From Podarcis erhardii (lineage: Eukaryota), in NCBI GenBank assembly GCA_964252035.1, contig OZ176216.1: DNA of 64,000 nucleotides. One strand, written 5' to 3'. Of this stretch, positions 1 to 64,000 are shown one piece after another. Numbering within the stretch: position 1 is the stretch's first letter; every line of letters starts with the position of its first letter. The position numbers and the translations under genes are program-made. The notes beneath the pieces were generated by a model. That model ran no database searches and was not told the origin of the DNA. It saw nothing but the letters and a program-made list of their open reading frames with translations.

Positions 1-268
1 CTCATTGCCAAGAGTCAGGCACTAAGGCCTCAACTCCTTGCCCTTCAAAGGAGAAGTGATGGCTGCCACGTTCTTAGGCACCTCTCATTCAACAGAAACG
101 TGGCCAGTAATCCAAAGGGCAAGGGCTCAGCAGAGGCCGGCTGGCCAAAGGGCTGACTCTATTTTCAGCTGGACTAAGTAAGTCGGCCTCCTCAGGTGTA
201 AATGGCAGCCCCTCCCTCGCTGGGAGAGCAGAGGAGCCCCCCCCCCCATCACCACTGCCTGCTCTTAC

Positions 269-374
269 CGCAATTCCCTCAGCCTCGTATTCCTCCTGCT
301 CCGATTTCAGCGTGAGCTCGATGAAGAGCTGCTGCAACTTCTCATTGCAGTAATTGATGCAAAACTGCTCAAAG
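269..374 (-). CDS. MYO1C: MYO1C exon 12 ([35 protein letters not shown])
   Basis: CAG acceptor, GTAAGA donor, 106 nt, myosin relay-helix sequence. Confidence 0.96.
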
Positions 375-704
375 CTGCAAAGGAGGGAAGGCAGAAAAGA
401 GCGCTTGGCCCCAGCAGAGACTCTGACCCCCTCCCCCTCCAAGCAACCACTTTCACTGAAGGGGGGGGGCACAGTCATGGGTGGCAGAGCGAGACCCACC
501 TCCCTGCTGGTGCTGGGTCTTCTCACGGCCATGCTGGCCTGCAGCAACCAGGGGTGCCGAGTTTCAGTGGCACAGCACAAGGTCAGAGACAAAGCCTGGT
601 GGAGAGCAGCCTGAGGCCAGCCCTGTGCCAGGCAGCCCCTTGCCCCTTGGAAGACAGGCAGCCCCTCCTCTTCCTCCTCCTGGGCAGGAGTCAGGAAAAC
701 CCAC

Positions 705-790
705 CTGTTGTGCTGGAAAACCTCGAAGCCGTAGATGTCGAGCAGCCCCAGGACAGAGGCGCTGCTTCTCCAGCCCAGGCACTCCGTCTC
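705..790 (-). CDS. MYO1C: MYO1C exon 11 ([29 protein letters not shown])
   Basis: Switch II DIYGFE; CAG...GTGGGT; 86 nt, phase 0-2. Confidence 0.95.
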
Positions 791-1014
791 CTGCCAAAAG
801 ACACAGGGGAGTGAGAGCCCCCCTGGGAACGGCACCCTCCCCTTGCCCCCTGCCCTGCCTGCCTGGAAAACGGGGACTTTGCTCCTGTCCCAGCAAAGCC
901 ACCCTTGCAGAAGGAGGCCTGCTCCTTGTGGGCCCCTTTTCCGAAGCAAGGCCTCCTCCACGGAGGGTGCCGCCCAGAACCCAGCGGCCGTCATGGGGAG
1001 AACAGGCTGCTGAC

Positions 1015-1134
1015 CTTGTAGGCGAGGGACTTGTTGATCTTGCCCACGAGCCACGAGAAGGTGCGCCCGTAGATGGCCTTGGCGAGGGCGTCCCGTGCGT
1101 AAGCCGCCTGCTCCAGGTTGAGGGGGCTGACCAG
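1015..1134 (-). CDS. MYO1C: MYO1C exon 10 ([40 protein letters not shown])
   Basis: DALAK motif; 120 nt; CAG...GTCAGC. Confidence 0.96.
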
Positions 1135-1315
1135 CTGCAAGGAAGGAGCTGCCGTCAGCCTCTCTCCAGCCAGCGGACTCGGGAGGGAGGGCAAGCAGGT
1201 ACCCAAACCACCTCCCATGGATATGGCCACAGGGACCATCACCAGGAAACACCCCTGGGTGGGCCTGGCCGCCTCCCCCCACCCTCCGCGGCAGTCAGCT
1301 GGCCAACCCTCTTAC

Positions 1316-1387
1316 CTCTTCCCCCTTGGCGATGATCTTCTTGTGGGTCAGAGCCTCTCGAAGCAAAGTCCCCTCAACCCCCAGGAG
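1316..1387 (-). CDS. MYO1C: MYO1C exon 9 (LLGVEGTLLREALTHKKIIAKGEE)
   Basis: 72 nt; CAG...GTAAGA; matches myosin-Ic. Confidence 0.95.
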
Positions 1388-2033
1388 CTGCAAGGCAGAA
1401 AAAGGAGAGCCACGGCTGAAGAGCCACAGCCAGAGCAGCCTCTGCCCACGGCAGAGGAAAAGGCTCCTTCTCAGCCCTGAGAGGAGCAGGAAGGCAGAGA
1501 CCCAAACTGGGGGAGGAGTGATGGGTGCAGTGCAGCCGGGAGAGAAGAGAAGGCGCCACCTGCCCCACCTCTGCTTAGCATCAGAGAAAGGGTGTCATTA
1601 TTTCTCCTCACTTTAGAAGAGAATGGAAGTCTAGGGGACGGTTTGGCCTCTTCTCTTCCAGCAGCTGTGACTAATCCTCACCCCCAAAATATACTGAAGG
1701 CCTTATTCACACTTTTCAAGTACTCCAAAGTCATTTCCTCTAGCATTCCGTCTTCTGACTCCAGGAGCTGCAGGAATAAAACTGTGGCCTGCCTTCGTAT
1801 TCACTGGACGTGGATTCCCCTAATGTTACTTGGCCATCTCTCAGATTCATTCCTTTCTTTGATTCCTTCTAGAATATAACCCTTTCTCTAGACTTTATGA
1901 CACACACGTCCCCCCTAAAAAACAGCCTCCAAGTGATGCAGCTCAGGCCCATTTCCGAAGGTACCTGGGGGGCCTTTCGCTCCTCTCCACACCCCCCGCC
2001 CACTGCCCCCTCCCTGCCAGCTCTGCTACTCAC

Positions 2034-2147
2034 CCTGGCCAGGTACTTGATCTGGTTCTCTGTGGTCACTTGTGCGCTGCCCTCTTCGTCGGCAGCAAAC
2101 TGCACGTTGCCCAAGTGCAAGACACTGGCCACAATGCTCAGGAGGTC
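2034..2147 (-). CDS. MYO1C: MYO1C exon 8 ([38 protein letters not shown])
   Basis: 114 nt; CAG...GTGAGT. Confidence 0.96.
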
Positions 2148-2286
2148 CTGGGAAGGGAAGGGAAGAGGGGAGGGCCAGGGAGGGTCACTAGCAGAAGAAC
2201 ACCACAGAAGGGGGCCTAGGACCAGCCCCCTCCCTCCCAAACACAGGGAGGCAGCAGCAGCCGCAGGAGCAAAAGGGGCCCCTTAC

Positions 2287-2385
2287 CTCCACTTCGTTGT
2301 CGCTGAAGTTAATGACGGACAGGGCCCTGCGCACGCCCTTCCAGTCGCTCTTGTCGTTGATGGAGCTGACTTTTGCACACTGGCC
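2287..2385 (-). CDS. MYO1C: MYO1C exon 7 ([33 protein letters not shown])
   Basis: 99 nt; CAG...GTAAGG. Confidence 0.96.
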
Positions 2386-2569
2386 CTGGCAAGAGAGATG
2401 GGGAACGTGGGGAGGAGACCCTCAGCAGCAGAGAGGGGGGATGCATTGGCTGCCCCCAAAATGGACAGGCAGCAGGCAGGCAGGCGGTCCTCAGCTACCG
2501 CTCAGCCCCGCTGCAGGCCCCAGAAAAGCTTCTGCTGGGGTGTGGGTGGGTGTGGGTGCAGCGCTTTAC

Positions 2570-2749
2570 CTTCACCAGGTACTGGTACTGGTGGGGGCTC
2601 TTCTCCAGGCCCAGCCTCCGCAACAGGTCCTCCTCGCCCCCTTCCAGCAGCTGGTAGAAGATGTGGAAGTTCCTCTCGCCGTGGTTCTGGTGCACCACCC
2701 GTGACTTCTCAAGGAGGTAGTTCAGGATGTGGCCCCCAATGGGAGCCCC
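2570..2749 (-). CDS. MYO1C: MYO1C exon 6 ([60 protein letters not shown])
   Basis: LLEKSRVV and ERNFHIFY myosin motifs; 180 nt; TAG...GTAAAG. Confidence 0.97.
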
Positions 2750-3282
2750 CTAAGGCAAAGAAGGCAGCAGCTGTGGCTGGCGAGGGCAGAAAGGGAGCCA
2801 GCTGCTAAGGACCCCTTTGCAGAGGGGCAGAGGGAGTCCGCAGCCAAGCAAGAAGGCTGCTGCCAGAGCTCTCAGGGTTTCCCCACCAAGCACCGGCAGA
2901 CCGTCCACCAGGGGTCAGCCCTGCATGCAGAGCCGCCTTGGAGCGCCCTGCACTGGAGCTCTGTCCTCCTCCTCATCTCAGTAACCGGAGCCCACCCCTT
3001 CCGGGCCGGTCTTTCCTCTCCAAAGAGCTCAGAAGAGCTCACGTGCATTTTCCACAGGGGACATGATGAAAAGCTTTGGGGGCTGGGGGAAACCTGGCTC
3101 CACATGAGGACAGAGAGAGGGGCTCCCCCTACTCCACAACTCAGAAGATGGGGGTTTTCAGTGGCCCAGTGTGCGCATTGCAATGCAGAAGGGTCCAGTT
3201 TCAGCCCCCGACGTCACCAGGTGAGGCGGGGAGAGCAGGACGGACCAGGAGGCTAACCCGGTTTGCCCTCCTACGGACTCAC

Positions 3283-3363
3283 CTTATAATCGAACTGGAC
3301 ATCCATGTATTTCCCAAATCGGCTGGAGTTGTCGTTGCGAAGGGTCTTGGCATTTCCAAACGC
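3283..3363 (-). CDS. MYO1C: MYO1C exon 5 ([27 protein letters not shown])
   Basis: Switch I; 81 nt; CAG...GTGAGT. Confidence 0.97.
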
Positions 3364-3744
3364 CTGTAGAGGAAGAAGAGGACAACAACTGATCTCCAGA
3401 CGTGGGGAAAGGACTCTGGCTCAGGCCCAGCCCCTCGGACTGCAGGCCTTGCCTGGCTTGGCTTTCTAGCCTGGTCCCCAGCTGGCCTCGACTTGGACTC
3501 AAGTGCTGACCACTGCAGGGCCTCTCCTGCCTCCACACAGGCATCCTGGGCCAGGGGCTGGCATATGGGCTCCCTTGGTTGTTGGCACCCAGCAGCGCAA
3601 ACCAGGCCACAAAGATGGGGCAGGTCCACTGGGGAGGAGCGGCTGTGCTGTGCTGTGTCCACCTCTCTTCCAGGCCCAAAAGCCACAGAGGAGAAGGAGC
3701 AGCCGTAGCCCCGGCACCTTCTGAACTGGGCCTCATGCTCTTAC

Positions 3745-3943
3745 CTCCAGGACTGGGTTGGACTGCAGGAGCCGGTCCTTGATGGTCTCCACCTGCTCGC
3801 TGGCTGGGCAGGTGACAGCGTAGTACTGCAGCACCTTCTTGGTGGCTTCCGTCTTGCCAGCCCCGCTTTCCCCCGAGATGAGGATGCACTGGTCCTTCCT
3901 CTCCGTGCGCAGAGAGCGGTAGGCATTGTCTGCAATGGCGTAG
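3745..3943 (-). CDS. MYO1C: MYO1C exon 4 ([66 protein letters not shown])
   Basis: P-loop GESGAGKT; 199 nt; CAG...GTAAGA. Confidence 0.97.
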
Positions 3944-4379
3944 CTGAGGAGGAGGAGAGGAGCAAAGGGCCACAGTCGTCACCACCCGGCCAGCGCCACC
4001 ATCCGGCGCTCCCGGGGCCTGCAGGGGGTGGGGGAAGGAGGCCTGCCAAGGGGGCACCTGTGCCAGAGTTTTGCTTCTACGTCTTCTCTCTTCACCTGCC
4101 TGTGCCTTAAAGAGCTTCTGCTGAGGCTCTTTCTCCAGGCACCTCCCTCCTTTATTTCCAAAATATCTACCGTAAACCCAGTATGCATTGCCATTAAAAC
4201 AAAATGTAAAACGAGTGTTAAAACAGGGACTGAGACTGATATCGGGTCGGATCCCATCTGGCCAGGGAAAGGCTGTAGCAGCATCTGATTCCCGTGATGC
4301 GGCCGCAAGGGGCTGCTTGGCTGTGGTGCCCCAGCTGGGGAAGGACGGCCCCAAAGAGCCTTGCCCAGGACCCACAGGG

Positions 4380-4545
4380 CAAATGTTTGGGCACTCAGGG
4401 AGGCACTTTCCACTGCTAGAAATCCTCATCGATGTTTCAAGGATTTTGTCTGCTGGGTCATAATTGAGAATTTGTATCTTTTTGCTGTATGCTGCCCTGG
4501 GTGGTATATGGAGAGCAAACTATTTTAATAAATAAATAAATAAAT
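4380..4545 (+). mobile_element. Degenerate LINE (L2-like) 3' end with (AAAT)n tail
   Basis: T-rich stretch, then tgtatgctgccctggg and an (AAAT)n tail; resembles the other L2 tails in the window. Confidence 0.4.
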
Positions 4546-5182
4546 TTGATGGGGTTTGGGAGAGACTAAATCCCGATTTTAGCATTCTTTCCACTCCCTC
4601 CCTTCTTTGCTTTCCCTCATCTCAAGGAGGCTGAAGCTCAAGAGCCTTGCAGACCCAACAAGTGGGAAGTTGGGAGGCAGCCTGCCCATCTAAAAGACAG
4701 CGCCCCCCCCCCCCCGCCCACTCAGCATTTCCATTGGGCCAAATCCCAGGGAACATGGGTAGGGGGGCAGAATGTGACCTGGGATATCCCCTCCTCCCCT
4801 CTCTTCCTCCCTCCCATCTCCCAAAGCAAAGGCACTCCCTAGATTTTGTACACACACACCCTGCAAGCCGTGTGGCCGGGTGTTTCGCACACGCAGGACT
4901 CTTTTGTCTTACGAACCCTCCAAAATTGTGCTCAGAATCAGCACTCCGTTCTCTAAATGAGGAGTGTTCACCCAGCTATGCAAACAAAGATACTGGTCTC
5001 TTAGCAACGTGGGAAATGTTGGGCAGAGGGAGCAGGAAAAATCCCACCCTCTGCCCTCTCGCGCACACACACACACACACAGATTTTCCTATCCTTTGGG
5101 TGTGGCTGGCGCCCTGCGGCTCCAGAGGCCCAGGGCAAGCAAGAGGGGGAGGGGGGCTGGCTTGACCCCTGGCGTTACCCAC

Positions 5183-5298
5183 AGGTGAGGAGAGACCTCG
5201 TAGAAGCTGACGCCCCGGTAGCGCTCCATGTGTTGCTTGGTGTAGATCTCCAGGTCCTTGTAGGGATTGACGGAGACCAGGACGGAGCCGATGTACGT
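5183..5298 (-). CDS. MYO1C: MYO1C exon 3 ([39 protein letters not shown])
   Basis: 116 nt; CAG...GTGGGT. Confidence 0.96.
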
Positions 5299-5747
5299 CT
5301 GCAGAGCAAGGGAGGGAGGGGAGGTCAGGAGGCACAGGGAGGGGGAGAGAGCAGCCTCTGGGACACCTGGCAATCCCTCATAGTGACACTCTTCTTCTTT
5401 GCCTTGAAATCTTCCTCCAAGAAATGTTTCCTGCATCCCTCAAACAACTTTGCTTTCAGCTTAGGAGGGGAGGCTTTCTCAGGGGATAATTACTGGATGT
5501 CATGAGAAACTGGGGGTGGGGGCAGAATGGTTTGCCTCCCTCAATGTTTGCCTGTGGGGCTGAAGGCAGCTGCACCTCAGTCTGCCCTCCTGGACCCTCT
5601 GCTCCAGAACATGCAGTGGGACCACCCTGCTGGGGCCCAGCACCCAAACAGAGGGGCTCTGTGGGGCCATGGCTCCCGTCAGGTAGAGCCCCACAGGGAA
5701 AGAGGAGGCTGCTGGATGAAGGGGGCTGCCCCACCCGCTCCACTCAC

Positions 5748-5906
5748 GTAGATGAGGTTCTCCTTGAACCGCTTGCGCAGATTCTCGATGAAAGCTGCTT
5801 CGCTGGTGAAGTTCTCCAGCAGGACAAAGTCCTGGACTCCCACGCGGTCGCGAGCCGTCAGGGCGCTCTCCATGGCTGCTAGCCGGACCCCGTCACTGCC
5901 GACAGG
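5748..5906 (-). CDS. MYO1C: MYO1C exon 2 ([53 protein letters not shown]); isoform C ATG at 5873
   Basis: 159 nt, phase 0 acceptor ttgcag, donor GTGAGT; near-identical to the mammalian MYO1C N-terminus. Confidence 0.97.
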
Positions 5907-7134
5907 CTGCAAGGAGCAACAAGAGGGGAGGTTGAGCCAGGCGGCCAGAGGTGGACAGGGAGGGAAGCCTCGTCCTGCCTGGGCTGGCTGTCAAGGAAGG
6001 GCCAAAGGACGGAGGCCAGAGCGAGGGCTGGTGGGGCTCAGGGAGAGGCATGTCCACAACAAGGAGGGGACGGAAGTCCACACGCCCCACTCCAGCCCAG
6101 CCAACGCCCCTCAGCTGGTTCACTACCAAAGTTTTAACATCTCCTAGAGTAAATGAGTCCAGGTCTCAGAAGCCACAAACAGCAATGCAAATCAGGATCC
6201 TTCCCAGGAAGGCTGCAAGGCAGAAGGGAGCGGCTTTCCCCAACCCCAACACACACACACTCCACTGGCATCCCGTCCAGGCCTCCAGGTCCTGCCCTCG
6301 GCCAGCAACACCCTGCACATGCCATGGGCGCTCACCAAATGGTGGGCCAGGTGGAAGCCCATGGGGATGAGAGACCTCTTCTGCTGGATCTGGGCCAACA
6401 AGCCCTCGACGTTCATGGCTGGCACAAGAGGGAACACAGCGTCCCACGTCCTTCGCTTGCTGGGAGTGGAGTGGAGTGAGCCTGCCGGCCTCTCCCCAGC
6501 ACTGCGCAGAGCCCCCCCCCCCATGGAGGAAACTTTCCATGCCAACAGGAACATTTCCTCCCCTAGCAAATCCCCAGGAGGCGAGAGGGAGAAAGGAGGC
6601 GCACCTGCGCTCCTCAAGCGCCCTCTTAACCTCTCCCTGCCACTTCCCTGCTCAGGCCCCGCAGGGAGCCTTTGGGGGTTGGCTACTGGGAGGGGCTCTT
6701 CCAAGGGGGGAAGACCTGGAGTTTGGGGGGGCAGAGTGGGGAGAGAAAGGCGGATGCCTCAGAGACAGCTGAGCATCTCTCTCTCTCTCTCTCTCTCCCC
6801 CCCCCCATGCCTGCAGGGGCTCCTGGCACTAGCCAGTCCCATCCCACCGGCCAAGAACTCCAGCCCCCTCAGCACCAGCAGCAAAGGGAGCCCCGAGGTC
6901 TTCCTCCAAACATTGGCTGGCCAAGGAGGGGCAAGCAGCAGCAAGAGGTCACATCCAAGCCGGACACAGAGACCTCTGAGTGAAGGACACCTCCCCGCCC
7001 CGGTCTCCCCAGGTGCCACAGGTACAGTTGGGGGACAAAGTGGTGGCTCTGTGGGGGAGGAGAGCAGTGTGATATATAACCTAGGTGCCAAATGGCACCT
7101 TGAATCTGGGTTACGGTCACCACAACGGAGCGCC

Positions 7135-7207
7135 TGCTCGCCAGGGGGTTGGACTAGATGACCCCCAGGATCCCTCCCAGCGCTACATTTCTACGATCCT
7201 ATGATCT
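7135..7207 (+). mobile_element. CR1-type 3' tail fragment (SINE or LINE end)
   Basis: gggggttggactagatgaccccc...ctacgatcctatgatc matches the CR1 tails at 38.9-39.0 kb and 41.4-41.5 kb. Confidence 0.6.
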
Positions 7208-7960
7208 CAACTGCACTGCCTGATTGTACTTGCTCTTACAACACTTCACTAATCCCAGCATGCAAGGAGGAGAAACACACACACAGGGGAAACTATGGAT
7301 TTTTAAACTGTGTTTGCCAGCCTGGCGCCCAAAAATCTCCACACAATCACCATTGGACCTGCGTCAGTAGCAAAACGCACCTGGGGAATTTTGGACACTG
7401 GAGGAGAGGGCAGTGGGGGAGGAGGGAGGGGACTCACCACAAACCAAGGGAGACAAAGCCACAGTGATGCCAACCCCAGGGGAAGGAGGGGGAGAAGGGG
7501 AGAAGCAGGACCCTCATGGGACCCTCACCCCCACATAAATCCTGAAGGCTCATCCCTGGCAGGCAGCCCCCTTGGCCAGCCAGATCAGCTGATGGGCCTG
7601 TCTGGGACGAGCCAGCAATGCTCTGCACTGGCTGGCTGCCTTCCCTGGGATGAGGAGGTGGAGGCAAAGGCCCCAGGGCTGGCTGGGAGTGGGCAGCCTC
7701 CCCTTCCTCCAGGACACGTGGCTGGCATGGCTGGCCCACCTGCAGCTTGTCTGCAGATGGGACTGAACCTGCCCGTGGTCCTGAGGGTCCTGAGCCTCTG
7801 TCCACCGGAGGGAAGTGCTAGATACGGGAAGCGGAAGGCAGGCAGGGTGGGTTTTTGACTGCCTGGTGATGCAGGCAGTCAAATTCTGGTGCAATTCTGG
7901 TGCTAAACATGATGCAGACATGTTCACCGTTTACGTCTCTCTCTCTCCCTCTCCCTCTCC

Positions 7961-7992
<32 letters not shown>

Positions 7993-9733
7993 TTTTGTGC
8001 CAGGATCTTACATGCCTTTCTTGCATCTTGGATTGGGTAAAAGCAAATAAACGTAACGTTTAAAAATAGTACCGTTAGGCGTCTTTCTGCAAACAAGTGT
8101 AAATTCTGCAGTATTTATTCAAACAAGAATTATAAACATTCCCATCATCGGAGGCAGAGCTGTGAGGCCCAAAGGGCACCCAAAGGCACATTGTTTTGTT
8201 GGGGTGGGGTGGAAAGATATGGGGAAGGAAGGAAGGAAGGAAGGAAGGCGGGCCTTTTGGACACACACACACCAGGTTTCCCTTTCCAAAGTAGAAGGAA
8301 CTTGGGGATATAGAGAAGAAGTTCAGGCTGCTGCAGCCTCAGGAATTTCCTTCCCTGCTTCTGCTGGACCACAAGCAGTGATGCCGGGCAGAGGAGAGCT
8401 TGCCTGCTTCCCAACAGCGACCCCCTTCCACACCCCATAGAAAGGGGTCCTGCTTTCCACCAACCCCAGGGGCAATTTCCTCCAGAGGCAGAATTGACAA
8501 CAGAGATGGAGGAGGCTGAGCCTCTCCCCATACTCCAGAAGACCCTCACCCCCTTCAGAGGATAGGCTGGCTAGCTCCGCTGCTCCAGTCAAACCATTCG
8601 CTGGCCTTTTGAAATCTCTACAGGGTCCCTCCCTCACCCAGACAGATGCAGGCACCCCCTCCTCAGCTGCCAGGAGTTTCATGGGGCATGGCAATGGCAC
8701 CATTGTCCCAGGGGGTCCCTGCCCTGGCTGGCAAAGAGGCCCCACGTCACTCTTGCCTGGCTGGGGCAGCCTAGCATCCAGGCCAGGTGTCAAGAGGACA
8801 GGTGGGCAGCCAGAGAGCCCTTCCAAGGTGCCTGGGCCACCCTGCTCCCTCCCTCCCTGCTTGTTGCTCTGGCCGCCCACTAGGCAAAGCTCCCCTTCCG
8901 ACTGCAAGACTGAGCATGTCTCAGGAGTCAACTTCCTCCTGGTGCGCAAGCCCAGGCCGAGAGCAAAGAGGAAAGGCAGCAGAAGCAAGGTTTCTCCAGG
9001 CCAGCTTCCCCATTGACTCGCAAGCGCTTCTGCTTCCAACTTCCCTTGTCTTGCTGCCCTGCCCCTTGGGCTGGGACTTAGGAGGGGGGCTGTGGGTCCC
9101 CTGCCTGGCTCAGCCCCCCCAAAGGCACCTGAAGGTAAGAGGCCCCAGTGCGCCCAGAGGGTCCTCCTCCAACACCCTTCGGAAGGCTTTTTCGACTGTT
9201 TAATGGATTCACAATACTCCCCCCCCCCCACTTGCAACACACACAGAGTAAGGAGACAGGGCAACCCAGAACCGTCCCGGGGGCTGCAGCTGAACAAATG
9301 GCTCAGCCCTGTTTGTAAGGGCAGGGCTAGCTTCCACCGAGGTAGGCTGTGTCTGGGGAGACTCAGGGGCCGGGCGGCCCTGACTTGGCTCCTGTGATAA
9401 GGGAAGCTGAAGGAGGAACATTGCCTGAGGCAGAGTCCATGGCCCAGGATAGAGGGGGGGGTCACCTGAGGATGATGAAGGCTCCCCCTCCACACCAGTT
9501 CACCCAGGAGGGGCCCTTGAGGCACATCAGGCCTAGCTTTCCTGGGTCACTGCAGGACTGGGGGGGGGGACGACACCAGAGCCTCACTGCTTGTGGGGTC
9601 CCCTCCCCATGTCCTGATCTGGCCAAGAAATAGGCTCCCTCCCCACACCAGATCCAGGAGCCCCACAGAGAAAACCTCCTGAGCTTTGTGGCCACATTGA
9701 CACCCCCCCCACTCCTCCCAAGTCCAGGCCTGC

Positions 9734-9816
9734 GCCTGCAGGACAGGGCCACAGGGAGGGGCATCAGCTGTAGGCCTGCAGGATAGGGCCACAGGGAGGG
9801 GCATCAGCTGTAGGCC
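9734..9816. repeat. 40-bp tandem duplication (2 copies, 1 mismatch)
   Basis: gcctgcagga(c/t)agggccacagggaggggcatcagctgtag at 9734-9773 and 9774-9813. Confidence 0.9.
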
Positions 9817-9892
9817 GGGATCAACCCCCAGGAGACCCACAGAGGAATTTCCTGCCCCTCCTCACCCTCTCCCCACCGCAGAAGAGCCTTAC

Positions 9893-9910
9893 CACAGCCC
9901 TGAACTTCAT
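9893..9910 (-). CDS. MYO1C: MYO1C isoform B (nuclear myosin I) first-exon coding part, MKFRAV
   Basis: gcagccATG AAG TTC AGG GCT GTG|GTAAGG; 6 codons, phase 0; corresponds to mammalian MRYRAS. Confidence 0.8.
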
Positions 9911-12900
9911 GGCTGCTCCTCGCCAGAGTCACGGGCCTTGCTTCTCAAAGCAGGGCTGCAAAGGATGTTGCCGCTACTCTCTGCTGCCTCTCTCCTCCCG
10001 GCAGCATCGCCCTGGGCCCTCCAGAAGGCCTTCCCTCATTGCCAGCAGCAGGAGCCGACGCCGCAGGAGCCCCCCTCCTGGCTCCACGGTGAGCAATGGG
10101 CAGCAGAGGCAGGCGGGCAGGCGAGTGGGCACACCCTAAATCACAAGCTGCAGCAAAAGCCTCTGCCGGCTGCCTTGGATGAATAGTTCCCTCTCAGCAG
10201 GCAAGAGGGAGAGAAAAAGAATCCAAGTGGCTGGGAAAGTTGGGCCCGAGCCCAGCACTCCTCATAAAAAGCCACAAGGAGGGGGGAGGGAGGGAGGGAG
10301 GATGGCGGGCCAGCTTGGCTCCCAGAGGAGGACGGCAATGGGGAGATGCCCAGCCCAGGTAGCCCAGGAGGGAGGAGCAGGCGGCCACTGGGCCACAGCC
10401 ATGGGGCAGCGTGAGAAACGCAAATATATAAGCTAGGGGCTAATGGCACCTTGTATTCTGGGCACCCAGAAATCTCCACATAGTCGCAAACTGACCCACA
10501 GCAGGAGCAAAAGGTGCCTGGCGCATTTCAAAGACTTCTGTGAGGCAACTCACCGAAAGGCAACAATTGAGCCTTTGCCGCCTTCTTTCCCCAAAGTCCA
10601 CAATGTCCTGCACACACTTTCCTACATCTTGGCCCTCTGGGCAACAATACCCTGTGAGCATCACACACTCACAAAGTACAAGAGGCTGGGGGAGATCTGG
10701 GGCCCACCCTGCCAACAGGAATTTGCATGGGGGCTTCCAGATGGGGGGCTGTGCTGGCTCTTCTGCCGCACCGTCACACAGCCCAACCTCCTCTGGATCT
10801 CCACGTGGCCAAGCCTCTGGGAAACAGGGGGGGGGGGCAAGGGTGGCAAAGGCAACTGAGGGGGTCTTCTTCAGCAGTCTCTTCTTTTCTTTGCCCGGGG
10901 GGGGGGGAGGACGGGGGAGGACAGCTGCATGGCTCCCCTTGGCAGTGGTTGGATCCCGGCCTTCCTGGCCAGACTTGCTCCACTCACAGTTGATAAGCAC
11001 CTGTTTCCCAGCAGGCCTGGAAGGGGCCAGGTGGAATCTCTCCCTGGGCTGGGCGAGGCTCTGCCAGCTGCGCCACCAGCCAAGCATCTCTTTTTGCAGG
11101 CCACAAAGGGCAGGATTCAGAAGGGGCAGAAGGGCCTTGGGATCCTCGTCTGTCTGTCTGTCTGTCTGTCCCGACGCAGGACTGCCACGCTCACACCTGA
11201 GAGATCAATCGGTCAACTGGTTGCCCGTCCCCCCACTGCTTTGCCAGGATAAGCCCTTTGTATCCTAACCCCACAGCTGCCTGAGAAATGGAGGCCACAA
11301 GGGAAGGGAGTGGGGCACCCTTAGGTGGGGCGGGACAGCCTCCCATGTGGCCAAAGGCAGCCAGGCAGCCCCCAGGAGGGTGAGCAGGAGCCCCTCAGTC
11401 ACCCTGGGTCTCCCTCCCAGGCACAGGCAGTGAGTGGAGGCAGAGTGTCTCTCCGCAGGGAGCTTTGGAAGGAGAAGCGCCCCAAACAGGCCAGTCAAAG
11501 GGGTTTGCTGGCTCTCAGCTGCCCAGTTCCCTGAGGCCTGTGGGTAGGCATACACCACATCCGGATCACAGTCAGCCCTGCTTCCATATACAACAGAGGA
11601 GCACAGCATCTGGTGCCAAAAGGCCCTCAAGGTGAGGAAGACCGGGGACAGGCGGGTGGTGGGGTCCAGAGCCAACGCAGAACAAAATGTCACACTGGTG
11701 CCCCCTGCACCAGGCCCTGCTTTGTTGTTTGTTGTTGTGCCTTGATCCCCCTCGCCACCCCCAGCAGCCAGGCAGACCCCTGGCTCAGCCCAGTCGCCTG
11801 CGGAGCTTCTCCCTCTCCTGCCAGATGTGGCACTGAGGAGAAAGAGCTGGATTCTGCTCAGCCAAAGCCTCTCCTCCTCCCAGCAGCCAGACCGTCATCT
11901 TCCTTTTAAGGAGAAAATATGTTTTCACGGGGAAAGTTCAGTGTCCCGAGCCTGCGGTTGCTGGAATCCTCCCCTGCTGGAAATGCCTCCTCCCTCAAGA
12001 GGCTCAGGAGAGCGGAAAGACTCTGGGGTCCCCTCCTGCGCCCCCCCTGCCCCACTTGATGCGTTGGGCTGATCCAGGCCCTGGTCCTGAGCCGCAGCAG
12101 TGGGGCAAGAAGGCCCTGCAGACGGGGCCTCCCCAAGCTTGAGAAGGCTCTGCTCCTCTGCCCAAAGTCAAAAAGCAAGTCTGCTACCTGGCTGCTCTGT
12201 GGAGGCTGCTGCAAAGGACGTAAGGTGGGGAGGACAGGCAGGGCCTGCCCCCTCCATCCAGGGTCCCCTCGGGGACACCAGATAGGAAGTGAGAAAAGTG
12301 TCGCTTGCAGCCCTCCATTTTTCAACGGAGGAAACAGGATTTCCTCTGGATGACTCCCCCAGCACAATCCCAGGGAAAAGCTTCTAAGAATAGGAAATGA
12401 CTGTATAAGGGCAGATTTGCACTGGGTGCCTGGCAGTTTGGGAGGGGAACTGAGGAGAGCAGCACAGCAGCTTTGCTGCTGCAACACAAACACACACGCA
12501 GAGAGAGAGGCAGGATCTGTCCAGGAGGGAGGAACTGGCCACTTTTCAGCAGCCTCTTCGCTTTGCACAGATTCAAGGGCACTGAGGCGGCTGCAGCTCT
12601 CTTTTCCTCCCGCTCAGCAATGCTTTTGTCTAGGGCTGAGCACCTTGCTCTGACCCCCTGCAAAGCCAGGATGCTTCCTGACATCTTTCCCTTGGGACTC
12701 TTCCACACCTGCTCCACATGCCAAAGGTCCCCAATGGCAGAGCCAGCCCTCCCTCTCCACCACACCCCCCCCCACTCCCAGCAAAAGTTGAAAGAGGATG
12801 CCTCTCCCACAGAGCACTGGGGCCAGGGGAGTCCTCCTGGGGGCCCAGGAGACTGTCAGGGCAGAGGAGGAGGACCAGTTGCCCCCCAACAACAGGTCAC

Positions 12901-13834
12901 CCTTTTCCCTGACAGGGACTCAGTACCTGCAACCCTGTACAAAAGAGCAGCCCCAGCTGCTGCTGCTGCTCAGAGCCAGTCTGCGAGAACTAATTAATTG
13001 GAAGGGAAAAAGCCCTCGCCCAAACCCGTCCTGGGGGGGCCCTGACAATGAACAGAGAGCGCTGATCAGGCGTCCCTCGTGGCTCCTGGCAGGTTGGCAC
13101 AACGTCCCAGCTCTGAGCCCAGGCGCTGAGCACGCCGCCTGCCCTGTTGATGCCTGACGCCCAGCCCCAGGAGGCGCTTAATGGCTTGTTTGTTCAGCTC
13201 CAGACACAGGCTTCTCCCCACACAGAGGGGGGCGGCATGGTCGTGCCACCCCCAGCCTCATGCCCAGGGAGGGGCGCCCCAGGAAAGCTCGTGCTTCTCT
13301 GCTTCTCTGGCTACTTGCTGCAAGGAACGACAACGAGGTCCAGATCCTGCTGCTCCAAGGGGCTCCCCGGAGCAGAAGCAGGCAGGCAGGCAGCTGGGAG
13401 GCAGCTGGGGGATGCCACCGACAGACCAGGGCCAATTATTGATTTGCTGCCGATTCCCACACAAGGCCCCTGGGAATTAAGGGAACGGGAAAGCCTGTGG
13501 AGGAGGCAGGGAGGTGGCAAAACGCAGCAGCTGCTCCTACTCCCCTTCCTGTGGCCCCCGAGGACCTCCTTCCCCAAGAGCAGCCATGGGGAGAAGGGGC
13601 TCTACTGGGGGCTGGGTGGGACCAGGGGGGCCAAAATAAGCCACCCTTCAAATTGCCTGATCGCCAGGTCATTTCCAGGCCCCACTCAAGGGGTTTGCAT
13701 GGCGTTTGAAGCGGTGAAAGCCTTAAATATCTGAGAGGCCATCTCCAGCCCTCCTGACCCTCTTGGGGAGGAGTAAGATCAGGGGAGGGGGGGCCTTCTT
13801 GGTAACTCCACTGCCCTTGGATGTTGGGGGGGGG

Positions 13835-13990
13835 GCTGGAAAAAGGCACCTGTCCTGCATGCAGAAGGCACCAGGTTCTGCCCCCAGAGGCATCTCCAGG
13901 GAGGGCTGGGAGAGGGAGTCCTGCCTGAAGCACTAGTGACAGCGTCACGGCTACCAGTCAGTGCAGGTAATACTGAGCTGGGTGGCCCGC
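13835..13990 (+). mobile_element. tRNA-derived SINE (Squam2/Anolis-SINE2-like), degenerate
   Basis: gcatgcagaagg...ccaggttc...gcatctccagggagggctggg...ccagtcagtgcaggtaatactgagct; same family as 34.8 and 39.1-39.4 kb. Confidence 0.55.
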
Positions 13991-13999
13991 TTCCCTTGC

Positions 14000-14185
14000 T
14001 CCCTCCCCGCAGAGGTGCAGATATCTGGCGCCTTCGTTGCACAGTGTGCTGAAGATGCACCTCTTCACCCAGGCCTTGAACACTCGAGATGCGTATTTTT
14101 AGAACCCGGCCTATTCTTGCGATTGTAATTTGTTTTAATCTGTTTTTAATCTTGTGTTTTAAATTCTTGTAGCCCACCCTGGGAC
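14000..14185 (+). mobile_element. L2-like LINE 3' fragment
   Basis: gaagatgcacctcttcacccaggcctt (stop region), then T-rich UTR and tgtagcccaccctggg. Confidence 0.5.
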
Positions 14186-15397
14186 CTCAGAAGAACACAA
14201 GAGCCTTCTGGACCAGGGCGGCGGCCCATCCAGCTGGATGCCCCCATGGGAAGCCCACAAAGAGGCCCTGAGAGCAAGAGCCCTCCCCTGCCAAGGCTTC
14301 TAGCCCACAGGACTCAGGCAAAGCACTGCTGCCTCCCTCTGTGGAGGAAGAGGACAGCCACCAATAGCCTTTACCCCCTTGTATTCCTCTAATCCTCCTT
14401 TAAGGCTGTTTGTCTAATCCTCTTTTAAAGAGCAGGTAATAAAGTGAATAAACAATAAGCTACAGAAATGTTCATCCCATAGGGAACAGTCAGGGGAGCC
14501 AAGGATAACGCCCCCAACCTCTCCCAGCAGATGGGTGTGGAAAACGGCACCTTGAAACAGCCCAGATCCTCCCCTCCTCCCCTTTGCCTTTTCTGGTAAG
14601 CAAACATGGGTGGCTCACCCAGGCCCCCCTGGCTCTTGCTGCTGCTTCTCTGAGGAGACGGCACCTTTGCACGCCCTCTGTCTCTCCACAACCTGTGACT
14701 GCTCAGCACCTGCCCGTGAAGCGAGGCCTGCCGCCAGAGCTCTCCAAATTCCTCTTCCTAGGAAGGCTCCACTTAGTGGTGCTGCTGGCCAAACACTCGT
14801 GACTCATTCTTTATTGCAGGATCCCAGCCAAGGCACACGGAGCAGAACAAACACGTCTCTGGGGACCAGAGTGCCAAGGCAGTGCCCCACCCAGACAAGG
14901 GCAGGCGAGGTTCGCCCTGCCGTCTTGTGAACTCTGAAATGCTGAAAGGTCCTCAGAACAAGCACCACCAAGTCCTGCAGGGGCTTACTCAACGTGGCTC
15001 GGCGGGAAGCATCTGCTTGCCGTGCAAAAGGTCCAGGCCCAGTGGCGTCCCAGGCAGGGCGGCTAGCAGCCTGGAGAGCCACCAGGCGGCCAGCCAGAGG
15101 GACCAAAGGTCTGACCAAGGCAGCTTCCTGCCCTCAGCAGCTGGGTGTGGCTGCAGTTCTGCTCCACCATGCCAGCCTCTTTCCATCATCATTCCTTTCA
15201 GATTGTGAGTTTGCTTGACTTTAAGTCCCAGATGAAGAACCAAGCTGAGCTGTTCGGCTGCCTTGCTGCCAGCCCTGTCTGGCCAAATAAAACCAGGTCC
15301 CCTTCTGATTCTGCTTGTGTGTCCCCCCATCTCCCATTACACAAAATGCAGAAACCAAAATTATCTCAGTCAACCATCACACGTCCCCTGCTAAATC

Positions 15398-16570
15398 AGG
15401 GGTGGGAAATCGGCAGACTGTCAGATGTTGCTGGACTCCAACTCACATCACGGCCAAAGATGATGGGAACTGTAATCCAACCAGCATTCAAAACTTGCCA
15501 GGCGCTGGGCGCATTTTGCCCCTGGCTATTGGCCACTTGCAATGAAATGAAGATGCCTGGGTGCCAGGATGACACCTGACGTCTTCTCCATCTGGAGGTG
15601 CCTGCCTAGGGATCCTTGGGTCTGGACTGTTTTCACACACTAGCAACGCAACCTGTTAAGATTCTATCTGTGATATTTTACCTGCACAATCAGAATGAAT
15701 TTCAGGAACCAAAAAGTAATATTGAAAAATATGACTTTCAAGGCATCTGGTGCCCAAATGGCAACTAGGCATTTAGTTTTGGTGACTTTAACCCTGGTTT
15801 AAAGAGCCATTTGAAGCCTAGCGTATATATCTGAGTTTCTAACAGAGTCCAGCATTATCTGGAGGACCACTCAGGCAGTGTTCAAAATTCCCCAGGTGCA
15901 AGGCGCATTTCGTGCCTGGCGCAGGTCCAATTGCAAACAAGTGAAGATGCCTTGTTGCCAGGTTTCATGGCTGACATTGCCACCATCTGGCTGGCGTGCA
16001 GCAGTTTTCTGTTCGCGCATCAAAAGACGTTGCTGCATGCCAGCCAGCCTGCCAATCTGTGGCGATGTCTTGTTGCTATAATAAACTTCATTGGGGGAAA
16101 AGGCAACTGGACAGTGCATTGTGGTGACTGTAACCAGGGTTTGAAATTAGCAGAGTGCCAGGCGCATTTTGCAACTAAAGATTCTCCATTTGAGAGCACC
16201 TCAAAAAGTCTGGGTGCCATTTTTGCACCTGGATGACACTCCAGGATTCCTGAAATGTAGGTGCTTTGAAGCCTTGAAGCAGGTGTTAAGAATAGACAAT
16301 ACGTTAAGGAGTTTAACAAAAGAGTAGAGTGTTTTGAAAACTCAAGTATGGTACCAATATTTATATCATCAGCACCAAATTAAACATGCATTAACAGTGT
16401 TGCTGACTCCCCCAGTGGTGACTAGACATTCTGTTTTAACACCCACAACCCAGGTCTCAGAAACCACTTGGCTCCTAGCTTACGTATCCCAGTTTCTCAC
16501 ACTGACTGTAACCTAGATTCAAGGTGCCATTTGGCGATAAGCTTATCTACCTGAGTTTCTAATACTGCAC
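15398..16570. repeat. Cluster of nested degenerate hAT-like MITE pieces and a recurring GGTGCC-N-GGCACC motif
   Basis: A URR1-like MITE appears split (15398-15484 and 15845-15870). Related motifs at about 15482, 15783, 15876, 16135 and 16503. Confidence 0.45.
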
Positions 16571-17929
16571 CCCAACACTACAGATCTGCTTTACACCCAC
16601 AACATATACACACACATGAAAGGCTCAGGGAGCTATGGACACTTCTGATCCCAGAGGCTGGACCCACAATTGCGACAGCCACCTGCACCTTTGCCGCTGT
16701 CCTTACAGAGGCGCTGGGGAGTGGGGCAATCCTGCAGCGCCTTCTCCAGGAAGCGTTATGGGGCAAGGCAGGGGGAGCCCTGCCTGGGCTGCAGACTGAG
16801 ATGGCAGCTCTGCTTCCAGCCTGTCATGGCAAGCCCCCCCTCCACACAAGTCAGGCCCATGGAATGAATGGAATGCAGTTTGTGTCAAGATCTGGCCGAG
16901 GGTGGGAAAGAGGGAGAGAGCTGACTTCAGTCCTACTTTCCACAGTGGGGAGGAGTGGCAATGCCAGCGTGTGGAGAATCTTGCTGAAATTCCTCTCTTG
17001 CACGGGACCCAAGTGGGGGAGAGGGAAGCAGAGGAGAGGAGCAAGGGAGGGAAGGAAGAAAGAGCGCAGGGCCCTCCGCAACAATGCTGGCAATGAGAGG
17101 AAGCAGCACCCAGGGACAAAATGTCAGGAGGGAGGCTTTCGTGCTCCCAGAGCCCCGAGTGCCTGGAACAAGACGCAGCTGCTGGTTCTTCCTGCCATCC
17201 CCACATGCAGGGAGAAGGGCCTGGGTGGGGAAAGCTGGAAACCTCCTTTGTCCAAGGAAGAGCACAGGAACCCACCAGCCTCACAAGTCCCAAGCCCTGA
17301 ATCCCTACAATTCAAACTCCAAGGCAGTAAGTGGGACCCAATTCCCAGGGCTGCGCTGAGTTGCAGGCCTGGAAAAGGCTGGGATTTGGAATGTTTTATG
17401 TCCTGTATGTAAATGATTTCTATTCTTAGCAGCCTTTCCCCTCAAGAACCTTCTTTCTCTCTCAGCAGAAGAATCTCCCTTGCCAAATATAAAAGTGTCT
17501 CAAGTGCTCTTGTTCCAGAGGACTTCAGCCCCCCACCCAGGAATTTCCCATGCCCCCTTCAGCTGCCACTCCCAGCAAACAACCCACAGATGTGGGTCCA
17601 AGCCCCACCCCAGAGGGCAGATGGTCCTTCTCTCTCTGACATGCCGCATTCTCATCCCACAAGCGGGGGGAGAGGGGGGCAAGGCCAGCCAGGGACAGGC
17701 GACTTCCTAAGGAGCCACTCAAGCCAGCTGGAGGGTTTGCTCTTGACAGAGCACACACAGGGATCCCAGCAACCTTCCTGAGCATAATGATGGCGAGGGT
17801 GAGGGAAAAGGCACATTCAGGCACCTTCAGTTTGCAGCATATTCATGATTATCGCCTGGAGTAAACAATGTCTTGTTTTGCTTCTCAAAGGCACCAGAGG
17901 ATAAGAACAGAAGGAGAGTCTGCTGGGCC

Positions 17930-19090
17930 AGGGCCAACAAACTGCTCTCATAGGGGGCCAATGCCCATTGTGGGAAGCCTGCAAGCAGGATCCAAGCACA
18001 AAACCCTCTCCCCTCCCGCAATTTCTAGCAACTGGTATTCAGAAGCATCACTGCCTCTGACCGTGGAGGAAGAACACAGCCCTCCTGGCTAGTGGACATT
18101 GATAGCCTCCTCCTCCTCCATGCATCTGTCCAAGCCTCTTTTGAAGCCGCCCACACTGGTGGCTACCCCTGCCTCCTGTAGGAGTGAGTTCCACAGGTTA
18201 AACATGCGGCTTGTGAAGGACTTTCTTTTGTCTTCCCAATTCACTGGATGTCCACAAGTCCTTGTACCACGGGGGAGAAAAACCTCTTTTGCCAGTATGC
18301 AAAACTCCCCATCATGTCCTGCCTCACTCACTTACCTAAACCAAAAAGCCCCCCCCCCCCAAGTTGTAACCTGCCCTGATAGAGGAGTCTCTCCACACAC
18401 ACCCTGTTCACTTTGGTGCCCCCTCTCCTTTTAAAATCACTATTCATTGTTATTACCTGCAGTCCTGCACAGCAGTTTGAGCCCACAGCATTTCACAACA
18501 AAACATCCCCCTGGCCTTCAGTTTTGGAGACCCCAGTGAGAGGCTAGCACTTCCCTGACCGCAGGAGCAGATTGCTTTGTGACAGAAGGTAAAAAACAAA
18601 ACACAGGTGACCATTTGTTGCACTATCCACAAGTTGGCAGATCCCTTTGGGAGGGGGTCCCTCATTTCCAGGACTGTGTGCATAATGAAAGTTCTCCATA
18701 ATAAACACCATTCTCCACCAAATGTGTTTGGCTGCCTTCTTCTGAACCCTTTCCAGCTTGAAAAGACCCTTTTTAAGGCAGGGCAACCAGAACTGTACAC
18801 CATATTCCAAATGTTTTGTATAATGGTACTGGGAAAGCGGGAGTTTCATTTTCAATCTCTTTCCTAATGGCCCAGGCATGGCATTTGCCTTGTTCACGGC
18901 TGATGCAGCACACTGAGTCAACATCTTCATAGAGCTATTTGCTATGTCCCAAGGTTTCATTGCTGGTCAGTCGTTGCCAGTTCAGACGCCGTAAGAGTAG
19001 ATGTGAAATTTAGATTATTATTTTTTTGCCCCAACATGCATCACCTTCCATTTGCTTACAAGGAATTGCATTTCCCATTTTACTTCCCAC
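17930..19090 (-). mobile_element. Old CR1 LINE 3' portion (disrupted ORF2 plus 3' UTR)
   Basis: Minus-strand peptides KWKVMHVG, AVNKANAM, LEYGVQFW, LERVQKKAAK, MFNLWNSL, FKRGLDRCM are typical of the CR1 RT C-terminus. Confidence 0.8.
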
Positions 19091-19204
19091 TTGCTCAGTT
19101 GCGGGGAGGGGGGCGGAATTAGTGGGAAAGAAAAGTAGGAGAGAGGACTCTGCCTTGCACATCCTGCACAGAGAGAGAGATGGACCTGAAGGCTGAAGCA
19201 CTCT

Positions 19205-19300
19205 GCATTTGAATCCCCGCGCAGCCAGGTGAACATGAACCAGGCGCCTCCTCTCAGTCTAATCTACTCCACAGGATTGTTGTGAGAATAGGATAAGCCT
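19205..19300 (+). mobile_element. MIR/CORE-like SINE fragment
   Basis: ctcagtctaatctactccacaggattgttgtgagaata resembles the MIR core. Confidence 0.45.
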
Positions 19301-21777
19301 CTGCCTGCTCACACACACACTTATTGAAGGAAGAGCAGGATGAATGAAAAAGCACCTGAGTTCAAGGAAGGGAGTGTTCACCAGGCTTTATGTACAACCA
19401 GCCAGCGGGCTGCCCCTCCTTGTGGGAGATTTTGGCTCTGTTGTGACAAGCACTAGACAAGGATGCAAATAAATGTTGGGCTCCATCTGTTTAACCTGGG
19501 GAGGAAGGGAGGCTGGGAGGGCAGAGAGACCTGCAGAACTGCATCTGAATACGCACCAGCCTCTTTCCAGGATTAGAACGGCACCCTCCCTCTTGCATGA
19601 AGTGCTAACACTTCACTCTGCATTGTCTCAGGGATCTCTCAGTGGTTCTTCATTGGGTGAGACTCAGGCGAGTGAAGAGAGGAAAGAGAATTGACTCAAA
19701 GGGCTCCAAAAGTGGTCAAACCCCCCCACCACCTTCAAAATGGCGGGGGGGGGGGGGCAGGAGGCTCTGGGCGGGGAAAGGGGGCAGGAGGGAGGAGAAA
19801 GGATGCCCTGTGCTTTTCAGGAGTGAAAGCTCTGCCCAGGCCCAGCCAAATGCCACCAAGAAGCCGAGAAGGACCGGAGATGCAGCAGGTGGTGTGGGAG
19901 CAAAGCACACAGCCCAGGATATAAAAGGCAGTTCAATCTAAAACCAATAATCCACTCCCTTGGAAAAGCCACCAGGCAGGACTCCTGCCAGGCCCTCTAG
20001 GGAGGCAAGGGGAGGGGCTGGCTCCAGGATGCGGGGAGGCCCCATGGAAGTCCTTTACCTGTCAACAGGATAAGGGCTTCCACCCAGAAGCTGCTCAACT
20101 GGCCCCATCGGCAGCCAGCGCTGCCTGTTTAAACGACAGAAGCCAGGAAATTAGCCAGGCTGCAGCTAAGCGAGTTAGAGGCATTGTAAGCTTGCTCTTA
20201 TGTTATTAAACCAAGCTGGCCAGGGAAACAAAGGCTCAGAATGTGCAGGGCAGGCATGATTTCGGGGACACCAAGTCTGGCCAACAAAATGCATTTTTCC
20301 TGCACAAAGAACGGCTCAGAACTGACTGCACCGCACCAGCAGCATCAGCCACTGGTGGCGAAGGAAGCCCACCCAGAACATCCAGCCAGGACTCCCCTCT
20401 CCTGGAGCAGCAAAGGCTTCCTGCTGGAACCACAGAAGAAGAGGCTGCCGCTGAGAGAGGCCCTCCCGCTGTGTCTCACTAGCAAAGAGTCACAGCTCCA
20501 AAGTCCTCCTGGGATCTTCCATGAGCACCACGGAAGTGGACAGGGCCTTCCTCTCACACCCAGGTGCCCCTCCCTCAGAGGCACCACAGAAAGCAGAATC
20601 CACTTCTCCCAGCACTTCCGGACAGGCCTGAGAAAAGAGTTCCATTGCTCTGCTCCCCTCCATCACATCCCCAGAACCCAGCCATGGTAGTTTAGGTACC
20701 AGCTCTGCATCAGGCTGGCAGAGACTTCAGACCTGCAAGCTGGCACCAGCATCCAATCTGCAAATGTTCTGGCAACCTGACATATGGGGTTTTTCCCCAG
20801 CCCAACTCACAAATGTAAGATAAGGGGTTTTTTTAAGTGCAGTGAATTCAAAAGCTGCAATCGGGAACCAATACTGCTCTCCTCCATGGCACCCAATTTC
20901 TGGGGGGGACGGGGACTCTGCAGATCTCATCCACTTATCCAAGGCACAAATGGGCACGGGGGGGGGGAGGTGGAGAGAACCCATGTCTAAGAGCTTCTCA
21001 GTCAGACACAGACTGCCATGCCCTTATCACACCTCCTTGGCTGAGATCCCCCAACCCTCCGTTCCACTGCGCTGCAACTGGGAGCCAGGAGACCTTCAAG
21101 CAGCCTCTGCAGAGGTCACCTGCTATGCTTCCTTTCCTCTTTGCATCAAGCCACTCTTGGCAATGCTGGTTGTGACTAAGAGCTTCCATAACACTCATAA
21201 GCAACAGGAAATAAGAGCCCAGCAGCTCAGCCCAGAAAGATTAGGTAGCCCACCCTGAGAACAAAAAAATCCCCTTTGGGGCAGTTCTTGACTTTCCGCT
21301 CAGAGTCCAGCTTCCCTGACCCAGCAGCCACTTCTGTAAGCCAGGTCAAAACCCTGGGGAAGGGGGGAGAGTGTGTCGGTGTGACTCCTCCTAAGGCCAC
21401 GGGGTTTCCCTGCAATCACCAAGCACTGGAATGCAAAACGGAATATGAAAATGTACACGCCTAAACCCTGAGCAGAGCAAGAATACCTTCCCCTCTCCCA
21501 GGACGGCCACTAAGTAAGCATCCCGCCTGCCCTTGCAGCTGTGGATTTGCTGACCTCAGGTCACTTTTAATTAATGCCAAATTCACTCCAAGGGCTCGGC
21601 CTGCTGACAACCTTGACAGAGACACAAGTTGCAAGGTACCCATACAAAGGTGGCAGAGTCCAACTCCTTTTCCTTCCCAAGGTCACCGGAGGTTTCATCT
21701 CTTCTGGCAGACCCTCACCCTCACTCCCACTGCACTGAACAGCGACCCCAACTCTCTCTCACCAGGCACTTGGAAAG

Positions 21778-21778
<1 letters not shown>

Positions 21779-21812
<34 letters not shown>
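21779..21812. repeat. (CA)n microsatellite
   Basis: About 17 uninterrupted CA units. Confidence 0.95.
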
Positions 21813-21816
<4 letters not shown>

Positions 21817-22289
21817 CAGATGAATCTCCACTCCCTCAACAACACAACTGCAAGCCTGGTCAGCAGGATATACCTGCCCATTATGGGACCTCGCCTGGAG
21901 TTGAGTCCCAAGATAATCAAAGAAACACAAAAACGTAACACAGTATAGGAATCCTCCTGGCCTGCATCTGGGATGTGATGTTCCCATACACTGTTATATA
22001 CCGCTTATACATATTTATACTATATATGAGTGGTTCCCAGTTGGTGGTTCGTGGACCCCAGCGGATCCATGTAACCCACCCAGAGGGTCCTCGGCTCCAT
22101 TCACATAACAAAAACTACCATAGAGATATCAAAGTTTTCAAAAGTAGGAGGTCCATGGCTTGGCTTTTGAAAAGCGTGTTACTTTGGAATCACTTATAAT
22201 GAGGCTTTTTTTTTAAAAAAAAAAAGAGAAATATTATTAAAGTGACTTGCCCAGTGGAAAGTTAAACATGGGAGTATAATAAGATATGT

Positions 22290-22390
22290 ATGGGAGCAGA
22301 GTGCCGCTTGCCTCTTTCCCACAGGCATCTGGTTGGGAGAAGGTGCTGGACCGGATGGGCCATGGGCCTGATCCAGAAGGCAGCCTGAGT
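22290..22390 (+). mobile_element. CR1 3' UTR fragment
   Basis: ggcatctggttgg...gctggaccggatgggccatgggcctgatccag. Confidence 0.55.
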
Positions 22391-22699
22391 GGCTACCCAG
22401 GAGAAAGTCCAGTTGAGGCTGAATCTGCCAGGTTGCCTTGCCTTGTCTTTTAACACAGCCAGAGGCCCCTGCTGCCCCCAGGAGGGAGGTGGGCTTCACA
22501 CCTGAGCTCTGAGTGGGGCGTATTCACGTGTAGCTGCTGCCTGGCATACAGGACCGGGGGTGGGGGGCGGAACGGGTGGCAGCAAGTGGGTATGCCGTGC
22601 CATGGCCTGCTTCTCCCGAGCCACCATCCCCCTGTGCCTCAGTTTCCCCGCCTTCCCTCCGGAGAGCAGCCTCTGCTGCCTCGTCTTCTCCCCAGGGGA

Positions 22700-23880
22700 A
22701 GGCCCGCGTCTTCGGCGAGGCAGCGGCTGGCTGGCAGCAGGCGGATTAGGCTGGGGAGCAAGAGCCACGCTTCGCCGCGGGCAGCCCAGGTGCCCTTCCG
22801 CTTTCGGGCGGCGGCGGCCTCGCAGACACCCGCCCCGCCCCGGGGCAGCCGCCTCCCTCCTGCTCCGGCGCCGAAGCGAAGTGGTTGTCGGCAGCGCCAG
22901 AGCGGGGCCTCCTCGGGAGACAGCGAGACCCGCCGCCCGCCGGGACACCGGCCCAGCCCTGGCCGCGGGGAGCCCACCGGGGAGGGGCCGCATTCACAAG
23001 GGACACGCGGACACGGGACTCCTCCTCTGCACGCGGAGACCTAGCTCCTCAGGGTCGGAGGGGGCGGGGTCGCCGCGCGCCAGAAGGGCCCGCAGCTCCG
23101 CCGGGCTGCCTTCGCCCCCGTGGGAGACCCGGGCCAGCGGGCGGCGGGGCAGGCGCTCTGCCCATGCTCAGAGGTCCGTCCTCCGCCTCGCCGCTCCCTC
23201 CCGGCCTACCTTGCGGAGTGAGCTGCTGCTGCCGCCGCCTGGCCCTCCCGCTCCGCTCCGCCGCGCCCTCCTCGTGCCCCGTCGGCGACGGTCCCTCCAG
23301 CCGCTCGATCGGCGGCGGCGGCAATTGGGGCTCCCGTCACGGGCCGGGCGGAGCCGTGGCAAGGGCGGAATGCGCCTGCGCGGCGGGGCTCGCGGGCCGG
23401 CCTGGCTCGGGCCCTCCTGAGGGGGGGGGCGGGGGCGGGAGGGCAGGAGAGCGGCCTGGCCCCGCCCCGCCGCGCCTGCGCGCCCCTCTCTGCTCCCCCG
23501 CCCCCGCGGGCCCGTTTGCGCGGGAAAGGAGCGCGCGCGCGAGAAGCGGCCTCCGGACTCCTGAGTCTCCGTGTCCCTGAGGGAACTTCCTCCGCCGCCC
23601 CGCTAGCTGAGGCGTTTCCCCGCCTCGGCCGCGCTCCAGGGGCCCTGGGGACCATCCGTGGTGGAGCTGGAGGGCCTCTCGGCGACGCCTGGGCCCGGCA
23701 CCAGCCCTCAGAGCCGCCGCCGCCGCCGCTGCTGCCCGTCCGAGTGGGCAGCGCTGAGCGAGGCCTGAGCGGGTCCGAGGCGGCTCCCTGCGCAGGGAGA
23801 GGGATCCCGAGGAGCCTCGTCCTCTTTGCCGGAGGGCCTCTCTGGGGCGCGGCGAGGGCGGAAAGGCCAGGCCTTTAATG
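22700..23880. promoter_or_regulatory. MYO1C: CpG island, main MYO1C (isoform C) promoter
   Basis: Very high GC and CpG density; several GGGCGG boxes at about 23360-23470; contains a donor at 23209. Confidence 0.85.
23210..23400 (-). other. MYO1C: MYO1C non-coding first exon (isoform C); 5' end approximate
   Basis: Donor CCGCAAG|GTAGGC inside the CpG island; no ATG in the exon; translation would start at the exon 2 ATG (5873). Confidence 0.6.
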
Positions 23881-24133
23881 CTGGCGGTGACTTTTAAATA
23901 CAAGTTCTCACATTTGTCAACTCTGGGAGGAGGAAGAGAGCTTGGGACCTGCTCTGCTCACATGAAGAAAGCAGGAGAGCATTGCAATTCGCTGCAGCCC
24001 TTCCCAGGCGCCACTGCCAGGAGGAGAGCAAAGGCCGACCTGGAAAATAGATGAGGGCTCTGCCATGCAGAAGCCCCAAGGAGACTTCCGGCGGGATTTA
24101 GCCACATGCTGCGGGTTGCACAGCACATACACT

Positions 24134-24590
24134 ATTGTTGTTGTTGAGTCGTTTAGTCGGGTCCGCCTCTTCATGACCCCCTGGACCAGAGCACGCCAGG
24201 CACTCCTGTCTTCCACTGCCTCCCGCAGTTTGGACAGACTCATGCTGGTAGCTTCGAGAACACTGTCCAAGCATCTCGTCCTCTGTCGTCCCCTTCTCCT
24301 TGTGCCCTCCATCTTTCCCAGCATCAGGGTCTTTTCCAGGGAGTCTTCTCTTCTCATGAGGTGGCCAAAGTCTTGGAGCCTCAGCTTCAGGATCTGTGCT
24401 TCCAGTGAGCACTCAGGACTGATTTCCTTCAGAATGGAGAGGTTTGATCTACTTGCAGTCCGTGGGACTCTCAAGAGTCTCCTCCAGCACCAGAATTCAA
24501 AAGCATCCATTCTTCGGCGATCAGCCTTCTTTATGGTCTAGCTCTCACTTCCATACATCACTACCGGGAAAACCATGGCTTTTACTATAT
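24134..24590 (-). mobile_element. BovB (RTE-clade LINE), 5'-truncated 3' end
   Basis: AFEFWCWRRLLRVP...EKTLMLGKMEGTRRRGRQRTR..LDSV...WRALV; (CAA)n tail at about 24134-24146. Confidence 0.93.
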
Positions 24591-26031
24591 ACTTAGGGGC
24601 AAAGTGGAAGGGTGAACTCCCTTGCAAAAATTCCCCGCCACCAGCAGTCTTTGCCTTGTGGTTCATTTGAGCCCAGCCCTGCTTGCAAATCTGACCAGTT
24701 TACAACGTGTCAGGCTCTGGCAGTTGGCAAGTCCACAGTTTGTTTGTAAAAGGTTGTGGGTTAAGGCTCTGACTTCTCCAATGAAAGGTCTCGGGTGACA
24801 GAACTGTAAGAGACACCTGTCTGGAGAGTTGCTGCCAGTTAATGTGCCCAGCGCTGGGGCAGATGCAGCTTTAGCCTGTAAGGGAGCACCTTGTAACACC
24901 TATTTGCTCACTTTGCCTGAAGCTCTGCAGTTTTCTAACAAAGATGGGGGATAGCGAGGGCAAGGGCAGTACTGCACTGGAAGGACTAACAATCCAGTTT
25001 AGGATAAGACAGCTTCCAACGTAAGGGTAGCTGACAGGCTTCTGATAGGGTTGAGTGTTGCCTGTTTTCAGATGCTCCCAAGTGATCTGTTGGCAGCTAA
25101 TAGAGCAGTAGAAGGTTATTTTAGTAATAAAATATTTCAAGTTTCTTATTTTGAAGCCTCTGGAGACAGGACATTTAAAATTTCTAAGTGCATTTATGCT
25201 CACAATGGCAGGCTCTTCAAACTACACAGCTCTTATTCCCCAAGAATTTCGAGTGTCATTTTCAGAAGACTGTCAGTGGGTCCATGTCAGAGCTATCCGC
25301 AGCACTTCAGCTAAGAGGTAAATTCTGTATTGCTGACCTGGTAAGGATTTCTCTCCCCCCCCCCCAAGTCACCAACAGTGGCACATTTCTGTTATTTTTA
25401 GAAGGACCTAATGGACTCAAAAAAGCTGTGCTGCTTCAAAGCCTTGCTGAGAATTCCAGCCCCCCAACCCACAAAACAGTTATGTCACCTAGGTCTCGCA
25501 TGAAGCAAGAAGTAAGTGCATGTAGACCCCATTACTCTGAAACCCCCCCCCACATCAAGTCACATTGCACACAAGATCACATGTATAACACAAACAGCAG
25601 TGCAGCGCAGCATATTAGTGCAGCATATCAGCCAAAGGAGAGATAGGCATTCTAGGGAACGTGCCTATTTTATAGATGGGGAACACTGAGGCTGAGGAAG
25701 TAAGCATGTAGAAAACATTTACCCCAGTTAATCTCATGTTTAACCAATCCATAAAGGCAGCCAGGGCGGGGGGGGGGGGAGGAGGAAGGCAGAATAGAAG
25801 ATGGTCTGGTGCTAGAGGAGAACGCAAGAGATTCATAAGAGAGAGTGGGGGCAGGGAGTGGGAACCAGGAGCTCAAAAGCATGCACAGGCTCCAGCATGT
25901 GGGGGTGGGGAGTCTGATCTACATGGCATTCTCCCAGCTACTCCCAGATTAAGTCTTCCAATGTTGCTACAAGTGTCCTGCCAGCAGCAGCCTCCAGCCT
26001 TTTCATGAGCGGAACTGCTGCCATTGGACTA

Positions 26032-26240
26032 CAGTGGTACCTCGGGTTAAGTACTTAATTCGTTCCAGAGGTCCGTTCTTAACCTGAAGCACCACTTTAG
26101 TTAATGGGGCCTCCTGCTGCCGCTGTGCTGCCGGAGCACGATTTCTGTTCTCATCCTGAAGCAAAGTACTTAACCCGAGGTACTATTTCTGGGTTAGCGG
26201 AGTCTGTAACCTGAAGCGTATGTAACCCAAGGTACCACTG
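26032..26240. mobile_element. Tc1/mariner (Tigger-like) MITE
   Basis: TIRs CAGTGGTACCTCGGGTTA / TAACCCAAGGTACCACTG with TA duplication on both sides. Confidence 0.9.
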
Positions 26241-27350
26241 TACAGTACTGGCAAGCCAACCCTGCTGCTGTCACCACAAGCTCCATCAGCAGGCTGTAGC
26301 AGCCCAGAATGTTACCCGCCCTCCGAGTCCTCTTCCCCACAACCATTGTCATTTCACATTGGCGCATTGGCCGGTACCACATGGGCACAGGAGCTGTGTG
26401 AGAGGGCAGAGATAAACAACCACAGCAGAGCCAAAGGGGGAGAGAGAGAAATCCTGCCGTTATGACAGGGCCTAGCCCTTGTTACTAGGAACATCCTGGA
26501 GAGTGGGGAAAGAGTCCCAGGGTAACTTGAGAGCCAAATCTTGTCGCCAGAGAGCACAGGGCGAGGAAGGCTTTCTCCTGTGGCTCCCACATCGGGTATA
26601 GCCACTAGTGCCCCACAGCCCAGCCCATGGTCCACCACAATAGACACTGGAGAAGACCAACTGCAGGCAGAGCAGTAATCATTCATCTGGACTGTATAAA
26701 GCTAAGAGCCAACATCCTTTGGCAATGCAGGCTGTTAGCTTTTGGAGGTCCCAATAAAGCCAGAAACGTCCACTCCAACCTTTGTGACCTTGAATTTGGA
26801 ATCCTGCCTATGTCACCTGCACAAAGAGTTAGAAACCTGCAGGCAACTTTAATTTAAAGCAACAGAGCAGATATTGGGAGAGATGTGTAAAGCCCAAACC
26901 AACAAATGCCTCCTCTTCACCCGTATGGTATTCCAGATCCAATCATTCACCAACATAGAGACGGCCTGAAGCCCAGCTAATTTTACACAGCTCTTGGAAC
27001 CTTTTCCTTTATGCCCCTGCCCCTGCTACTTGACCACCTTGACAGATTTCACTGTGTTTGCTTTTAACTTGCTATAGCATCAGTCCAGTGGTCTGAAATA
27101 TGGACACCATTGTCTCCTTCCTCTGGCCTTGCAAGGGCCAGTTTTCTCAAAGCTTGAAGTTGTCACTGGGTATTGTCCTCATTCTCTTCACAAGCCATGC
27201 TAGAATGTCCCTTTCCATAAATGCAGCAGTTCCCTCGCACTGATAGAACCCTTCCTGAATCGTGCCTCCCTCTTCGTGTTTGTCTGTGCCAAGTTACCAA
27301 AACAAGGAAAGGAAAGCAGGTTTAGGTAGCACAAGAAGAGCCATGCTTAC

Positions 27351-27425
27351 AGGCTTAGCCCCTTGATCCTGACCAACCTGGCAAATCATTTCTCCGGTGG
27401 GGATAAACTTGGTCCGCAGCTCCAT
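27351..27425 (-). CDS. MYO1C: MYO1C isoform A first-exon coding part, MELRTKFIPTGEMICQVGQDQGAKP
   Basis: 25 codons ending AAG CCT|GTAAGC (phase 0). Same length as human [25 protein letters not shown], with PTGE-I and the penultimate K conserved. Upstream of the isoform C exon, as I recall for human. Confidence 0.78.
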
Positions 27426-29291
27426 CCTCCCAAGCTTCGGTCTCTGGTTTTCACCATCCCTCTGCAGCCGGCGGACATCGAACAGTCCTGGCATTCTCTG
27501 AAGGAGCAGCAGCACAATAAACAGCCTCCTTGGCCCAGCAGCGGAAGAACTGGAGGCCTGTGTTTGTACAAGCTCTAGGTGTGAGCTCAAGCAACAATGC
27601 AGTTCAAGCACTTGTTTCCACGTCCTTTCAGCTGTTCCAAGAGCCTTTAATTTATGTCTTTGCTTATTGCTTTTAACTCCAATGTTTCTTCTCTCAGACC
27701 CAGGGGACTCTGGAGACCTGGATGGACATCTGCAATTTTTGGCACCACCTTTGTGACCTTGGCTGTTCTGCCCTGAGAAGCTGCAGCGGAAGGGCTCTTT
27801 TCCTCCCTGGGTACATTAGCCCTCCTGGTCCCCCTTGCCCAGCCGGTGCCAGGTGTGTCTTTCTGTCAGACCTCTTCCTAAGGGGCAAAGCTTTGTTTGT
27901 GTGCTAATTTGGTAAATTATATGTGCAACATTTCACCCAAAGGCTCCTGAAGTCAGCAAGCTGTTTTATCAATAAAAAACAATGGAAACATCATAAAAAG
28001 AGCTGCAAACACATACACTATATTAAAAAAAAGGCCACCACTGGCAGTAGGCAAATACATGGCAGTGATAATCCGATCTGAACACCTGCATGACAGTCTT
28101 TACCAGTCTGTGAAATGGCCAGGGAAAAAAGAGGCTGCGCCCAAAGGAAGGAGGAACAGAGTCTGCACAGTTGCCACAGCCAAAAAAGATCCTCCTTGCC
28201 TGTGAACAGCCTCAAGGTCTATGGATGAAGGGTGATATACAAATTAAATAAATAATAATAATGTGGCCCCCTCCATGTTTCTGCTGGAGGGGAAGGAGGG
28301 ATGTGGAGCAGGGCCTCCTCAGTAGATCTCAGAACGGCAGGTGGGATAACCAGGTTTAACAACACTTGGAATTAGAGAGGATAACCAGCTCTTTGAACTG
28401 GGCTCAGAAAGAAATGAGGAACTGATTAAGAGGGAACAACAAGTTGCCCTCTCTTTATCTGAGAGGTCTTCTATGTCATCAGCCGTTCCATGACAGGCAG
28501 AAATTCTACATGCTCACATTTTGCCTGCCACCACATCTCAATGCTAACAAAAAAAATATTGAATTTCTGCCTGTTTTTATGTAAACCACCTTGGGAATTT
28601 CTTCTGGAGGACATTATATTGATATCTATAAACAGATAGAGAGGAACAGAGGAAATCCTATAAATCTCCACCAGCTGCAAAGCCCTTGTCAAAGATAGAG
28701 TGGTTTACAGTAGTTGAAATATGTGACCAAGACATCATGGGTGATGAAAGTGGCCAGATTTGCCTTTTCCAGGACAGACACAGCAGCCAAAGCCCAGCTA
28801 CTGCCAGCATCTGACTCCAGGCAGGCTCAAAAGAAGGAACACTACCCCTTCCAGAACAGGCTGTGTCACCGCTTCTGAGTCTGCTTATGTCTTTTCCAGA
28901 ATAAGTTTCCCATTTCCAAAGCAAATTCCTTGGTGGGAAGTACTTGCCAACAGTTTCTCCTATTCCTAAAAACATGGAGCAGACTTGAATCTCTCTTTTC
29001 CTTCAGAAGTGGTTTAATGGATGTGCCTTAAGACCCAGGCTGAAACAAAATATAAGAACATGTAAAATGGGGGAGGGGGGACCAGGAACTAAACGAAGGT
29101 GGAAAGGAGCCAAAGAGCACACTGAGGAGAAAGGGAGGCTGGGACACAGCTGTCCAAATATATTCCCCCGAGATAAGCAATCCAAAAATAAAACTAGTTT
29201 ATTTTTGTTTGGAAAAATGTACTTTTTAAGTAATTTATTTGCTGAAACTTTAACTGTTGAGGGGTGATGAGCATGCCCAGAAATACATATG

Positions 29292-29410
29292 TACCGTATT
29301 TACTTGAATCTAATGCTCACGTTTTTTGGGTAAATTACGTTGCAAAAATCAAGGTGCATTAGATTTGACAGCACATTTACATTCGCCAGCAATTCCATTT
29401 TTTTATTTCT
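29292..29410. mobile_element. Tc1/mariner MITE left end (partial)
   Basis: TA-ccgtatttacttgaatctaatgc...gcattagatttga internal inverted repeat. Confidence 0.5.
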
Positions 29411-30717
29411 AGGAAACCTATACAGAGGTTTGTTTGCAGAAATCAGAGTTAGTTAGGCATCCAGTGAAATAGCTAAATATACTTCAATTGTTGACAGTGC
29501 AGTTGAGAATGCAAGGGTGTCACAACTATGCTGCAACCTCCCTCCACCTCTTGGTGGGGTGCCTGGTCAGTCCCCATTCAGGTTTTGAAGGAAGAGAGAA
29601 GGAAGGAATGATCCGGTGGACATACACTACTGATTTCCTCCCACGCTGCAGTGTTACCCTGCAACTGCTTCCTGATGGGGAGTGCTCTGGAAATTCACCC
29701 GCAAGGGCTGTAACTGCCTCTTGGTGATGAGTCCCGCCAGCCTCCGTGAACTTTGTCTCCTGCCCTTCAGAGAAATTGCCTTGCTTGGTCCACGTTCCAG
29801 GGTAATCAGGTAAGACAGGAGACAATGTTCTGGGACTCTTAAGGCTGGGCCGTCTCAAGGAAATCATAATTTAGTTTGCAGGAAGCAGTGGGGAAAGAAA
29901 CAATGGCTCTTATCAGTGGATATTTTAGGGTCCAGAAAACATGCGAAATATCTTGGAAACATTTCCTGTTTACATAAAGCTGTGCTATGTAAATGCAGAG
30001 GTTCACTATTTATCCCCAAGAGAGGGGGTGGCCATTGATGGCTCCTGCCTGCCTTAAGGGATGGAGAGGGGGGAGCAAGCTGTCTGAAGAAACCTGCAAT
30101 GTTTCACTTGCTACCCCCTGGCTGAATTGTCCTCAAGTGATTTCACTTAGGCAACTTGAAAGCAGACAAATGTTTTCTTTGAGAAACAGCCTATGGAAGA
30201 CTGATGGAGCCAGCAGCTGCCAAGTATCTGACAAATGGGTGGGGGGGTGGGGGGGGAGGCAGGGAAGGGTCATCTGGCAGGAGCTCTTCCTGGAGAGAGC
30301 TTGGCCTTCCTCATCCACACTGGCAGTTGCAGCATGCTGGCCTCAGCACGTATTTGTCATTCTTTCATGCCATTGCTTGGGACACACATACGCACACATA
30401 TTGGGGGTCCCCTTGCCATAGCATTTTACCCACTTTCGGAAGCCACCAATCAGAATGCAAGGACTTCATTGTAGAGCCAGAGTCTCCAGCACCCCAGCCT
30501 GTCTACCACTAACAAGGAGAAGCTTGAAGGAGCCTGCAGATTTTGAATTGTTGGAAGACGGTTGACTCAACCTCCTTGCCTAAGAGGAATAAAAAGAGCA
30601 GGGGCTGATTTCGAACTAAGGTTTGAACAGCCACAATCATGTGAAAGCCTCCCAAATGCAGCACCATCAAATTTGACCCACTTCAACAGAAAGGTTGCTC
30701 CCAACTCTGCTAACATA

Positions 30718-30976
30718 CCATATTTTTTGCTCTATAAGACTCACTTTTTCCCTCCTAAAAAGTAAGGGGAAATGTGTGTGCGCCTTATGGAGCGAATGCA
30801 GGCTGTGCGGCTATCCCAGAAGCCAGAACAGCAAGAGGGATTGCTGCTTTCGCTGCGCAGTGATCCCTCTTGATGTTCTGGCTTCTGGGATTCATAATAT
30901 TTTTTTTCTTGTTTTCCTCCTCCAAAAACGAGGTGCGTCTTATGGTCTGGTGCATCTTATAGAGCGAAAAATACGG
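30718..30976. mobile_element. Tc1/mariner (Tc2-like) MITE
   Basis: TIRs ccatattttttgctctataag / cttatagagcgaaaaatacgg, TA flanks, internal hairpin at about 30820-30890. Confidence 0.88.
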
Positions 30977-33824
30977 TAATTAAGTCATTACTTTTCCTGG
31001 TCACCCAAAAGTTCCCTTGGAGTCTAGTTTTTCTGCTGCTCTTAGCTGAAAATGGGTGTATTCCCCCCCCCACACACACACACCCTGCCACATGATGATG
31101 ATTTTGGCTGTCTTTGGTTCTGAGGATTTCACTAAATAGCTGATAGTTAAGTTAGCAAAAACTCCTATTGCAAGTCATTCCCGATGGTGGCTGGTGCCCC
31201 CACCCACAGGCTCCCATTCCCTACTTGCTCCGGCTCCAACTCTTCCCAGCAAACCACACCAGCTATTTCTAATCAGACTGAGGAGAAATGGCTGGTCCAA
31301 AGCCAGAAAGCAAGCCCATGGCAACTGGGGAAAAAACCCTTGGACACAATCAGTCCATGACTTCTTGTTACTTCCCTAGTACAGCTTGGTACCTAAGACT
31401 TAAACAAAAGACATGTTATGAGTCTGTGGCTGTCTGATGCAGTGCCAGAAAAAGGACTCCTAGGCCTTAAGCAGTTGTGCAAAAAAGTTGCAGATTGATG
31501 TCGGTGCTGGGTGTTTACAGAGGAGAGAGAGAAATCAGAATCTGGGTGAGAGAAAATCAGAATCACTTTGGGAAGAAATCCTTGAAAGAACATTCTGCTC
31601 TGTCCCAAGAGGAAAGACTCCCCCTGCTCCCTCTACACACACGCATCCCTGCCCAACCCTCTAGCTTCTTTCCAGGCCCATGCTGGGAATTAAAACCCCA
31701 CAAGTCACCTCATAGACTGCTCTCGTGCCTCTAACATGCAGCAGCCAAGCGAGGCAACTTTACCTGTGCTGCTGCCCACAGACAACAGTTCAGGAAGCTG
31801 AGAGCAGAGGAACCCTCACCCTCGCTGCAAAATCTTTCCCTGGCTCTGAAACCAGGAGGATTGGGAGAAGAGGAGAACTTGCAGAAATACTGTCTCATCG
31901 CTCTCAACACTGATGGCCCACTTTGCTGCCTCCAGGGCATGTGTAGTTGTCTGTCAATCAATCGGGTCAGGGGCCAACCGTCTTCTTGGCAGGCAGCCAT
32001 AACTGGCTTCTAGGGCAGGGCTTTGTGGGAAGATTTCTGCAGGCAAGGAAGGAGGAAGCGAAGCAGTGTGGAAGCAGCTGTATCTGGAGGGTGTGTTGAG
32101 CGGGGGGGGGGGGGGCTGCTGCCACCTGCTAGGCCCAAGTCCCATTGTGCCAGGGAGGAGCTGCCTGCTGCCCCCCCATGCAGTCAGGTGGACGAACCAA
32201 AGGCAATGGGGCAGGAACAAGCAGAAGCTTCTGCCACCACCTGCCCGCCCCCCCCCCCAGCAGCGCAAGGGGTGGGAATCAATGGCCTCCACTTCAAGGG
32301 GTGGGAGGTTGATGGTGCCGCAAGACAGAGGGCAGGCCATGGGGGTTGCTGCTCCAGGATCTCTGGGACAGTGAATTGGGTTAGGTTTTGGGGCCTTGGC
32401 AGCTGTCCCAGAATGCCAACCCTGTCAGAAGCTTTATCTCCCAACGCTTCTGCTTGTTTCAAGTATACTGTACTTCGTTTCAGTAGCAACCCAGATTCAG
32501 CTTTTTTAAACGCACACATCAAAACTCTTCCTCTCTGCATTGTGAACCTCAGTGGTGATTTCTCCTCCCTCCTACTTGCTTTGCATTGGTGATTCTGCAG
32601 TGCTACTAGTGGGGTGGGGGGAGCTGAGCCAGGCCAAGGAGTTCACAGCATCTTACTAGAACACAAAAGAACACAAAATTGTTTTAGCAACCCTTGCCAG
32701 CCGGTGCCCTCCAGAAGCCTGGTGCTGAGAGCTGCAGGCCATCCTATCCTGAGGGTGCTAGGTCACAGGAGGCTGTGTCGAGGCAAATCTTTCCTACCAT
32801 TGTAGCACTGCTTTTGGAGGAAACCATGAGCAGGATTGTTTCAATTCATTAACCAGTGAACAACAGTGCTGGGAGGGGGAAGGACAGATGTGAGAACTCC
32901 TCCCAGTTTTCTTGTATGCCTAGCAGATTTTTAAAAAGTTGCCTAGTTGTTTCCATGTTCAAGCCTCTCCTCAAATACTTTCCAGCCTCCCTCCCCTCCG
33001 CCTCTGGCTCAGTCATCTCTTCCCTCTCAGGCTCCCTGCGCCTGCCCTGTGGAGCCAGCCGCTCCCTGCCTGGTTATCTGCTTCCATCCGCAGCACAGGC
33101 CCTCTTCCTCCTCCCACCCCAGGTTGCACTCGGCCACAAAGGCATGGAAAAGCCACAAGCTGGGAAGATTTAATTAGACGACTTTCCACTGCAGCCAGTG
33201 GCAGCAGCAGCAGCAGCAGCATTATTGTTCTGCCGAGAGATTAGCTTACTAAAGACAGATCCACCCACTCAGTTCAAAAGTGTCAGCAGTTTTCCCTGGC
33301 ACATTTCTGAACTGGCATTTCTGAAGCAAGTGATCAATTCCGGTCTTGTTTTGTGGTCTCGAGGATCTGTTCTCCCTCTGCCAATAGGAGCCAAAACAGC
33401 AGACGCTTTTGAGCTGTGAAAAAACTTTTCGTGAAAAAATATTCCCACTTCCTTTGCATCCCAAGTTTGAAGCGGGGAGTGGGGGGAACCTTCCCAGATA
33501 GGCGTCCCCTGCCAATGGCAGTGAGCAGGGCCACCTCTTTTCACGCTAACAATCTCCACGTCTCCCCAGCAACCCCCTTCCCCCTTGTGCAACGGCATGC
33601 ACCAGGGTTCAGGACACACGCACATGCCTTATTTAAAGGCAGGCGCACCCTACTGATGGTGAAGACGTCTGCACTGCCATCACTCAGAAGAGCTTCCAGA
33701 GGAGAGACCACGCCCGAGAAACAGCTGGAACTCTTTCAGCAGACTCTGCGTCCTCTGCAGTGCCCCCTCGTGGCTCAGAGGCAACAGCAACAACTGGGAG
33801 GCAGAGTAACTATCAGAGTTAACA

Positions 33825-33830
33825 TTTATT
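33825..33830 (-). terminator. Candidate distal poly(A) signal (AATAAA) for INPP5K
   Basis: AATAAA on the minus strand at the end of an AT-rich, UTR-like stretch; not confirmed. Confidence 0.35.
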
Positions 33831-34768
33831 TTAATATTTCTTCTTTAAACCATTTGTGATTCACCTCAAGGACTGCAAGACAAGTTACCATCTAAAATAA
33901 AATAGTATAGAAGCACAATACAAACTAAGCAGTGAAGACAAATAGCAGCAGCAGCAAAATACAGCAAATAACAGGTGAGGGGTTGGGGGAAATACAGTTG
34001 TTACTTGGTACCTAAAACATGATTAAAAAAAAAAAGTTGATGCTCTTGAAAGTGTATCACAAAAGGCACCAGCACAGAAAACACCCTGTCCCAAATCACC
34101 ACCTGCCTGACCCGTGACACAGTGAGGTGCCAGGAGCTGGACCTTAAGACAGTGGTCTCCAGGAACCAGCAGGTTCATATGGGAGGAAGCAGAGCTCCTT
34201 CAGGTACCCTTTAAGGAATTAGGCTTTAAAAAACAGTAGGAGAAGCACCTTGAACTGCACCCAGAAACCAACAGCAACCCAGTGGTAGTCTTGTAAGTAT
34301 TGCCGATACATATTCAGTAGCTTGGACATTCTTCCTAGGCAGCCCCCCACAGTTCTTGGATGTTATCAACTGCAGATGTGGCCAAGTAATTACTCAAGAG
34401 GAGATGCACGCTAGTAAACCAATCAAAGCTGATGAGAAGTGTTTCCTACCCCTTGGGTGTCAACACCAGGACTAGATTTAATGGCAGATTTAACTGTGAA
34501 CCAGTTTGGTATGGAGAAGTGTGACCCCTAGGCCACAAGACTCTTTGGCACAGTGAAAGGATGGAACACTTGCTTTGCCACATCTTGTTCTGTGTTGACA
34601 GAGCACACCTGACTGCCAAACAATTTTCGGGGTGAATCTCTCACACACACAAAAATGATGTCATGATACAATGACACAAATACGATGCTTATCTTAAATT
34701 CGCACAGCAAAGAACAAAGGAAGTGGATGGCCAGGGTGCTTAAAAGAGGAGAAAATGAAATTCCACTG

Positions 34769-34904
34769 AGGAAGCTGCCTTATACCACTGGTCCATCTAG
34801 CTTAGTACTGTTTACACTGCCTGGGTTTCAGACTCCCCCAGCCCTACCTGCCGATTGAACCAGCAGCCTTCTACATGCAAGGCAGGTGCTCTGAGCTATG
34901 GCCC
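34769..34904 (-). mobile_element. tRNA-derived SINE (Squam2-like), internally deleted
   Basis: Minus strand gggccatagctcag...agcacctgccttgcatgtagaagg...ttcaatc head, and ctagatggacca..tataaggcagcttcct tail. Confidence 0.65.
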
Positions 34905-35355
34905 TTCCTGAAGAGAGTCCTTTCCCAGGGTGCGACAGAGCTCTCAAACAGAAAGATTAAAACAAAAAATATGTCCGTCACAGCAATGACCCCAGACAGT
35001 ATCTCGAGGGTGTTTACCGAAAAGACAATAAAAAACCGCTCTCAATATATCTTCACACATGTAACAAAGTGACATACAGAAAAGCACCTGCCACCACTGG
35101 CCCCCAAGGAAGTTCCTGCCCCAGCTAGAATGCCAAGGCTCAAGCGAAGAGTCAGCCTTTGCCAGACAGGGCGCCCTTCTTGTGGGCCAATTTACATAAG
35201 AATCCTGCTCTCCATCTGCCACAATTTAACTTTAAATCCATTAGGCAGTGACTGAAGCTCACCTGCTAACAGGCACAGGGAAATCTGCCCCATTCAAAAA
35301 CCTCCCATACTTACACTTGGTCCGAGTCTAGAAGAGAGCAAGATGGCCACCTTCT

Positions 35356-35811
35356 CATAGAATAGAATCATAGAATCCTAGAGTTGGAAGAGACCACAAG
35401 GGCCATCGAGTCCAACCCCCTGCCAAGCAGGAAACACCATCAGAGCACTCCTGACATATGGTTGTCAAGCCTCTGCTTAAAGACCTCCAAAGAAGGAGAC
35501 TCCACCACACTCCTTGGCAGCAAATTCCACTGTCAAACAGCTCTTACTGTCAGGAAGTTCTTCCTAATGTTTAAGTGGAATCTTCTTTCTTGTAGTTTGG
35601 ATCCATTGCTCCGTGTCTGCTTCTCTGGAGCAGCAGAAAACAACCTTTCTCCCTCCTCTATGTGACATCCTTTTATATATTTGAACATGGCTATCATATC
35701 ACCCCTTAACCTCCTCTTCTCCAGGCTAAACATGCCCAGCTCCCTTAGCCGTTCCTCATAAGGCATCATTTCCAGGCCTTTGACCATTTTGGTTGCCCTC
35801 CTCTGGACACG
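35356..35811 (-). mobile_element. Young CR1 LINE 3' end (copy 1)
   Basis: [42 protein letters not shown]...; (ATTCTATG)n-type tail. Confidence 0.95.
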
Positions 35812-36665
35812 GAAACAGAAACTCCACTGGGAGAAATGGAAACTAGTCCCAATGCAACAGGAGTAATTCAGACAAGACAAATCGAAAGTGCTTGTACATA
35901 AGGATTTTGGTGGGTGCCTCTGCCTTATCTCAGAGTTCAAAGGCTGCCCAACATGATAACACCCACCACTAATTATTTCAGCCCAGGTTTCTCCTGTTCT
36001 CTTGGCAGTTTGGTACCTTTTCTCCATGGAAAACCTTTGAGTCACAGGAGCAGCTGACAAGTGCCCAGAGGGCAGGCGCATCCATATTTCTCTCCCTCCC
36101 TTGTGAATGCAAAGGATTGGCATGAGCAGCAAAGGGAATCCCTGCAGCGGCCAAGTCATATCCACACACAACATGCTGCCCACAGCAGCCTCCACATCAC
36201 TTGCCTGCAGAGGAGAACTAGCCGGCTTTGCTTTATGAGCTTGGGGGCTGCAGAGAGTGCAGCAGAGCAGCCCATCCTGACAGGGGCCTTGAGTGCTGAG
36301 TGGAGCCAGAAACTGCAGAAACATGGGCTGAAGGAGACAGGCCAGTTCCACAGAAATTGTGCAAAGGTGCAGGAAATGCATCCAGATGAGGACTGGCCCC
36401 AGGAAGGTGCCAGCAAGGCTGTGTTATTGTGGAGCTTGCTCCAAAGGGGGAAGGGGGAGATAACACCTGTCCCTGTTCCTTCCTGACCTTTGGCCATGCT
36501 GGCTGTGGCTGATGGGAGTTGGGGGACCAACAACATCTGGACGGCACCACATTGGCTTCCCTTGTTGTACAGCACAAAATAACCCCAGGCGGAATCACCA
36601 GCATGGCTGGGGTGGTTTTAGGCGACAGGCCATCAAGAACTCCCACATTCCAAGCAAAAGTCAGC

Positions 36666-36704
36666 TGGTTGGTTGGTTGGTTGGTTGGTTGGTTGGTTGG
36701 TTGG
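36666..36704. repeat. (TGGT)n microsatellite
   Basis: About 10 units. Confidence 0.95.
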
Positions 36705-37212
36705 ATGTAGATTTACCTCCAGAATTTCAAGCACTGAACTCTTGGAGATTAAAACTACCACAGGAAGTGGGGCAGCTGGAAGTAAAGATAACAGAGGCCA
36801 TGAGCTGCTCACGTCCCTCCCTCTTCACTGCTCTGTCATGACTGCTCATTCCCAAGCAACCAAAATGTCACAACTGACGGCATACTCTCTTCATCTATGA
36901 TATAAAGTGTATTTCAGCTCCCAAGTAAATTCTAAGTGCATTTCATAAAAATAGGGAGCTGAATTCTGGAATGCTGGTTTTTTAAAAACAGGACCAACCG
37001 TTGACTACTTAATATTGCAGTGTATTGCCTGGGTCCTAAAATAACCCCTAGGAAAAGGAAGCAGCAGCAGGCCTCAGGAATAAGTGCCCCCTGCCCTGCG
37101 CTAGACCACTGGAAGGTGGGTCCTCTTGGGAAAGCTACAATTAGTCAAGGTTCTTGAGTTGCTGAAGGTAGGCACAGCCTTGTTCCAGCTTCCTGGGACA
37201 GCAATAGAACTA

Positions 37213-37218
37213 TTTATT
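37213..37218 (-). terminator. Candidate proximal poly(A) signal (AATAAA) for INPP5K
   Basis: AATAAA about 140 nt past the stop codon. Confidence 0.5.
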
Positions 37219-37359
37219 TCCTAGGAAATGATGCTCTGGGCTGCTCAAACTCACATGCCCACCTGTGTTTCTAGCCTTCTTCAGAGAGAGGCCTGTTTCT
37301 AAGGCAGAGGAAGGAGGTTCCCTCCTCACAGACCCCGCTGCAGGGGCACGTGGCACAGT

Positions 37360-37461
37360 TCAAAAGTCACATGGTGGTTTCTCATCACAGAGCTGCTCCT
37401 GCATCCTGCTGACTCCGTCCCAGGCCAGGTCCTTCTCTGCTAACATTCTCCTTGGTTGAAT
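37360..37461 (-). CDS. INPP5K: INPP5K exon 12 coding part (IQPRRMLAEKDLAWDGVSRMQEQLCDEKPPCDF*)
   Basis: Polypyrimidine tract plus tttcag acceptor, phase 0, TGA at 37360-37362; the tail is poorly conserved so this rests on splice signals. Confidence 0.75.
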   Translation of the reverse strand: MQPRRMLAEKDLAWDGVSRMQEQLCDEKPPCDF

Positions 37462-37486
37462 CTGAAAGGAGAGATCAGTCCTTGTT

Positions 37487-37602
37487 TTTTATTATTTATT
37501 ACAGTTCTCTCCCACATTTCCTCCGAGGAGCTCAGGGCTGCATATACGGTTCTCTTCCCCTCTCTATTTTGTCCTCACAACAACCCTGTGAGGTAGGCTA
37601 GG
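37487..37602 (-). mobile_element. MIR/CORE-like SINE fragment in INPP5K intron 11
   Basis: cctcacaacaaccctgtgaggtagg MIR core. Confidence 0.6.
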
Positions 37603-37712
37603 TAATCCAGAGAGGAGAACCATTTCCCCAGGTGATTCCAGGAACATAGGGAAGAGCTCCCTGGGGGTTCTAGGAAGCTGGCTTGTGCTGAGTCAGCCCA
37701 TCAGCCCCATAC

Positions 37713-37817
37713 CTGAAAGGGCTGACTGATGCCAACCAGGGATTGCATTGTGTTGCTGTAATAACCCAGGAGAAACTCTCCTCCCGTTGCTGGAAGCTCC
37801 TCAGCACTGAGATAGAC
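37713..37817 (-). CDS. INPP5K: INPP5K exon 11 (VYLSAEELPATGGEFLLGYYSNTMQSLVGISQPFQ)
   Basis: 105 nt; CAG...GTATGG. Confidence 0.94.
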
Positions 37818-37904
37818 CTGGGGAAAATAAAGCAAAGGCAGTCAGCATTCAGCAAAACATCTGGAACGAAGCAGCCAGCAGTGATAACCTCTCTTCCCCC
37901 TCAC

Positions 37905-37988
37905 CTGCTTGGCATCCTCCTCAGAGGAAATCTCGTTGTCTTGCACCCAGGCGTACATCACGTAGTCATTTGCATGCTTGAAGGTCAC
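37905..37988 (-). CDS. INPP5K: INPP5K exon 10 (VTFKHANDYVMYAWVQDNEISSEEDAKQ)
   Basis: 84 nt; CAG...GTGAGG. Confidence 0.94.
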
Positions 37989-38606
37989 CTGCAAGGGGAG
38001 AGAGCTGCCTTGAGCACAACTTGGCTGTCAGGGGAGTGAACACCTGTCTAATATGTGAGAGCTATTTGCTCTGGTTAGCTAAGGAAATGGGATGCAAACT
38101 CTGAACTGTTTCACACTTCAGTATTGCTAAGAGTGATATAAGGTTTTAGAAATGAGGAAATAGGACGACAAAAGCAAGATTAAGCCAAGGCCACACAATG
38201 ATTTATCACAAAGTTTGTAACCTTTTCTCTAAGGAAATTATGGCAACACATAGAGGCTTAGACACAGACAGAAGAACTGGCCTAAATAATCCAAAAGATT
38301 CCCATACCAGAGACCAAGTCTCTCATCAGTCTCCTGGCTTTTGACAGCTTCCATCACAATGAGAATTTTCAGGCACAAGGAGGTTTGCCACTCACGAGCC
38401 TCCTCCTGTCTCTGAGCCTTGCCTTTGTTTCTGCAGCCTGTTCTTTCCCCCAAGGGAACCCTCCAACCCTGATACCTTGGCTCCACACAACCCACCACTG
38501 CCTCCTTTTAGTCATCCTTGGCTGCAGGATGCCAAAAATCCTCTTGGAACTGTGGGCACTCTGGGCAGGAGGAAATCTCTGGCACTGTCAGGAGGGACCA
38601 GGAGAA

Positions 38607-39017
38607 CCTTATGAGGAACGGCTAAGGGAGCTGGGCATGTTTAGCCTGGAGAAGAGGAGGTTAAGGGGTGATATGATAGCCATGTTCAAATATATAAAAG
38701 GATGTCACATAGAGGAGGGAGAAAGGTTGTTTTCTGCTGCTCCAGAGAAGCGGACACGGAGCAATGGTTCCAAACTACAAGAAAGAAGATTCCACCTAAA
38801 CATTAGGAAGAACTTCCTGACAGTAAGAGCTGTTCAACAGTGGAATTTGCTGCCAAGGAGTGTGGTGGAGTCTCCTTCTTTGGAGGTCTTTAAGCAGAGG
38901 CTTGACAACCATATGTCAGGAGTGCTCTGATGGTGTTTCCTGCTTGGCAGGGGGTTGGACTCGATGGCCCTTGTGGTCTCTTCCAGCTCTATGATTCTAT
39001 GATTCTATGATTCTATG
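38607..39017 (+). mobile_element. Young CR1 LINE 3' end (copy 2), in INPP5K intron 9
   Basis: [31 protein letters not shown]...FKQRLDNHMSGVL*; (ATTCTATG)n tail. Confidence 0.95.
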
Positions 39018-39089
39018 AACCTCTTCTTCACACGGAGACAATGGCACAGTTTTTCTCATGACCACAGCACACCTCACCCTCAAAGGAGC

Positions 39090-39380
39090 AGAGGAAATGG
39101 AAGCCAGGCCATTGGTATGCTGGCTCTGTGCTGTCTACAACAGGCATCTCCAACCCGCGGCCCTCCAGATGTTTTGGCCTACAACTCCCATGATCCCTAG
39201 CTAACAGGACCAGTGGTCAGGGATGATGGGAATTGTAGTCCAAAACATCTGGAGGGCCGAAGGTTGGTCTACACTGCAACAGATCTCCAGGGTTTCAGGC
39301 AGGGGTCTTTCCCAGTTCAAGAGGCCAGGAATTCAACTAAGGACTCTTCTGCATGCCTCTGCTGTTGAGCTACTATCCTG
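39090..39380 (-). mobile_element. Squam2-like SINE interrupted by a hAT MITE
   Basis: The SINE halves flank 39141-39267 and rejoin at gtctaca. Confidence 0.55.
39141..39267. mobile_element. URR1-like hAT MITE (palindromic)
   Basis: Long imperfect palindrome ggccctccagatgttttgg.ctacaactcccat / atgggaattgtagtccaaaacatctggagggcc; near 8-bp TSD gtctacaa/gtctacac. Confidence 0.8.
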
Positions 39381-39412
39381 CCCCCCTCAGTACACATCTG
39401 TGGCAATGTCAC

Positions 39413-39550
39413 CTTGTAGAGACCAATCCAATCCCAGGCACTGCTTGGAAATTCAGGAGCTGTGGAGTAGCGGACGGTGGCATCTTGCTCAGCATCCCAG
39501 GTGCCCACAGGATGCAGCCTGACCAGTGGGACAGGGGGCAGAGGCTTCAT
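39413..39550 (-). CDS. INPP5K: INPP5K exon 9 (MKPLPPVPLVRLHPVGTWDAEQDATVRYSTAPEFPSSAWDWIGLYK)
   Basis: 138 nt; SKICH WDWIGLY; CAG...GTGACA. Confidence 0.95.
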
Positions 39551-39637
39551 CTGGAAGAAAAGGAAAGAAGTTGTATCCCATAGCCACCCATTCAGCAGCA
39601 GTCAAAAGCCGCTCTTCAGGCTCCCAGCTCTGAAAAT

Positions 39638-39931
39638 GGTGGTGCCTCGCAAGACGAAATTAATCCGTTCCGCGAGTCTCTTCGTCTAGCGTTTTTTTCG
39701 TCTTGCGAAGCAAGCCCATTGACGGCTTAGCAGATTAGCGCTATTAGCGGCTTATCGGCTTAGAAAAAGGGGGGGGGGAGGAAAAGAACCCTGCAGGAAC
39801 TCGCAAGACATTTTCGTCTTGCGAAGCAAGCCCATAGGAAATTCATTTTGCGAAGCACCTCCAAAATGGAAAACCCTTTTGTCTAGCGGTTCTTCCGTCT
39901 TGCGAGGCATTCGTCTTGCGGGGCACCACTG
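39638..39931. mobile_element. Tc1/mariner MITE
   Basis: TIRs gtggtgcctcgcaagacgaa / ttcgtcttgcggggcaccactg-TA. Confidence 0.85.
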
Positions 39932-39955
39932 TAATCCCCAAGTGCTGCCACTTAA

Positions 39956-40303
39956 AGGTAAAGGGACCCCTGACCATTAGGTCCAGTCGTGGCAAACTCT
40001 GGGGTTGCGGCGCTCATCTCGCTTTATTGGCCGAGGGAGCTGGTGTACAGCTTCTGGGTCATGTGGCCAGCAGGACTAGGCCGCTTCTGGCGAACCAGAG
40101 CAGCGCACGGAAATGCCATTTACCTTCCCGCCGGAGCGGTACCTATTTATCTACTTGCACTTTGATGTGCTTTCGAACCGCTAGGTGGGCAGGAGCAGGG
40201 ACTGAGCAACGGGAGCTCACCCCGTCACGGGGATTCGAACCACCAACCTTCTCATCGGCAAGTCCTAGGCTCTGTGGTTTAACCCACAGTGCCACCCGCG
40301 TCT
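39956..40303 (-). mobile_element. Sauria SINE (lacertid POM/Squam1-type), full length
   Basis: Minus strand gacgcgggtggcactgtgggttaaacc...ggttcgaatccc...gtagataaataggtaccgc...gggtccctttacct; 14-bp TSD gtgctgccacttaa at 39942-39955 and 40305-40318. Confidence 0.93.
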
Positions 40304-40744
40304 TGTGCTGCCACTTAAGGTATCCTAAAAAGGTTGTAGAGTGACCCTCCAAAAAAATGTGGGGGGTGCAGCAGCTTCACAGGAGACCTTCCCAAATCAG
40401 TAGGCAGACGCAGTTACAGTTTGCAAGCACCTACACGAGAGAAGAGTTTAAACGGGCCTGGAAATCAAAGGCAGAGTCAATCCTGTTTATCTACTTAGGG
40501 TGCGAGGGCTCTTTCTCCACCAGCCATAAGATGGTTCGTGATCTGTCTTTGAGACACAGAGCAAGACTGCAAAGCAACCATCAGAAAATGCACCTTGGGT
40601 AGCTGGAAAGCTTGTAAAGCCTTCCCAGGTCTTCTGTAGCAGGGCTTCATCGTCCAGCCATTTCTCTGATGGAAGGGACCGGAGTCGTGACCCGGTTCCC
40701 TTTTCCTAGAGCCAGTTCTGCACTCAGTGAGAGGAGAGCATTAC

Positions 40745-40934
40745 CTCAAGCACAAAGGTCCCAGTGACAGGTTTGTGGTCGCTGATGCCGTAACTCATGT
40801 GGCTGATGTAGCTGTGCAGGGACACAGAAATGGCCTCCTCTTCTGGCATCTCTCCTGCTTCCGAGGCCAACTGCAAAAGATGCTTCACCCTCCAGAGGAT
40901 CCGGTCCGTCCATGCAGGCTTCCGCTTCTTCCCA
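40745..40934 (-). CDS. INPP5K: INPP5K exon 8 ([18 protein letters not shown]...[20 protein letters not shown])
   Basis: 5-phosphatase motif PAWTDRILW; 190 nt; CAG...GTAATG. Confidence 0.96.
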
Positions 40935-41359
40935 CTGCAAAAGGGGAGGCAGTGAGGACACACCAAGGAAGCAAAGCACCCATGGCAGCAGCAGAGGCAT
41001 TATGGGGACAAAGCAACCCAATGCATACACTGCCCCCCCCGCCTTCATTTTACAGCTCAATCAAACAACATCTGTACATTAGCAGATCTAAAAGAAAGGC
41101 AGACAAAGGAGGAGGGAGGTTAATCAACTTCGTATCAGAAAACAACAGGAACTAGCAGCAACCAAGTGTTAACCAGGCTGCATCAGCTACATTTACATGA
41201 AAACGTCAAGTGCTCAGGAGAGGTTTGCCCACATTGAAATTTGTGCTACCTGCATTTCTGGCCCTGATCCTGGGTAGTTTTTCAAAAACTCTGCTGTCTC
41301 TTCAGAGTGAAATGGTCATAACCCCAGGAGACAAACACAGCCTGGGCTACTTGGTCATT

Positions 41360-41494
41360 CGCAGAGGACTCAGAGCATGAGGCTTTTAATCTCACGGTCA
41401 TGGATTCGAGCCCCACTTTGGGCAAAGGATTCCTGCACTGCAAGGGGTTGGGCTAGATGACCCTGCAGATCCCTTCCAACTCTATAATTCTATA
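41360..41494 (+). mobile_element. tRNA-Lys-derived SINE with CR1 tail (Squam3-like)
   Basis: agagcatgaggcttttaatctcacggtcatggattcgagccccac is tRNA-Lys(CTT)-like with a B box, fused directly to a CR1 tail. Confidence 0.75.
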
Positions 41495-42279
41495 ATAGAA
41501 AGATGTGGGGAGAAGACAGTTTGCTCGGCAGCACTAAACTCTTATTGCCACCGGAGTTATCAGTAACTTAAGATCTGACCTGTTCACTCCATTCCCCACC
41601 TGGGTCTCTTTGAAGGGATTAAGCTACCCAAGGGGCAGCTGAGCAACCTACGAATCCTGTTTTAAGCTGCTGACCTGACTAAATAGCAGCCAGCAGAGCC
41701 CTTTTGTGCCTTGTAGAAGCAAGTGCAGCAGAAGCATTTCCTATCCTGACTTCTGAGGAGCCCCAGCAGGCAGGCAAGAAAGCAAACCTAGTGAGCCAAC
41801 AAAATTGAATCCACAAGGGTTATCATGCTGGAGAACAGCTGCTTTCTTCATCCCCATTAATCACTGTGGGGGAAACTCTCCCTTGCACCTAGATGCAGGA
41901 GGCTCTTTTTTATTTCAGGTCCATCGTGCCAATTAGCAGGTTAGGATCAAGCCTCCAGCAGCTGGAGAGAATAGAGCAGCAACAGTTTGAAATGCTAATA
42001 GTCTAATAGTCTAAAATGCTGAAGATTTGGAAAGGAGGGCATCAAAATCTCCTTACTTAAACCAAAAGAGTGTCTTCTGCCCCCTGAAATAGAAACAGAC
42101 ATTAGTGCAAAAATCCCAAACACCAATTCCACTGGAGCTCTTTTGGAGGACGGGGCCAAGACACTGATGAAGCTCTCTCCTTCCCCAAACCGCCTCCCGC
42201 TTTCTTCTCAGGTGATTCACCTTCACCAGCCTGGTCATACATCCAAGATGGGTGTGCTGTGGGGGTAACCAGCATTTAC

Positions 42280-42389
42280 CTGGTGTCATAGTCATTTGAG
42301 TACAGGTCAAACTTGTAGGTGGGTTTGAACTTCAGGGGCCCCTCCATGAATTCTTGAAGAATGGGTTCCTTCTTCTTAGCGATGTTAAG
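42280..42389 (-). CDS. INPP5K: INPP5K exon 7 ([37 protein letters not shown])
   Basis: PTYKFD motif; 110 nt; CAG...GTAAAT. Confidence 0.96.
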
Positions 42390-42498
42390 CTGCATAAATA
42401 AAAAGAAAGGAATAACAGAAACGCAAAGCAGCAACCAGGCCCAACTAAAAGAATCCTACATAGGAGAAGTTCAGCAGCCTCCTCTTCGAGGCTTGCTT

Positions 42499-42503
42499 CT
42501 TTC

Positions 42504-42535
<32 letters not shown>

Positions 42536-42538
42536 TCG
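42499..42538. repeat. (TTTC)n microsatellite
   Basis: Imperfect TTTC run. Confidence 0.85.
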
Positions 42539-42870
42539 GAAAGGAGATCCACATGAAGGTCATTTTACTCCACAGAAATCAATATGGAATGGGACAGGCA
42601 AGTTTCACAACTTCCCAGGAGGAAATTTAGAGCCAATTGTGAAATAGATATGGACCAGGAATAAGGCAAAAAAAATATGACAACAAAATGTAAATATTCA
42701 CAGATTTGTTTCCAAGTGACATTTGGGGGGGGGTGAGTCATGGGTGGGTGGAATCAGCTGGAGAAACTGTAGGGTCTTCCATCAGGGGAAGCCAGGAGAG
42801 AGAAGAAAGCAGAAGGTCCTGGTGGTGGCACCTGCACAGGAATGAAGAGAAGAGAACTTGGAGGTAGTAC

Positions 42871-42982
42871 CTGGTCCTTTTCCCACAAAAGGCTGAATCG
42901 GCTGTTATTGATTGATTCTCGAATGAAATGCAGGCCGTAATCTTCAATCCGGAAGTTCAAGTCACCAAACCAGAAGAGAACG
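42871..42982 (-). CDS. INPP5K: INPP5K exon 6 ([37 protein letters not shown])
   Basis: Catalytic WFGDLNFR; 112 nt; AAG...GTACTA. Confidence 0.96.
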
Positions 42983-43872
42983 CTTCACAGAGAAGAAACG
43001 AGAAATAACTGCTTAAGAAAGCTTCGAGGCAGACATCAGACATAGCAGATTCATCCGCACATATCATCTCAGGGGCACATTTACTCTGTAGTTCTCCATT
43101 ATCTTTCACCACTGTGCAAAGTTATCTGTCCTCTTGCTTGCTTTGAACTGCATGGTTTTTTCCCATTAGGAAGCATCACTTAGTCTTGAAAGTGACAAGG
43201 CGCGGAGGGCGGGGCGGAGTCAGGCTCACTACTTACAGTGGCTCCCAAAAGAGCTGCCAGAACAATGCTCAGAATGGTCCTCCCTCTCTGGTCCAGGCAC
43301 CTTACCTCCCTCCCTTCGCAGAACCAGGTGCTTCAGAGCAAAAGGGAAGACTTTCCAAGCTTGGGAGTGAGACCAAGGGCTGTTCTGCTTGAGGACCTCC
43401 TCTTCTTCCAGGAATTTTGTTCCCTTGAACGGACTTCTGCGGAGCTCTGAATAAACCCTAAACTACAAAATTCCACAGCCGCTATCTCTTTTTAGGAGTT
43501 GGGCAAAAAAATTGTTATTTACCTGGGAATTTGGAGCGTCAAGTAAGTTTGTGGCCTTCTGCTCAGCTTTTTATTAGGATAAGTTGAATTGAATCCACAT
43601 TTTATTGATGAACATTTTAGATTGTTTTTAATGTTCATTTTTGTAAACCACTTTGGGTTGCTTTTGTGGAAACAGCAACAAATTAATCACCACCACCATC
43701 TTCATGAAATAACCGTCTTCCGGATGCTCTCACTTTGGGTTCAAAGCTATCAGAGGGGCTCCCTAAACTAAATGGACAATGACATATGCAGCAGAGGCCA
43801 AGCCAAGCTGCATCCTCTTTTCCTAGAAGCAAGACAGCAGGGCAGCCTCGACCAGGTTCAGTTGCCACTCAC

Positions 43873-44048
43873 TCGTGATCCAGGACGTTGGGAATCTTTT
43901 CGCCTTCAAACTGCTGCATCTCCAAGATACGCTCAAAGTCATCCAACCGCTGTCCTGCATTCTCCATGTGGGCTGGCAGGTGGCAGTTCAGGAAACAGAT
44001 GGTATGTCCATAGACAGACATGCGAGTGGTGACGCCCCCCTTGTTTCC
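43873..44048 (-). CDS. INPP5K: INPP5K exon 5 (GNKGGVTTRMSVYGHTICFLNCHLPAHMENAGQRLDDFERILEMQQFEGEKIPNVLDHD)
   Basis: GNKGGV and NCHL motifs; 176 nt; TAG...GTGAGT. Confidence 0.96.
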
Positions 44049-44728
44049 CTACAAGACATAAGAAGCCAAGGCACCAACGGATCAGGTCCCCCAGATCACA
44101 CAACAACAGTGCTTGAGGCTGTTTTGAGACTTGTTTCCACTGAACTTGTTTCCATTTACAGGTACATTTCAGAAGCAACACCTACCATTCATAAATATCA
44201 AACACAGTGCTATTTTTCTAGAAAAAGAGGTGTTGGAACTTATCAGGAATACCTCCTTTGTTCTCTTATAATGGCAACGGCGCCCACCTGAGATGTGTCG
44301 GAACTGAGTTCCAGTGAGTTTCTGCTAAAAAAAGCTCTGGTCAATCCCAAATTTGTTTGAAGACAAGAAAGGGACTGGAATCCTCAAGACAACAGAGAAG
44401 TATGCCACCATGAGTGTTAAATAGGTAGCCAGGAATCAGACTGTTCTTTGGGTACAGAAGCAAGGAGCAAATTTGCTAGCACCAGGGATGGCAGCACTTT
44501 TTGCTCTGATGTGGTCCAATCCTGCATCATCATACAGATTAATCTCCATAGCCCTGGACAAGTTTATAACTTCAGACAAAATGTTTTAAAACTTTACTAA
44601 AAGGAGTAAAATTCTATATGTTCTTTTATTCCTCACTGAAGCCACCGCAGACAACATGCAGAAGCCAAGACTAAGTTGCAATTTGAAAAAGCCATTAAAA
44701 TGTCTGGAAAACACGGTGAGCTGCTTAC

Positions 44729-44845
44729 CCAATATCCGTAGAGACCCGTGCGAGTGAACTGGCTCTGAATGTCCCGTATGAAGGGGACGTGAGGCTGCTT
44801 TGCAAAGACCAGGAGGAGGAGGCCCTGCATGCGCATGGAAGACAC
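44729..44845 (-). CDS. INPP5K: INPP5K exon 4 (VSSMRMQGLLLLVFAKQPHVPFIRDIQSQFTRTGLYGYW)
   Basis: 117 nt; CAG...GTAAGC. Confidence 0.96.
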
Positions 44846-45284
44846 CTGCAAGCAGAGGAGATTTTTAAAAAACAAACACTAGCGACCCCCCCAGAAAAGG
44901 TTAGGATGCCCCAGGAAATCCCAGGCCTGGGAAGGGAGTCCAAACACTGCTCAGTTGGCTAAAGAAAGGCGACTGCATCTTCTCTGAGGGCCAAGGAAAG
45001 CTTCTGCTTCCTCCATTCTTGATGGAATTTGAGATAAATGGAAGTCAGGCAGTACCAAGAATCTCTTCCTGCCCAGCCCTGATAAAGGCACTGGGGAGCA
45101 TCTGACCAAAGCCAGTGCAATGCTCAACAGAACTCTGGCCGTAGAGTAGTGTCTGAGGACCAAGCACAGGAAACATCAAAATTGTAGCCTTGCCTTATTT
45201 AATTTAATGCACAGCCACTGCAATTCTAGGTGGTTGGTAGGCCTTTTGGAATCAAACCAGACTAGAACATTCTTGAAATCAAAA

Positions 45285-45490
45285 GAACATAAGAAGTTCC
45301 TTCAGCAACTGGATCAGGCCAAAGGGGTCCTCTAGCCCACTGCCCTGTTTCCCATAGTGGCCAACCTGCTCCCCATAAGCAGGACCTGAAAACAGCAGAA
45401 ATACTCTCCACACTTGTAATTCACCGTATTCAGAGGCACTTATTGCCTCCAGACCAGTGGAGGGAGCACAGAGCCACTGTGACTACATTA
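45285..45490 (-). mobile_element. Old CR1 3' UTR fragment
   Basis: agaacataagaag...ggatcaggccaaagg...ctagcccac...tattcagaggca; related to 17.9-18.1 kb. Confidence 0.6.
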
Positions 45491-45778
45491 CTTCTTGCAT
45501 CGGAGACAATTCTAGAACACTTAATTCCAAAAGCCAGCCTTGAATGGTTTCTGCTTTGGCGAGTCCCTGGGAGGAGCGGGTAGTCGCTGAGAATGCCTCC
45601 CCAACATGCCTTTCCTATGCTGAATGCAAACTCTGGAACACTTGCAGCAGATCTAGGACTGTCTGCTGATCAGGAAGGAGGCAGGGCCACGCCCAAATGA
45701 CAGGACACCTCACATGAGAGAATATTCATCAGGAGAATATAAGCCAGAGGCCACCAATAGACAAATCAACATGATTAC

Positions 45779-45887
45779 CTTGACATAGCGCAGAGGAGAA
45801 AGAACATTCATGAAGAAAATACTCCAAGGATCATCAAAGGCCATGTCGGATAGGAAATTCACAATCTTGGAGTTCACCTCCTGTAAA
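45779..45887 (-). CDS. INPP5K: INPP5K exon 3 ([36 protein letters not shown])
   Basis: 109 nt; CAG...GTAATC. Confidence 0.96.
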
Positions 45888-46381
45888 CTGAACACGCCAG
45901 GGTTAACCTAGGTAATCTTACATCTCATTTTGACAAAAAGTACCCAGACCTATTGGGAAACACTAAGAGCAGGAGCGGCTGCTGTCCCTCTGCTGTCCAA
46001 TAAGATGTTTGTTAATCTTTTAACCCATTGCCTGCATCCACAGGAAAGCAGAGGAAGGGAGGGTGCATCACTACACGGTGGCACAATTCTGGATACCATC
46101 TTAGCACACTAAATACTGACTATTCAGTACTACTCAGTGAAATCACACACCAAGAGCATTCTTTCTCGAAGTCCACACAATCCTGAATGGCTGCCCCTTT
46201 TCTTGAATGAGATCTCTCACCTGTGCCACATTCCCCCTATGTCCAGAGACCTACAGAGACCTTCTGCAAAAGATCTCAAGAAGCACCATGCTCGTGAAGG
46301 CCGCCTCCTCGCTTCTGCAGATGGCATGAGCAGGATGATATCCCCAAGAAGAGCCCCAGCTCTAGTTCCCAAAATACCTAC

Positions 46382-46489
46382 CCAATGACATACATGTCCA
46401 TTTCCTGGTCTTGCACGTTGAGCTGCAGCAAAGAGGTGACATCAGGAGGGGGAGAAGCTGTGCCCACGTTCCAAGTCACCAAGTGCAAC
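46382..46489 (-). CDS. INPP5K: INPP5K exon 2 (LHLVTWNVGTASPPPDVTSLLQLNVQDQEMDMYVIG)
   Basis: VTWNV motif; 108 nt, phase 2-2; AAG...GTAGGT. Confidence 0.96.
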
Positions 46490-46671
46490 CTTCAGAGACA
46501 GACAAAAGGCAGTGCAGCTGAAGTACAAACAGGTGGGGACAGGTTCCTGTCCGGCACAGCTACCTCGTCATCCCATTAACCTCTCCCCCTCCTCGTGCCT
46601 TATTATCTGTAATCCTGCCCTAAAAACACCAACGCCCCGCTGGAGAGAGCCTGTCTGCCTGGGAAGGGCAC

Positions 46672-46949
46672 CTGATCCCCAGAAGCTTCTGCTTCTGCAT
46701 CTTCCCACAGATCAGAAAAGCCTCGTCGATGGTGCGTGAGACTTCCTCGTGGATCTCGTCATCGGAGCTGACGTCCTCCACGCAAGCCATGAGCTGTGCC
46801 ACTCGCTGCCGCAGCTGCAGCCGCCCGCTGGAGCCCGCGCTGCTCACACTGGCAGAGCGGCTGCGCAAGGCAGAGGGGGTGCCCTCCAGGTCCAGCAAGG
46901 AGACGGAGAGCAAGTCCTGAAGCGGCTCTTCAGGCTGCAAAGATGCCAT
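46672..46949 (-). CDS. INPP5K: INPP5K alternative first exon 1B, 92-aa N-terminal extension (MASLQPEEPLQDLL...RQRVAQLMACVEDVSSDDEIHEEVSRTIDEAFLICGKMQKQKLLGI)
   Basis: 278 nt open frame from ccccATGG to donor AG|GTGCCC. Phase 2 matches exon 2, 182 nt away. Codon-like, CpG-retaining composition. Confidence 0.72.
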
Positions 46950-48220
46950 GGGGCCAGAAGGAGAGGGGCATGCCCCACGCCCCACCCAAGGCGCCCCCCA
47001 GCCAGAGAAGTGTCAATGTAGGCAGAATTAAGCCTTGCTTCTGGCACAAGCTAAGCAAGGAAGCCGTCAACCGCACCAGAAGGCAACTCTGAGGCAGGAA
47101 GGGAGGTCCTCTTCCTCTCCTTGCAAGCCCTCAAGGTGCACCCCCCACACCCATGCCACGCGCCAAGATTTAATGCCACTGGAGCCTGGAGATTTATGAA
47201 AAGCTATTGTTAACTGAGGCCAATCACATGTTTCTGCCACTGTGTCATGGAGGTATAATCACTGGTTTTGAGGCACGTGCCCCACATGGAGGGATTGCCA
47301 AGCCAGGGACCAAATCTGACAAGTGAGCCCCTCAGGAGGCTTTTATTAACACAGCTTCTGGCTAGGAAGGGGTTTGGGGGGTCAGAGGTGGCTGTTGGAG
47401 CTTAGCTTGTGGTCAGAGAAGTGTGGGGAAGGGAAAACATATTTGGCCTGTTACAGGTGGCCTTGCAAATGCTGCCAGACTACAGCTCCCATCACCCCTG
47501 AGCACTGACTCCGCTGCTTGCTGGGAACTAGAGCCCAACATCCACTGGAGGTTCTCCGCAAATACAGGCGCTGCAAAGGCAGAACGCGGATGTACCGCGC
47601 AGGGCCGCGGTTTGGAAGACCTGGCTGGGACTTAAGCGCAAGGCCCCCGTCCCGCGGGAGGAGGGAGAAGCGCCACCGGCAGGCAGCCCGGCAGCCCCCG
47701 ATCCTGGGCGTGTTCCCGGCCGCCTGCCTTTCCGCGGGCGCGCCTGATCACCGCCCCCGGAGGATGTGGAAAGTGCGGGCCGGAGAGCCCCTTTGGCAGC
47801 GGGCGCAGCACCTGCTAAGTAAGCGGCCCACGCAGGACTCAAATCCCAGCCGGTGCTTTGCAAGCCGAAATCGGCTTTCGCGCTTCCCGCGGCGATTAGC
47901 ATAACTCCCGCTCCGGAGCCTCGGCGCCGCATCCGGGGGCTTTGCTGTAAGAAGGAGCGCCTGTCCGCGGGCGGAGGCCGGTCACGGGGCCCCGAAATCC
48001 TTCGGGAGGGGTTGCTGCCTCCTCGCGGGAAACCCCAAGGGGGCGGAGGAGCCTCGCGGGAGTGGGGGCGCCACTTGGGGCAGGCAGGCAGGCAGGCGGG
48101 CAGGCTCGGGCGCACTCTGCACATGCCCAGGGACTCCCTTGACTCCGCCGGGGGCACGTGGGCCAAAGGGGAGTTTCCCCAAGACGGGTCCCCCGCGCGC
48201 CTGGGCAGGCGCGGCCTCAC

Positions 48221-48252
48221 CTGAGACGCCGCCGTCCTTCCTCCGGCTCCAT
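48221..48252 (-). CDS. INPP5K: INPP5K exon 1A coding part (MEPEEGRRRLR)
   Basis: gccgcgATGG context; ends CTC AG|GTGAGG, phase 2, like human ...GRRLS. Confidence 0.9.
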
Positions 48253-48574
48253 CGCGGCTGCCCGAGAAAGAAGAGGAGGGCGAGACGGCCGAGACCGGAG
48301 GAAAGAGCTCGCTCCGCTCTTGTGACCGCTCCGGCCAATCGGGGCAGGGGACGAGGTCGGCGCGCCTCCTGATTGGCTGGGATGCCAAGAGGCCGCGTCG
48401 TTCTGAGCACGTGATGCAAACAACGGGTAGCGAACGCAGAGCTACGCAAAAAGGATAGAGTGTCATATCCCTTGCATTTCCGGATAGAAACAAGAAGCTG
48501 CCCAAAGAAGTCAATGGGGTTTTGAGGGTCGCTGCGCCGGAAGATGCGACCCTGGTGCCTGCTGCTGTTCATGA

Positions 48575-48703
48575 TTTGAATTAATTTTATAATGAAATGA
48601 TTTTAGAATGTTGTATTATTTTATTGTTGTTAGCCGCCCTGAGCCCGGCTTCGGCTGGGGAGGGCGGGATATAAATAAGATTTATTATTATTATTATTAT
48701 TAT
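48575..48703 (+). mobile_element. L2 LINE 3' tail with (ATT)n
   Basis: Near-identical to 57220-57360: gttagccgccctgagcccggcttcggctggggagggcgggatataaataa. Confidence 0.85.
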
Positions 48704-49581
48704 GGGGCCTGACCCCAACCCGCAATATCCGCGCGAGGTTACCCTGCAAGGCTGTTGCAAGCGGCTGTCTCCCGCGCAGAGGACTCTCCGCTCTGCTGCA
48801 GCGATGGCCGGCGCAGTAAAATTAACGTATTTCTCCCAAAACAAAAACCTGCACTTGGGTGGGGCGTTGACGTGCCTGCGGCGTTTTGTGCGTGTGTTTC
48901 TTTTGCGGGGAGGGGGGCGCTGCCACTGTTTTCTGCGTGCTGCTCTCACTTGAGGGAGGAAGATTCAAACATGGTTTCTCAATTGGATCCAGGGAGTGAC
49001 CCATCCCGCCAGCAAAATGGTCCCCTCTGTCTATTTCATATCTCTGGGGGAGCGCGGCCCCGACGGAGTCCCTTCGAGAGCGGGCCGTGACGTCCCGCAG
49101 CTGCCTTCCGGGTCGGCTTCGGGCTCCGCAGCCCAGGAGCGCCGCAGCGGGGCTTCCATAAATGCAACCTCGATGTGTCTCTTTCGGGAGCCGAAGCGAC
49201 AGGCCTCAAAGTCCAGAGGAGCTCACAAGAATGCAGGGAGCCTCGCCTTGTATTCGCCTTATATATAAATTAGGGCTGTCCCACTAGAAAAGGCCGGACG
49301 CCCAAGCGCGAGTGCAAATGCGGAATAAGAACATGGGCAGAGCGCCCCTTCTGCGGCAGGAAGACATCAGGGGCTCCTGCCTTGCCTCCGGGAAACTGCA
49401 GGCTAGGAGACGCTTCTCCCGTCGCTCCTTCGGCTCCTGCCGCCTTCCCAGCGTCTTCTGGGAGGGGATTCATTCACTCACTCCCCAAGTCCCACCCCCG
49501 GCTGTCACCAACTCTACTGAAATCACGGTCTCCACTGTAGCCTTCTAAGAGGACAACCCGGGAAGCCCACCCACTCCCTAT

Positions 49582-49719
49582 CAGCCTCTCTCAAGCTGCG
49601 GATCCCCAGATGTTGTTGAACTACAACTCCCATCACCCCTAGCTAGCAAGGCCAGAGCTCAGGGATGATGGGAGTTGTAGTCCAACAACATCTGGAGACC
49701 CACAGGTTGAGAACTGCTG
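49582..49719. mobile_element. URR1-like hAT MITE
   Basis: Palindrome ccagatgttgttgaactacaactcccat / atgggagttgtagtccaacaacatctgg. Confidence 0.8.
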
Positions 49720-50819
49720 CAAGCACTGCTGTGTTGTCCTTAAAGATTTCCCCCTGGTTACTGGAGTCCAGCTGCTCAGTAGGCACAGCAGCTGTCACAG
49801 CTTTCCTGTCTGCTTCCCTCCTCCAGTTAAACAGAAGTCATTCATACTGGCTGACACACACCCTCAAAGATATCAGGGGTGGGGGAGAGGCAAAACAACC
49901 CCTTTCTTCCTTCCTTCTTTCCCACCCATCCAAGAAAAAGCCAGACTGCAGGCCAATGCTCTGTCTATGATTTTATTAGATTTGTTTCCAATATGCCTGT
50001 ATTGGAAGATTGGGAGACAAAAAAAAGGCACAAACTCACATTAAAGAAACAATAAGATCATCTAATCAAGTCTACAAAGTGTTTGCCATAAAAAGGAGTT
50101 GCACTAGGAACCAACCAAAACAGATCAGGGAGTCCCTGCAGAGGCCAGCAGAGGATGAGCCCAGAAAGGCAAGAGCATGCTGGTGGGGTGGGGGGCTTCT
50201 CTCCCCCCACTGGGCTCCAAAGATGGAAGCCCAGGCAGGTGTTGGGAGAAAGCAGCTCAGCTCAGCAACCATACCCACCCTCCTCCTCCAAGCCAACAGG
50301 GTGGGGTGGGGTCTGGGTGGTGAAGCCAAATGCAACATGTTACGCAGTGCCTCCACAGCACCCTCTCTGCTCCCATTGCTGGGCTCCCCCCTCTTCCCAG
50401 GAAGGAACAAAGAGGTCAGTCGTCACCGGGGGGTAGGGGAGGCAGAGAGAAGGCTCAGAAGATGTGCCTCAGCTACAGTTCGGCAGGAGGCGAACTCTAA
50501 AAAAACGCAACACGCAAAGAGCAGAACAAAGGACACACAGAGTGGAAGTTTGCTGCATTTTTCTCGCTCTTACTGCTAAGCAGGAAAGCTTTGTGTTTTA
50601 ATGAGAGCTTTCACCTTCGTACCACAATCCTCCCTTGATTTTCTCCCCCGCCCTTCAAAATGTCACCATCTGTTTCCATAGAGATGTGGTGTCACCAGCT
50701 ACAAAGCCTCTCAGCTAAAAAACAAATCTTTAAGCAGCAGGAGTGATAAGAACAGCCATAGAAACAGTTAACACATTCAAGCATAAGAATCCTCTTACAC
50801 TTCATTACCAAAAGAAAAA

Positions 50820-52383
50820 AAGGAAAAAAATGTTCAGTGTTTTAATTCCCAATTCTCAGTATTTTACAGTACAGGAAGATTAACCAGGGGGCCTCCTTGC
50901 CCTGGAGGGGAGGGAGGAGGGAGCACCCGACACATTCCTGGTCCTAACAGACTTTCCCCCAACCCCTGGGCTTCTCTTTCTCAGGCAGGCAAGGCAGGCC
51001 CAGTGCTGAGCCATGTCTCCCGCTCCGCCTGGGGAGCTTGCTAAAAGCCCCTTTGCCCCAAAGCCCCTCACGTCACCTGTCAAGAGAGCGCGACCAGAAC
51101 GGATCAAGCTTGCTTATTGCACTTGGACATCAATAAGGCAAAAAATGGACAAAACAAGAGGACAAGAGGGATAAACTGCCTCCTCTCAAGGCAAAGCTGC
51201 CCATCGTCACCCTGCTTGTCTCCCACCCTCTCTGTCTGGCAAGGGCCACTGCTTCAGGCGCAGAGAAAGGGAGGAGACCCGGCTACAGAGGCTGCCACAC
51301 CAAGGCATGGCCTCAGCTCTGCTCCCACCAGCTCCTGAGTGAAGCCAGCAGTGTTTGTTCAACCCGCTCTTTCTCCTGTGATTGTCTTAAGCACCTGCCA
51401 GCCCACAGGCAAGTGGGCTTCAGAAGCCCCTCCTCAGCAGCAAAGAGCTCAGCCAGCTTTTGGCCATGACCCCTGCAGCTCCTGGCAACCGAGAGAGACA
51501 GATCATCCCCTCTGCAGTGCCACTGCTCCGTGCTACGGGCCTTATTGCTCAGGAGCAGCACAAACGCCCAACACAAGCAGCGCCTGAGCAGGAAACAACC
51601 AAAGAACGGGATTCTGCTTGTGCAATTTGTTTGGTGGTCGGGTTAAGAGACCATTCAGCTCGTCTACTGTAGTAAAGGGGAAGGTGGAGGAGACCCAGGA
51701 CTGTTTTCTTAGCAGGCCAACTAAGTCACCTGCTCCCACCACCCCAGAAGCGGCAATGTGGACCTTGAGGACCACACTGGAAGGGGCTCAGCAGGCAGAA
51801 CCTGGGCAAGGAGCAGAGGCTGATGCAGGTGCACTTCAAGACCAGGGCACTGCTAGGAGCAATCTTCCCTGCTCCTTGTGGCCAGGAGCCCTGCCCATTA
51901 CCGTGATATTCAGGGAGCAAAAAGGTTGGCCTGACACCCTCTAATACTGAGTTCCCATCTCCACAAATGGACAAAGAAAGGTGAAGAAACAAAGGCAGCA
52001 GTTTATCCCAGTGTTTCAAAGGAAAAATAGAGATATATACATACATATGAAATCTAAATCACCACATCACAAGACTATTTCAGCTAAAACGGTCACTTGG
52101 AAATCAAAGAGCCACATGGGAATCGGGCTGAACACTCTTCTGGGGAAGGCGGCTGTGTCACGGGTGCAGCCATCCCCCAGGAAGTGCCTCCAGCCCAGGT
52201 GCCAAGGCCAGAGCGCTCAGGACCAGAGGACTGTCTATTTGCTCACGATAGTAAGGGCCACTAGAGTTAGCTAGGGGAGGTTGGAAGTCGCCTGCTGACT
52301 GGCTAGAGGAGGGCTTGATCCAGAGATGGTCCGTTGGTCAAGAGGGTGGAGTTCCTGGGCCTTCCTGCTGGCTGTTTTGCAAA
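50820..52383 (-). other. PITPNA: PITPNA terminal (non-coding) exon / 3' UTR; 3' end approximate
   Basis: Acceptor tctctctttctttccttaag| at 52384. ATTAAA at 50841-50846; alternatives ATTAAA at 50597 and AATAAA at 49972. Confidence 0.65.
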
Positions 52384-52881
52384 CTTAAGGAAAGAAAGAG
52401 AGAAATTGAGTTACTTCAGCGGCTTGAAAGCGATCTTCCAAGTGGGGAAACTCTGCTGGGTAGCTGGATTTATTAAACACTCTTGAGTATCTTGGCAGTC
52501 ATTTTTGAAGGAGGGGGAACGCAGAGTGCCTTTTCTGTCAGGGATGACACTGCATGGTTTCAACAGTGAGGGTACAGTCAACTGTGCAATCCCGGAGAGC
52601 CAGCAGCAGACTTATTCCATGTCCTGCTCAGACACCCACGCCCACATCAAAAGCCTCCTGCAGCCGAGCCCACAAAGAACATTTGCACCAGGAATTTATT
52701 GCACTTGGCACAGATGTTTCTCTTGATATTTATGCTTGGAGCCAATGCAGGATCCTTAAGAAGGGGCAACACAGCTCATGTCAGAAGCACCATGTCCCCA
52801 TATTTGTGGCATCGCCTCTTTTCTAACCTTTGAAGGCAGCCCCGAAGATGTGGACATACCGTGCAAAGAGAGGAATCCATG

Positions 52882-52929
52882 CTAGTCATCTGCAGCCGAC
52901 GTTCCTTTCAAGGGGTCCTTCTGTCTCAT
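52882..52929 (-). CDS. PITPNA: PITPNA exon 11 coding part (MRQKDPLKGTSAADD*); exon continues to the donor at 52860
   Basis: Alpha-type C-terminus; TAG at 52882-52884; donor G|GTATGT 22 nt after the stop. Confidence 0.92.
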   Translation of the reverse strand: MRQKDPLKGTSAADD

Positions 52930-53025
52930 CTGCAGCAGGAGAAAAGGAGATTTTTTGGTCTTTTGCAAAATTAGACCAGGGAGCAGGACAACCAGAGGGC
53001 AGATCTCCTGGAGTGAGAGACCTCA

Positions 53026-53307
<282 letters not shown>

Positions 53308-53969
53308 CTACAAGAGAAGGAAGAAGAGCTCAGAGCTCCAGCACAAGAGCCCTCCACAGCCAGCATGCAGCAGGGCATGCTGAGCCATGCAGCTGAGTCA
53401 TGCCTCCCCACTCCCCTCAAGGGAGCAGCACCACGTTGCTCCCTGCCAGAAGTCAGTTCCAATATTCTTGGCCTCATTCAGCGCCAGACCGTTCTCAGCT
53501 CTTACAGGCAAGCGCAAGAATGCAAGAGCTCCGATACACAAAGCAGAAGAAAGATGGGCCCTACAGTGCCTGTTCATCTTGCTGGGCGCAAAAGGCCGTC
53601 TCAACCCTTGGCTTGTAACTATTCTGAGGCAGGCACAGGTTTTGCTGGCTGTAAAGAAAAGCTGTGTGCACTTGCCAAAGGCAAAGCAACAGCAATCCAG
53701 ATATGAACAGGACAGAGCTGACCGCTCTGGCCTCACGACAAGGAGGGCAACGTGGCAGGGCTTCATTTGCCTGCCTGCAGTTGGTGTGTGGCTGCTCCAC
53801 CTCCAAGAGAACAATGTGGCACGCCTGGCAAAGCCACAGCACACCAACCCCCAAGCGACGGAGGGGACGTTTCCCCACCCAGCCCTTTTGTGAAGGCTGA
53901 GGGCTGCACCACCTCACCCGCCTTCCCCAATTACGTCCTGTTGGCCTTTGGGGATGACCTTTCACTCAC

Positions 53970-54080
53970 CTTCTGTATAAAGTTTTCGACTTTGTTCTGC
54001 AGCCCCCACCACTTGAACTTGACCGTTACTAGCTTGTAAGCACACATGTATGGACAGTCGGTTTGCTTGCCCAGCTCCTT
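53970..54080 (-). CDS. PITPNA: PITPNA exon 9 ([37 protein letters not shown])
   Basis: 111 nt; CAG...GTGAGT. Confidence 0.96.
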
Positions 54081-54401
54081 CTGCAGACGTAAGAGAGGAA
54101 TCCTCAGAATGGAGCCCTTGGCCCCAAACCAGCCCCACGGCCAGCCCTCCCCTCTTCCTCCTCTCCGCTCATTCAGTGTTTATACTTCTGGCAACCCAAC
54201 CCACAATAGCAGGTCCAGTATGTCTAGATTATCGGCTGTGAGCCAGGAAGCCCCCCATTTAAGTCTCAAGGAAGACAGTCCTGAGCCATCTTCCATCAGC
54301 TATGAAGCAGCCTGAACACCTGGCAGCTACAGAGCCCCTATTCTCCAAGGACCACTGCCATTTGGCACAGCACCCAGAACGACACCAATGCCCATACATA
54401 C

Positions 54402-54479
54402 CCTCCAGTTGGGCCCCAAAGGGCCACGCCCTGTTTTGGTGGATTTAAACTTTGATGGGTCTTCTTCCGGCTTGTAATC
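54402..54479 (-). CDS. PITPNA: PITPNA exon 8 ([26 protein letters not shown])
   Basis: 78 nt; KTGRGPL motif; CAG...GTATGT. Confidence 0.96.
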
Positions 54480-55237
54480 CTGAAGCAGATACAACAGGGA
54501 GCAGGTTACAGCAAAGGAAGATAACACCTACCTCCAAAGAAGGGTGCAAAGCAGTCTCCTTTGCTTCCTGGAAAGCAAGGAGCTCAGGGGAGTTCCATTT
54601 CCCCCCTTCCGCTGTAGTATCGAGGGCCACAGCAGCTGCTCAGGGGCAAGACATCCCAGGCTGCCAGGAGGAAGAAGCCCCAACCCAAGCTGGGCATTTC
54701 CACCTTGGCCTGAGCGCCTAATCCCAAAGGCCCCCCCAGGGAATGGAAGACGGACAGCACCCCCCTTTTCTCTCCACTCAATGCATGGCACAGCCACCCT
54801 GCCAATTACAATCCTGAGCAAGGGAACAGAGCAATTTATGCTGGGATTTATGGTCCCTTCTCAGCGCTCGCAAATAAAAAGAAAAGAAAAAAGGAACCTC
54901 TTACTCTCCTAGAAGCCTACACAAAATGCCCACAGAAATTAGAAGTCTTAAGTGGTTTTTGTGGCTAAGCCAATTCTTTCATTTGTAAGCTATGCCGCTG
55001 CAGAGCTCAGAGGGAAAACTCAAGGTCACAGTCAGCCAGACAACTCTGAAGTGGCTATTTGTGGCTATGCCCAGGGCCCAGTTCGGCCGACTGGAAACAG
55101 CCCCCGACAAAGGCAGCTGCTTTTCTCCAGCCAAGCAAAGCACGTGCCCCCCCCAAGCCCCCACCCGCCTGCAGCCCAAGAGGAGCCCTTCTCCTGAACA
55201 CCCACCCCAGGCCAGCTCTCGCACTCGGCTGCCGTAC

Positions 55238-55321
55238 CCTTGAAAGCACTTGGCTCCGGTCTGCAATGTCGATATAGACGGCTTCTACATTCTTCCATTC
55301 ATTCGGGTCCAGTTTGTGAAC
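55238..55321 (-). CDS. PITPNA: PITPNA exon 7 ([28 protein letters not shown])
   Basis: 84 nt; CAG...GTACGG. Confidence 0.95.
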
Positions 55322-56252
55322 CTGCAGGCAGCAGAAAGGAGGAGTGTTTGCGTGATGTCTCAGTGCCCCTCTTCCAAGTTTTAGTGCTCTTCTTTAAATT
55401 GATTTCTTCCCCCCACCTTCAGCCATTGGAGCTTTCATGGCAGCCAACGCAGGACAAGAACATAACAGCAAAGATCTTTAAACACACAGAAACTCAGCAC
55501 CATGAAAACAGTTTTTATGAAAGAGCAGAATATTTATAGTAAGCTATATTCAACTAAGTTCTACTCAGAGTAAACCCACTGAAATTAATGGACCCAAGTT
55601 AACAATGCCCATTTGCTTTGGTGCTCCAAGTACAACTAATGTTGGATACTGTTCATTAGTTTTATACATTCTTACTGTTACATTATGATTTTGTACAACC
55701 ACCCCCATTGCACATCACTTCAGAATTAATAGTTTTCTAAGTAAGACAAATCAAATAAACACAGCAGCAGCAAGAAAAGACATGAGAGAAGCTGAGGGGT
55801 GGCTCACGAAGAGCCAAGTCCTCCGGGGTCCAAAAAGCGATCTCTCCTCTGCCCCAAGTGGAAAGAGCTCCTGTCCAAAAGCAAGCTAGTAAGTGAAGAA
55901 TCCCCCCCATTGCCCACAAGAGCAGGCTGAGGGTCCACTTCACCCCACAGCCTGTGTGGTCCAGGGAGAGGCATTTTAAGATGGACACACAAACTCCTGG
56001 GGGACCCCCAGCACACGCACGGGAGGCTTATCGTCTTGTGGCGCTCCGAAGCAAAGCATGGGGAGGTGGCTGGGGAGGCTGCACTTGGGGACAAGCGCTT
56101 CCGGCTTAGAATTGCTCCAAACCAGCAACATGCCCAAACCTTCTTTGCACTTGGCCACCTCCAGAAGGCAAGCTCTGCAGAGCCATCTCTTTGCCACCCG
56201 CTTCCGGGACGCAGAGCCAGCCACAGGGGCCGTTCCTGCCAAGGGCACTTAC

Positions 56253-56327
56253 ATTCTCCTGCATGCCAAGGTCCGGTTTGTGCCAGGTCTCAATTTTGAT
56301 CAAGAAGTCGTCTTTCATGTACTCATT
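56253..56327 (-). CDS. PITPNA: PITPNA exon 6 ([25 protein letters not shown])
   Basis: 75 nt; CAG...GTAAGT. Confidence 0.96.
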
Positions 56328-56561
56328 CTGCCAAAGAGAGAAGATTACGTTACCAGCCGGGAATTAGGAAAAGCAAGCGGGAGCATACACCTTTCCCAGA
56401 CTCCACCCTTGGGGCAGCGGATCTGTCTGCTTGCTCTCCTTTCCCCATTGGCTTCTTAAGTTGGGTCAGGCAACTTTCTCTCACAGGCTGGGATCACATC
56501 ACAGCAATGGAATTCCAGGCCCTTAGAAACATTTTGAGAAAACTTGCTCTTGCATTATTTG

Positions 56562-57348
56562 GCAAATGGAGGCGCAGATTGCAGCTATAACAAAGGCGGC
56601 ATTTTTCCATCTCCGCCAAGCTAAGCAGTTGGCTCCTTACCTCTCTCGCCCTGACCTAGCCACTGTGATCCACGCGACGGTCACCTCCAGAATGGATTAT
56701 TGTAACTCACTCTACGTGGGGCTGCCCTTGAGACTGATCCAGAAACTCCAGCGGGTGCAGAATGCTGCAGCGAGACTCCTTACGGGGTCTTCGCTGCGAG
56801 ATCACATTCACCCAGTGCTATAACAGCTGCACTGGCTCCCAGTGGAGTACAGGATCAAGTTTAAGGTGCTGGTTTTAACCTTTAAAGCCCTATACAGCCT
56901 AGGACCCTCGTACCTACGGGACCGCCTCTCCTGGTATGCCCCACAGAGAAACTTACGGTCTTCAAATAAAAACATCTTGAAGGTCCCAGGCCACAGAGAA
57001 GTTAGGCTGGCCTCAACTAGAGCCAGGGCTTTTTCAGCTGTGGCTTCGACCTGGTGGAACACTGTCACAAGAGACTAGGGCCCTGGGGGACTTGACATCT
57101 TTCCGCAGGGCCTGCAAGACAGAGCTGTTCCGCCAGGCCTTTGGCCAGGGCACAGCCTGACTCCCTCCCTTGGCAATCTTCGCGGAGCTCTGGCCCAATG
57201 GTGGCCAGTGGCTTGAATTTAATTAATTTTATAATGAATGATTTTAGAGTGTTGTTTGTGCTGTACTTTTGTACTGTTTTATTGTTGTTAGCCGCCCTGA
57301 GCCCGGCTTCGGCTGGGGAGGGCGGGATATAAATAAAATTTATTTTTA

Positions 57349-57397
<49 letters not shown>
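56562..57397 (+). mobile_element. L2-clade LINE, 5'-truncated, antisense in PITPNA intron 5
   Basis: AFFHLRQAKQLAPYL...SRMDYCNSLYVGLP...LQRVQNAAARLLTG...HPVL*QLHWLPVEYRIKFKVLVLTFKAL; (ATT)n tail at about 57347-57397. Confidence 0.92.
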
Positions 57398-57398
<1 letters not shown>

Positions 57399-58155
57399 AT
57401 ATCTCAGAACTCTGTGCCTGCTAACATTTAACCTGCACTGTTTTATATATCACAAAATGAGAATGGAGTAGTTTTAAAGATGTTGCAGTGCTCTTCCAGC
57501 TAAGAGACAAACAGTCCCTTTTGGGGGCAAAGTGTAGTGACTAGAACCCTCAAAGAATGCCTGGAGTTGACAGTCAGAGCCTTGGTCCCCTTCCCCAGGA
57601 CAAAGGCTGGCAGAGGCTCTCCAGGGTTTTGGCTAGCAGGCCAGAGCCAGAGGGAGCCAGCCCACCCACAACTTCTTTGCCCTGCCTGGAATCCATCGCC
57701 AGGGCAGCCACTTCCTAGAGGGGCTGATCGAGGGCCTGCCAGGACCGGTCGAGACACCGAGTCTATAAACCAAAGCACTCTGGGCACAGAATTCAGTGGC
57801 CAGGATGGGGGCCCAATGGCCTCTGCTGAGCAGTGATGGAAGGTGCGAAGGCCACAGGACAGGGAGGGCCAGTTGGTACAAGTGGCCCGGGAGGATCTCA
57901 GCTGGCACAGGATGAGAACAGGGCTGGGGGCAAGAGGCTGTGGAGGGGCATCAACTGTTGAATTCAAAGAAGCAAAGTTCACCCCTGAGGAGAGAAGGGT
58001 CTTCTGCCAGCTGGGACCTTCTGTGTGCAAAGCAGGGGCTCCACATCACGAGGGTGCAGTCCCTCTGCAAGCCCCACCTGGCTGTGGGACATCCCAGTAG
58101 CCTCCCCAATCACTTACACAGCTCTGCTCTGAAGGAGAGAGGAAGCCACACTTAC

Positions 58156-58163
58156 CGTAATAA
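58156..58163 (-). CDS. PITPNA: PITPNA exon 5, 8-nt microexon (TTATTACG)
   Basis: CAG|TTATTACG|GTAAGT. Required to bridge exon 4 (phase 1) and exon 6 (phase 0), giving ...CRT-VIT-NEY. Confidence 0.92.
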
Positions 58164-60757
58164 CTGCTCCAGAAATCGGCACATGGAAAGAGAAAGACAG
58201 CTTTCATGAGAGAGAGAAAAGTTTGGAGATGCAGCAGGAACTCTGCCACACTCCCCCCCCCCATCCTCATGCATGTAGCCCAGTGGTGCCTGGGCGGGGG
58301 GGGGGGGGAAATGGATTGCCAGAAGGAAGCGCTCCTGCTGCCCCAAACCCTCCTCACAGCCCTGGATATGCTCCTGGGTCATTCTGCTCCTGCCTGCCTC
58401 TGAATCAACAGCACTACCTGGGGCTCCTGCTCCAGCCTCCACTTTTCAGAGGGGGCACCAGCTCTATTGCTGTTTACATCACATCTCAGAGCAGGAGGGG
58501 CCTTGTGGGTTCACCTAGGAAGCTCCCATATAACAAGGTGGACCACAGCCCTTCATGGTCTGCACTGACAGTGGCCCCGGCTTGTGGAGGCCCTCCTCAA
58601 CTCAACCCTTACAATAAACAAACATGCATCACAAAGCCATCCCCAGCTCCCTCCTCCTCCTTTCCTCTGCTGGTTGGCTGCGGCTGATGGACATTGGGAG
58701 TCCAGCAACATCTGGAGGGCCACAGCCCCCCCCCCCCCCCGCTGCAGGATGGGGAGGAAGAAGTGTTCTCAACAGGCAGAGGGATGTGGGAGACTTTGCT
58801 GCCCTGGGAACTGGCTCAATCCATCCCCGAGTTTCTGTGCCTAGAAAACAGGCGTAGTTGTTGAGGCTGGAAGAGGCTTCCTCTGGAGGGAGACAGCGCA
58901 CCACCCTGGGGAAAATGTCCCAGCTGCCTGGTGAACCAGGCTTGAGGCTCTGCTGCCATTTGCTTCCAGTTGGATGAGAAGCCTGCTAGGCCTTCTCTAC
59001 TTTGTGCATAAGGACATTCTCCTTCTCTCCTCGCTCCGATCCTGCACAAGGGAAAATAGCCGCCTCCCAGGCCAGCTCTTGACATTCCACCGTGTGGTAA
59101 CCAAAACCAGCACACCAAGTCCAGCGCCGGCTGCTAGTAATCAGATGCTTCTGATAGCAGAGCTCCATTATTCATGAGCCAGGCCACGGTGGATCTGGTG
59201 ACAGGCCAGGCATCTGCACCAGCCACCGCCACTCTTTCCATTCCGAAGAGGAGGAGCGGAAGCTCACAGGGCAAATGCCAGGGTTTCAACACCCCGCGTC
59301 AGACAACTACTCAAAGCGCGGAGACTTCTGAGGAATTAACGCCACCTTTTCAGGATCGGCCAGGTTGCTTGGCCCTACAAGTTTTCACAAGGGAACACCT
59401 GGGAATGAACCGTGACAAGAAGCCGCCATGGCAGTTCCCTTGGCGCACAGTCCCAGAGGATGCTGGGTGTGTCGTTCCCAACTTAAAGCAAGGGAGAGCG
59501 AGCGGAGGTTCACAGGGCAGGGCTCCTGAATCAGAGCACCGCAGCCCAACTCTCAAGGATGGGCCTCGCACAGTTTGCTAGTTTCTTCCAGGAAATGAAG
59601 AACTGCAGTGTCCCAAGATCCTCACTAAGTCATCCCTAGCCCTGCGCAGCTGCCACAAAGTGTGACCTGCCCTGGATGCAGCACGGCTGCAAGTCCAGGT
59701 GGAGGTGCAGCTCCCCCTCCCAACTAGGCTGTCTCCACAGACTCTGGTCCAGGGCAGGAGCAGCAATGGATATTTCCCCCAGAGAGGCCGGAGCAATGCA
59801 AGGACCCACGGCCAGAAGAGGCCACGGCCTGGGCCCCCACCCAGTGTGCCTTCTCTGCCCTTGGAAAACGCGGGCAAAGGCAGCAAGGCCCCCTGTGACC
59901 TGCGTGAGCAGCAGCTGCAGCTACTGCACCAACCAAGCCTTGTGGCTACACCGTTCTCCCACCCAAAACGCTAACATGGCAGGCCTGGAAAACAGAAGTG
60001 CTGAGCTATGTGCTGGCCTGCCAGAGGCAGAGCTTGGCAGCTGCTGGAGAGGAATAAGGGTTGCTGTTTTCCCTACATGAGAAGCTCATTAGTCCATGGT
60101 TTGGGGGAAGCACCTGAGGCCAAGGGACCCTGCGAAGCTTTCAGGGGCAAGAACATTTGCAGCCTCACCCATGCCCAGAGGAAAGCCAGTCGGGCAGCCG
60201 TGAAATTCTGGGCAGGAAAGGGGCACCAATTAATGCCAGGACACACTGGCCATGCCCTGGCAGGAATCCTAATGTCTCAGGCAAAGTGCTAATGTGATAA
60301 GCCAGAGACAAACTGTGATCCTTGCCAGGACAGCTGGCCTAAGCTCTTCCCCCAGGGCTGCCAAGGCAGATGTTCCTCCTGGCCACTGCACCAGGGAGCC
60401 AGCAGCTGCCCTAGGGTCCAGCCTTGCCCTCACCTGCCAAGGCACGAAGAGGACCCTCCGCAAGCTCCTCCAAACTGGCTCACTCAGCCCTGCCTGATCA
60501 ACCGGGCAGGATCAGCCCAGGTATCCATCAGACAAGCCTTGTTGTGGTTTACACAAGGAAGCAGAATGGTTGCTTCTCTCCAGCACCAAAGCCCTGGAAC
60601 TCCAGTTGGCCTCACAAGACAGCTGCCCATCCCAGGGAGGGAAAGTGATCTCAGTTGCAGCTTAGGAACGTCTGTGCAAAAGGTCCCCAAAGCCTGGCCC
60701 TGCCTGCACTTTTCCAAATAGGTGAGGGGGGTGCCCACCCCACCGAGTGCAAGGCTA

Positions 60758-61051
<294 letters not shown>

Positions 61052-61906
61052 TCACACAAAGCTGAGAAGAGCCACCGGCCCTGCAGAAAAAGGCAACTGA
61101 CTTGAAACCACCCCCAAGCCAGCAGTGCTCAGGCCCAGGACCTCAGACTGACCCCCCACCTCCATTACTCACCTGCTGCTCTCCACGGTTGCAGGTAAAG
61201 CCAAAGGGCTGACTGCACAGCAAGCTGCTTTGTAAAGGGGTCAGGAGGGAGCTCCTCTCTATGGACTCCCCACGTCCTCCCCCCACCCAGCTGTGATTCC
61301 TCCTCTCTGTCTCCCCAGTCTGCTCATCACCAGGCCAGAAAGGCTTGATGAGGAACCTCAGCTCACAAGTGCCTGGCTGTGGCCATCTCCAACGGGCCTG
61401 CAGGCTTCCTGAGGGTCACTCGAACAGGTCACAGCAGCTGGGATCAAAGCAATACCCCCACCCAAAAAGGAGCTGTAGCAAGGAGTGCCACAAGAACAGC
61501 TGCCCAGAAGCTGAAGCAGGAAGGGGACCCATTGCTTTTCTTGTGCACAAGCAGCAACAAGCCCAACATGCAGAAAAGCAGAACTACTAGGGCTGAACAA
61601 ACACCCAGAAGAGCTTCCTTAATGCAAGGGGGAGGGATGAATCTGTGTGTCACTTGAGGGGCCAAGATCCAACCCCCCCACACCCAACAAGCACTTCCTC
61701 CAGCCACCCCTTAAGCTCACTTGGAAGGCTGCTCAGAACTCTGGCCAGAGGGCTCCTTCCTCTGACAGGGTCTGCCTTCCCAAGACAGAGCCTGGGGTCA
61801 ACTACCCTCCTCTCCCCAAAGGCAAAGAGACTGCAAAGCAGTGGAGTTCACCCCTTCCCCAGGAAGACCAAGCAAGGCCTCCGCTGACCAACACCCACCC
61901 TGCCTA

Positions 61907-62107
<201 letters not shown>

Positions 62108-62304
62108 TCAGCAAGCAGGTAGGCAGGGACCCAAGAAGCAGCCCTGGACTGGGGCAGACCACTGGTCCAGCCAGCTCAGCATCACCTACCCCACTGGGTC
62201 TCAACTGGTGGGTCAGGAATGATGCAAGGTGGCCTGCAACAGGAGCAGGAGCACCATGCAAAGATACGGCAAATGATCGGAGGCGCTGGAGAGATCCTGC
62301 ATAG

Positions 62305-62365
62305 GGCAGTGGGCCCCCAGATGCTGCTGGACTACAACTCCCATCATCCCTGACCACTAGCTGTG
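62305..62365. mobile_element. URR1-like hAT MITE half
   Basis: ggcccccagatgctgctggactacaactcccatcatccctgaccact. Confidence 0.65.
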
Positions 62366-62444
62366 CTATAAGCATAGACCCATCCCTGCAGGCAACCCAA
62401 AACTGGACAGAGGAAGGTCTGAGCAGCCCTGCATTGGAAGGCTT

Positions 62445-62571
62445 TTAACGCTTGATGTTTTATGTTTTTAGATATGCTGTAAACCGCCCAGAGTGGCCAG
62501 GGAAATCCAGCCAGATGGGTGGGGTATAAATAATAACATTATTATTAATTAGTATTATTATTATTATTATT
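62445..62571 (+). mobile_element. L2 3' tail (second subfamily) with (ATT)n
   Basis: tgtaaaccgcccagagtggc...cagccagatgggtggggtataaataa plus (ATT)n. Confidence 0.75.
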
Positions 62572-64000
62572 GAGCCTGTGTCAGGCAGCTTCCTATGTTC
62601 CTGACTGCTTTACACTGTGCAGACCCTTAGCCGCTTTTTCACCTGGCAATGCTGCCAGGGACTGAACCTGGGTCAGGTGCTGTTTTTCTGCCTATGTGCC
62701 GCATTTGCTGCCAGGACTTTGCAGAGCCTGTGAGGGAGCCCTGGGTCATTCCACCGGCTGGAAGCAGGGCCTGCTCTGCAGAGTCCTTGGAACAGGGATT
62801 GACCCAGCCCTCCAAAGTGCCCAGCACCCCCCATTTCACCCTAGAAAGGATTAGGCCGCTAAGAGGAAGCAGCACTAGGTGCTTAGGGGAATTTGAGCCT
62901 GGCTCTACCCAGTCCTAGTCCAACACTAAACCTCCACGCTGTGCAAGCGTTTTAGGCCATCTGCCCCATAATTGTGAGCACAGTTGTGAAGCCCCTCCAG
63001 TGCAGGGCTGGCATTCACATACACACAGAGAGAGAGCAGAGGGAGCAAATACTGGGGCAGAGCAAGTGGCTTTGTCCCAGGGGGTGGGTGGGGTCTCCCA
63101 GACGGGGTCCCCTGGGGACAGAGAGCAGCGTGTCCCCAGCGCTGACGCACTCTCCGGTCACTCTCCCTCTCCTGCATCCTCTCGCTCCACAAGTTAGAGT
63201 TCAGGCACTAAGAGGATCAGGCTGCTGGACTGCCATCTTCACCCCTTAATCTTCCCTGTTATTTCTGATCCCCTAATCCCATTGGAACAAGGAAGCAGGC
63301 CCAGATAAATTGCTGTGTTAAATAAGAGCAGGCCCCGGGGGAATCCGCCAGAGAAAGTGTCCAAGAGGGCAAGAGGCCCCGTGCCCAGGAAGGAGGGTGG
63401 TGGGGTGGCTGGAAGGAGCCGCTCAGCTCAGGTGCTCAGTCCAGCAGGAACAGCTCAGCACTCTGGGAGGCCTGGCGGTCAGTGGCCCTGTGCTCTGCTG
63501 GGGCCAAAACTTCAGACTCAGTGCCATGCTCAGGGAGACATGATCCTGTAGTGAAAGCACCCCTCTTCCTTTCCACCCCTCAGCCAGGCTCCTTGGGGGC
63601 CATTCATCCTCCTGGAAGCAGCTTTGCATTCAGCTGGGAAAGGCAGATCCTCTAGCTCACAAGCAGGAGGGGGGATGGTTTGGGGGGGCACACAGAGAGT
63701 GGGTACAAATGATGGCACCATGTTAGAAGTAACAGCTGAGAACACACCCACACATCCTGCCAAAAAACACCAAGCAACTGATATTTGGGGGAGGGGGGAG
63801 GGGTTAGATCCAATCCTAAATCGCCTCTGGATATTAAAGATGGCCCATCTTGTTTATATTCTACAAAGGTCCCCCTCCCCCATTGAGGCCCTTGCAGATG
63901 CCCCTACAGAATACAGAGAAGAGACACCTACAAGCCCCACACGGAACTTTGGCCATTGGACTGTAGGACTGTGATGCATTGGATTTTTAATCTGCCTAAG

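What the first reader, a model, noticed from the sequence alone, without database searches (positions are those of the whole stretch)
46672..46949. Second INPP5K first exon adding a 92-aa N-terminal module not in the canonical human protein
Seen: an ATG-initiated 278-nt frame ending at a phase-2 donor 182 nt upstream of exon 2. It replaces the 11-aa exon 1A and gives a ~542-aa isoform. There is no nearby upstream acceptor, and a GC/KLF box (gggtggggcgtggggc) precedes it, implying its own promoter. The peptide has an RSRSASVSS segment (RxRxxS, an Akt/14-3-3-type site), an amphipathic helix LRQRVAQLMACVEDV and an acidic helix SSDDEIHEEVSRTIDEAF. Established: human INPP5K/SKIP is an ER-associated PI(4,5)P2/PIP3 5-phosphatase that dampens Akt signalling. 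Inference: a phospho-regulated targeting or interaction module, possibly kept in non-mammalian vertebrates and lost in mammals. The GTGCCC donor is weak.
Basis: partly seen in the sequence, partly recalled or inferred. Interest (0 to 1): 0.7.

Follow-up and report, generated by a model that had tools for sequence, protein, structure and literature searches.

The report
Ancient alternative first exon of INPP5K
Inside this lizard's INPP5K gene lies a real alternative first coding exon that gives the lipid phosphatase a 92-residue N-terminal extension; it is kept in fishes, frogs, lizards and birds, is not reported in humans, is already predicted in fish gene catalogues, and has never been studied functionally.

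Summary
On the minus strand, an ATG-initiated 278-nt frame (46949-46672) ends at a GT donor in phase 2. It lies 182 nt upstream of INPP5K exon 2, and the short exon 1A (48252-48221) has the same phase.

The exon is real. Orthologous ORFs occur in birds, a skink and a tree frog. Conservation stops exactly at the donor. dN/dS is 0.09-0.19 with saturated dS. One bird RNA contig joins this exon directly to exon 2.

More than 70 RefSeq/UniProt ray-finned-fish INPP5K isoforms start with the same module, joined at the same R|LH.VTWNV junction. Short-leader isoforms exist from the same genes. A 2023 zebrafish paper mentions this "alternative exon 1" as a predicted transcript not found in humans. I found no functional study.

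AlphaFold predicts a disordered leader carrying a nearly invariant R-x-R-S-x-S motif, followed by two confident amphipathic helices. There is no Pfam, PDB-fold or Atlas match.

A different block 215-315 nt upstream is shared with the skink and two birds, and is the better promoter candidate.

Phospho-regulation and loss in mammals fit the data but are not proven.

Verdict: a true, ancient, catalogued but uncharacterised isoform, of modest novelty.

The parts
46672..46949 (-). Exon 1B coding part: ATG plus 92 codons plus 2 nt (phase 2). It encodes the N-terminal module of the long INPP5K isoform.
   Evidence: sequence and translation. (16 orthologous ORFs; conservation ends at the donor). (dN/dS 0.09-0.19). 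(codon-position identity 88/91/60% to the skink). (fish INPP5K isoform X1 residues 27-73 align here, 60% identity, E 6e-14).
46670..46671 (-). GT donor of exon 1B (cag|gtgccc). It is non-consensus at +4 to +6.
   Evidence: The orthologous donors in the skink, a bird, a frog-like contig and a fish-like contig sit at the same codon position and are also non-consensus: GTTCCG, GTTACG, GTCTTC, GTGGTG. The site is used in bird RNA.
46490..46671 (-). Short intron (182 nt) between exon 1B and exon 2.
   Evidence: The orthologous introns are about 146-680 nt.
46382..46489 (-). INPP5K exon 2: start of the 5-phosphatase domain, (R)LHLVTWNV...MYVIG.
   Evidence: (aligns to fish INPP5K residues 74-109).
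48221..48252 (-). Exon 1A coding part: MEPEEGRRRL plus 2 nt, phase 2, donor gtgagg. This is the canonical short leader and lies in a CpG island with CCAAT boxes.
   Evidence: Fish short isoforms have 7-19-residue leaders joined at the same R|LH.VTWNV point.
46848..46865 (-). Codons for R29-S-R31-S32-A-S34: a basophilic-kinase-type R-x-R-S-x-S motif in the disordered leader.
   Evidence: R29 invariant; R31, S32, S34, S37 at least 90% conserved over 43 sequences from fish to birds. (residues 1-38 have pLDDT below 50).
46767..46829 (-). Predicted helix 1 (residues 41-61), amphipathic, with a conserved L46/V50/L53/V57 stripe and conserved R47, R49, Q52, D59.
   Evidence: AlphaFold2, block pLDDT 83-84. 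(conservation).
46674..46760 (-). Predicted helix 2 (residues 64-92). It holds the invariant A77-F78 of the ..SRT[IL]DEAF.. core.
   Evidence: block pLDDT 78-93..
47163..47262 (-). Conserved non-coding block 215-315 nt upstream of the ATG. It contains an E-box (CATGTG, 47230-47225), ATTGG, AACAAT, a TATA-like ATAAAT (47197-47192) and ATTAAATCT. It is the candidate promoter of exon 1B.
   Evidence: (69% identity to the skink, against about 50% around it). (the block is also recognisable in two bird contigs). Its function is inferred only.
46971..46986 (-).
   Evidence: Present. It aligns to gaps and mismatches in the skink and is absent in birds. It is not supported as a conserved promoter element.

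Best explanation
This is the lizard copy of an ancient alternative first coding exon of INPP5K (exon 1B). The gene has two mutually exclusive 5' coding exons, both ending in phase 2 and both spliced to exon 2. Exon 1A is driven by a CpG island and gives a 10-residue leader. Exon 1B lies in intron 1, 182 nt upstream of exon 2, and gives a 92-residue N-terminal extension in front of the unchanged 5-phosphatase and SKICH body.

The extension has two parts. The first is a disordered acidic, Ser-rich leader with a nearly invariant R-x-R-S-x-S motif. The second is two amphipathic helices (residues 41-61 and 64-92) around the core LRQR.aQL..C.ED..SDDE...EEVSRT.DEAF.

Shown here: the exon is under strong purifying selection as protein, it is spliced to exon 2 in other species, and it is orthologous to the N-terminus of fish INPP5K long isoforms.

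Inferred:
- It is transcribed from its own promoter in intron 1. The best candidate is the conserved block at 47262-47163.
- The helical pair is a protein-interaction or targeting unit whose use is switched by phosphorylation of the adjacent basophilic site (Akt/SGK/RSK/PKA-type, with CK2-type sites at SSDDE). This would give non-mammalian vertebrates an isoform-specific link between PI3K-Akt signalling and this PI(4,5)P2/PIP3 5-phosphatase.

The confidence given is for the shown part (a real, conserved alternative first coding exon and long isoform). My odds for the own-promoter inference are about 0.65, and for the phospho-switch mechanism about 0.3.
For: Anatomy.

Conservation:
- 16 Logan ORFs at 60-84% identity, with an invariant start Met and similarity that ends at the donor.
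- dN/dS 0.09-0.19 at dS 0.8-2.4.
- Third-position wobble and an 80% exon against about 50% flanks versus the skink.

Splicing:
- RNA contig L001 joins the exon directly to exon 2, exactly where the genomic bird contig L003 has its GT..AG intron.
- GenBank POI27118.1 of the bird Bambusicola has the same join.

Orthology:
- The profile search found 40 hits, including INPP5K isoform X1 of Alosa.
- 71 full-length ray-finned-fish INPP5K proteins, including Danio, Amia, Acipenser and Polyodon, start with the module and continue with LH.VTWNV.
- The fish module aligns to 46820-46680 and the next residues to exon 2.
- Short-leader isoforms from the same fish genes join at the same point.

Taxa: skink, tree frog, galliform-like bird.

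Structure: AlphaFold2 gives a disordered 1-38 and helices 41-61 and 64-92 with block pLDDT 78-93. R29 is invariant, and R31, S32, S34 are at least 90% conserved.

Gene identity: a complete INPP5K exon series lies at 48.2-37.7 kb, with a myosin-head exon of the expected neighbour at 89-1282.

Literature: PMC10239392 lists the zebrafish alternative exon 1 transcripts, adding 63 and 48 aa, as predicted and not found in humans.
Against: - There is no transcript evidence from this species, and the transcription start is unknown.
- The donor is non-consensus at +4 to +6.
- Kozak position -3 is C. An out-of-frame upstream ATG (46971) overlaps the start, which would lower translation if the 5'UTR begins upstream of it.
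- The bird RNA contig extends 1.3 kb upstream without splicing and retains intron 2, so it mixes pre-mRNA with mRNA and says nothing about the promoter.
- Birds and the frog have an AG just before the ATG, compatible with an upstream non-coding exon.
- The functional part has no direct support: no family, fold or complex prediction gave a lead.
- I found no annotated full-length tetrapod protein with the module, although my searches were biased towards fish.
Confidence: 0.88

Rival explanations
1. The coding exon is real but is not a first exon with its own proximal promoter. On this view it is preceded by an unrecognised non-coding exon further upstream in intron 1, or is read from transcripts that start at the exon 1A CpG island. 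In the second case the exon 1A ATG would act as a short upstream ORF.
For: In two bird contigs an AG with a pyrimidine-rich run lies directly before the ATG. The frog-like and fish-like contigs have an AG within 6 nt. The bird RNA contig runs 1.3 kb upstream of the ATG, past the conserved block.
Against: In this window and in the skink there is no AG in the last ~50 nt before the ATG. The nearest candidate acceptor, about 100 nt upstream, falls in a stretch deleted in the skink. Splicing exon 1A (phase 2) onto any site at or just after the ATG shifts the frame into early stops (read from the sequence). A block with E-box and TATA-like motifs 215-315 nt upstream is conserved between lizards and birds. 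The zebrafish paper and RefSeq treat it as an alternative exon 1.
Confidence: 0.2
2. It is a chance open reading frame in intron 1 that happens to end at a GT in the right phase.
For: The window is GC-rich and full of long ORFs: 101 of at least 110 aa. The phase match alone has a one-in-three chance. The donor is weak by consensus.
Against: There is protein-level conservation from ray-finned fishes to birds, with dN/dS 0.09-0.19. Similarity ends exactly at the donor. A spliced junction is seen in RNA and in gene models.
Confidence: 0.01
3. The module is mainly a constitutive dimerisation or scaffold element (a helical hairpin forming a four-helix bundle, as in coiled-coil dimer domains), not a phospho-switched targeting unit. 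The Ser-rich leader would be a passive linker.
For: Both helices carry a single 3-4 spaced hydrophobic stripe. A profile of the module gives a weak match (E 7e-4 in a PDB-sized search) to the dimeric C-terminal coiled-coil domain of RPRD1B, including ..SKTVDEACLL.. against ..SRTLDEAFLL...
Against: The R-x-R-S-x-S motif in the disordered part is as conserved as the helices, which a passive linker would not require. The RPRD1B match is not backed by Pfam or Foldseek, and it did not appear in the 1.84-billion-protein search.
Confidence: 0.2
4. In this particular lizard the exon is an evolutionary relic that is no longer used, although its orthologues are.
For: There is no expression data for this species. 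An out-of-frame upstream ATG overlaps the start. The tail (KMQKQKLLGI) departs from the bird and skink consensus.
Against: The frame, start codon, donor position, phase and all invariant residues are intact. dN/dS against the skink is 0.13, which is not expected for a decaying exon.
Confidence: 0.04

Closest known systems
Teleost and other ray-finned-fish INPP5K long isoforms (RefSeq isoform X1/X2, e.g. XP_041948639.1 of Alosa sapidissima; zebrafish inpp5ka XM_009291785.3 and inpp5kb XM_021479345.1, 'alternative exon 1')
   Same: The N-terminal module is homologous: R-x-R-S-x-S, then LRQRL.QLL.C.EDLSSDDE..EEVSRTLDEAF. The start Met is the same, the junction to exon 2 is the same (..FR|LH.VTWNV), and a short-leader isoform coexists from the same gene.
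   Different: The fish modules are shorter (69-87 aa) because the acidic leader before the motif is only about 8 residues. Fish have R-x-R-S-D-S where sauropsids have R-S-R-S-A-S. The tail after DEAF differs. This copy is from a lizard, where I found no annotated full-length protein.
Canonical human INPP5K/SKIP (448 aa) and mouse Inpp5k (468 aa)
   Same: The catalytic 5-phosphatase plus SKICH body is the same, as is the exon 2 start (..VTWNV..). The short exon 1A leader of this window corresponds to the human short N-terminus (the human and mouse sequences are from my own knowledge, not checked here).
   Different: No module of this kind is described for the mammalian proteins. PMC10239392 states that the fish alternative-exon-1 transcripts are not found in humans. 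No recognisable mammalian hit appeared in the profile search.
INPP5J/PIPP, the SKICH-containing paralogue
   Same: It is a 5-phosphatase plus SKICH enzyme with an isoform- or gene-specific N-terminal regulatory extension (established knowledge).
   Different: Its N-terminus is proline-rich and unrelated. No INPP5J protein was hit by the module profile.
RPRD1B (CREPT) C-terminal coiled-coil domain, PDB 4fla/4nad
   Same: There is weak local sequence similarity over about 50 residues covering both helices (E 7e-4 in the PDB-sized search).
   Different: It has not been shown to be homologous: no Pfam CREPT hit for any of the 43 members and no Foldseek match. The protein context (a nuclear Pol II CTD-binding protein) is different.

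Membership tests
INPP5K orthologue (gene identity of the locus) | A complete 5-phosphatase plus SKICH coding series collinear with known INPP5K | tested here: met
   tblastn of fish INPP5K isoform X1 finds collinear exons from 46820 down to 37710 on the minus strand. The fish proteins carry PF22669/PF03372 and PF17751 (SKICH).
INPP5K orthologue (gene identity of the locus) | Conserved neighbourhood next to MYO1C | tested here: met
   A myosin-head (PF00063) exon lies at 89-1282 on the same strand. That MYO1C neighbours INPP5K is from established human synteny, recalled and not checked here.
INPP5K alternative-exon-1 long isoform (as annotated in fishes) | N-terminal peptide homologous to the fish module | tested here: met
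   60% identity, E 6e-14 to Alosa residues 27-73. A profile built on the tetrapod copies retrieves fish INPP5K isoforms at E 1e-15 to 1e-27.
INPP5K alternative-exon-1 long isoform (as annotated in fishes) | Joined to exon 2 at the same codon and in the same phase as the short leader | tested here: met
   Phase 2 for both 1A and 1B. The module ends ..R and is followed by LH.VTWNV in all named fish proteins, in bird RNA and in a bird model.
INPP5K alternative-exon-1 long isoform (as annotated in fishes) | Translation starts at a conserved ATG within the exon | tested here: met
   The start Met is conserved in at least 90% of 43 aligned sequences. Exon 1A cannot supply the frame (read from the sequence).
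INPP5K alternative-exon-1 long isoform (as annotated in fishes) | Transcribed and spliced in this species, from its own start site | not testable with these tools
   No RNA data for this genome were available. There is only a conserved upstream block.
AGC/basophilic-kinase substrate site (R-x-R-x-x-S/T) | Arg at -5 and -3 of a Ser in an accessible region | tested here: met
   R29 and R31 before S34. R29 is invariant, R31 and S34 are at least 90% conserved. The region is predicted disordered.
AGC/basophilic-kinase substrate site (R-x-R-x-x-S/T) | Actual phosphorylation by such a kinase | not testable with these tools
   This needs phosphoproteomics or kinase assays.
14-3-3 mode I site (R-S-x-pS-x-P) | Pro at +2 of the phospho-Ser | tested here: not met
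   Position +2 is Ser (R-S-A-S-V-S here; R-S-D-S-x-S in fishes). Sites without Pro are known, so binding is not excluded, but the consensus is incomplete.
RPRD1/CREPT coiled-coil domain | Significant match to the family model or fold | tested here: not met
   There is only a PDB-scale E of 7e-4. No Pfam hit in 43 members and no Foldseek hit.

The most novel reading that the evidence does not exclude
The module is an ancient regulatory domain of jawed vertebrates, lost on the mammalian lineage, that places INPP5K under direct feedback from PI3K-Akt (or another basophilic kinase). On this reading, phosphorylation of the invariant R-x-R-S-x-S site next to the helical pair would switch a protein interaction that relocates or gates the phosphatase. 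Fish, frog, reptile and bird cells would then tune PI(4,5)P2/PIP3 turnover through an isoform that mammals lack. Zebrafish and chick models of INPP5K disease would carry an extra, unrecognised layer of regulation.
Probability: 0.2. Interest if true: 0.6.

Novelty: new member of a known kind. Interest (0 to 1): 0.3.

Why it matters
INPP5K mutations cause congenital muscular dystrophy with cataracts and intellectual disability, and zebrafish is used to model the disease. This work shows that the 'extra' fish isoform is not a teleost oddity. It is a strongly constrained module (dN/dS about 0.1) shared by ray-finned fishes, frogs, lizards and birds, with a conserved kinase-type motif and a confident helical pair.

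That makes the long isoform a defined and testable object. Isoform-specific knockouts, phospho-mutants and interactomes are all feasible. It also warns that knockouts or morpholinos aimed at exon 1A, or rescue experiments with the human-like short form, may miss part of the gene's function in non-mammalian models.

For genome annotation, it is a correct isoform call for this lizard.

Tried and rejected
- Pfam on the peptide, on the full 121-aa ORF and on all 43 aligned members: no meaningful family.
- ESM Atlas feature search: no usable hit.
- Foldseek of the AlphaFold model against the PDB: nothing below E 3.8.
- Complex prediction of the fish module (Alosa residues 1-74) against the rest of the same protein (75-525): no verdict, score 0.00, controls not run. 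This is no evidence either way.
- Third word search, using an alignment of a full-length fish protein plus the tetrapod modules, meant to reveal annotated tetrapod long isoforms. It was swamped by fish INPP5K: 2265 hits, of which only the best 120 were listed, all fish. It is uninformative on whether lizard or bird catalogues hold the isoform.
- The earlier region-restricted search listed only fishes, although bird modules share a run of words with the query. I treat that as weak evidence only.
- The sigma-70 promoter and terminator scan is irrelevant to a vertebrate and found nothing.
- SRA accessions of the contigs were searched in papers. Only the skink and the tree frog could be named. The bird RNA run and the 'MDEIS...' fish-like group remain unidentified.
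- Earlier scan notes near this place: none.
- I did not build the joined exon 1B + exon 2 + ... coding sequence, so the ~542-aa length and a fold of the full lizard isoform were left out.
- No human sequence was fetched, saved or compared.

Full report
**Observation.**
On the minus strand an ATG at 46949 opens a frame of 92 codons plus two bases. The frame ends at 46672 in front of a GT (cag|gtgccc). After 182 nt an acceptor (ctctgaag|) opens the exon that encodes (R)LHLVTWNVGTASPPPD...MYVIG, the start of the INPP5K 5-phosphatase domain.

The canonical short first coding exon lies 1.3 kb further upstream in a CpG island with CCAAT boxes. It runs from ATG 48252 to 48221, encodes MEPEEGRRRL plus two bases, and has the donor gtgagg. 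It ends in the same phase. So all the coordinates and the arithmetic of the finding are right.

By itself the ORF is not surprising, because this GC-rich window holds 101 ORFs of at least 110 aa. The case therefore rests on comparison with other species.

**Gene identity.**
A fish INPP5K protein aligns collinearly to exons from 46820 down to 37710 on the minus strand. A myosin-head exon of the expected neighbour lies at 89-1282. Notes of this scan on other pieces of the genome call it a lizard. This fits with the closest genomic relative of the exon being a skink.

**The exon is coding and conserved.**
- A word search with the 92-residue peptide found 16 unnamed ORFs from public read assemblies at 60-84% identity.
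- In their alignment the start Met is invariant. The similarity is very high through ..EFR and vanishes at the residue where this window has its donor.
- Four genomic contigs show the same layout. The exon ends ..CAG|GT, a short intron of 146-680 nt follows, and then comes the LH.VTWNV exon.
- Pairwise Nei-Gojobori estimates between the window, the skink and two bird copies give dN/dS of 0.09-0.19 at dS of 0.8-2.4.
- Against the skink, the exon is 80% identical with codon-position identities of 88/91/60%. The intron start and most of the 5' flank are at 47-50%.

**It is spliced to exon 2.**
- Contig L001 (Logan, SRR23174759; bird-like sequence) carries the exon joined directly to exon 2, exactly where the genomic bird contig L003 has its GT..AG intron. 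It also carries spliced exons 3-5, so it derives from RNA.
- That contig also retains intron 2 and 1.3 kb of upstream sequence. It therefore mixes pre-mRNA with mRNA and does not locate the transcription start.
- A GenBank model of the bird Bambusicola thoracicus (POI27118.1) contains the last 40 residues of the module fused to exon 2.

**It is the orthologue of a catalogued fish isoform.**
- A profile of the tetrapod copies, searched against 1.84 billion representative proteins, gave 40 hits. They include INPP5K isoform X1 of Alosa sapidissima (525 aa) and an INPP5K-like protein of Megalops.
- Searching with the first 75 residues of the Alosa protein returned 71 full-length INPP5K proteins of ray-finned fishes, including zebrafish, bowfin, sturgeon and paddlefish.
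- In every one the module ends in ..R and is followed by LH.VTWNV.
- The same fish genes also give isoforms with 7-19-residue leaders joined at the same point. This is the 1A/1B arrangement of this window.
- A zebrafish paper (PMC10239392) notes that inpp5ka and inpp5kb have predicted transcripts 'not found in humans' with an alternative exon 1 adding 63 and 48 residues. The authors did not study them. It was the only paper holding both INPP5K and 'alternative exon 1', and I found no functional study.

**Distribution.**
- A further diverse group of ORFs (MDEIS...) comes from runs I could not identify.
- No hit was recognisably mammalian. However, most hits are unnamed, and representatives at 50% identity hide isoforms of known proteins. 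'Lost in mammals' is therefore consistent with the data but unproven.
- I found no annotated full-length tetrapod protein with the module. The one search designed to find one was swamped by fish proteins.

**What the peptide looks like.**
- AlphaFold2 on a 43-sequence alignment predicts residues 1-38 as disordered (pLDDT below 50).
- It predicts two helices, 41-61 and 64-92, with block pLDDT of 78-93.
- Across the 43 sequences the invariant positions are R29, L53, A77, F78 and the junction R.
- M1, R31, S32, S34, S37, L46, R47, R49, Q52, D59, E65, V70, D75 and G82 are at least 90% conserved.
- So a basophilic-kinase-type R-x-R-S-x-S motif sits in the disordered part just before helix 1. Both helices carry a 3-4 spaced hydrophobic stripe plus conserved charged residues. 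An SSDDE turn (CK2-type) links them.
- The 14-3-3 mode I consensus is incomplete, because there is no Pro at +2.
- Pfam, the ESM Atlas and Foldseek gave nothing.
- A PDB profile search gave a weak match to the dimeric coiled-coil domain of RPRD1B (E 7e-4). I record it as a lead, not as homology.
- A test of the fish module against the rest of its own protein returned no verdict.

**Promoter.**
- A block at 47262-47163 is 69% identical to the skink, against about 50% around it, and is recognisable in both bird contigs. It contains an E-box, ATTGG, AACAAT, a TATA-like ATAAAT and ATTAAATCT.
- It is the better candidate for the exon 1B promoter, which would give a 5'UTR of roughly 200 nt. This is inference only.
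- In the window and the skink there is no AG in the ~50 nt before the ATG. In birds and the frog an AG lies 0-6 nt before it, so an upstream non-coding exon remains possible in those lineages.
- Exon 1A cannot feed this frame. Any join at or just after the ATG runs into early stops (read).

**Mechanism, with odds.**
- That this is a real, functional alternative first coding exon giving a long INPP5K isoform: about 0.9.
- That it has its own promoter within about 300 nt: about 0.65.
- That the module is a protein-interaction or targeting unit switched by phosphorylation of the R-x-R-S-x-S site: about 0.3. The main alternative is a constitutive dimerisation or scaffold element.

**Rule compliance.**
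The spliced model was searched exon by exon, by reference. The joined coding sequence was not built, so the ~542-aa figure is plausible (fish long isoforms are 515-550 aa) but unverified. No contig was taken for human, and no human sequence was used.

**Verdict.**
It is not a new kind of thing, because fish catalogues and one paper already list it. The new points are its depth of conservation in tetrapods, its anatomy and the candidate promoter block.

Noticed in passing
window 47163-47262 (minus strand): A non-coding block 215-315 nt upstream of the exon 1B ATG is conserved between this lizard, a skink and two birds. It contains an E-box with a T/A flank (CATGTG here and in the skink, CACGTG or CACATG in the birds), an AACAAT motif, a TATA-like ATAAAT and ATTAAATCT. 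It is a possible tissue-specific promoter.
   Followed up: partly
window 46969-46971 and 47152-47154 (minus strand): Two out-of-frame upstream ATGs sit in the putative 5'UTR. The nearer one opens a 13-codon ORF that overlaps the main start. The skink has an ATG at the aligned position. This could damp translation of the long isoform.
   Followed up: partly
window 89-1282 (minus strand) and 23000-24000: There is a myosin-head exon (Pfam PF00063, E 1.5e-19), presumably of the MYO1C neighbour, and a 74% GC island about 23 kb away that may be that gene's promoter.
   Followed up: partly
window 48600-48700 (minus strand): An (AAT)n microsatellite, followed by a repeat-like element (..tatatcccgccctcc..gggctcagggcggct..), lies just upstream of the exon 1A CpG-island promoter. 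It resembles a squamate SINE from memory.
   Followed up: no
P0017 (Silurus meridionalis KAF7701266.1): This annotated catfish protein contains the module twice in tandem (residues about 6-66 and again about 75-135) and lacks part of the phosphatase start. It is either a local duplication or a gene-model artefact.
   Followed up: no
L001:1-21 and 1706-2350: The bird RNA contig begins with an Illumina adapter fragment. It retains intron 2 while introns 1B, 3 and 4 are removed, so it is a mixed pre-mRNA/mRNA assembly.
   Followed up: partly
alignment A3 against PDB 4fla/4nad: There is weak local similarity of both helices to the dimeric coiled-coil domain of RPRD1B (E 7e-4 at PDB scale). It is unsupported by Pfam or Foldseek.
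   Followed up: partly
window 47528-48514 (minus strand): A 328-aa ORF runs through the exon 1A CpG island and intron 1. It is Pro/Arg/Gly/Ser-rich and looks like a GC-composition artefact, not a gene.
   Followed up: no
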